Shown here: piece after piece, positions 1-64,000 of the stretch | How positions within the stretch are numbered: the stretch's first letter is position 1 | How the letters are laid out: every line of letters starts with the position of its first letter | NCBI RefSeq assembly: GCF_009914755.1 | Contig: NC_060933.1 | DNA length: 64,000 nucleotides | Strand: one strand, 5' to 3' | Source of the DNA: the human T2T-CHM13v2.0 reference genome, Homo sapiens | Made by a program: the position numbers and the translations under genes | Notes under the pieces: generated by a model | Told to the model about the DNA's origin: nothing | Database searches by the model: none | The model's input: the letters and a program-made list of their open reading frames with translations, nothing else

Positions 1-6640
<6,640 letters not shown>

Positions 6641-8483
6641 TCTTGCTGGAGTTCTCTGTATTTCTTGGATTTATATGTCAATCTCTCTAATGAGACTGGG
6701 GAAATTTGAATAGACCATCTTCAAATATATTTTCCAAGTTTCTTATTCTCTCTTTCTCTCTCAGGAATGCTGATGAGTTGTAAATTTAGTTTCTTTACAT
6801 AATCCCATATTTCTTGGATGTTTTGTTCATTTTTAATTCTTTATTTTTGACTGCGTTGATTTGAAAAACTGGTCTCTGAGCTCTGAGATTCTTTCCTCAG
6901 GTTGGTGTGTTCTTCCATTAATACTTCTGATTGTATTATGAAATTCCTGTAGTGAACTTTTCTCCTCAATAAGTTCAGTTTGAGTCTTTCTTAAAATGGG
7001 TGTTTTGCCTTTCAGCTCTTAAATTGTTTTACTGGATGCCTTGGCTTCCTTGGATTTTCAATTTTCTCAATCTTGATGAGCTTCCTTGCCATCCAGATTC
7101 TGAATTCCATATCTGCCATTTCAGACAATTCAGACTGGTTAAGAACTCACTGCTAGTGAGCTAACAGGCTCCTTTGGAGGTTAAGGGGATACTATTTTTT
7201 AATTGTCAGAGTTTTTATGCTGATTCTTTCTCATCTGGGAGAGCTGGTATTCCTTCAATTGTGGTATAAACTGAGTATAGTCCACTGACTTCATTTCTGG
7301 AAGTTTTCACAGGACTAAGGGTCAGTACAGGGTCTTTGTTGAATTTTTGCACATGGTTATGTAGAGAGGAGAATTAATGATTTTTGGTGTTATAGTTTCG
7401 GCTGTGATCCAGGAGATGGTGCTTGAGAGCAGTAGGTTCTTAGTTACCAAGTTCCTGGCTTTTGCAGCTGTATTCTGCCATGTGAGGGAGAGAGAGGTGA
7501 CCCCCCTCACCCGGTCGGCTCATGGACTTTGGGGGAGCCATCTCTGATCACTGGCACTGTGCTCACAATTTTGCTGTCAATATTATTAGGTATTTCGGGG
7601 CCACAGGGCTCCCTTGGGGAGAGGCCAGTTAGGGAAATAGGCCATACCCTTACAGGACCAGCCCTGTGGAAGGAGGTACACCTAGGCCCCATACCAGCCT
7701 GCAAGCCTGTGCAACTCATCTGTTTCCTGAGAGTGTGGGCTCCTTCCCAATTCAAGTGTCCAGCAGTTCCTGGCTTGGCACTCCTGAGCTGCAGACTGCA
7801 GCCCTGGGGCACCAGGACCTGCTCGTGGCTCCCTTTTCCAGACATTTGGGGTTGGGTTCCTGGTGTGGTGGGAGATCCAAAGGTTTCCCAGGCTGTCAGA
7901 ATGTACTCAGGTAGAGCAAGGCACCAGGCTGTGCATCAGAGGCTTCACTGATTACACTACATACTCCTACAGGGCAGCCTGGCAGGGACCCTGGGAGGTG
8001 CTGGTGGGCAAGCTGGCCTGCAAAACAGACATGCTGCAGGCCCTGTTCTCTCCCCAGCAGTTAGCTGGGGCCAGAGTCTCTCAGAGGGAGACAGGCAGCC
8101 TTGAGGAGTAGGCACTTATGGCCAGTCTCTGCCAGAGCTGCCCCAAAGTCAAAGGTCCCTAGCTCTGAGCTTGCTTTAACTCCATCTCTGTCGAATCTCT
8201 GGGGAGATCCCCCTGCCACCTCACACATCTGTGGGAGTGTGGGGTCCCCTGTAGCAGCTAAGATCCTAGAGGTACATGGCGAGAGTGCCTTTTGGGGCCA
8301 GGAACCAGCCATAGCATTTAGGCACCCCAAACGGGATTCCCAGCTCCCTCCCTTTTCAGCCTCAGCAACTGTATCTTTTTTCTATTCACCTTCAGTGTTT
8401 TCTTTCTGAAGATCTGTTCAAATTTTGTTGGTGTAGTCTCTGTGTAAATGACTTTTCACAGCTCCATCTACTCAGCCATCTTG
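6641..8483 (-). mobile_element. Older L1 (L1PB/L1MA-like), ORF1 and 5'UTR
   Basis: Antisense ORF1-like sequence, then a 5'UTR ending in the typical ...cagccatcttg L1 5' terminus. Confidence 0.75.
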
Positions 8484-8499
8484 CTTACCTTCCTACCCA

Positions 8500-10305
8500 C
8501 CATGATCTCAGCAGCATTTCTATACACCAATAATGATCAAGCTGAAAACCAAATCAAGAAGGCAATCCTATTTGCAATAGCTACAAAGAAAAATACCTAC
8601 AAATACAGTTAACTAAGGATATGAAAGATCTCTATAAGGAAATCTACAATGCAGTGATGAAAGAAATTATAGATGACACAAACAAATGGAAAAACGGCTG
8701 ATGCTCATGGACTGAAATATCTTTAAAATGACCATATTTCCCAAAGCAATATACAGATTAAATACAATTCCTATCAAAATAGCAATGTCATTTTTCACAG
8801 AATTAGAAAAAAAAATCCTAAAATTCACAAGGAACCAAAAAGAGCCCATGTGGCCAAAGCAATCTTAAGCAAACAATAAAATAAAAATTTAAAAGCTGGA
8901 GGTATCACATTATGTGACTTCAAATTATATTACAAGGCTATAATAACCAAAGCAACAGGCTACTCATATAAAAACAGACACATAGATCAGCAGAACATAA
9001 GAGAGAACCCTGAAATAAAGCCACATACCTACAGCCAACTGATCTCTAACAACGTTGACAAAAGCATACAATGGGGAAAGATCAGTCTAGTTTAAAAATG
9101 GTGCTAGGAAAATTGGATAGCCCTGTGCAGAAGAATCAGTCTGGACTCATCTCTCTCACCAAATACAAAAATTAACTCAAGATAAATTAAAGATTTAAAT
9201 GTCAGAACTGAAACTATAAACATTCTAGAAGAAAATCTCAGAAAAACTTTTCTGGACATAGGTTTAATCAAAGAATTCATGACTAAGTCCTTGAAAGCAA
9301 ATGCAGCAGAAACAACAAAATACAAATAAGACATAGTTAAACTAGAAAGCCTCTGCACAGCAAAAGAAATAATCAACAAACATACAACCTACAGAATGGG
9401 AAAAATATTTGCAAGCTATGAATCTGATAAAAGACTAATATCCAGAATCTACAAGGAACTCAAACAATTCAACAAGGATAAAACAAATAATCCCATTAAA
9501 AATTGCGCAAAGGACATGAACATTTTTAATGGTCAATACGCATATGAAAAAATGCTCAACATCACTGATGTTCAGAGAAAAACAAGTTGAAACTACAATA
9601 AGATGACATCTTACACTAGTCAGAATGGCCATTATTAAATCGTCAACAAATAACAGATATTGACGAGGATGTGGAGAAAAGAGAACACTTATTATTTTGG
9701 AATGTAAGTTAGTACAACCTCTATGTAAAATAGTATGAAGACTTCCCAGAAAACTAAAAATACAACTACTATTTAATCCAGCAAACTCACTACTGCATGT
9801 CTACCTAAAGGAAATCATTATAGCAAAAAGATACCTGTATTTGCATGTTTAAAGGACCACTCTTCACAAAGGCAAAGACAGGAAATCAACCTAAGTATCC
9901 ATCAACAGATGACTGGATAAAGGAGACACACACACACACACACACACACACATCATGGAATACTACCCAGCCATAAAAAGAATAAAATGTATTTTGCAGC
10001 AACATGGGTGGAACTGGAGGCTATTATCTTATATAAAATAACTAAGAAACAGAAAGTTAGATGCTGCCTGTTCTCACCTAAAAGTGGGACCTAAATAATG
10101 TACACACATGGTTGTAAAGTATGGAATGACAGACAATGGAAATGCAGAACTGTGAAAGAGGAGGGGGTGGAGGTGGATGATGAGAAATTAACTAATGGGT
10201 ACAGTGTACACTATTCATGTGATGGTGATACCAAAGGCCCAGACTTCACCACTATGCAATATATCCATGTAACAAATCTGCACTTATACCCCCTAAATCA
10301 ATATT
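8500..10305 (+). mobile_element. L1 (L1PB/L1MA-like), distal ORF2 and 3'UTR
   Basis: ORF2 C-terminal fragments (9396-9590) and an L1MA-type 3' end (ccatgtaacaaatctgcacttatacccc). Confidence 0.85.
9926..9952. repeat. (AC)13 microsatellite
   Basis: Read directly from the sequence. Confidence 0.95.
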
Positions 10306-11818
10306 AACAATTACATAGATTCAACATTCAAAGCAAAAATGACTGTTTAAGTAGAAAAGCATGAAAAAGACACTGCAGGAAAAATCTGATATTAGAATAA
10401 ATATTTTCCTTTGGAAGAATGAAAAATAAGAAAATAATGCGTGTACATGGCAATAATCTCATTAAAAGTATATAAATAAAAAGACAATTGATTAAAACAA
10501 AGTAATAAAAATGTTTGTGTGGTTTATAATGCATGCAGCAGTAAAATGTATGGCACAAACACCAGAAAAAAATGGACGGGGGGTGGGGATGGAAAGAAAA
10601 TTGAAGTATACTATTGTAAAGGTCTTAAACTGCCTGTGAAGTGAGATCTCATTATTTGAAGTTAGTCCGTGATATAAAGATGTATATTGTAAATGCTGAA
10701 GCAATCACCAAAAACGAAAGTTTAAAGATAAATAAATAACCAATAGGAGAAACAAAATGTAATTATAAAAAAATTCAACCCAATAGAATGCAAAAAAGGA
10801 CAAAATGCAACAGATCAGATGGAACACATAAAAAAGCAAGATTGTATATTTAAACACAAATCATATTGATAATTACATCAATAAAATATTAAACACTCCA
10901 AATGAAAAGCATACACTGTGAACTTGATGAAAAAGCAAGAACCAATGACACGTTGTTTACAAGAAACTAATTTTAAACATGAAGATACAGATAGGTTAAA
11001 AATAAAAGATTGGGAAAATGATATATGATGGAAACACTAATTATAAGAAAGCTGGAATATTAGCAGTGATAAAAGGAAATATAATGACACAAGAATCAAT
11101 TTACCAAAAAAATGATATGCAGCTAGCAAAATAATTTTGAAATACATTAAGAACGAATGCATGAAAAAAATATAAATGACCTGAGAAGGCAAATAGGCAA
11201 ATCCATTATTACAGAGATTTCAACACTTTTATCTCACTAACTGAGAGAACAAGAAAGCAAGATCAGTAAAGACACAGAACAATGAATAACACTGTCAACT
11301 AACTTTACCTAACATCTACAGAATATTCCATCAAAAAATAGCAGAATACACGTTTGTTTCATGCACACATGGAATAATTACCACAAATTATTATTTATGG
11401 AACATAAAACAATTCTCAAGAAATTTTAAAATATTGTCAACAACATATTAAATTAGAAATTAATATAAGAAAGATATCTAGTAAATACTGAAACATTAGC
11501 AATTTTAAAACAAACCTATATAACCCATGGGTCAAGAAAAATCACAAGAAAAAATGGAAAATATTCTCTAATGAATGAAAATGAAAATGACATGTAAACT
11601 TAAAGCTGTGAGTACAGTGAAATTTATAGCTTTAGATGCTTCTATTTAAAAAGAAGCGTCTAAAACCAGTAATTTAAGAAACTAGAAAACAGCCTTAATA
11701 AGACTATTAACTTGATAATCAGGAGGAAATAATAAAGCTAGAAGCATAAAACAACAAACGAGAAAAAGGAAATGGAGAATATCAGTAAAGGCAAAAGGTG
11801 ATGATCTGAAAAGACCAA

Positions 11819-15005
<3,187 letters not shown>

Positions 15006-15991
15006 AAAAGACCAATACATTTGTAAACCTCAGCTAGAATAATCAAGAGTAAAAAAGAAAAACCACACATTATCAAAATCAGTAATAAAAAAAGGATTAG
15101 CATTTATACAGATCCTATAGACATTTAAAGGATGGTCAGGGAATATGATGAAAAACTTTATGCCAATAAATATGACTAAGAACTTTCATGCAATTGACAA
15201 ATTTCTTAAAAGGAAAAAAAAGGCCAAATGAACTTAAGATACAGAAAATCTAAGTAGATCTATAACTTTTCAAAAATTTAATTTGTAATTAAAACCTGCA
15301 AGCCAAAATAACTTTATTGGTGAATTTCAGCAAGCAAGAAATAAATCATATAATCCTAAACAGATTCTTTATGAAAATAAAGGAGGCAACACTTCACAGC
15401 TCACTTTAGCAGGCCCCCATTACTCTGATATCAGAACCAGATAAAGACATAAAACTGTAAATGAATATCTCTATGGCTATTGATGCAAAACCCCATTCCT
15501 ATTAGCAAACATATCTGGATTCCTCAAATGATCAGAATAAAGAAGAAAGCCCCCTACAGGGATTTCCATATATGCAGAAAAAGCATTGGACAACATTCAA
15601 CACCTACTCATGATTAAAAAAAAATTCTCAGCAAACAGAATATAAAAGGAAACTTTTTCAGCTAGATAAAATGTATCTACAAAAATCCTAAAACTTTGCC
15701 TAGTTAATATTGCATTCTCTAGTTAATGTTGCACTGGAAGTCCTAGGCAATGCAATGAGTCAATAAAAAGAAATTAAAGACATTATATTGGAAAAGAAAA
15801 AATAAAAGTCTCTATCCACAATAACAGGACTGTTTATAAAGAAAATCCCAAGCAATCTAATGAAATATTAACAAGTTACAAGAATAAGTGAATTTACAAT
15901 GTTACAGGATACAAACACATACTAGCAACAATGAAAACATTAAATTTTTAAAATACCATTTACAATAGCATTAAAAAAATAAAATACTTAA

Positions 15992-16104
15992 AGGCAGGAG
16001 AATTTCTTGAACCTGAGAGGCAGAGGTTGCAGTGAGCTGAGACTGCGACACTGCACTCCAGCCTGGGTGACAGAACAAGACTGTTTCAAAAAATAAAATA
16101 AAAT
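15992..16104 (+). mobile_element. 5'-truncated Alu (right arm only)
   Basis: Right-monomer consensus plus A-rich tail, TSD-like aataaaat(a/g)ctta. Confidence 0.85.
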
Positions 16105-16749
16105 AATAAAATGCTTAGAGGTACATTTAACAACATATGTATTATAACTGTACATTAAAACTACAAAATATTGCTGAAATTAAAGAAGACCTGCAAAAAT
16201 GGAAAATATATAATACCATGTTCATGGATCTGAAGGCTCAATTCTCCTCAAATTGATCTGTAGATTCAATGCCATCCTTATCAAAATCCCCAAAAAGTGT
16301 TGTAAAAAATAGTAAACTGTTTCTAAAATTTATATGAAAATACAAAGGCCCAACAATAGCCAATACAACTTTGGAAAAGAACAAAATGGTTGGAGAACTT
16401 ACACTATTTAATTTAAAGATGTAATATACATCTATAGTAATCAAGAAAGTATGGTATTGGCATAATGATTAATGGAAAGATTAATGGAAAAAAAGAGACT
16501 GTCAGAAATAAACCCACTCATATATATAGTCAACTGATTTTTGTAAGGCATAGCCTTTACAATCAATTTGCTGGAACTACCAGTTAGGAATTTGCAGGAA
16601 AAAAAAAGACCCTGACTTCCATTTTCACCACACAGAAAAATGAACTCAAATGTATCACAGACCTAATATAAATGCTAAAATTACAGAACTTCCAGAAGAA
16701 AATGTAGGGGAAAATCTTAAGAAATTTGTAATAAGCTAAAATTTAAGTG

Positions 16750-20890
<4,141 letters not shown>

Positions 20891-20897
20891 AGGTAAA

Positions 20898-21154
20898 CCC
20901 AGCACTGTGGGAGGCCAAGGTGGGAGGATCACTTGAGGCCAGGAGCCCGGAGACCAGCCTGGGCAACACAGCAAGACTCTGTCTCTACAAAAAAAATATA
21001 AAAAATTAGCCAGGTGGTATGAACCTGTAGTCCTGGCTACTCAGGAGGCTGAGGTGGGAGGATCACTTGAGCCCAGGAGGTTGAGGGTGTAGTGAGCTGT
21101 GATCACACTACTGCATTCTAGCCTAGGCAACAGACCCTGCCTCAAAAAAAAAAA
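20898..21154 (+). mobile_element. Alu (AluJ-like, 5'-truncated)
   Basis: ggaggatcacttgagcccagg AluJ diagnostics and an A tail. Confidence 0.88.
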
Positions 21155-22148
21155 AGGATAATTTCTACTTAAGATTTTATTGACATCAGTAGTACTGAGC
21201 AAGATGTTAGGATTAAAATCTTGATCCAGTTCTACCACTAACAAGTAACTTAACATGGAGCCTCAATATGTTGCTTAATATCAAGGTATCTCAGATTTTT
21301 TTTTTCAATTTGGGATTGCTCTAAGGAGTCTATAAATGTGACTATTCTATCAAAATGTACCACATCATTAGTGCAATTTTAAATATTAAAAGGCTGACAT
21401 TAAACCAAAAAGCAAATTAAATACAATCTAACATACAAATTATTAAAAAATGTGTAGGGAAGTATATAGCTATGCAAATAACACACTTGGTTAATATCAT
21501 AATTTTCTAATTGGGACTTTTGTTGTGTGTATATAAGTAAGCTAACAAGCTGCACTTTATTCTTCAACTACAAGTACAGACCTATACCCTTTTAAACTGG
21601 ATCGTGTACATGGCTGTATTTTAGCCAAAGCATAGACAACATGGAGCATTTTCATCTAATGCTTAGCAGACCTACTCTACCACTGAACCGTAATATAATC
21701 TGTCATTTTGTATCTACATGGGTAGCTCCCTATATCTACAGATAACTGAATGCAGACTGTACCCTGAAACTGATTAAAAACATTCAAAAATATTTATTAA
21801 TGCAAAGTATGTATGACACAGATATAAGTGGAAAAGAACCTTTGTTCTAAGAATTAACAAAGCCAAATAGAAATAAAACATTTAAGAACATTATAGTACA
21901 CATTTCAGAAAGAAACTAGAGAACGATCTCAAATGTTGCTTATCAACTAATTAATGGGTACGAAGTAGGAATTCCATTTTGGGTTCACTGGGTTCTGTTT
22001 TGCTCTAATTTGTAGTACTAAAATTATGTCATGTGTGGACAGGAAAAAAAACACCAAAAATTTAGTATTGTAACATCTATATTGAGTTGAGATATGCAAG
22101 CACTTCAACAGTAGGACTTCAACAATAGTCATACATTAACTCCATTAC

Positions 22149-22337
22149 TAGTGGTTCTTGATCTTTAACCTACTTCAGAATAGCCTAGAAGCCTTATTAA
22201 ACACAGATTGCTGACCCCCATACCTACAGTTTCTGATTCAGTAGGTTTGAGGTGAGACTTTAGAACTGCATTTCTAACAAGTTCCCACGTGATGCTGATG
22301 CTGCCGATTTGGTAAGGGACCACGCTTTAAGAATCTT
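22149..22337. mobile_element. MER5A-like hAT DNA transposon relic
   Basis: agtggttct...gtttctgattcagtaggt...tgcatttctaacaagttccc...gaccacgcttt consensus pattern. Confidence 0.8.
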
Positions 22338-22955
22338 TTCTACAGGTTTCTCAAACATTGAGATTTATGTTGATTCAGATTATATCAGTACCTTCAAAGC
22401 AAAGACAGGGTATCTTGGAGAGATTTTAGTTTAGATTCACTAAACTCTCTTTTAAGTTCTCAGTAGAAATTGTGAAGAGAAACTGACTACTATAATAAAA
22501 CTCAAGGAATTAGAAGTGTAACTACTATTACAGCACAAGGGCTTCTACCAGGAATGGTAGTTGATTCGTTATTTTTAAGTTGGTGGGACAGATGGGTCGA
22601 CATCTTGGAGTAAGTATAAGCCTAACAGTCATGGGCATCAGTTTGTGTGTCATACAGATGGAAAGCAGAAGGTTCCATAATCCATCTTAAAACACAGCTT
22701 AAGACTTGAGTTTCAACCATAATGACAAGTGAACAGGTAACTCTTAGATGTCTGCATGGATCAAACCATCTCCAGATCTTCAAAAAGCGTATGAAAACTA
22801 AGGAAAACAACAGGGTCACCAAAGAAAATACTAAGATACCTATTACCACTATAAGGTATGGTCAAGTGCTTGCAAGTACATTCAGACATTTTTCACATCA
22901 TATCACTTATATGCACAATTACAAAAAAAATAGAGTTAAATAAATGTATTAAGCT

Positions 22956-22961
22956 TTTATT
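22956..22961 (-). terminator. INSL6: INSL6 polyadenylation signal AATAAA (very short 3'UTR)
   Basis: TTTATT on the + strand 24 nt past the stop codon, followed on the minus strand by a T-rich tract. Confidence 0.85.
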
Positions 22962-22985
22962 AGGTTAGAAAAAATTCTAAGATGG

Positions 22986-23338
22986 TTAGTATATCTTAGT
23001 TACAAGTGATGATCTTTTTTCCTTTAGCCTTTTAAAATCAATATATGGAAGACATGCAATGCTAAGTTCTTCTTTTGTACATCCTGTAAGACAACACTTT
23101 TCTGAATATCCTCTGCGTTTTCTTTGGGGATGATGCCCCCAAAACAAATTGCTTAAGGTTTTAATTTTGTTTCTACGTTTCTTCTGAAATTTTGCATTCT
23201 CATGAATATATACATTGATATTATGTGATGAAGAAAATTCTCTTGTCTTACCAAGGGGTGAATATCCCTTTTTATCCTTATACTCAGGTAGTGACTGCAT
23301 TTCCCAACTGTTTACTGCTTCTTCCCAAGAAGTAGACA
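22986..23338 (-). CDS. INSL6: Insulin-like peptide 6, coding exon 2 (C-peptide, RKRR site, A-chain)
   Basis: Pyrimidine tract and CAG acceptor (AG at 23340-23339). Split codon G|TG = Val97. Encodes ...[24 protein letters not shown]... (CC-x3-C-x8-C). 289+353 = 642 nt = 213 aa plus stop. Confidence 0.98.
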
Positions 23339-23554
23339 CTGTTGAGAGAGAAGAAAATAAATGCTCCTTTATTAAAATCTTCCTTTAGATGAAAATTTAA
23401 TATTGGAACAGTAAAATCAGCTAATTATTAAAAAACAAGTAATCACATTTTAAATAAAGAATGGAAAGTATGGTTATTCAAAAGCAATATTTAACTAAAG
23501 TAGGTGTAGTGTTTTCCTATTAAAAGGCTGTACGCCTTTGTACATTTTTGTATT

Positions 23555-24700
23555 AACAATTTGACATATCATTCACATGCTATAAAATTAGTCATTTTAA
23601 AGAATACAATTCAGTGGGTCTTAGTATATTCGCAGGGTTGTGAAACTATAAATCTAACTCCAGAACATCTGTATCCAAAAAGAAACCTATGCCCATTAGC
23701 AGTCATTTCCATTTCCCTCTCCCACTATCCCCTAGCAATCACCAATCTACTTTCTGTTTCTATGGATTTGCCTATTCCGTATATTTCATATAAATGAAAG
23801 CATACAATACATGACCTTTTGTGTCTGGTTTCTTTCACTTAGCATGATGTTTTCAAGGTTCACCTACATTGTAGCATGTATCTTTTTATGGCTGAATAGT
23901 TTTCCAATGTGTGGATATTCCACATTTTGTTTATCCATTTATCAATTGATGGACATTTGAGTGGTTTCCACTTTTTGGTCATTATGAATAGTGCTGATGG
24001 CCCAGCATAGTGGCTCACGCCTGTAATCCCAGCACTCTGGGAGGCCGAGGCGGGCGGATCACTTGAGGTCAGGAGTTCAATACCAGCTTCGCCAACATGG
24101 CGAAACCCTGTCTCTACTAAAAACACACAAAAAATTAGCCAGGCATGGTGGTGCACGCCTGTAATACCAGCTACTTGGGATGCTGAGGCATGAGAATCAC
24201 TTGAACACGGGAGGAAGAAGTTGCAGTGAGCCGAGATAGTGCCACTGCACTCCGGTCTAGGTGACAGAGCAAGACTCCATCTCAAAAAACAAAAAAAAAG
24301 AATAGTGCTGCTATGAGCATTCACACACAAGTTTTTGTGTGAACATATGTTTTGAATTCTTTGGGATGTAACCTAGGGATGGAACACTGCATGATATAAA
24401 TTTGTTTGATGTTTTGAGGAACTGCCAAACTTTTCCACAGTGGCTGTACAATTTTTCAATCCCAGCATCGGTACAGTAGAGTTCCAATTTTCCCACATCC
24501 CCATCAAAACTTGACATTTTCCATTTTTTGATTATCACCATGGATGCACAGTGGTAGCTCACTATATTTTTGATTCGCATTTACCTCATGGCTAATGATG
24601 TTAAGCATTTTTTCATATGCTTATTATATATCCTCTTTGAAGAAATGTCTCTTCAAATCCTTTGCCCATTTTCAAATTTGATAATTTGTCTTCTTATGCA
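23555..24700 (-). mobile_element. L1MB-like 3' end in the INSL6 intron
   Basis: Typical antisense L1MB 3'UTR (accaatctactttctgtttctatggatttgcctattc). Confidence 0.8.
23999..24299 (+). mobile_element. Alu (AluS-like)
   Basis: Full dimer, TSD gaatagtgctg. Confidence 0.95.
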
Positions 24701-24889
24701 CATCTTACAACTGAGCAGTAGAAACCATTTTGTTCTTTATTAAAATATAAAGAAATAGAGAAGTGGTAATATGCTCTAGGTACAATGAACTGATTGTCAC
24801 TGTTATGCTGCTCTTAACTCACTTAGCAATACTGGATACTGGAAACCAAAATAACTCCAGAAGGTAATTATTTGAAGACTTATTGTACT

Positions 24890-25420
24890 TCCATTATGGC
24901 CCTTGCTCATCTACAGTACCTTCTAGGAGGATATATTTGCCAATAGTCTCTACTGTAGAGCCAGCTCTTAGGCAGCCATGTTCTGAACCATGTGACTCCA
25001 CCCTCTAGCCACAGTGGAACAAACTGGAAGTTGGCACCTGACCCAAAAGAAACCAATCTGTCACAATGGCTAGCAATCCACGTCATGTGAAAAACATGAA
25101 TCGACCCAATCAGATTTCCTCAGTTTGAAACTAGAACTAAGAAGTAACGAGAAAAAGATGAGTTAGTGAGAACCAAAGCTAGAAGGATTCTATGAGGTTT
25201 GTCATGACAAGCTAAAGTCATAAAGGAACATAAACACACGGAAAAGATTCACAGAGAGAGAGGAAGGCAGAAGATTTTTGTTTTTGTTTTTGTTTTGTTT
25301 TTTTAAGAGGTAATATGATTTCTTAGGCTTTACAAAGTCTTTCTACGTCCACTTCTATACCTTGTTTGTTTTTATAATAACTACTATCCCCTTTTATCTT
25401 GAGGTTATTTAGGTGAATCT
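24890..25420. mobile_element. Possible old ERVL-type solo LTR (LTR33-like)
   Basis: ggcacctgaccca...ccaatc motif typical of these LTRs. Weak, by eye. Confidence 0.35.
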
Positions 25421-27922
25421 ATATTCTTTGCAGTTAGAGGCCTATTAGAGCACTCTTTAATAACTTTTTATTTAATTAAAAAGTTGCTTGTTTAAAAGAA
25501 TAAGATAGAACTCTATCCAGACTAATCAGGAACAAAAAAGATGGAAATGAACAAAATACAGCAGAAAAAAAGAAATAAGTAAATACAGCCAAGTTTTAAA
25601 ATAAATATTATGAATGCTTATACATTTAAAAATAAAGATTAAATGGATGAATTCCTAGAAAAATACAAGATGCCTTAACTGGTACACAATGACACAGAAA
25701 ACCTAAGTGTACCAACAATATTCAAAGAAATGAAAAGGGTAGTCAGAGTTATCACCTTCAAAAAAACACAGATATGGGTGGTTCCACTTATTTTTAAAAA
25801 ACAGTAAATTCTAATAATATACAAGTTGTTCCAGAAAACGAGCAAAAGCTGCCCAGCTCATTTTATGAAGCTGGCATAATCTTTATTCCAAAACTAGGTA
25901 AGAACAATATGAGATTTTAAAATATTTAAAAACTCATTTGACTTTCAAATGTTGATTTCAAACTCCTAAATATTAGTTAACTGAATCCATAAACACGTTT
26001 TACAAATACATTAAGAAACGGTTCGGGGAAGCAGCCAAGATGGCTGAATAGAAACACCTTTGCTCTGCAGCTCCCACCGAAAAGGACAAAAATGGCAAGT
26101 GGATTCTGCATCTTCAATTGAGTTACCAATGTTCTCTCATTGGGACTGACTAGGAGGTTGGCGTGACTCAGAGAGAGCAAGGAAAAGCACAGTGGAGCTA
26201 GGGCCCACCTGGGAGCCAGCCACACAGGGCAAAGGGAGCTCCCTTCCCCAGCCAAGGGAGGCAGTGAGGGATTGTGCTACCCCTCCCTGAAAACCATGCT
26301 TTTACCATGAATCCTTGCAACCTGGGGATCAGGAGGTCCCCTCATGAGCCCATGCCACCAGGGCCTTGGGTTCCAAGCATTAAGCTATGCAGACTGATGG
26401 TGGCTGCTGAGGTGGGTGGCACTTGAGCAGGCACTGAGACCACGAGTTCCTGGGGGGAAGAGGCAGCTGCCATTACTGTGTCTTCAGTCCACCGTTTTCC
26501 CCTACCATGATGCCAGTGCAGTTTGGATGGGGAGCAATTCCCCCACAGCACAGCACAGCGGCTGGGACAGTTTGTGGCCAGACTGCTTCTTTAGGTGGGA
26601 CTCCAATCCATTCCCCCTCACGGAGCAGGGCCTCCCTGTGGGAATTTTCACATCCCCAGTGGAGGGTTTATGGATAGAACTCTGATATCCCTGAGAAGAG
26701 GCTCTAGGAGGAGGGTTGGCCGCGCTATCGTGGATCAGCCATTTTAGTCTTTCCTGCCTACTGGCTCTGGAGAGGGAGATTTCTCCCAGCACAACACACC
26801 TGCTCTACCAAGGGGCAGCCAGACTGCTTATTTAAGTGGGTCCCTGATCCTATTCCTCCAAACTGGGTGAGACCTCCCAACAGGAGTGTTCTGCTGGCAT
26901 CAGGTTAGCACCCCTCTGGGACAAAGTTCTCAGAGGAAGGAGCAGCCTGCCATCTTTGCTGGTCTGCAGCCTCCACGGTGATACCTCCTGGGGCGGAAGA
27001 AACCAAGGTGAATAAAGTCTGGAATGGACTCCCAGCAAACTGCAGCAACCCTATGGAAGAGTGGCCCTACTGCTAAAATAAAAACAAACAGGGAGCAACA
27101 ACAACAACATAAACAAGAAAGACTTCACAAAAACCCCATCCAAAGGTCATTGGCCTCAAAGATCAAAGGTTGATAAACCCATGAAGATGAGAAATAATCA
27201 GTGCAAAAATGTTGGGAACTCAAAAAGCAAGAGTGCCTCTTCTCCAAATGATCGTAACATGACTCCATGAAGGGCACAGAACCGGGCTGAGTCAGAGATA
27301 GATAAATTGACAGAAGTAAGCTTCAAAAGATGGATAATAACAAACATCCCTGAGCTAAAGGAGTATGTTCAAACTTGTTGCAAAGAAGCTAAGAACCATA
27401 ATAAAACATTACAGGAGCTGTTAACAAGAATAACCAGTTTAGAGAGGAAGACAAGTAACCTGATGGAGCTGAAAAACACAACACGTGAACTTCACGATGC
27501 AAACACAAGTTTGAAGTTTGTAGCTGAATAGACCAAGTGGAAGAAAAAATATCAGAGCTTGAAGACTATCTTGCTGAAATAAGGCAGGCAGACAAGATTA
27601 GAGAAAAAAGAATGAAAAGGAATGAATAAAACCTCCGAGAACTATGGGATTATCTTAAAAGACTGAACCTATGACTAATAGGGGCACCTGAACAAGACGG
27701 GGAGAACAGAAACAAGTTGGAAAACACACTACAGTATATCATCCAGGAGAATTTCCCCAAATTAGCAAGACAGGCCAAAATTCAAATTCAGGAAATCCAG
27801 AGAACCCCAATAAGATACTTCATGAGAAGATCAGCCCAATGACATATAATCATCAGTTCTCCAAGGTCAAAATGAAGGAAAAAATGTTAAGTGCAGCCAG
27901 AGAAAGGTCGAGTCACCTATAA

Positions 27923-28300
<378 letters not shown>

Positions 28301-31300
28301 AGATATTCTTAAATAATTTCTAACCTATAATACTGTATCTGGCCAAACTAAGCTTTATAAGCAAAGAAGAAATAAAGTATTTTCCAAACAAGCAAATTCT
28401 GAGGGAATTCATCACCACCAGACCTGCCTTGCAAGAGCTCCTGAAGGAAGCAGTAAATATGGAAAGGAAAAACCATTATCAGCCACTACAAAAACACACC
28501 AAAGTACACAGACCAGTGACACTATGAAGCAACTACATAAACAAGTCTGCAAAATAACCAGCCAGCATCATGATGACAGGATCAAATTCACACATAACAA
28601 TATTAACCTTAAATGTAAATGGGCTAATCCCCAATTAAAAGACACAAAGGGCAAGCTGGATAAACAGTCATGATCCATTGGTGTGCTGAATTCAAGAGAC
28701 TCATCTCACATGCAAAGACACACATAGACTCAAAATAAAGTATGGAGGAAAATTTACCAAGCAAATGGAAAACAGAAAACAGCAAGGGTTGCAATCCTAG
28801 TTTCTGACAAAACAGACTTTAAACCAACGAAGATAAAAAAGACAAGAGCGTTACATAATGGTAAACAGGTCAATTCAATTAGAAGAGCTAACTATCCTAA
28901 ATATATATGCACCCAATACAGGAGCACCCAGATTCATAAAACAAGTTCTTAGAGACCTACGAAGAGACTTAAGACTCCCACACAATAATAGTGGGAGACT
29001 TTAACACTCCACTGTCAACATGAGACTGATTGTTGAGACAGAAAATTAACAAAGATATTTAGGACTTGAATTCAACTCTGGATCAAATGGACCTGATAGA
29101 TATCTACAGAACTCTCCAACCCCAAACAACAGATATAGATTCTTCTTGGCACCACATGGCACATCACATAATTGGAAGTAAAACACTCCTCAGCAAATGC
29201 AAAAGAACTGAAATCATAACAAACAGTCTCTAAGACCACAGCACAATCAAACTAGAACTCAAGATTAAGAAACTCACTCAAAACCACATAAGTACATGGA
29301 AATTCAACAACCTGTTCCTGAGTGACTCCTGGGTAAATGATAAAATTAAGGCAGAAATCAAGAAGTTCTTTGAAATCAATGAGAACAAAGAAACAACGTA
29401 TCAGAATCTCTGGGACATAGCTAAAGCAGTCTTAACAGGAAACTTTATAGCGCTAAATGCCCATATCAAAAAGGTAGATCTCAAATCAACACCCTAACGT
29501 CACAACCAAAAGAAGTAGAGAACCAAGAGCAAACAAACCCCAAAACTAGAGAAGAAATAACCAAGCTTAGAGCAGAACTGAAGGAGACCAGAGACACGAA
29601 AAACCCTTCAAACAATCAATGAATCCAGGGGCTTTTTTTTTTTTTTGGAAAAACTAATAAAATAGACCACTAGGTAGGCTAATAAAGAAATGAAAGAAGA
29701 ATCAAATAGACACAATAAAAATGATAAAGGGGATATCACCACTGACCCCACAGAAATACAAACAACCATCAGATAATACTATAAACACCTCTATACCAAT
29801 AAACCGGAAAATCTAGACACAATGGATAAATTCCTGAACACATACACCCCCACAAGACTAAACCAGGAAGAAGTTGAATCCCTGAATAGACTAATAACAA
29901 GTTCTGAAATTGAGGCAGTAATAAATAGTCTACCAACCAAAAAAAGCCCAGGACCAGATGGATTCACAGCTGAATTCTACCAAAAGTACAAAGAGGAGCT
30001 GATATTCTTTCTTCTGAAACTATTCCAAACAATCAAAAAGGAGGAACTCCTCCCTAACTCATTCTATGAGGCCAGCATCATCCTGATACCAAAACCTGAC
30101 AGATACAACAACAAAAAAACTTCAGGCCAATATTCCTGAAGTACACCAATGTAAAAATCCTCAATAAAATACTGGCAAACCAAATACAGCAGCACATCAA
30201 AAAGCTTATCTGCCACGATCAAGTTGGCTTCATGTCCAGGGTGCAAGGGTGGTTCAAAATATACAAAATCAATAAATGTAATTAATCACATAAACATATC
30301 TAAAGACAAAAACCACAAGATTATTTCAATAGATGCAGAAAAGATCTTCCATAAAATTCAACATCCCTTCATGTTAAAAACTCTCAATAAATCAGGTGTT
30401 GATGGAGCATACCTCAAAATAATAGCCATTTATGACAAACCCACGGCCAAATATCATACTGAATGGGTAAAGCTGGATTCATTCCCTTGAAAACTGGCCC
30501 AAGTTAAGGATGCCCTCTCATCACTCCTATTCAACATAGTATCTGAAGTCCTGGCCAAGGCAATCGGGCAAGAGAAAGAAATAAAGGGTATTCAAATAGG
30601 AAGAGAGGAAGCCAAATTGTCTTTGTTTGCAGATGACATGCAAACATAGACACCCCATCTAGAACACACCATCATCTCTGCTCAAAAGCTTCTTAAGCTG
30701 ATAAGCAAATTCAGCAAAGTCTCAAGATACAAAATCAACGTGCAAAGGTCACACACATTCCTGTATACCAAGAACAAGAAAGCAGAGAGCTGAATTATGA
30801 ATGAACTCCTATTCACAATTGCTACAAAGAGAATATACCTATGAATACAGTTAGCGAGGAACATGAAGGACCTCTTCAAGGAGAACTACAAACCACTGCT
30901 CAAGGAAATAAGGGAGAACACAAACAAAAAAAAATTCCATGTTCATGGATAGGAAGAATCAATATCGTGAAAATGGCCATCCTGCCCAAAGTAATTTATA
31001 GTTTCAATGCTATTCCCATCAAACTACCATCGACATTCTTCACAGAACTAGAAGAAACTATTTAAAAAGTCGTATGGAACCAAAAGAGCTCAAACAGCCA
31101 AGACAATCCTAAGCAAAAAGAACAAAGCTGAAGGGAGGCATCACACTACTGGACTTCAAACTATACTACAAGGGTACAGTAACCAAAACAGCATGGTACT
31201 GTTACAAAAACAGACACCTAAACCAATAGAATTTCTGTTCCAGAACTCAGAAATAAGACCGCACATCTATGACCATCTGATCTTGGACAAACGTGACAAA

Positions 31301-31677
31301 AAATAGCAATGGGCAAAGGATCCGCTATTTAATAAATGGTGCTGGGAGAACTGGACCACTTCCCTACACCTTATAGAAAAATTAACTCAAGCTGAATTAA
31401 AGACTTAACTGTAAAACCAAAACTATAAAAACCCTAGAAGAAGATCTAGGCAATGCTATTCACAACATAGGTATGGGCAAAGATTTCAGGACAAAATCAC
31501 CAAAAGCAATTGCAACAAAAGCCCAAATTGACAAATAAGATCTAATTAAACTAAAGAACTTCTGCACAGCAAAAGAAACTACCATCAGAGTGAACAGACA
31601 ACCTACAGAGTGGGAGAAAATTTTTGCAATCTATCCATTTAACAAAGGTCTAATATCCAGAATCTACAAGGAACTTA

Positions 31678-32064
<387 letters not shown>

Positions 32065-33953
32065 TCATGCAGCCAACAGACATTTGAAAAAAAAGCTCAA
32101 CATCAATGATCATTAGAGAAATGCAAATCAAAATTACAATGAGATACTATCTCACGACAGTCAGAATAGCAATTATTACAAAGTCAAGAAACAACAGATG
32201 CTTTTGAGGTTGCAGAGAAATAGGAACTAATTCCTACTGTTGGTGGGAATGTAAATTAGTTCAACCATTGTGGAAGACAGTGTGGTGATTCCTCAAAGAT
32301 CTAGAACCAGAAATACCATTTGACCCAGCAATACCATTATTGGGTATATACCCAAAGGAATATAAATCATTCTATTACAAAGATGCATATGTTCATTGCA
32401 GCACTATTCACAATAGCAAAGACATGAATTCAACCCAAATGCCCATCAATAAGAGACTGGATATAGAAAATGTGGTACATATACACCATGGAATACTATG
32501 TAGCCATAAAAAGGAATGAGATCATGTCCTTTGCAGGGAAATGGATGGAGCTGGAAGCCATTATCCTCAGCAAACTAAGGCAGGAAGAGAAAACCAAACA
32601 CAGCAAGTTCTCCCTTATAAGTGGGAGCTGAACAATGAGATCACGTGAACATGGGGAAGCAAAAAACACACAATGGGGCCTGTCAGAGGGTGGGGTTGGG
32701 GGAGGGCCAGCATCAGGAAAAATAGCTAATGCATGCTGAGCTTAATGCCTAGGTGATGGGTTGACAGGCACAGCAAACCACCATGGCACACGTTTACCTA
32801 TGTAATGAACTTGCACATCTCGCTCATGTACTGCTGAATTTAAAAATAAAATTAAAAAAAAAAAAGAATGAAAGGGTTCATCCCAGAAACACGAGGACAG
32901 GTCAAGATCACAAAACCTATCAACTTAGTTTACCATGTTAATAGACACCCATCCTCAATCACAGCTGGATTTGCTTTCTACTTCAGGAGAAAATTGATGC
33001 AATCTGAAAAAGAACTTGCATCGACTCCCTTTGCCAAATTTTTAAATTCATCTCTTAACAGGTACACCCATATACTCTCCCTTTCTACCTATTTCTACAG
33101 ATGAACTATACACTCTAAAGCCAATTTCTGCACTTACGTATTACATCTCTCCTCTTGCCTACCCTAGGACACTACTCCAGCAATCCTTCTCCGCATTCTT
33201 CATCAGTTTTTAACTTCTATTGAATCACTCTTACCAGAAAACTTATTTCTCCCACTTATAAAAACACACACACAAACCCAAACACATTTCTCTTGGCCCC
33301 ACTTACCATGCCAGCTACCATCGTATCTATTTTCTCTTTTCTGTAACAAAACTCCTTGATAGAGTTTTCTATATTTACTAATTTGTTCCTCTTCTCTCAC
33401 TGTCTTAAACCCACTCTAATCAGACTTTCATTTCATCACTCTACCAAAACTTCTCTTATGAAGGTCACAAACATATTGCTAAATTCAACAGCCATTCACA
33501 TCTTAATTGATTTATGAAATACACCTCTTCCTGACATACTTTCATCATTTGGTTTCCACGATATCACACTCTCTTTTCTTCCAACCTAAGTAGTTGTCCC
33601 TTTTCTGTTTCCTTTACAAGTTCTCACTCCCCAACTTATTATTGTTGGTGTTTCTGAGGACTCAGTTCTTAGTACTATTTTCTATGTACACTTACTCTTC
33701 TGGTGATCTCCTCCAGTCTTACAGCTCAAAAAATTATTTATCTACCTACGACTTCTGAACTTCTATCTGCAAACAAGATGACTCTTTCAAACTCCAGATT
33801 TATATACCTTACTTCCTACTCAACAAGTCCACATTAATGTTTCAAACTCAACATTGTTTAAAACTCCACAAAATTCAACATGTCCAAAACTGAACTACTG
33901 ATACTGTCTTCCAAACCTGTTCCACTTCGAGGCCTTTCCTATCTCATTTATGA

Positions 33954-34375
<422 letters not shown>

Positions 34376-34592
34376 TAGAATTTAACAGTTTTCACTATCT
34401 TCACTTCTATCATCCTCATCTAAGACCCTCCCTAACAGGTCTCTCTGTTTCTACTCTTGCCTTTCTACAGTCTATTCTCAACACAGTAGCCAGAGTGATC
34501 CATTTAAAATGTCAATTATGTCACTTCTCTGCTCAAAAATCTTAATGACTCCTTGCATCACCCCAAAACAAAGTCTTTAAAATGATCTAAAA

Positions 34593-35117
34593 CAGGGGGT
34601 CCCCAACCACTGGGGACTTAACTGGTCTATGGCCTGTTAGGAACCAGGCCACATGGCAGGAGGTAAGCAGTGGGCAGGCGAGCGAGCAAAGCTTCACCTA
34701 TATTTACAGCTGCTCCCCATTGCTCGCATTATCACCTGAGCTCTACCTCCTGTCAGATCAGGCACAGCATTAGATTCTTATAGGAGTGTGAACCCTATTG
34801 TGAACTGCGCATGCCAGGGATCTAGGTTGCACGCTCCTTATGAGAATCTAATGCCTGATTATCTATCACTGTCTCCCATCACCCCCAGATGGGACCATCT
34901 GGTTTCAGGAAAACAAGCTCAGGGCTCCCACTGATTCTACATTATGGTAAATTGTATAATTATTTCATTAAACATTACCATGTAATAGTAATAGAAATAA
35001 AGTTCACAATAAATGTAATGCGCTTGGATCATCTGAAAATCATTCCCCTCCCTGGTCCAAGGAAAAATTGTCTTCCATGAAACTGGTCCCTGGTACCAAA
35101 AAGGTTGGGGATTACTG
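34593..35117. mobile_element. MER1A hAT-Charlie DNA transposon
   Basis: Terminal inverted repeats cagggggtccccaac...gttggggattactg, about 525 bp, 8-bp TSD atctaaaa/gcctaaaa. Confidence 0.88.
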
Positions 35118-36143
35118 GCCTAAAATACCCTATTTTATCATGTCTGCCTATTACCTCTCCTACCTTATCTTCTACTACTTTCCTCATTTTCTCTGCTCCA
35201 ACCACATTTGGACTCTTTGCTATTCCCTGTATACATCAGGCAGAAGGGCCTCTGCTCCACTATTTCCTCTGCATAAATGCCCTTTCTCCAGATATCCACT
35301 TGGATAATTCCCTTACCACTTCTTTTTAAATCTCACCTTTTCAATAATTGGTCTACACTTACCACACTGTTTAATACTATACCCCACCTTTCAACTCCTT
35401 GCTCTGTTTATCTCCCTTATCCTGTTTTATTTTTCATTTTTCTGTAGCTCTTACTACTTTCAAATATTTACTTAATAAAGCTCCATAAAGCCTTTGATCT
35501 TTGTCTGTTTTGTCCACTGACATATTCCCAAGATTCTAAAATTGTGCCTGGATGCTTAGTAGGTACCCAATGAGTATTTGCTTAATAAAAGAAAAAATCA
35601 TAAGACTAAGCAAAAGTATGCGAAAAGAAGACCTTAATAAAGTTCAGCCCTATTTACGATGATTAAAAAAAAATCTCTTAGCAAGCTTCCTTACCTTAAT
35701 GAAGATTATATAGCATAAACCTACAAACATCATACCTAATGGAGATATTTAAATGCGTGCCCTTTAAGCCTGGGAACAAAACAAGAAATCAAAGCAAAAA
35801 AAAAAAATGGTATAAGTTTAGCAAGAAAGTGATATAACTATCATTTTCAAGTGATAAAAAACCTATAGAATCAACAAACTATTAGAACTATGAAGATAGT
35901 TCAGCATGGTTGCTGGATAAAGATCAACCTATAAAAATAAGTTGCATTTCTCTAGCCAAGTCACTAACTAGTAAATATAATTCACAGGTATTTACAATAG
36001 CTAAAGAAAAAAAAGTATTAAGCATGAAATTAACCAATGATACTGTAAAAGTTTCCATAAAGAAAACTTTAAAATCATAAGAATAGAATATAAGTAATTT
36101 CATGACTTTGATTAGGATGACTTTATGTAATAAAGAGGTCAAT

Positions 36144-39091
<2,948 letters not shown>

Positions 39092-39128
39092 AAAGAAGTC
39101 AATCCTCTTCAAATTAGTGTATATATTC

Positions 39129-40200
39129 TGTTGTGGGAAGCCACGGACCCTGAACGGAGGGACCGGCTGGAGCCATGGCAGAGGAACATAAATTGTGAAG
39201 ATTTCATTTTAATATGGACATTTATCAGTTCCCAAATAATACTTTTATAATTTCTTATGCCTGTCTTTACTCTCTTAATCCTGTTATCTTCGTAAGCTGA
39301 GGATGTATGTCACCTCAGGACCACTGTGATAATTGTGTTAACTGTACAAATTGATTGTAAAACGTGTGTTTGAACAATATGAAATCAGTGTACCTTGAAA
39401 AAGAACAGAATAACAGCAATTTTTAGGGAACAAGGGAAGACAACTGTAAGGTCTGACTGCCTGCGGGGTTGGGCAAAAAGAGCCATATTTTTCTTCTTGC
39501 AGAGAGGCTATAAACGGATGTGCAAGTAGGGAAGATATCACTAAATTCTTTTTCCTAGCAAGGAATATTAGTATTAATACCCTGGGAAAGGAATGTACTA
39601 CTGGAGGGAGGTCTATAAACAGCTGCTTCGGGAATGTCTGTCTTATGTCGTTGACATAAGGACTGATATACGCCCTGGTCTCCTGCAGTACCCTCAGGCT
39701 TACTAGGGTGGGGAAAAACTCCACCCTGGTAAATTTGTGGTCAGACTGGTTCTCTGCTCTCAAACCCTGTTTTCTGTTATTTAAGATGTTTATCAAGACA
39801 ATACATGCACCACTGAACATAAACCTTTATCAGTAGTTCTGCTTTTGCCCTTTCCCTTGTGATCTTTATTGGACCCTTATCAGTAGTTCTGCTTTTGCCA
39901 TTTGTCCTGTTCCCTCAGAAGCATGTCATCTTTGTTAGACCCTTATTAGTAGTTCTGCTCTTTGCACTTTGAAGCATGTGATCTACTCCCTGTTCTTACA
40001 CCCCCTCCCCTTTTGAAACTCTTAACAAAAAACTTGCTGGTTTGAGGCTCAGGCCAGCATTAGAGTCCTACCGATATGTGCTGTCACCCCCGGCGGCCCA
40101 GCTGTAAAATTCCTTTCTTTGTACTCTTTATTTCTCAGCCAGCGGACACTTATGGAAAATAGAACCTACATTGAAATATTGGGGGCGGGTTCCCCTGATA
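39129..40200 (+). mobile_element. MER11 solo LTR (HERV-K11/HML-8)
   Basis: Begins TGTTGTGGGAAG...CGGAGGGACCGGCTG and ends GGGTTCCCCTGATA, 1072 bp, perfect 6-bp TSD ATATTC at 39123-39128 and 40201-40206. Confidence 0.92.
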
Positions 40201-40206
40201 ATATTC

Positions 40207-41500
40207 CACGCATCCCAAATAAAATTCCATGTGGACTTTTAAAAAAGAAATTCAATAAGCATACTTTTAAATATATATGAAAGAATAAAGGTTGAAGATT
40301 TAGGTTAGTCAATCCTAAGGGAAAAAATAAACATTGAAGACTTGTCCTGCCAGATAAATGACATCCTATAGAGTCACAGTATCAAAAATAGTAACGATAA
40401 AAGGCCAAATAAATGACCAATTAAATAAAATAGAAAGCTCAAACTTATCAGTAATGGTTATCCCACAAATTAGTGAGAAAAATAATTGATTAGTAGAAAG
40501 TGTTCAGAAAACTAGCTCCCTATGTAGAGAAAAAAAGACTTATTGAGAAAGTGAGGTAATATTCCTACCGAGACCAGAACTAAAAATTAGCCTAATAATT
40601 AAGGACTTAATGTGAAAAGTAAAACTGAAAAGTTAACAGAAGGACAGAAAAGGACCTCTAATACATAAGGCAAAACACTTACTGCCTAATTATATAAAAG
40701 TTAAGGCTTTCTGTCAAGCAACAGCAATAGACAGATGTCAAAATGGGAGAACATATTTGTGACATCTAAAACCAACAACTAGTTGTTACTGTATCTAGAT
40801 TTGATTAACTCCTATAAACCAACTGGAAAATGATAACAATTCCAACAAGAATTGGGCAAAATATATAAACAGGAAATTTTAAGAGAAAATCCAAAAGGTT
40901 AACATGTATATGAAAAGATGTTCAGACCCAGAGCAAGTTAAAATAGAAATATAGTGTCATTTTACATCTATTACACTGGTAAAAGTTAATAACTGTATAA
41001 TGCTAATTGTTGACATAGATATGAGGACACAGGATTGGTGGTGCAACTATACATTGGTGTAGTCACTCTGAAGAGCAATCTGATACTCCTCAGGCAAATT
41101 AAACATACACATACTTCATGACACAGCAATTCCACTCTAGATGTGTATCCCAGAAACACTTCTAGGTTCATAAGGGGACACATACAATGATGTTCATGGC
41201 AGTGTTATCTGTAGTGGTAGGGAGTTCAAGGCTATATAGGTTAGGTGTTCAAAACTGAATAAATCAGTAAAATGTGAGGAATGCACATGAGTATTATGCA
41301 GTAGTTAGAAGCAATGGACTAAATGTTCACATAGCAACAATAAGATATAGATCTTAAATGCCTTTTAGATATATCTTAAACATATGAACAGGAAAGAATG
41401 CATAATTTGCAAAAACTTATAAAAACAAAAAATATATAATAAACACATTACAACAATTGCCAAGGAGAGGAGGAGAATGGGAGTGGAGAAAGGGGCTAAG
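40207..41500 (+). mobile_element. Ancient L1ME distal ORF2 and 3' end (continues fragments at about 25480-26019 and 35590-36130)
   Basis: Degenerate ORF2 motifs (acagcaattccactctag...tatcccagaaac). Confidence 0.65.
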
Positions 41501-42884
41501 TGAGGATAATCACCTTCTGTAAATTATAATTTACTTATGTTAATTGTCTATCTTTACTATTCTGTAGGCTTCATGAGGGTAGGAGCCTTCACCGTTTACT
41601 CTAACATCCCAATCACCAAGAAGAGTGCCTAACACATGATAGGTACTCAAATTTTGTTGAACTAATATATAAAGAGAAGGGCCCTTTACAGACTAGTTGT
41701 GATGATATCTGAAACATAAAGAAACAAAAAAAACAAGAATATGTGACATGAAGACTAAGAATATGGGAATATGATTAATCTAACTGGAATAGGGGTTACA
41801 GATTATGAAAAGCTGATTTTGAAACATTAATGATTTCACCTGGCACTAATATCTCGGAAGCACAATACTCAGTCGTAATTTAGAAATATGATGTCAACTT
41901 CATGGTGCCACATTACGGGGTAGGTCTTGGAGATACTGCCTCCACCTTCAGGGTCCATTAACAAGAAGCACACAATTACAGATTCAAGATATGTATAAGT
42001 AGCTTTGAAAAAAAGCATTTTTTAATAGCAGCGTAGCAAATTATATTTTTCTGTGTCAGACTCAAGTAGATCATCAGGATATTAAAATTTCAGACAACTG
42101 ACGTGATCTAACACAACAACTTGTCCTGCTGGTAAAAGTGAAATAAAAAGTAATCAACTTTCCAGCCATATTCATATATAAAAATGATGTCATAATTATG
42201 TATTCTATATTAGAAACATATACATCTCTGCAACTTCTAAATTATTTCCTAGAAATTAACAGGACAGAATAAATGTCATCTTCCCTTATAGATTAATAAT
42301 TTTTAAAATTATAATACAATTCATGTTGATAACCTAACCCATTTTTCCTTCCTCTACATATTTCAATACAACTGTGGTTTTACTGTTACATAGTATTTCC
42401 ACTTCAGCAAACTGTCTTTTACATAGTTTCCATAGTAGCAGGTTTTGTGGGTATAACAATTTTCAAATATTTTCAGATACATTTTTATTTTCTACAAGTC
42501 TTGTTTCATTGCAGCTTCCTGCTCATTATTAATGACATTTATTCTTCCAGGGGAGTGTGAATAATACTTAAAACAAAAGGATCATTAACAAGCTGAGTTT
42601 TAAGGTTGAACATTTTTATTAAGAAAACTGTCTTTAGAGCACTTTGTTGAGAAAAGGCATTCCAACCTCTCTTTAAATAACAGCCTCAAGCTTGGAGGTC
42701 TAAAAATAAAATTTTGACTACAGTATTATAGCATAGGTAGTGAAAGCACAGTATTTGATGTGAGAGAAATGCCCACCCAACATAAAGCAGAAAGGGAAGG
42801 CTCTCCTTGCACTCCTGGGAGAAAAGAACAAGAAAGAGGAGTTTAAAAGAAAAAAAAAAGAGAGAGACAGACAGTAAACTGGAC

Positions 42885-43041
42885 CTTGTTACTCAAAAGT
42901 GTGGGCCACGAACTAGCAGCACCTGGGAGCTAGTTAAAAACGAAAAATATCAGGCCCCACCCCAGGCCTACTAACTCAGAGTCGGTAAATTAACAGGATT
43001 CCCAAATGATTCATATGCACATTAAAGCGTGAGAGTCACTG
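42885..43041. mobile_element. MER5-family DNA transposon relic
   Basis: ctcaaaagtgtggg...caggccccaccccagg...gattcatatgcacattaaag pattern. Confidence 0.75.
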
Positions 43042-43668
43042 AACTAAAGTAAAAGTAGAAGACTGGGGAGAGACACTTCCTTCATTATAACAGAAGGACA
43101 AGGTGAGGTTTGTATGTGGGTTAGTTTGATGGGTCGGTTTGAAAATGATCATGAATCAGTCTCATGGTTTCTGTCTTTAAAAGTTTTTATTCTTTCAGCA
43201 ACAGTGACTTTATAAATTCTATTCATTCATTCCAAAAAAGCTAATGAGTGCCTACAATGTGCATTGTTTGACTTTTTTCAGTCCTCTACATTAGGGGCTC
43301 TTTTTGGCATGATAGTTTACTCATTTCCTTAATTTCAGAAATCTTCACTTTTACAAGATTTGTCCAAATCAAATCAACTGAATTACTGTAAAAGGCAGTA
43401 ATCTTCTTCCTATGGATACACTATAAACAAAGTGCAATTTCTTTTAAAATGACAAATCATACTGGGACTAAAATGTCTTAGTCACAAAATGTAAAAACAT
43501 AGTAAGATATACCAATGAATCTGAAACAAGAATATCCTTCCTGCAGACTGCTTGAAAGCATCAAGTATAAATTCAGCGCATATTAAACACATGCGATGTG
43601 CTAGGCCATCTGCTAAGCATTTCAGACAAAAATATGCATGAAATAGTCCCTATAATACAGTATGGTAT

Positions 43669-43985
43669 ATAGGGCTGACTTTATGGGACTGAAACCTATG
43701 TAGTCACACAGGCCTTGCATTTGGTTTAAATGTTCCTTTGTTGTTCTGAATAAATTTACCTTTGAAACTTTAAGTGAATGAAATACAAGTACGTAAACTC
43801 TTAAATGAAGCCTGATAGGAGAACGGACCAGGCCTATCTCCTGGTACGTGACCAGGGGATATGGACAAGTAAGGAAAACAGTTTTATATTTTACTACCTT
43901 TATTTTCATGGCCCTTTCCTGCTTTTTTGAACAAGGTACTCTGCATTTTTATCTTCTACAAGGTTGGGCTGATTCTGTAGCCAAT
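43669..43985. mobile_element. hAT-Tip100 (MER91/Zaphod-like) relic
   Basis: agggctgactttatggg...tttttgaacaagg...tgtagcc ends resemble MER91. Confidence 0.5.
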
Positions 43986-44388
43986 GACGACAGTCAAATA
44001 CAACTATGTGCTAGATACTGTGGTAGAAAGGACAATGGAGCCATTGGCCATGAAAAGGTCAATGATGACTTCACAGGGAAAATGATACTTAAGTTGGGCT
44101 TTGAAGGACAAAAAGGAGTTTGCCAGATGACTGGCACTCCAGAAAAGAACAACATTCTTACATAAATATGTAGACTTACAAGTGTACATTTATTTCCTCC
44201 AAGTTAAAAAAAAAAGCGCTTCATTGAAGTTTTGTATATTTTCAATACACTGTTTTTTACAATTTTTTAAAGAGCTGTGTACTAGGCACAAATTCCACTT
44301 CCTGGGGAAGCTCACCTTCTGGCAGAGCAAATGCAGGAATAAGAAATATACAGAGGTGAACAAACATGCCTTCGGTTTCGATTTTTAC

Positions 44389-44677
44389 CTGGGTTTGTGC
44401 CTCTTCCCCGGGCCGGGGAAGCGGTTTGCGGGCTTTCGAACTGGTATGGGCTGTAGGCTTCGACCTTCTCCGAGGCCTGTGCAATCAACCGTGAGAAAGG
44501 GGTTTCCTCCTCGAAACGGAACTGGCTCCAGTTGGCATGGCCGCAGAGTTTTTCTATTTCTTTCACCAAGTACCTGCCGCACAGCTTCCTGGCACTGCTG
44601 ATGTCGCTCAGTTCACGAGAAAACCGAACCAGCAGGAGTCCAAGCCACAGCAGGGACAAGCGGAGGAGCCGCGGCAT
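44389..44677 (-). CDS. INSL6: Insulin-like peptide 6, coding exon 1 (signal peptide, B-chain, start of C-peptide)
   Basis: Translates [46 protein letters not shown]...GTNP: hydrophobic signal peptide and insulin-family LCG-x10-CG B-chain. 289 nt ending at phase-1 donor CAG|GTAAAA (GT at 44388-44387). Confidence 0.98.
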
Positions 44678-44890
44678 CCCTGTGACCCCAGGCTAGTCCT
44701 CCGCGTTGTGCAATGGCGGTCGGCCGGACCCTGCTCCCTGTCTGCGCCTGCGCCAGGCCGAGCGGCGCGCACAAACACTGCGGAATTCCGAGCGCGTGGG
44801 GGCGTCGCCAGAACTTCAAGGGAAGGCGCGCGCCGGCTGCGTCAAGGCTTTCCCGCCAGCTCAGGGGTCTCAGGTGGTCGAAGGTAGCAG
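44400..44890 (-). promoter_or_regulatory. INSL6: INSL6 CpG island and TATA-less promoter with NRF1, E2F and CRE-like motifs
   Basis: The clearest CpG-dense unique segment of the window, covering exon 1 and about 200 bp upstream. TGCGCCTGCGC at 44743-44753, TGCGTCA at 44838-44844, TTTCCCGCCA at 44849-44858. Confidence 0.85.
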
Positions 44891-46059
44891 GCCCTGGCTC
44901 CTAAAATGAAAGCCAAAAATCCCCTCACTACCCCGCCACCCCCTAGTTTGATTCATTTTTCTTTCCTTCCTCAATGGGAGATTCCTCACCAAGCGTGAGA
45001 ACATAGGATCCCTGTTACCTGATAACGTAGGTTAAAAAGTGTTGCTCCCTCCACCTGGAATGCGTTTCTCGTTCTTGTTTGCCAGGTTGTTAATAAAGCT
45101 TCGTCTCCCTCACAGAAACCCCCTGTCATCTCTTTCACGGTGTTAATCGACCTGTTTCCATTTGTGGGCGTGTAACCTCTTTCCTGAGACCCCCGCTTCA
45201 TGAAGGCAAGGGCCTGCGTCTGTTCTTGCTTTCCATCGTACCCCGGGATCTGGCATTTAGCTGGCAATCAAATATGTGGTGAAACGTTTAAGTGTTGCAT
45301 ATGGCCATGTGCGTTTAGTCAGGTTCAAAGCTTCTTCAGAAAAATCCTACTGGTTCACAGGGAGGCATGGGCCTTAGCCTCAATCTCCAGAAAAAAGAAG
45401 TAGGGATGCTGTCTTGAGGTACCTGGGATGGAAATCTGGTTCTTTCGGTTAGATAATGTAGAGGATTGTGTATTACCAAATTAACTTGTGACAGGGACCC
45501 CTAGAGGATTTGCCTTGTAAGAATAACAGCATGCAGCATGAAATGCTCATTTAGGTGAGATAATTTTGCTCAGTTAGGAGGGAAGGGGCAGGGAAGCGAA
45601 GCGCAATCGGCATAGGTAGCTTTATCATTTTAAATGAAGTTCTGTGTTACTAGTGTGTTGGCGTGGAAGGATGTACTATCGGCCACAAGAGGGCATTCGG
45701 TGGCTGTCTCAGGAATAAGGTTCAGGATGCTGAAGCCACAGGTGCAAGCTTATCAGTGATCTCACCATTTCCCTATACAATTTTATTTTTTTCTCCCTTT
45801 CTTTTCTGTCTTCTGACTCTATGTCTTTTTCTTAATTTTCCGTTTCCCTATCTTTTCCCTGCTTCCCAGTGGCATCCATGAATGCTGTTAAATTAACTGC
45901 CAATTGGATTTTTTAAATGGTTGATATAATATAGATTAGTAAAATTTAATCACCTTCCTTAAAAAATAACTTATGTCCAAACTATAGTGGGCCATGAGTC
46001 CTAGTCAGAACTTTATCAGGTAAGGTTTTTGAGAACGGAAAATATTAATCATACTGAGA

Positions 46060-47245
<1,186 letters not shown>

Positions 47246-47249
47246 ATGA

Positions 47250-48290
47250 CCAGGATTAGGGACCCACTTAAATAAGCAATCTAGCTGCCCCTTGGCAGGG
47301 TGGATGTGCTGCACTGGTGGGAATCCCCCTTGTCTGGGCTGCCCTTACTCTTCAGAGCCAGCAGGCAGAAAAGACTAAGATGGCTGATCCACAATACCAC
47401 AGCCACTTCTCCTCCCAGGGGCTCCTCTCAGGGATATCAGAGTTCTGTCCATGAACCCCTGGCTGGGGATGCTGAGATTCCCATAGCGGGGGCCCCTGCC
47501 TGGTGAGGAGGAGTGGATCAGGATCCTGCTTAAAGAAGCAGTCTGGCTACAAACTGACCCAGCAGCTGTGCTGCACTCTGGGGAATTGCTCCCAATTCAG
47601 ACTGCTGAGTCTCGTTGGCACCAGTGGCATGGGAAAACTGTGGACTGCAGCCATAGTGATGGCAGCACCCCCTCACTCCCACGAACTCAGTCTTTTTAGG
47701 CAGTCTGTAGCCTGCCGTGCTGGCCAGAGAGGATTCTAAGCCAGTAGGTTTTAGCTTGTGGGGTTCCGTGGGAGCAAGACCTCGTGGATCCCTGGCTTCA
47801 GCTCCCTTCCCATGGGAGTGGGTGGATCTCCTGCATCGCGGGAGTTTCCAAAGCTGAAGTATGCAAATATTCCTGTGTCTCAGTGCCTGCTCTAGTGGCC
47901 ACCCACCCCAGCCACCATCATGAGTCTGTACAGCTTTGTGCTTGTGATCCAAGTCCCTCGTGGCATGGACTCACAAGGGGACCTCCTGATCTGCAGGTTG
48001 CATTGATCCATGGCAAAAGTGTGGTTTTCAGGGTAGGGTAGCACAATCCATCACTGCCCCAGATGGCTGGGGGAGGGAGTTCCCTTTGCCCCATGCAGCT
48101 CCCAGGTGGGCCCTCTCTCTACCTTGCTTTTTCTCACTCTCCGTGGGTCGCACCAACTACCTAGCCAGTCCCAGTGAGAGAATCTTGGTACCTCAATTGA
48201 CAATGCAGAATTCACTCTCCATTTTCATCCTCCTAGGTAAGAGCTGCAGAGTGAAGCTGTTTCTGTTCCGCCATCTTGGCTGCTCCTGGG
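47250..48290 (-). mobile_element. Isolated L1PA 5'UTR fragment
   Basis: Reverse-complement homologue of 26030-26850, ending ...ccgccatcttggc. Confidence 0.85.
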
Positions 48291-48919
48291 TTCAAGGAAT
48301 TTGCCTATCTTCTGTTTTATTTAGCTCCATTGTAATCTTCATTTTTTATTCTTCCTTCTTCTGGCTTGTTCTTTTTCTACCTACTTAAGGTGTACCTACT
48401 TATTAGTGCTGATATGGTTTGGCTCTGTGTCCCCACCCAAATATCATCTTGAATTATAACTTTGCAGAGGAAGGGATGAGGGACATGGGCCAGGGACAGG
48501 CTCGATCTGGGAAGCTGCCTTTTACTTCTGGGGCAGCATGTTTGTCTTGTTCTAGCATTAACTTTACTGGGCATTGTCCTCATCCTTTTGGATTGCAATC
48601 AGTATTTCAGACAGCACTCTTGCTGGCTTTATCCCAGGTAGCTGATGGTCTCTGAGGTTCTGAAGCTCTTTTCTGAATTCCCTTCCTCATAGCCTTCTAT
48701 CTGTACCATCTTCCAGTCTCCACTTCATCCAGTCAGAGGTTCTTAGAGAAACTCATTTTGATTTATGATCATATCTGCCACTTTTTAAATTTCATGATCA
48801 ATTTCTTACTAACAACTTCATATTTTCTGTGAATTCCTCACTGTTTTTCCTGACTTGACAACAGGAAACAATTTACATCGAATCCCTAACAACTTCTAAA
48901 ACTGAAGTTTCTGGTTTTT

Positions 48920-49585
48920 AACAAATTAAATTTTAAATTTTGTGATAATTACAGATTCACACATGCCAATGTAATAAATAATTACTAGACCCTTTCCAGT
49001 TTTGCCAAAAGGTAACAGCTATGAAACTACAGCATGTATCAAAATGAGGATATTGACAGTTGAACAGTCATGATATAAATCTGTTCCACCACCATAAGGA
49101 TTCCTTAAAGTCATACCAACTTCCAACCTGCGCCCTAACCCACTCCTTAAATTTTGAAAAAAAAGATTTTCCATTTTTAAATTTTATCATTTTGTGAATG
49201 TTTTAGAAATGAAATCATAAGCATGTAACTTTCTGGAGTTAGTGAAAAAACTCAGCCTGATCTCTGGATAGTCATGTGGCTTGATGCACTTGTCACTAGT
49301 TGGCTGTTTTTATTGTTGAATCTTATTCAATGGTGTGGATATACCACAGTTTGTGTAACTAACATGCATAAAGAACATTTTGTGTAGTTGCAGTGTTTGG
49401 CGATTACAAATCAGCCTATATAAACATTCATGTGCAGAATTTATGTAAATATTAATTTTAAATTTCTGGGAAAATGTTCAAGAATATAATCTCTGGTTTG
49501 TAAGATGGTTGCATGGTTACATGTTTAGTTTTTCTTAAAAAGTCACCAAAATATTTTCTGGGGTGGCTGTACCATTTTGTAGTCC
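48920..49585 (-). mobile_element. L1MC-like 3' end
   Basis: aattacagattcacaca...ggatattgaca...ggatataccacagtttg pattern. Confidence 0.65.
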
Positions 49586-49719
49586 CAGGAGAAAATTTTG
49601 CCTCTGTGTCTTCTCAGAAGAGTGGTTTATTTTTATTTCTGTGTATCAAGGGAGGGAAGAGAGGTAAATGAGCGTATTCTTCACCACCCTGACTGTCCTG
49701 TCTGGATTTCTCCAGGCTC

Positions 49720-50159
49720 TGTTATGCATTGAATTGTGTCCCCGAAGTGATCCACTGAAACCATAAATACCTGTATTTCAGAATGGGACCTTTATAGACC
49801 CTAGCGTGGCTGTAGATGTAGTTAGTTAGAATGAGGTCCCTCTGGAGCTGGGCCCTATATTCAGCAGGATGGATATCCTTACACAAAGATAATGTGAAGA
49901 CAAAGGAACAGAGAGCACCATGTGTCAAGAGGGACAACATTGAAGAGCTGCAGCTACAACCAAGGAATGCCAAAAAGCAGCAGCAATCCATGTGAAGTTA
50001 GGAAGAAGAAAAGAGGATGCTCCCCAAAGGTTTCAGAACAACATTGGCACTGCCAACACCTGGATTTTAGCTTGCAGCATTCAGAACCATGAGAAAAAAA
50101 AATTCTTTTGTTTTAAACCAGTTTAGGTTCTTCGTTACATCCACCCTGGGAATCTCACA
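49720..50159 (+). mobile_element. MLT1C-like MaLR solo LTR
   Basis: tgttatg..ttgaattgtgtcccc start, ccaaggaatgcc and gccaacacctggatttt internal motifs, ...aca end. Confidence 0.8.
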
Positions 50160-52405
50160 GTAGGGCCTTAGAGCTATTCTAGGAGTCTGTCCTTTTACTT
50201 CAATTGTCACACTGATTTATAAAGAATATTAAAACTAAGAATAAAGGGAAATTTATATCTTCCAAATGTCCTCCAGGAAGCAAAGCTTTGAACATTTCTT
50301 GGTTAAGAGATTTAAAATTATATATACTAGTAAAATTATGAAACTTCATCTATTATCATTTTTCCCTCACATCTGGACTAATGCCAGGGAGAAGGAAAGG
50401 CTGAAAAGGTTAGTGATCAGTGTGTGTGTTAGGATAATTTCTTGAGATGTTATCCTGGCTTGGCATGATACTGTATTATTCCGTCTCACATTTCCATTCC
50501 CCAGCCCAGTTCAAGCAGGCTGCCTGGGCCTTGGTTTTTGCCCGTCTAGCTTACTTTTGAAGGGCTATGCTAGAAAGGAGATGCCTAAAGCTGCACTTCC
50601 AATTGTTTATAAATGCCCAAAGACATATAAAAAGTTATACAAGTAACCCTGATAGGACTTGAGCCAGAGAGAGAGTGAAATACAGAGACAGACACAGAAA
50701 AAGAAACAGAAGGGAGATAATATGATTATTTCCTTAAATTACCCTGAGGTTGAAACTTCCCTATCCAAGGGAAGAGATATGATCCTTGTCAGCATTCTTT
50801 CTGTCCCCAGTGAGGGACACAAGTACAGAGGTGAGAGGACCATGTGGGATTGCACTGAGTGTTGCAGCGGTAGCCATTGAGGACAGTGCAGCCCAAGGAT
50901 CTTAGTGCTTTGGCGCTAAGACCCTGGGTTCAGTGCACACCTTCATGGGTGTCCCCATTAGAACAATGTCTGATGTTGAATTCTCTACTAAGTAACAGAA
51001 TTGGGATTGCTATTGATTTAGTAAAGAAGAAAGGTGGATATTTTCTGCACGTGAGAGACTGTGCCTTAAAATTGATACCTGTTGCGCAAAAACAGTCTTT
51101 GGGAATAAGAAAGGTAGGGGTCATGACACATCTGGGAAACTAGAGGGAAAAATGGAGAGAAAGATAGGCTAGTAGTAGGAGTATGTACTGGTGCAGACTG
51201 AGGCAACTACTTCAGTAGATAGTAGATAATAGTGACAGCCCTCAGTGTTATCAGTTAAGGACGAACTTGGAGAAAATGTGTTCTGGAATGGACAGTGAGC
51301 TGTGTACTGCAGATAAGTAAGTCTGAATGCAAGAGTTACAATGAGCAACAAAGGTTCCACCATGAAAGCACAACTCTTAAAACATGTTGGCTTTCTCCCC
51401 AAACAGTTACATTCTGTCGTTCTCTGCTCTCTCAATGAGAAGAAGCTCTCCAGGAGGGACTAAGAGAGGACATGATAAACCTTAGAGCCTTGGTTATGAT
51501 TGACCATGTATGGAACTTTGGAATATAGGAACTTCTATGTTAGTCTCCTATAATTCTGTTTACAGACATTTGATTGAAGCAATTTACTTTTTCTAAAGTA
51601 AATTTTTTCTAAAGTGCATTTTCTCTGTAAAGGCTAGCTAATATGTATGGATACAGAGGTTGAAGAAACTGACTAAATTTAAAAATGATACCATGATGTT
51701 TTACCAACTCTAAGAAATGCTCATATTATTTCATGGTTTGTTTTACTTACGTAAATGTTCTGTAAATTCTAAAATGGTAGACTTGAATCCATTTCCTCGC
51801 TAGTTCTTTCTGAGACAAAAAATGAGTTATTTATTCAGTTATCTCTATGATTATATATTTATTTAAAAGCATAAAAAACCTTACTAGAGAAACAGTTGAG
51901 TTCATTTGGGCACAAAAATCTGAATATATTTATTGTCAGTTCAGCTTGCTTTCAAATAATATTTCACTAAGCCCCAAACCCTCCCACTTCCAATGAAGTA
52001 AAATATTGCAGTGTTTGTGGTTTTGTGTTCATGTAGTATACGTTGACAAAATTGATTAAATAAATGTATAACTGTTACATGTGGTTGGTGTCAGTTATGT
52101 ATAAAAAGTTATTATGTTGGTTAAAGTAATAAAGCTTTTATAATCATTATATAGTCAATGAGATTCAAAAGCAATTGATTTACATATACTCTCAATAAAA
52201 AAGAGAAAGAGACTTTTTCAGCAGAAAAAAGATCAATTTCATAGAAGTACAATAGTGAAAAGACTATGGTGTTACAGAGCAAGTGAAACATGTAAGCATT
52301 AATAATGATTTCTCACATTCTAACAATCAGTGGTCACTGAATTGGACATCACTGAATGTTTCATGGAGAATACATAGGAGGTTAGGTGAGAAGTTCACAA
52401 TTACT

Positions 52406-52632
52406 TTACTTTGTGCATACTTTCAGAAAAGTCCCTTTGTCACAACATTCTTCACAGCATAGTTTACTGGCATCATCAGCTTCACTTCTCTTTTGTCAGG
52501 AAAGTAGTACCTTTCTCAGTGACAGCTACCCCTCAGACAGAATTGCCTTCAGCTCCTGTGACAAATTAGGAATGAATCCCAACGTCATATCTAAGGTCCC
52601 TGCATCTTTATTAGTGGTGGATGACATCATCT
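52406..52632 (-). pseudogene. INSL4-like pseudogene (unit A), exon 2
   Basis: Pyrimidine tract plus CAG phase-1 acceptor (AG at 52634-52633). One uninterrupted frame EMMSSTTNKDAGTLDMTLGFIPNLSQELKAILSEG*LSLRKVLLS*QKRSEADDASKLCCEECCDKGTFLKVCTK*, colinear with recalled INSL4 [74 protein letters not shown]. Stops are TAG at 52528-52526 and TGA at 52498-52496. Confidence 0.95.
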
Positions 52633-53446
52633 CTGTGAAGTCAAAAAGGAGGGGTGAAAGGTGAGGAAAAACATTCATTTCAAAGAGGATTAGAAAAATT
52701 ACAGAATTTTGCCTGGATCGCATTGTAACCATTGCCTCAATGTAATTAAACACCAAAGAGAATCAGCAAGTATCCTAACATCTAAACAACTTAGCTTACT
52801 TAGAGTTGGGCACCTTGAAGTACTACAGTATTATTAAGGATCTGCTAACTTCACTCTCCTGTCTGTGGACTCTTTCCGTGACAATCAAGATGCTTGCACC
52901 ATGGCACTTTTGACTTTCTCTAACGCTATTTTGATTGATAACTTCCAACTGCGTTATGGACTAGATAACACTAAGGAAATTTCTTTCATAATCACAAATT
53001 TTCCAATAGAAAGACTCACATATTTAAGTCTCTATTCACATATAACTGTACGTCTATATCTACATCCACCCCAATGCCAGACATTTAACATTGATTTTCT
53101 ATGTGTGCTTTCCATTTTTCTTGTTAAATTCATCTACAGTTTTCAAAGATTTTTAATGACCATTTTCACTAATTTATTCAGAAAAAGTGAAAATTAAACA
53201 CAAATTATACTACAATCTACTCTTCCTTGGCTTGCATTAGTAATTTTCCTAAACTCAGTTTTATTTTTCCCTATTTTATAATAAAATAAACAAACTCTGA
53301 CCAACAATGTAGGAAAAGTAAATAACTCTGAAATCATGCTGTGAATCCTATAAAAAGGAAGCAAGTGTTTGCTGTACATGATGACTTTAAATGGGGTCAT
53401 TTAGTGATTTAATATGGGTTATGCATATAGTCTACAAGATGTAATT

Positions 53447-53484
53447 TTGGAAGGCAGCCGTGTGCACCACGATACCACCAATGC
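53447..53484 (-). pseudogene. 5'-half tRNA-Gly(TCC) tailless retropseudogene
   Basis: GCATTGGTGGTATCGTGGTGCACACGGCTGCCTTCCAA matches 32/38 to the recalled tRNA-Gly-TCC 5' end GCGTTGGTGGTATAGTGGTGAGCATAGCTGCCTTCCAA. Flanked by perfect 19-bp direct repeats at 53433-53451 and 53488-53506. Confidence 0.85.
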
Positions 53485-54478
53485 ACTTACAAGATGTAAT
53501 TTTGGATTCACACATTGCCTATTCAAAACCTGTTTCCTCTACATTAAATGTAAAACAATAATTAGTAATTTACCTTGGCTTTTCAGAATTTAATGCGACC
53601 TATTAGACTGACTAGAGTGGCCTCTATAGCTTTTGAAAGCTGCCCTTGCTAATTCTAACTTAACTTGCAATTTATCTTTATGACTACCCTGTGACTTGGT
53701 AAAGTTTAAATACCATTCTGGTATTGAACTACCATTCTGGTATTGAACTATGCTCAACTCTGAAATTTCACTTTTAAAATCCATTGCAGCTTCAAATGTT
53801 GAAAACATTAATCAGATCTTCAGCTATAGTGGTCTGAAGGGGTAGCTTCCCTTGTCTCTGGTCCTCTCCAATTTCTCCTCTAATGATCCAGGCATCTTTC
53901 TCTTACAACTCTTGTCCCTCAACACCCTATAAGACCCAATTAAAAAATATGCGAGGCAAGGCTCTCTTGGAGTGCATTTAAAACCATTAAAACAAAGAGA
54001 GAGATTGGACGCTTTTAATTGCTTAGGCCACAGTCTAGCTTTTGGACAAAAGAAGAGTCATTAAATCTAAGGTCCTTCCTGTCTCCCATTCGAGGACCCT
54101 AACAGGTCTCAGAGTCCCTGTGCCTGTCCGGCATGTAAAGCAGCTTGATAACCAGTGCACCACCTCTCTGTTTGCCCACTTTTCTCTCAATTCGAAATTT
54201 GCTATCCAGGTGCCTGTCCTCCTCACCCCCGGCACCTTCCTACACCCCCCACCCAGGTTCTACCTCCTCCCAGCTGTCCCACTGAGACTCTTTCAATAAA
54301 AGTACATTACAAAGGAAAAGCCCAAACTTCAGGTATCAACCTCTGTGGAGTAAGGACTGGGCAAGAGCAGCTACAGAGCTGTGGAGCCAGGCCTTGCAGG
54401 CTGCTGTTCCAATTGATCGGTTGCCCTAATGCAACCAATAGGAAGTGTGGGATGGCCAGGGATTGGGGGGCCATTTGC

Positions 54479-54680
54479 CTGTGAGTGGTCCAGATACCTG
54501 CAGAAGCTCCTCCTGGATGCTGGAGATTCTGTCCTGGGGATCCTTGTACATTGTGGTCTCTTGGAATTCAGTGCCACTTAACTTCACCTTTTCATCACTC
54601 ACCCATTTCGTGGGGTTCTCTTTGAAGCTGACTTTGCAGTAACCAGAATACTGGCAGACAGGACCAGAACAGTTGAGTAT
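54479..54680 (-). pseudogene. INSL4/relaxin-like pseudogene (unit A), exon 1
   Basis: One frame reads (T)QLFWSCLPVFWLLQSQLQRE, compare INSL4 MASLFRSYLPAIWLLLSQLLRE. After a 1-nt frameshift it reads KWVSDEKVKLSGTEF...LLQVSGPLT, compare RLN1 KWKDDVIKLCGREL and the INSL4 exon end LLESGRPK. Start codon is broken (AT-ACT). Phase-1 donor ACAG|GCAAAT. Confidence 0.85.
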
Positions 54681-54787
54681 GCTGGAGCTGGTCTGTCCTG
54701 TTCTGGGCATTTCAGTCTTTCTTTAGGGAGTGTCCCTGCTGTTGCCTAACAGCTTGTGCTTATGTGCCAACCTGGGCTTCAGACTAC

Positions 54788-54830
54788 TTTCTATATCTCT
54801 TCCTAGAGCTATTACTGACCTTTTGAGTCA
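54788..54830 (-). promoter_or_regulatory. Residual promoter of unit A: TATA-like box with adjacent AAAGGTCA and AP-1 sites
   Basis: TATAGAAA at 54795-54788, TGACCTTT at 54816-54823 and TGAGTCA at 54824-54830, about 110-150 bp upstream of the broken start codon. Motif match only. Confidence 0.4.
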
Positions 54831-55439
54831 ATGGTCCAAGTTCTACCACTTTTCCACCTACCCACAAAGAACTTTCTCCCTCAGCTCTTATTCACCCACC
54901 CTACCTCCACTCCTCATATCCCTTGTCATCTCCCTGCTCCCAAGTTCTACTCTTTGCTCAATTTTAATTTAAATTTTCTACTTCTTTTTTCTTTCCTCCT
55001 CCATGAGTATTGTTATGTTTACTAAAATATTTGTAATTTTAAATGTCATTGCTTATTTAAAGGCATGTCCTGGTCATTATGGAAAATTCAGGCAAAATAA
55101 AAATGAAATGTAAGCTCATCAGATAGAGACCGTCTCCATTAACACTTGCTGTATAACATTTACTATTCTTCCTAACTTCCCCCACATTTGTTTTTATTTC
55201 TTCTTCAAAGCAGTTAGAGATTATAATTAGATTGATTTCTATAGTGCCTTGTTTATTCATCCTCAGTATTGTGATAAGTGGATGGAGCAATTGCTCACAA
55301 AAGAAAGAAAACTGATGATATTTAAACAAAGTCCTGCGAACATTATTAAAATTTCAATAACATAACTTTAAGCTTGTATATAATAATATTTAAGGTTTAC
55401 AAGGCAATTTCCCATTCACAATTGTATAAACCTGAAATC

Positions 55440-56165
55440 TTTTTCTTCCACTTTTATTTTGGATTCAGAGGGTACATGTGCATGTTTGTTACACAGGCAT
55501 ATTGTGTGATGCTGAGGTTTGGGGTATGGATGATCCCATCACTGAGGTAGTGAGCATAGTACCCAAAAGGTAGTTTTTCAGCCCATGCCTCCCTACTTCT
55601 CCACCTCCTCTTGTAGTCCCCAGAGTCTATTGTTCCCATCGTTATGTCCATGTATACTTAATGTTTAGCTCCCACTTATAAGTGAGAATGTGTGGTATTT
55701 GGTTTTCTGTTCCTGCGTTAACTCACTTTGGATAATGGCCTCCAGCTGCATCCAAGTTGCTGCCAAGGATATTTTTGTTCCTTTTTGTGGCTGTATAGCA
55801 TTCCGTAGTGTATATTTGCCACAGTTTCTTTATCCAATTGATTACAGAGGGGCATCTAGGTTGATTCCATGTCTTTGCTATTATAAATAATGCTGCAATG
55901 AACATAAAAGTGCATGTGTCTCTTTGGCAGAAGGATTTCTTTTCCTTTGGGTATATACCCAGTAATGGGATTGCTGGGTTGAATGGTAGGTCTGTTTTAA
56001 TTTTGTTGAGAAATCTCTGAACTGCTTTCACAGTGGCTGAACTAATTAACATTCCTACCAACAATGAATAAGCATTCCCTTTTCCCTGCAGCCTCACCAG
56101 CTTGTGTTGTATTTTGACTTTTTAATAATCATCATTTTGACTGGTTGAGATGGCATCTCACTGTG
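55440..56165 (-). mobile_element. L1PB/L1PA16-like 3' end
   Basis: ORF2 C-terminus translation 55723-56097 and 3'UTR. Confidence 0.88.
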
Positions 56166-57009
56166 GATAAACTTTAAGATTTCAACTTACAGGGAATTTC
56201 AAAGATCCATACTTTTATCTGTCCTCTAGAAATCCTGTCAAGGCTGAGAAAACACAGAGATCATAGATGCTTGACTGTTAAGTCTTGGGAGAGCACCTAT
56301 GGAGGTCTTCTTAAAGTGGGGGAAAATTGGACTGTTTCTACCAATTTATTTCTTTGAACTCTCTTGGGTGATTGGTGAATTGTTTTGGTTATCTAAATAT
56401 TTTAATTTGATACTCTAATTATTAGTGATACACATTTTCATGCACAAAAATCTATCTCTTTATGATTGATTTACTACATACTGTGTGTGTGGTAATTCAT
56501 GAACAGAAATTTTATTTTTTAAACTTAAAAACAAGTCAACACAGTTTTGGGGCAATGGGCTTATTAGATAACTCTCAAAGTATTAGTAAATCTTAAATGC
56601 AAATAGTACCACTTGTTTATATGCATTGTTTGGAAAGAAAACCTAGTCAGACCAGATCTGTTCTATTCAAGTAAGCCTGAGGGATTGATGGACATTATGG
56701 TATTTTGGAAATAAATTAATAAATCCTCTTTCTTCTCAATAAAAAACATGATCTATGTTCCTCATATTGGAGGAAGTCCCAGTCATCATGCATCAAATGC
56801 TGATATTGTATAACTCTTCAAACAATACCTGCTAGGACTACACAATGATCAGAATAAGTGATTTTAGCTGTGTTTTCACTAAGACAAGGTGCTTGGGAGA
56901 GGCTTCTCAAAACTGGTGTTTCACATTTCTTTATACAGATTGATGAACTTTGGAGAATACTCTATGTGCAATGCTGTTCTACAACATAATTGATTACATA
57001 AAAATGAAT

Positions 57010-58300
57010 TTCTAGGTGTCTCCTCATATTATTCCTTTCTAAAAATTATTTTCTATTTTGTATGTTCAGGATATTCAACCTTTCTGCAGGAAATAATTTA
57101 TGATTATTTTCCACCATTTTCTAAATTTTCATTTTACTCTTTGGTAGTATCCTTTGACACAAAAGTTTTAAATTTTGACACTGTCAAATATGTATGTTTT
57201 CTTTTATTTCCTGCTCTTTTGGTGTCATATTCATGAAATCATTGACAAATCCAATGTCGAGAAGATTTTCCTTTATGGATTCTTCTAAGAAGTTTATGTT
57301 TAGCTCTTACATTTTGTCTTTGATACAGTTTAAGTTAAACGTTATATATGGTGTGAGGTAAGGATCAAGTCCTTCTTTTGTGTGTATATATCCAGTTTTC
57401 CCAGCACCATTTGTTGAAAAACTGTTCTTTCCCCATGGAATGGTCTTGACATCCTTCTCAAAAATCATTTTACTAAATAGCAGTGACTAATTTCTATTCT
57501 CTCTGTTCTATTCCATGGGTCTATATAATTGTCCTCATGACAATAGCTCATTCTTTTGACTACTGGATCTTTGTAGAAAGTTTTGAAAACAGAAAGGGTG
57601 AGTACTCCAACGTTGTCCTTTTTTTATCAAGACGGTTTTGATTCTTTAGGAGTCTCTTGAGATTGCATATTAATATTAGGAAGGGTTTTCCTATTTTTAC
57701 TGAAAAACATCCCTGGGATGGGATTTTGATGTGGATAACATTGATTTTGTAAATTGCTTTGGGTAGTATTGACATCTTAACAATATTAAGTCATTTAATT
57801 CAGGAAAATCTGTGAATATATGTGTTTTCTGCTATTTATGTCTTCTTTAGTATGTGCCAGCAATACCTTGTAGGTTCTCCTTAAGTATATTCCTAAGTAT
57901 TTTATTGTTTTTAATGCTATTAAAAATAAAATTGTTTTCTTAATTTTGTTTCTGGATGTTCATTGGCCATCAATTTTTGCATGCTGAGTTTTAATCTTGC
58001 TTCTTTACAGAAATTATTTATTAGTTCTAATACTTGTTTTCAAAGCCTTTGTTCTTTTTACATATAAGTTTATGTCATCTGAAGGCAGACAATATTTTAC
58101 TTTTTCTCTCTAATTTTCTTGCATTCTCCATGTTTTTCTTATCTGATTAATTGGTTAATCAGTTTGTCTGGCTAAGACTTCCAATACTATGTGAATAGAA
58201 GTGGTTAAAGTGAACACTTTTGCCCTGTTTCTGATCTGAAAGGATAAGCTTTCAGTTCTTCATCATTGAGAGTTATGGTAACTGTGGGGTTTTATATGTT
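57010..58300 (-). mobile_element. L1M ORF2 fragment
   Basis: MSILPKAIYKIN-like translation at 57560-57775. Confidence 0.75.
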
Positions 58301-58534
58301 AAATAAATTAAGCTTACATGTATAAGTTTCTTGTGACAGTCTTAGGCATGGTTTAGTAGCACTTGAATTATATATTCTAAAGAGTGAATATGCTTCTCTT
58401 TTTTATGTCACAATTAATATCTCTCCAACTACCTCATATATCCTATGAATTCCTACTATATTGTGTGGCTGCCAACAACAATTAACCAACACCTAATCCC
58501 AATGCCTCTTAGGACTTTGAGGAAGTTTTGAAGT

Positions 58535-58985
58535 TAATTTTTGAATTTTAAGATAAGGTAGAATCACACATGTGAAGGTCTGAAATAATGCAAAATAATC
58601 ATATCTATGCTTTACTTGGTTTTTGATAATGATAACTTACTACAATATAACAACTGGGATATTGACATTGATACAACCAAGATATAAAACCATCCTAATA
58701 CCACAAGAATCTTCATAGTCACACTCACTTCATTCCCATGCTCCACCCTCTAGCCTTAACCCATGGAAAAATTGTTCTCTAATTCTAAAATGTTTTATTT
58801 GAATACTAGTTTGTAAAGCAGTCACAAAATATGTAACCTTTGAGGACTGGCTTTTTTCACTCAGCCAAATTCTGTGTTGGTTCTCCCAAGTTGTGTGTAT
58901 TAGTTGGTTAATTAATTGGTTACTTTTTTTTATCACTGACTACTATTCCATGATATGGATATAACACAGTTTGTTGAATGACTCA
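58535..58985 (-). mobile_element. L1MC-like 3' end
   Basis: Similar to 48920-49360 (ggatattgaca, ggatata..acagtttg). Confidence 0.6.
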
Positions 58986-59603
58986 CCGGATTTTTGATCC
59001 ACAATTATGTATTAGAAACAAAATAGTAAAGGCCATCCTGTGTATCTGGACACTCTTCCTCAGTGGTCCATTTTCCACCCTCCCACACTAAGCACTAATC
59101 CTGCCCAGGGGATTCTCCAGTGTTACAGCACATTAGGTTCCCCTGGAAGCTTTTAATGAAATCCCAATGCCTTTGTTGTATGCTGAAATAATCACTTCAT
59201 TGTGTCCTGGTGTAAGAGTCAAACATCATTATTTTGAAAGATCCCCAGTTGTCTCCAGTACGCTGAAAGGCAAAAAACCAATGCATAGCCACATCCCAGT
59301 GACCCTGTTGCAATATATTAAGAGTATTTCAACTGCTTTTGTTGCCTATACATCTCTCAAGAATTGATAAAGTTACAACCTTTATACATATACCAGTCAT
59401 TAGCACAAACGGGCAAACTAACAGAGAGCAGTCAGAGGGAATCTTCTTAAAGCTACTCTTCCCATCATTTGCAAATACTTGATCAGCCAAAATGTTATGC
59501 AAGTATCTCTAACAAGATATAAGATAAAGAGAAGAAGAGAGAGATACAGATAAAGGGATAGATTTTTCTATCTATATCGAGATTTTTCTATCTATATCGT
59601 CTA

Positions 59604-59653
<50 letters not shown>
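59604..59653. repeat. (TATC)12 tetranucleotide STR
   Basis: Read directly. Preceded by a duplicated gatttttctatctatatcg at 59561-59599. Confidence 0.95.
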
Positions 59654-59654
<1 letters not shown>

Positions 59655-59954
59655 ATCTAGTTCAGGTCTTGGTTTCTGCTGTATACTGCTCAGTGGTGGT
59701 GCCATCGAGAGTTGAAGACTCCAGGGTAGGAGATGTATAGTACCCTAGAGAATAGATGGCAACTTTTGGCAAAATTCCCCTGCAACCAGGAGGAGAGACA
59801 AGCCGCAAATGAGAGGACCGTGCAGACCAGCCCTCAGTGTGTTGCAGTAGGAACCGTTGAGCACTATGGGCCCTGAGAGCTTTGATGCTTTGGTGCTAAG
59901 ACCCCAGGATTCAAGATAAAGCTCAAACGGAATAATTGTAATAAAATAATCTCT

Positions 59955-62810
59955 GTGAAAAGATAGAGGTTATTCTACTCAGTTTAATGGGTCCTATAAA
60001 ATTCTGAAAAGCCAAGGTGGATTCCCAACTATTGTTTTACATTTGATATAAATGGTACAAGTTTCACATAGGAAGTAAGTGAATCCAGAACTGCTTCTTG
60101 TAAGCCATATGCACGTCCTACATTAAGTCACTGAACGACCCCATCTACAGTTATTGTGCTCAATAAACAAACTTTCATTTTATATGGTACATAATGATTT
60201 CAAAGTTATTTCCTTTTCCTACATTGTTGGTCAGAGTTTGTTTTATTTTATTATAAAAATAAGTGAGGAATACAACAGAGTCAAAACACTTTTCTAATGC
60301 AAACGAAGGTTAAGCAACTGTACTATAATTTGTATTTAAACTTCACTCTTTCTTAGTAAATAAGTAAAGTGCTCATTTAAAGACTGAAAAATACAGATAA
60401 ATTTAATAAGAAAAAAAGAAGGTACACATGAATAATCAATGCTAATGTTTGGTATACACCTATAGATAGAGATGTACAGATTTCTGTAGACATAGATTTA
60501 AATATCTGAATCTTTCTATTGTTGTTAAAAATCATGATAATAAAAGAAATTTCCCTACTGCTACCCAGAGCATAATGCAACCGGAAGTTATAATATCAAT
60601 AAACAGTGTCAGAGAAAAGTTAAAAGTGTCACAGTGCAAGCATTTAGAGGGTCACGAGAGGAGTTCACAGAGGGACCACTAGAGATAGCACAAATTCAGT
60701 GATGTTCAACTCAATCACCACTGATTATTAGAACATGAGAGATCATCATTAGTGCTTACATATTTCACTTGCTCTGTATTAACATAGTCTCTCCACAATG
60801 GTATGTTCTTTCAAAAATGAACCATTTTTCCCTGCTAAAAGAAAGTCTCTTTCTCTTTTTAATTGATGGCATAATTATATGAATTGCTTTGAATCTTATT
60901 AACTTTATAATTATTATAAAAGATTTTCACTTTAACCAATATAATAATAATTTGTTTTATACACAAATGACACCAGGCACATATAACAGTGATAAATTTC
61001 TTTAATTTACCTTGTCAACATATACTATATGAACACAAAACCACAAACATTGTAATTTTTTACTTCAGTGGAAATGAGAGTTTTTTTGGTCTCAGATAAA
61101 TATTATTTGAACACTGTCTGAATTGATAAATATATTGGGATTTTTGTGCCCAAATAACTGAATTGTTTATCTAGTAAGGCTTTCTTTTAAAGGTTCTAAG
61201 AGATTCAATAAATATTTTTTAAATGACATAAGTATGTGATTGTACGGATAACTGAACGGATAACTCAGTTTTTTTCTCTTAGAACTAGTTGAGTAAGGAA
61301 GTGTATTCAAGTTTACCATTTAAAAATTTACAGAACATTTATGTAAGCGAAATAAATCATGAAATGATATGAGCATTTCTTAGAGTGGTAAAGCTTCATG
61401 AGATCTTCTTTAAATTTAGTCAGTTTCTTTAACCTCTATACACATAGTTTTTAGCCAGCCTTTACAGAGAAAATACAATTAGAAGTTAATCTCTTTGATT
61501 GAATGAATGTCTGTGAAGATAATTATGGAAGATGAGCACAAAAGTTCCTATATCTCAAAATTTCCATACATGGTTAATCATAACCAAGCCTCTGAGGTTT
61601 ATCGTGTCTACCCCTCGGTCCTCCTGCACAGCTTCTTCCCATTGAGAGGGCAGAGATCAACAGAATGTAACTCTTCAGGAAGAAATCCAATGTGTTTCAA
61701 GAGTTATGCTTTCACTGAGGGATCTTTGTTGCTGATTGAAACTCTTGCATTTAGACTTAGTTATCTGCCACACATTGCTCACTGGCAATTCCAGAATTCC
61801 ATTCACTCCAAGGTCCCCCTCTTCCTTCTAGTCTTCATCTCATACTTAACTGATAATACTGAGGGCTGTCACTACCATCCACTGACTCAGTTACCTCCAT
61901 CTTCATCAGTACATACACCTACTCTTAGCATATCTTTTCCTGTTTTTTATATGAGAATTACCACCAGAAGGCCACTCCTCTACCTGCCCAGGTATGTTAT
62001 GGCCCATGCATTTCTTATTCCTGAAAGACTGTTTGTCTGTTAACAGGTATGAATTTGCAAGCACAGGTTCTGGTGTGCAGAAAATATCAACTTCTTCTGC
62101 TTTAACCAATCAATAGAAATCCAATTTCTGTCACTTGCTATGGAATTCAGCATCAGAAATTGTTCTAATGGAGATACCCATGAAAGTGTGCACTAAACCC
62201 AGGATCTTAGCACCAAAGCACAAAGCTCCTCAGGCTGCACTGCTCTCAGCTGCTACCACTGCAACACTCAATGCAATCCTGCATGGTCCTCTCAGCTCTG
62301 TGCCTGCTTCTATCTCTGGGGACAGAAAGAATGTCAACAAAGATGATATCTCTTCCCTTGGGCACAACATTGTCATTTATTCTAAGGTCTTTGCCTCTTT
62401 AGGCCATGGGTACTGAACACTGCACAGCAAAACCAGGCTTTCTACCTCAGCAAAGTATAAAGAAATTATCATATTCTCTCCCTTCAGTCTCATTTTCTGT
62501 CTCTCCCTGCCTCTATTTCTTTCTCTTTGACTCAGGTCTTGTCAGGGACACTTGCATAACCTTCCGCTTGTCATCAGGCATTTACAAACAATTCCAAGTG
62601 CTGCTTTAAGTACCTCCTGTGTACAGCCCTTCAAAGATGGACTAGACAGGCAAAAACCACCAAGACCCAGAGAGTCTGCTCAAAATGAGCTAGGCAAATG
62701 CAGATGTGACAGAATTGTAAGATACAATGAGACCAAGCTAGGATAACTCAAGAAATTATACTAACACACATGCCAATCACTAACCTTTTCGGCCTTTCCT
62801 TTTCTCTGGT
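59955..62810 (+). pseudogene. Inverted paralogue of unit A (unit C): intron and 3' flank, exon 2 deleted, exon 1 absent
   Basis: Colinear with the reverse complement of about 53636-50383. Shared strings include aaattctgaaaagccaagg, ttttcctacattgttggtcagagtttg and actgagggctgtcacta. At 60670-60692 the alignment jumps over about 52862-52358 of unit A. Confidence 0.85.
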
Positions 62811-63047
62811 TTTCCAATATTATTTTCATAAACAAACACCAATCATTTTCCTACGACACTTCAAAGTATCTCTCTGAAGTTCTCCACATCTCATTACCTG
62901 TGGATCCCACTGTAGATAAGCTTCCCTCTGACACTCTGGTCCTGTCAGATGCCACAATGGTCCCCAGTGCCCAAATCCAGTGGTGACTCTTGGCTCTTGT
63001 TCTCCTTTACTCCTCTTTCATATTTCATCCTGTGTTACTATGATTGG

Positions 63048-63474
63048 TGTATTAGTCAATTCTCACATTACTATAAGGAAGTATCTGAGACTGGGTAATT
63101 TATAAAGAAAAGAGTTTTAATTGACTCATGGTTCTGCAGGCTGTACAGGAAGCATGATGCTGGCATCTGCTCAACTACTGGGAAGTCCTCAAGAAACTTC
63201 CACTCATGGCAGAAGGTGAAGCAGGAGCAGAACTTCACATGGCTAGAGAAGAAGCAAGAAAGAGAGGGAGGGGGGACTACACACATTTAAAACACCAGAT
63301 CTCATGAAAACTCACTCACTATCACAAGGACAGTACCAAGAGGGGATAGTACTAAACCATTCATGAGAAATTCACCCCCATGATCAAGTCACCTCCCACC
63401 AGGCCCCACCTCCAACACTGGGGATTACAATTCGACTTGAGATTTGGTGGGGGACATAGATCCAAACCATAACA
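63048..63474 (-). mobile_element. MSTB-like MaLR solo LTR
   Basis: TGTATTAGTC...CCAAACCATAACA, 427 bp, perfect 5-bp TSD ATTGG at 63043-63047 and 63475-63479. Confidence 0.9.
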
Positions 63475-64000
63475 ATTGGAGTATACAGTACAAAAAGTTA
63501 TAATATTATGTAATATGCAGGGATAAATAAGCAACAGATGCAATTGAATTACTCCTAAAAATCTCCCTGTAGGGTCTTTGGGGAATAGCTAGGTGATGTT
63601 TCCTGTATTTTTTTTTAGCACACTAGAAGCCATTGGGAATCTTTACAAATGCAGAGGGCTGGTTCAACCGCCAGTCATAATGACTTCATTGCCTCAGCGT
63701 GCGGCATAGCAGGTGGAGTTCTTAGAGATCGCCAGGAGATTCCAATGTGCTGCTATGTTGGAGAACCACTGGGCTGGGGTAAGGATGCAGGTTGCAGTGG
63801 GGGCCAGGAAAAACTGGCTGATCTGAGAATGATCAGGTGTCATTTTAAGGAAGAGATTCCAGGGTATAGGTGATTGGACTTTACTATAAAGTTAGTTTTC
63901 TCTAAGCAGGAGAAGTACAAGCTGTGTCATTCCTAAATCATGTGGAAACACAGCAGTCTTATTGTGAATGCACGGAAGATATGCAGGGAAGACGGTTAAC

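What the first reader, a model, noticed from the sequence alone, without database searches (positions are those of the whole stretch)
52406..54680. Hidden complete two-exon INSL4/relaxin-like pseudogene about 8 kb upstream of INSL6
Seen in sequence: an exon 1 with a signal peptide aligning to INSL4, a 1846-nt phase-1 intron, and an exon 2 colinear with INSL4 that keeps a KR processing site and a perfect CC-x3-C-x8-C A-chain (SKLCCEECCDKGTFLKVC, with one extra Cys). The ORF track shows only broken pieces. Lesions: lost ATG, 1-nt frameshift after the signal peptide, B-chain Cys TGT>AGT, no second B-chain Cys, GC donor, and nonsense codons CAG>TAG and CGA>TGA. Established: the relaxin locus has two-exon, phase-1 genes with high turnover, and INSL4 pseudogenes are reported in mammals. 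Inference: this is an extra, once-functional hormone gene. I cannot verify whether this copy is already annotated.
Basis: partly seen in the sequence, partly recalled or inferred. Interest (0 to 1): 0.88.

Follow-up and report, generated by a model that had tools for sequence, protein, structure and literature searches.

The report
Old dead INSL4-like gene beside INSL6
This is a real but long-dead, intron-containing extra copy of the placental hormone gene INSL4 lying just upstream of INSL6, one of several decayed copies in this gene cluster, and it matters mainly as a fossil of how the relaxin gene family expanded.

Summary
On the minus strand, window 52406-54680 holds a two-exon relic colinear with INSL4. 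Exon 2 matches INSL4 exon 2 (75% DNA identity, E 9e-48; 52.7% over 74 aa without gaps, E 4.5e-19). Homology runs through the 5' flank, exon 1, the whole intron and the 3' flank, so it is an unprocessed (duplicated) pseudogene.

Two parts of the interpretation need correction.
- **It is not a recent INSL4 copy.** Non-coding divergence from INSL4 is K2P 0.31, about three times that of RLN1-RLN2, and both copies are equally far from RLN (0.49-0.50). The relic keeps the relaxin-type B-chain length and lacks the repeat insertion upstream of INSL4. It is an old INSL4-clade paralogue, roughly 60-130 My.
- **"Once functional" is not shown.** Substitutions, indels, stop codons and retained motifs all fit lifelong neutral drift.

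Two further relics exist: one in the window at 59953-62809 (+) and one outside it. RefSeq lists no gene here. I found no held paper describing it, but two key papers were not readable. Modest interest.

The parts
52406..52632 (-). Exon 2 relic: end of the C-peptide, KR site, A chain, and stop TAA (52408-52406). In-frame TAG at 52528-52526 and TGA at 52498-52496.
   Evidence: Translation. Gapless alignment to INSL4 exon 2. tblastn 52.7% over 74 aa, E 4.5e-19. Genome search 75% identity, E 9e-48 to INSL4 exon 2, and 72-73% to RLN2 and RLN1.
52633..54478 (-). Intron relic, 1846 nt, phase 1. Donor GC at 54478-54477; acceptor AG at 52634-52633.
   Evidence: 74.8% identity to the INSL4 intron over 1707 aligned nt, with 27 gap events. 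Apart from one 59-bp weak match on contig C14 (E 1.2e-4), its only genome matches are on contig C9, at INSL4, RLN1, RLN2 and the second relic in this window.
54479..54680 (-). Exon 1 relic: former start codon (ATA at 54680-54678), signal-peptide remnant in a shifted frame, and B-chain remnant (Cys codon now AGT at 54578-54576; second Cys lost).
   Evidence: Alignments. tblastn of the signal peptide 68% over 19 aa, E 0.010. Identity to INSL4 exon 1 is 60.3%.
54681..55055 (-). Promoter-proximal 5' flank homologous to the region directly upstream of the INSL4 start codon.
   Evidence: 76.4% identity over 373 aligned nt. Blastn block 55055-54283 against L006 2713-3464.
55156..56514 (-). Further upstream flank shared with INSL4 (55156-55411 and 56187-56514). 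It is interrupted by a dispersed repeat at 55440-56166 that is absent from the matching INSL4 position.
   Evidence: blocks at 75-78% to INSL4's upstream flank, adjacent there. (repeat copies genome-wide at 79-82%).
50082..52405 (-). 3' flank of the duplicated unit. It is shared with the second relic, in part with RLN2 and RLN1, and at its far end with INSL4.
   Evidence: 52357-50384 against 60694-62809, 72.7% over 2156 columns. (RLN2/RLN1 blocks; INSL4 block 50374-50082).
59953..62809 (+). Second relic of the same unit, inverted and head-to-head with the first. It holds the 3' half of the intron plus the 3' flank. The promoter, exon 1 and a 486-nt stretch holding exon 2 are missing.
   Evidence: The tree and distances give K2P 0.27 to INSL4 and 0.32 to the first relic.

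Best explanation
Window 52406-54680 (minus strand), with flanks from about 50082 to 56514, is an unprocessed pseudogene made by DNA-level duplication of a whole relaxin-type gene unit: promoter, exon 1, phase-1 intron, exon 2 and 3' flank.

Its closest living relative is INSL4, 40 kb away on the other strand. The two separated long ago, well before the RLN1/RLN2 duplication of catarrhine primates. The split came before INSL4 lost four B-chain codons and before INSL4 gained the repeat insertion upstream of its promoter.

It cannot make a hormone today. It has no start codon, two frameshifts in exon 1, both B-chain cysteines gone, a GT-to-GC donor and two premature stops in exon 2.

No trace of past selective constraint is detectable. 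The simplest reading is that it was disabled early and has drifted neutrally for most of its life.

Shown: homology, anatomy, lesions and relative divergence. Inferred: absolute age, early death and present lack of function.
For: - **Colinear homology.** Blastn against the INSL4 locus gives 5' flank 76.4%, exon 1 60.3%, intron 74.8%, exon 2 69.2% and 3' flank 78.3%. INSL4's ATG, donor, acceptor and stop map to 54680, 54479, 52632 and about 52409.
- **Exon 2 match.** E 9e-48 at DNA level and E 4.5e-19 at protein level.
- **Lesions.**
- **Distances.** On 1944 non-coding sites present in all four genes, K2P is 0.312 to INSL4, 0.496-0.499 to RLN1 and RLN2, and 0.485-0.491 between INSL4 and RLN. 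The pattern is clock-like, with this copy and INSL4 as nearest relatives.
- **RLN1-RLN2 baseline.** Outside a converted tract, K2P is 0.11-0.125 and identity per 400-column window is 87.8-95.1%.
- **Ancestral B-chain length.** RLN2 and this copy share the stretch that INSL4 lacks.
- **Repeat insertion.** The roughly 2.5-kb stretch upstream of INSL4 that is missing here is mostly a dispersed repeat. All 40 scored candidates (of 685 found) matched, and the copies with more than 1 kb aligned are 78-89% identical.
- **Neutrality on this branch.** A three-point split of the distances gives exon 2 0.156 against non-coding 0.160. Intron gap density predicts about 3.3 indels in the 420-nt coding region for one lineage, and 2-3 are seen. 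A neutral simulation at k=0.16 gives a mean of 1.31 stops in exon 2 (2 seen) and keeps all four A-chain Cys in 20% of runs.
Against: - **Hints of past constraint in exon 2.** There are no gaps in 224 nt. Poisson probability is about 0.17 if only this lineage was free to take indels, and about 0.03 if both were. All four A-chain Cys, the KR site and the acceptor are kept. Pairwise dN/dS to INSL4 is 0.56 on 71 codons. That low ratio comes from a high dS (0.59), while dN (0.33) equals the intron distance.
- **Weak exon 1 evidence on its own.** It gave no hit in the default genome search, and the protein match is E 0.010.
- **Unresolved branching.** The order among this copy, the second relic and INSL4 is not settled (67% bootstrap).
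- **No outgroup species.** The root rests on a clock assumption.
- **Soft absolute dates.** They depend on published calibration points and on rate constancy.
- **Expression.** It could not be examined.
Confidence: 0.88

Rival explanations
1. One reading: it was a working secreted hormone gene for a substantial time after duplication and was disabled only later.
For: Exon 2 has no indel in 224 nt, while the intron has 1.58 gap events per 100 aligned nt. All four A-chain Cys, the KR site and the splice acceptor are retained. dN/dS against INSL4 is 0.56.
Against: - Exon 2 on this branch changed at the non-coding rate (0.156 against 0.160).
- dN (0.33) equals the intron distance (0.31).
- Taking the key features together, 6 of 10 survive. 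Kept: four A-chain Cys, KR and the acceptor. Lost: ATG, two B-chain Cys and the donor. That is about what k=0.16 of neutral change predicts (reasoning).
- Indel and stop counts fit neutrality.
Confidence: 0.35
2. It is a young, primate- or catarrhine-specific duplicate of INSL4 that decayed fast.
For: INSL4 is the best match in the genome. Per the Introduction of PMC3971578 (passages), functional INSL4 is restricted to catarrhines.
Against: - The non-coding K2P of 0.31 to INSL4 is about 2.5-3.4 times the RLN1-RLN2 distance. That duplication is dated to 29.6-44.2 Ma in the abstract of PMC3971578.
- The copy lacks INSL4's 12-nt B-chain deletion.
- It lacks the repeat insertion upstream of INSL4.
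- A dispersed repeat whose copies are only 79-82% alike was inserted into its upstream flank after the split.
Confidence: 0.05
3. The locus still does something, for example as a non-coding RNA, a regulatory element for INSL6 or INSL4, or through the 98-codon open frame over exon 1.
For: An ATG about 30 nt upstream of the old start opens a frame with no stop through exon 1 (54722-54426; sequence). The 5' flank is as well kept as the intron.
Against: - That frame has no signal-peptide-like stretch. Joined to exon 2, it stops before the A chain.
- The 5' flank, intron and 3' flank all sit at about 75-78% identity, so nothing stands out above the neutral level.
- No expression or cross-species data were available.
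Confidence: 0.05
4. It is chance similarity or a transposable-element fragment.
For: None. Pfam found no family in exon 2.
Against: - E-values are 9e-48, 0.0 over 2006 columns and 4.5e-19.
- The intron matches relaxin-cluster loci on contig C9. The only hit outside them is a 59-bp stretch on C14 at E 1.2e-4.
- The Pfam blank is uninformative, because the genuine INSL4 exon 2 also scored nothing.
Confidence: 0.005

Closest known systems
INSL4 (insulin-like 4, placentin), chr9:5236508-5240393, + strand, in this assembly
   Same: Both have a two-exon unit with a phase-1 intron at the same position and of similar length (1846 against 1934 nt). Exon 2 is colinear with no gaps. Both have the FIPNLS...LSEG C-peptide motif, a KR site and the CC-x3-C-x8-C A chain. 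INSL4 is the nearest relative in non-coding DNA (K2P 0.31).
   Different: - The relic is on the opposite strand.
- It has no ATG, two frameshifts, no B-chain cysteines, a GC donor and two stops.
- It keeps 12 nt of the B-chain N-terminus that INSL4 lost.
- It lacks the dispersed-repeat insertion upstream of INSL4. The title of Bieche 2003, seen only in a reference list, links a retroviral element to placental INSL4 expression. That this insertion is the same element is my inference.
- INSL4's exon 2 has diverged faster from RLN2 than this copy's has (0.547 against 0.433).
RLN2 and RLN1 (relaxin 2 and 1)
   Same: Same gene unit and same strand. Flanks, exon 1, parts of the intron and exon 2 are colinear at 60-70%. 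The B-chain remnant KVKLSGTEF is closer to relaxin's VIKLCGREL than to INSL4's, and has the same length.
   Different: Much more distant (non-coding K2P 0.50). Relaxin has a longer C-peptide in exon 2 and a 3.9-kb intron.
INSL4 pseudogenes of horse, dolphin and armadillo (Arroyo, Hoffmann, Good, Opazo 2012, J Mol Evol 75:73)
   Same: The same kind of object: disabled INSL4-like copies in the relaxin cluster, used to infer an old origin of the INSL4 lineage. The species names are recalled. I saw only the title in reference lists and the statement in the PMC3971578 Introduction that INSL4 dates to the placental ancestor.
   Different: Those are reported as the counterparts of INSL4 itself in species without a working INSL4. 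This is an additional copy in a genome that does have INSL4. The paper is not held, so I could not check whether it or its primate companion paper mentions the human copy.
INSL6 (22941-44714, minus strand, same window)
   Same: Neighbouring family member on the same strand, with the same two-exon layout (hub table).
   Different: No DNA-level homology was detected beyond shared repeats. At protein level, RLN2 matches INSL6 exon 1 (E 5e-8) but INSL4 does not. It is a separate, older lineage.

Membership tests
Relaxin/insulin-like gene family, chr9 cluster gene unit | Two exons split by one phase-1 intron inside the C-peptide | tested here: met
   INSL4's and RLN2's exon ends (AAAG|GT, GCAG|GT) and exon 2 starts align to 54479 and 52632. 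The acceptor AG is kept and the donor is mutated to GC.
Relaxin/insulin-like gene family, chr9 cluster gene unit | Significant sequence homology to a family member | tested here: met
   Exon 2 gives E 9e-48 and E 4.5e-19. The whole unit is colinear with INSL4, RLN2 and RLN1.
Relaxin/insulin-like gene family, chr9 cluster gene unit | A-chain cysteine pattern CC-x3-C-x8-C preceded by a dibasic cleavage site | tested here: met
   QKRS...LCCEECCDKGTFLKVC, aligned residue for residue with the INSL4 A chain. The pattern itself is recalled knowledge, and it is matched here by INSL4, INSL6 and RLN2 read from the genome.
Relaxin/insulin-like gene family, chr9 cluster gene unit | Two B-chain cysteines | tested here: not met
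   The first is AGT (Ser) at 54578-54576, and the second has no counterpart. This is expected for a decayed copy. It bars calling it a working family member, not a relic of one.
Relaxin/insulin-like gene family, chr9 cluster gene unit | Pfam insulin-family domain hit | tested here: inconclusive
   No Pfam hit for exon 2 read through with X, and none for genuine INSL4 exon 2 either. The test has no power on a single exon.
Functional protein-coding gene | Start codon, open frame, signal peptide in frame, canonical splice sites | tested here: not met
   ATA in place of ATG, -1 and +1 frameshifts, TAG and TGA in exon 2, and a GC donor.
Unprocessed (duplicated) pseudogene | Keeps the intron and flanks of the parent unit, has no poly(A)-type retrocopy structure, and carries disabling lesions | tested here: met
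   The intron is 74.8% and the flanks 76-78% identical to INSL4's. The lesions are listed above.
Recent copy of present-day INSL4 | Divergence no greater than other primate-age duplicates in the cluster, and sharing INSL4's derived features | tested here: not met
   K2P is 0.31 against 0.11-0.125 for RLN1-RLN2. It lacks INSL4's 12-nt deletion and its upstream repeat insertion.

The most novel reading that the evidence does not exclude
The INSL4 lineage was once a small subfamily. This copy, the inverted relic at 59953-62809 and INSL4 form a near-trichotomy dating to around or before the origin of primates. A still older relic lies at chr9:5221098-5222646.

If so, orthologues of this copy should exist across primates and perhaps beyond. 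One of them could still be intact in some lineage, which would be an unrecognised relaxin-family hormone. Some 'INSL4 pseudogenes' reported in non-primates could then be orthologues of this copy rather than of INSL4.
Probability: 0.15. Interest if true: 0.6.

Novelty: new member of a known kind. Interest (0 to 1): 0.33.

Why it matters
It adds at least one complete relic and two partial relics to the human relaxin cluster. The published picture I could read has four genes there (INSL6, INSL4, RLN2, RLN1).

These fossils bear on how many relaxin-type genes the early placental or early primate ancestor had. They also show when INSL4 acquired its odd features: the shortened B chain, fast-changing exon 2 and retroelement-bearing promoter. 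In addition, they give a neutral yardstick inside the locus for testing selection on INSL4.

The relic has no evident bearing on present human physiology.

Tried and rejected
- **Default genome DNA search with exon 1.** It returned only the self match. Sensitive blastn was needed.
- **An 8-kb genome query.** It was swamped by a dispersed repeat at 55440-56166.
- **Pfam on exon 2.** It gave nothing, and nothing for the genuine INSL4 exon 2 control, so it is uninformative.
- **Large protein database search with exon 2** (stops read as X, longer proteins). 11 candidates were found and none scored. Even INSL4 was not returned, so the collection appears to lack mammalian proteins. No cross-species inference is possible from it.
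- **Dating from RLN1-RLN2 on sites aligned to this copy.** This was rejected because those sites fall in a converted tract that is 98.6-100% identical. Unconverted parts were used instead.
- **Placing the third relic in a tree.** It sits on a long branch and its position is unstable (59% and 95% for different groupings).
- **Earlier-findings tool.** It was closed.
- **Literature.** Searches found no held paper describing a human INSL4-like pseudogene next to INSL6. I read the abstract, section 8 part 1 and passages of PMC3971578, and passages of PMC3310001 and PMC4987104. None mention it.
- **Papers not held.** Arroyo et al. 2012, J Mol Evol 75:73, is not held. The companion primate paper, 'Gene turnover and differential retention...', was seen only as a reference and was not looked up. 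Either may describe this copy.
Full report
**What is there.** The window is T2T chr9:5146001-5210000, and the feature lies on the minus strand. Translating 52678-52400 in one frame gives a stretch that reads MMSSTTNKDAGTLDMTLGFIPNLSQELKAILSEG, stop, LSLRKVLLS, stop, QKRSEADDASKLCCEECCDKGTFLKVCTK, stop.
- A whole-genome DNA search with 52400-52700 finds INSL4 exon 2 at 75% identity over all 301 nt (E 9e-48). It also finds RLN2 and RLN1 exon 2 at 72-73% over about 170 nt.
- I read INSL4, INSL6 and RLN2 proteins from the genome itself and ran them by tblastn against the window. INSL4 residues 66-139, all of exon 2, align to 52633-52412 at 52.7% identity with no gap (E 4.5e-19). INSL4 residues 4-22, the signal peptide, align to 54672-54616 at 68% (E 0.010).
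- Exon 1 gave no hit in the default genome search.

**It is a duplicated gene unit, not just two exon-like pieces.** Sensitive blastn shows one colinear series of blocks against the INSL4 locus (L006):
- window 55353-55156 at 77%
- window 55055-54283 at 65%
- window 54192-52256 at 72% over 2006 columns
- window 50374-50082 at 67%

Weaker colinear series exist against RLN2 and RLN1.

In a global alignment, INSL4's ATG, last base of exon 1, first base of exon 2 and stop fall opposite 54680, 54479, 52632 and about 52409. Identity is 76.4% in the 5' flank, 60.3% in exon 1, 74.8% in the intron, 69.2% in exon 2 and 78.3% in the 3' flank. Apart from one 59-bp weak match on contig C14 (E 1.2e-4), the intron's only genome matches are on contig C9, inside the relaxin cluster. 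Because the intron and flanks are retained, this is an unprocessed pseudogene.

**Lesions.**
- ATA replaces ATG at 54680-54678.
- One nt is missing three codons later.
- One extra nt sits before the B chain. INSL4 itself lacks 12 nt here that RLN2 and this copy both have, so the gap against INSL4 is 13 nt.
- The first B-chain Cys codon is AGT (54578-54576).
- The second B-chain Cys has no counterpart.
- The donor is AG|GCAAAT, where both INSL4 and RLN2 have AG|GTGAGA.
- TAG at 52528-52526 lies opposite INSL4 CAG.
- TGA at 52498-52496 lies opposite INSL4 CGC.

Still present are the acceptor AG, the KR site, all four A-chain Cys (plus one extra) and a stop one codon later than INSL4's. A GT 18 nt upstream of the old donor would give phase 0, which does not fit exon 2.

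**Relationship and age.** I compared 1944 non-coding sites present in all four genes. K2P is 0.312 between this copy and INSL4, 0.496-0.499 between this copy and RLN1/2, and 0.485-0.491 between INSL4 and RLN1/2. The two are therefore each other's nearest relatives and equally far from relaxin.

RLN1 and RLN2 differ by K2P 0.11-0.125 in unconverted 3' parts. Their identity per 400-column window is 87.8-95.1% outside a converted tract. The split from INSL4 is thus about 2.5-3.4 times deeper.
- The RLN1/RLN2 duplication is dated to 29.6-44.2 Ma (abstract of PMC3971578). A strict clock then gives roughly 75-130 My.
- The INSL4-RLN split is placed in the placental ancestor (Introduction of PMC3971578). 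The ratio 0.31/0.49 then gives at least about 60 My.

These are rough figures, and rate slowdown in apes would pull them down.

Three independent signs agree that the split is old:
- The copy keeps the ancestral B-chain length.
- It lacks the roughly 2.5 kb that separates two adjacent homology blocks upstream of INSL4. Most of that stretch is a dispersed repeat. All 40 scored candidates (of 685 found) matched, and copies with more than 1 kb aligned are 78-89% identical.
- Its own upstream flank carries a later insertion of a repeat (55440-56166) whose copies are only 79-82% alike.

**Was it ever functional?** Splitting the distances three ways, this branch has 0.156 changes per site in exon 2 against 0.160 in non-coding DNA. 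INSL4's branch has 0.270 against 0.152, so it is INSL4's exon 2 that is accelerated.
- **Indels.** The intron gap density (27 events per 1707 nt for two lineages) predicts about 3.3 indels in 420 coding nt for one lineage. Two or three are seen, all in exon 1.
- **Exon 2 without indels.** This has Poisson probability about 0.17 on that basis.
- **Neutral simulation.** Starting from INSL4 at k=0.16, exon 2 gains a mean of 1.31 stops (2 seen) and all four A-chain Cys survive in 20% of runs.
- **dN/dS.** Against INSL4 the ratio is 0.56 on 71 codons. However, dN (0.333) equals the intron distance, and the ratio is low only because dS is 0.593.
- **Key features.** Six of ten survive.

Nothing here requires a functional period, and nothing excludes one. 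I put early death at about 0.55 and a long working life at about 0.35.

**Surroundings.**
- A second relic lies in the window at 59953-62809 on the + strand, head-to-head with the first. It matches the 3' half of the intron (69-73%) and 2.1 kb of 3' flank (72.7%). A 486-nt deletion removes exon 2, and nothing remains of exon 1. It forms a near-trichotomy with this copy and INSL4.
- A third, more diverged relic lies outside the window at chr9:5221098-5222646 (+). It retains a recognisable C-peptide remnant (EFIPNL).
- INSL4's 3' flank has one 85% copy at chr9:5215005-5216837.

**Annotation and literature.** The RefSeq table supplied with the finding lists only INSL6 in the window. Eight literature searches and the texts read gave no description of a human INSL4-like pseudogene beside INSL6. 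The two most relevant papers (Arroyo et al. 2012, J Mol Evol and Mol Phylogenet Evol) are not in the held library; the first was looked up and is not held, the second was seen only as a reference. GENCODE could not be consulted. No other mammalian genome was available, so orthologues, lesion dating and rooting remain open.

**Verdict.** This is a real, complete, unprocessed pseudogene of the INSL4 lineage. It is old rather than recent, shows no demonstrable functional past, and is one of at least three relics between INSL6 and INSL4. It is a sound catch of modest interest.

Noticed in passing
window 59953-62809 (+): A second relic of the same INSL4-type unit, inverted and head-to-head with the first. 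It holds the 3' half of the intron and about 2.1 kb of 3' flank. Exon 2 is removed by a 486-nt deletion, and the promoter, exon 1 and first part of the intron are absent. It is recognisable only through non-coding homology.
   Followed up: partly
L010:7098-8646 (chr9:5221098-5222646, + strand; outside the window, window-equivalent 75098-76646): A third, more diverged relaxin/INSL4-type relic. It has an intron-start fragment and an exon 2 remnant that still reads ...EFIPNLLQG..., with an Alu-like sequence just upstream. K2P is 0.5-0.8 to all other copies, and its tree position is unstable.
   Followed up: partly
L006:5634-7487 and chr9:5215005-5216837 (window-equivalent 69005-70837): 1.85 kb directly downstream of INSL4 exon 2 has a single 85% copy 21 kb upstream of INSL4. 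Only its first roughly 230 nt is a high-copy repeat. This is a younger partial duplication. INSL4's 3' flank here differs from the flank shared by the relics and RLN2.
   Followed up: partly
L006:195-2712 (upstream of INSL4): About 2.5 kb is present upstream of INSL4 and absent from the pseudogene. L006 467-2631 is a dispersed repeat of about 2.16 kb; all 40 scored candidates (of 685 found) matched, and copies with more than 1 kb aligned are 78-89% identical. There is an 87% internal direct repeat of about 290 nt (191-480 and 2137-2422). It is probably the retroviral element credited with INSL4's placental expression (Bieche 2003, title seen only in a reference list). That link is my inference.
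   Followed up: partly
L007/L008 (RLN2 and RLN1 loci), RLN2 reverse-strand coordinates 2499-4098: RLN1 and RLN2 are 99.5-100% identical over about 1.6 kb, from the end of exon 1 into the intron. Elsewhere they are 87.8-95.1% identical within the duplicated block. This is a very recent gene-conversion tract in this human assembly. It would bias any dating or tree that uses this part of the intron.
   Followed up: partly
window 54426-54722 (-): A 98-codon stop-free frame runs over the dead exon 1, opened by an ATG about 30 nt upstream of the former start. It arises because the -1 and +1 frameshifts cancel out. It has no signal-peptide-like segment. Joined to exon 2, it would stop at the TAG, before the A chain.
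   Followed up: no
window 55440-56166: A dispersed repeat of about 720 nt, with thousands of first-look candidates and scored copies 79-82% identical. It was inserted into the pseudogene's upstream flank after the split from INSL4, since the two flanking homology blocks are adjacent upstream of INSL4.
   Followed up: partly

What the first reader, a model, noticed from the sequence alone, without database searches (positions are those of the whole stretch)
59955..62810. Ancient inverted duplicate of the pseudogene unit with exon 2 excised
59955-62810 is colinear with the reverse complement of about 53636-50383. The arms are about 6.3 kb apart and visibly diverged, roughly one mismatch per 4-5 nt by eye. 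Homology breaks after gagttcacag (60670, matching about 52864) and resumes at ttcagtgatg (about 60695, matching about 52356), with about 20 nt of unaligned filler. The missing 500 bp or so contains the acceptor and all of coding exon 2. No exon 1 is present. This second dead INSL4-family unit has no coding trace, so protein searches would miss it.
Basis: seen in the sequence. Interest (0 to 1): 0.72.

Follow-up and report, generated by a model that had tools for sequence, protein, structure and literature searches.

The report
Dead INSL4 copy at inversion breakpoint
A 2.9-kb stretch of human chromosome 9 is an exonless, unannotated remnant of a third copy of the placental hormone gene INSL4, and it likely marks one end of an ancient inversion that turned INSL4 around; it is probably non-functional and matters mainly for reconstructing how this hormone gene cluster evolved.

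Summary
The inverted homology is real. Unit C (59957-62810, +) aligns to pseudogene B (53634-50384, -) over 2,735 columns at 80% identity, and a genome-wide search finds no dispersed copies. Two corrections. First, the exon-2 loss is a clean 482-nt deletion with a 1-nt overlap; the '20-nt filler' is diverged intron. Second, C is not shown to be a copy of B: on the shared intron it is as close to INSL4 (K2P 0.24, same strand) as to B (0.28), and the tree cannot choose. The larger inverted pair is [E-B] (52256-59956, -) against [D-INSL4] (+), where D and E belong to a second, older relaxin-like lineage. C is fused head-to-head to the 5'-truncated E within about 5 nt. Best reading: three tandem copies of a two-gene module, roughly 60-80 million years old (inferred), then an inversion that flipped C, D and INSL4, with its left breakpoint at 59953-59957. 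No function is evident. It is an ordinary kind of object that exposes an unannotated history of the INSL6-INSL4-RLN cluster. The two most relevant primate papers could not be read.

The parts
59957..60690 (+). Unit C, 3' part of an INSL4-type intron; 5'-truncated (no promoter, exon 1 or first part of the intron)
   Evidence: Aligns to B 53634-52843 (77% id) and INSL4 intron (extended window coordinates 91767-92535, 80% id), more weakly to RLN1/RLN2 intron (69%)
60690..60690 (+). Junction of a 482-nt deletion that removed 210 nt of intron with the acceptor, the 227-nt coding exon 2 and 45 nt of 3' UTR (B coordinates); 1-nt overlap, no filler
   Evidence: exon 2 limits
60690..62810 (+). Unit C, 3' UTR and 3' flank, colinear with B 52361-50384
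   Evidence: K2P 0.21 and 0.26 for the two pieces; no dispersed hits genome-wide
59953..59957 (.). Head-to-head junction between two 5'-truncated units, E (-) and C (+); candidate left breakpoint of an inversion
   Evidence: E homology to D/B/C flank starts at about 59952-59954, C homology to INSL4/B intron at about 59957-59958
58250..59954 (-). Unit E: 3' flank only of a second, older relaxin-like lineage (type II), paralogous to unit D outside the window; contains an old dispersed repeat at about 58640-58990
   Evidence: E-D K2P 0.29-0.33; quartet sites B+C vs D+E 28, alternatives 2 and 0, of 210 columns
50384..55411 (-). Unit B: unannotated two-exon INSL4-type pseudogene with flanks; start ATG reads ATA, donor GT reads GC, two stops in exon 2
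52406..52632 (-). Exon 2 of B (the part missing from C), 53% amino-acid identity to INSL4 exon 2
56187..58500 (-). Spacer between E and B, colinear (inverted) with the spacer between D and INSL4
   Evidence: K2P 0.24-0.31
63493..63874 (+). Further 3' flank of C, homologous to D and E flanks, beyond a repeat at 63042-63475 (looks like an MST-type LTR; family name recalled)
   Evidence: K2P about 0.48

Best explanation
Unit C is an exonless remnant of a third INSL4-type gene copy, likely made by tandem duplication of a two-gene module and likely cut through its intron by an inversion whose left breakpoint would be the head-to-head junction at 59953-59957. Shown: three INSL4-type copies (B, C, INSL4) of similar age; a second, older lineage (D, E, G, probably H) alternating with them; [E-B] on minus colinear with [D-INSL4] on plus; C fused to E with at most 5 unassigned bases; exon 2 removed by a 482-nt genomic deletion with a 1-nt overlap. 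Inferred: the ancestral array ran RLN > [H, C] > [D, INSL4] > [G/E, B] > INSL6 on one strand; one inversion from inside C's intron to inside E's 3' flank flipped C, D and INSL4; a large deletion at the right end removed the 5' half of C; the exon-2 deletion was made by end joining; the duplications date to about 60-80 million years ago. C most likely does nothing.
For: Orientation pattern: INSL6, B, E minus; C, D, INSL4, G plus; H, RLN2, RLN1 minus. Block colinearity 52256-59956(-) with 76858-93123(+), 5,064 columns, 21.8% mismatch, no significant heterogeneity (p=0.10). Both units are truncated on their 5' side at the same spot. A type II promoter plus exon 1 (G, 127200-127865, +) lies right of INSL4 where the inversion predicts E's 5' half. 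Near-equal distances B/C/INSL4 0.21-0.28, against 0.32-0.41 to RLN and 0.32-0.44 to D. Deletion ends lie 210 nt before the acceptor and 45 nt after the stop, not at splice sites.
Against: The reciprocal junction is not preserved: no 5' half of C was found in 127866-129660 or elsewhere in the 224 kb examined, so an extra deletion of well over 10 kb must be assumed. G is much closer to D (K2P 0.09) than E is (0.31), so G is not independent proof of E's 5' half; conversion has to be invoked (divergence along that direct repeat is patchy, chi2 p=8e-12). Site patterns are odd for any simple tree: C+B 24, C+INSL4 26, B+INSL4 8 of 651 columns, with no spatial clustering (runs p=0.34). H's assignment to type II rests on a 19-nt junction match (13 of 19; 30 of 20,000 random) and weak trees (65%); one quartet did not favour it (H+D 6, D+INSL4 11, H+INSL4 3 of 230). 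No other species could be examined.
Confidence: 0.55

Rival explanations
1. One complex template-switching event copied pieces of a single [type II, INSL4-type] module and inserted them, inverted, into a type II gene (splitting it into H and E). C would then never have had an exon 1, and B, C and INSL4 would all date from that one event.
For: Star-like distances. H and E are both minus-strand, likely type II, and complementary, with only about 1 kb of D-equivalent sequence missing between them.
Against: Needs three junctions in one event. The B+INSL4 grouping is rejected (AU p=0.009), which a perfect star would not give. H's type is weakly supported.
Confidence: 0.25
2. One reading: C is a local inverted copy of B made after B and INSL4 split, later losing exon 2.
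For: Longest and best-scoring alignment is to B; AU test does not reject (C,B) (p=0.47); one agreeing run C-B is borderline (p=0.05, one of 3 pairs tested).
Against: The long alignment to B reflects INSL4's loss of that flank. On shared sequence C is no closer to B than to INSL4. C continues into flank that B lacks but D and E have (63493-63874) and then into INSL4-like flank (69005-71903). It does not explain the fusion to truncated E or the plus orientation of D and INSL4.
Confidence: 0.15
3. The similarity comes from independent copies of interspersed repeats.
For: Only the longest masked stretches are given in the annotation, and no repeat library was available.
Against: Genome-wide search with C: 7 matches, all in this cluster; with 61400-62810: 3 matches, self and B; the same tool with E returns 46 matches, mostly on other chromosomes, for an old repeat. 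The matched sequence is the INSL4/RLN intron and 3' UTR in gene order.
Confidence: 0.02
4. C has been retained for a function, such as the 178-codon open frame at 61507-62043 or a regulatory element.
For: A stop-free frame that long arose in only 3 of 2,000 first-order simulations of C.
Against: 11 of 70 real tiles of the same size in the region have one (repeats not excluded). The frame is broken in B by stops and frameshifting gaps. No Pfam match above cut-off, no Rfam match in 48000-64000, no RefSeq functional element, and even divergence along C.
Confidence: 0.03

Closest known systems
INSL4 (placentin) and its pseudogenes in relaxin family locus B (RFLB: INSL6, INSL4, RLN2, RLN1)
   Same: Same intron and 3' UTR sequence in the same order, same strand as INSL4, same cluster. 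PMC3971578 describes RFLB as shaped by small-scale duplications and counts copies lacking exons as pseudogenes; its Table S1 lists a tarsier INSL4ps.
   Different: C has neither exon, so the exon-based search used in that paper would not see it. That paper (parts 1-3 of 5, term passages and Table S1 read) names no human INSL4 pseudogene or inversion.
Unprocessed (duplicated) pseudogene fragments in tandem gene clusters (general class, own knowledge)
   Same: Intron retained, lies beside its parent, uniform decay.
   Different: No coding residue at all, and one end is a rearrangement junction with another gene remnant.
Segmental duplication (usual definition of at least 1 kb and at least 90% identity, recalled)
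   Same: Longer than 1 kb, local, inverted relative to B.
   Different: Only 80% identical, so below catalogue thresholds and likely too diverged to drive recombination today.

Membership tests
INSL4-type unprocessed pseudogene (RFLB) | Homology to INSL4 gene sequence in gene order | tested here: met
   Intron 80% and 3' UTR 85% identity to INSL4
INSL4-type unprocessed pseudogene (RFLB) | Closer to INSL4 than to RLN1/RLN2 | tested here: met
   K2P 0.24 vs 0.33-0.41; B+C+INSL4 separated from RLN1/RLN2 at 100/100 in a five-sequence tree
INSL4-type unprocessed pseudogene (RFLB) | Intron retained and located in the cluster (not a retrocopy) | tested here: met
   730 nt of intron, 28 kb from INSL4's upstream region
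INSL4-type unprocessed pseudogene (RFLB) | Inactivating lesions or missing exons | tested here: met
   Both exons absent
INSL4-type unprocessed pseudogene (RFLB) | Descends from a once-complete gene copy | not testable with these tools
   Needs other primate genomes; none are held
INSL4-type unprocessed pseudogene (RFLB) | No functional transcript or product | not testable with these tools
   No expression data; annotation shows no row
Direct inverted duplicate of pseudogene B | C is sister to B to the exclusion of INSL4 | tested here: inconclusive
   AU p 0.47 (C,B) vs 0.57 (C,INSL4); distances slightly favour INSL4
Interspersed repeat | Dispersed copies across the genome | tested here: not met
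   positive control
Segmental duplication (catalogue sense) | At least 90% identity (threshold recalled) | tested here: not met
   80.1%
Inversion breakpoint | Head-to-head fusion of two truncated homologous tracts | tested here: met
   E and C meet within 59953-59957
Inversion breakpoint | Reciprocal junction carrying the complementary halves | tested here: inconclusive
   G (+) and H (-) face each other across 3.2 kb at 127865-131024, but C's 5' half is absent

The most novel reading that the evidence does not exclude
The human INSL6-RLN2 interval hides three copies of a two-gene module, including a whole extinct relaxin-like lineage (D, E, G, H) beside three INSL4-type genes, and the junction at 59953-59957 is the surviving breakpoint of the early-primate inversion that reversed INSL4 relative to every other gene of the cluster. 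INSL4 would then be the sole survivor of about six early-primate genes rather than a single-copy relic.
Probability: 0.5. Interest if true: 0.45.

Novelty: new member of a known kind. Interest (0 to 1): 0.3.

Why it matters
As an object, C is an ordinary dead gene fragment. Its value is historical. It fixes, to within 5 nt, a junction that would explain why INSL4 points the other way from INSL6 and the relaxins, and it shows that orthology calls such as 'INSL4ps' in tarsier or New World monkeys may refer to B, C or INSL4. That makes the published question of when INSL4 arose and why only catarrhines kept it testable with non-coding sequence. No medical or functional consequence is evident.

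Tried and rejected
Filler as a templated insertion: rejected, it aligns to the left intron. Exon loss through an RNA intermediate: rejected, the deletion ends are not splice sites. C as a block mosaic of B and INSL4: no clustering of informative sites. H as C's own 5' half: disfavoured, in the far-upstream segment B+INSL4 share 7 sites, H+INSL4 4, H+B 0 of 122, and H appears to share D's intron deletion junction. Search for C's 5' half or E's body in the G-H gap: 14 local alignments against block shuffles, 13 within the shuffle range; the one above it (RLN2 mid-intron) was followed up and is suggestive only (3 of 300 real tiles; 0 of 1,500 GC-matched tiles for a post hoc window; not found by nhmmer). 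178-codon frame as a gene: not supported. Structured RNA: 0 Rfam matches. In one search the RLN1 3' query crossed a tile boundary and was void, so its zero hits mean nothing; hit tables were filtered by position, length, identity or repeat depth before display. The last line (RLN1 polyA scan) failed and was not repeated. Literature: 8 full-text searches found no description of these human remnants or of the inversion, but the library lacks most subscription papers, and Arroyo et al. 2012 (PMID 22961112 and 22405815), the likeliest places, are not held. Earlier scan findings were not available.

Full report
Coordinates. Window coordinates throughout; values above 64000 are extended (genome position = value + 5,146,000 on chr9) and come from 16 tiles of the same genome.

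Observation. Self-BLASTN shows four colinear minus-strand hits joining 59958-62809 to 53634-50384. A single alignment gives 2,735 columns, 80.1% identity, K2P 0.235, and mismatch is even along the arm (p=0.72). A genome-wide search with C returns 7 matches, all in this cluster: self, B and INSL4; the 3' half returns only self and B. The same tool finds an old repeat inside neighbouring unit E (46 matches, mostly other chromosomes), so it can see dispersed repeats of this age, though it warns that very common words are skipped. The repeat explanation fails.

What is missing from C. tblastn with the 8 exons of INSL4, INSL6, RLN2 and RLN1 hits B (exon 2 at 53% identity with two stops; a trace of exon 1) and unit D, and nothing in C. 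With INSL4 and RLN added to the alignment, the supposed filler 60671-60689 aligns to the intron left of the break (12 of 20,000 random 19-mers reach its score). The junction is at 60690, one base is shared by both sides, and the loss is 482 nt measured on either B or INSL4: 210 nt of intron with the acceptor, 227 nt of coding exon, 45 nt of 3' UTR. The ends are not splice sites, so this is a genomic deletion; end joining is the inferred mechanism.

Whose copy is C. On the same intron segment K2P is C-INSL4 0.242, B-INSL4 0.244, C-B 0.280, each +-0.02; C-B on the 3' flank is 0.21-0.26. With RLN as outgroup the tree joins C and INSL4 at 68% bootstrap; the AU test keeps (C,B) and (C,INSL4) and rejects (B,INSL4) at p=0.009. 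Informative sites are C+B 24, C+INSL4 26, B+INSL4 8 of 651, unclustered; I cannot explain this imbalance, fine-scale conversion is one possibility. C is therefore a third INSL4-type copy of about the same age, not demonstrably B's daughter.

The surroundings. Further remnants lie between INSL6 and RLN2: E (58250-59954, -; 3' flank only), D (75084-78970, +; end of exon 1, shortened intron, decayed relaxin-like exon 2, flank), G (127200-127865, +; promoter and exon 1) and H (131024-131594, -; upstream sequence and start of intron). D and E form a second type: 28 sites group B+C against D+E, 2 and 0 support the alternatives, of 210 columns; D-to-B/C distances are 0.32-0.44. The block 52256-59956 on minus (E, spacer, B) is colinear with 76858-93123 on plus (D, spacer, INSL4): 5,064 columns, 21.8% mismatch. 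C's own downstream side continues through D/E-like flank (63493-63874) and INSL4-like flank (69005-73985) into D. So the cluster is built from a repeated [type II, INSL4-type] module.

The junction. E's homology begins at 59952-59954 reading leftwards and C's at 59957-59958 reading rightwards. Two 5'-truncated units meet head-to-head with at most 5 unassigned bases. Everything left of it (INSL6, B, E) is on minus, C, D, INSL4 and G are on plus, and H, RLN2 and RLN1 are on minus again.

Mechanism. Reversing the plus block gives a regular one-strand array RLN > [H, C] > [D, INSL4] > [G/E, B] > INSL6. I take tandem duplication followed by one inversion as most likely (0.55). Its weakness is the right-hand junction: C's 5' half is not found, and G is too similar to D (K2P 0.09) to be plainly E's other half unless converted; the patchy divergence of that direct repeat (6-28% mismatch per 200 columns, p=8e-12) fits conversion. 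The main rival (0.25) is one complex inverted duplication inserted into a type II gene, in which C never had exon 1. A local copy of B is possible but explains less (0.15).

Age (inferred). RLN1-RLN2 non-coding K2P is 0.065-0.10 for a duplication dated 29.6-44.2 Ma (PMC3971578, abstract); these may be lowered by conversion, which is evident over 162117-163516. INSL4-type versus RLN is 0.32-0.41 for a duplication placed in the placental ancestor (same paper, introduction; about 100 Ma is recalled). K of 0.21-0.28 interpolates to roughly 60-80 Ma. B lacks the 2.5-kb insertion with 290-nt direct repeats (K2P 0.095) upstream of INSL4, probably the HERV said to drive placental expression (PMC12455629, one passage; the identification is my inference), so the duplications predate it.

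Function. None evident: no Rfam match in 48000-64000, no RefSeq element, and the one long frame (178 codons, 61507-62043) is broken in B and matches no Pfam family above cut-off. It is rarer than simulations predict (3 of 2,000) but 11 of 70 real tiles have one.

Literature. PMC3971578: parts 1-3 of 5, term passages and Table S1 read; it describes RFLB turnover and lists a tarsier INSL4ps, but no human remnant or inversion. PMC3310001, PMC551602, PMC12455629, PMC4987104: term passages only; nothing on these units (PMC551602 has no occurrence of 'pseudogene' in its main text). Eight searches found no description. Arroyo et al. 2012 (PMID 22405815, 22961112) were not held and, with their supplements, may already list B or D; C, having no exon, is less likely to be there.

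Verdict. Real, correctly located, a new unannotated member of a known kind. Interest 0.3, carried by the breakpoint and the hidden array rather than by C itself.

Noticed in passing
extended 75084-78970 (+), L009: Unit D: unannotated relaxin-like pseudogene with end of exon 1, an intron shortened by a deletion of about 1.5 kb plus an Alu-like insert, and a decayed exon 2 at 75917; K2P 0.32-0.45 from both INSL4-type units and RLN.
   Followed up: partly
extended 127200-127865 (+), L014: Unit G: promoter and exon 1 remnant, 92% identical to D over 223 columns; ends at a short tandem repeat and may continue as a heavily decayed mid-intron to about 128200 (suggestive only).
   Followed up: partly
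extended 131024-131594 (-), L014: Unit H: far-upstream sequence joined directly to the start of the intron (promoter and exon 1 deleted), cut by an LTR-type repeat at 131023; may share D's intron deletion.
   Followed up: partly
extended 69005-75312 vs 93133-127865 (+): Direct repeat, 14.5% mismatch but patchy, between C's downstream region and INSL4's; INSL4 lacks the ancestral 3' flank after 93128, so the last 1.26 kb of its annotated span (to 94393) lies in this repeat-derived sequence.
   Followed up: partly
extended 162117-163516 vs RLN1 equivalent: RLN2 and RLN1 show no mismatch over seven consecutive 200-column bins in the 5' part of the intron, against 3-13% in most other bins: a recent conversion tract.
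   Followed up: no
window 54430-54700 (-): Exon 1 of pseudogene B has lost its start codon (ATA) and its donor reads GC; B also carries a 55-nt tandem-duplication insert at about 53485-53431 absent from C and INSL4.
   Followed up: yes
window 59522-59658: GATA/CTAT microsatellite inside unit E, interrupting its alignment to D.
   Followed up: no
window 39129-40200 vs extended 117991-119051 (+): Low-copy direct similarity of about 1 kb (69-86%) between the INSL6 intron and the INSL4-RLN2 interval; probably two copies of one repeat.
   Followed up: no
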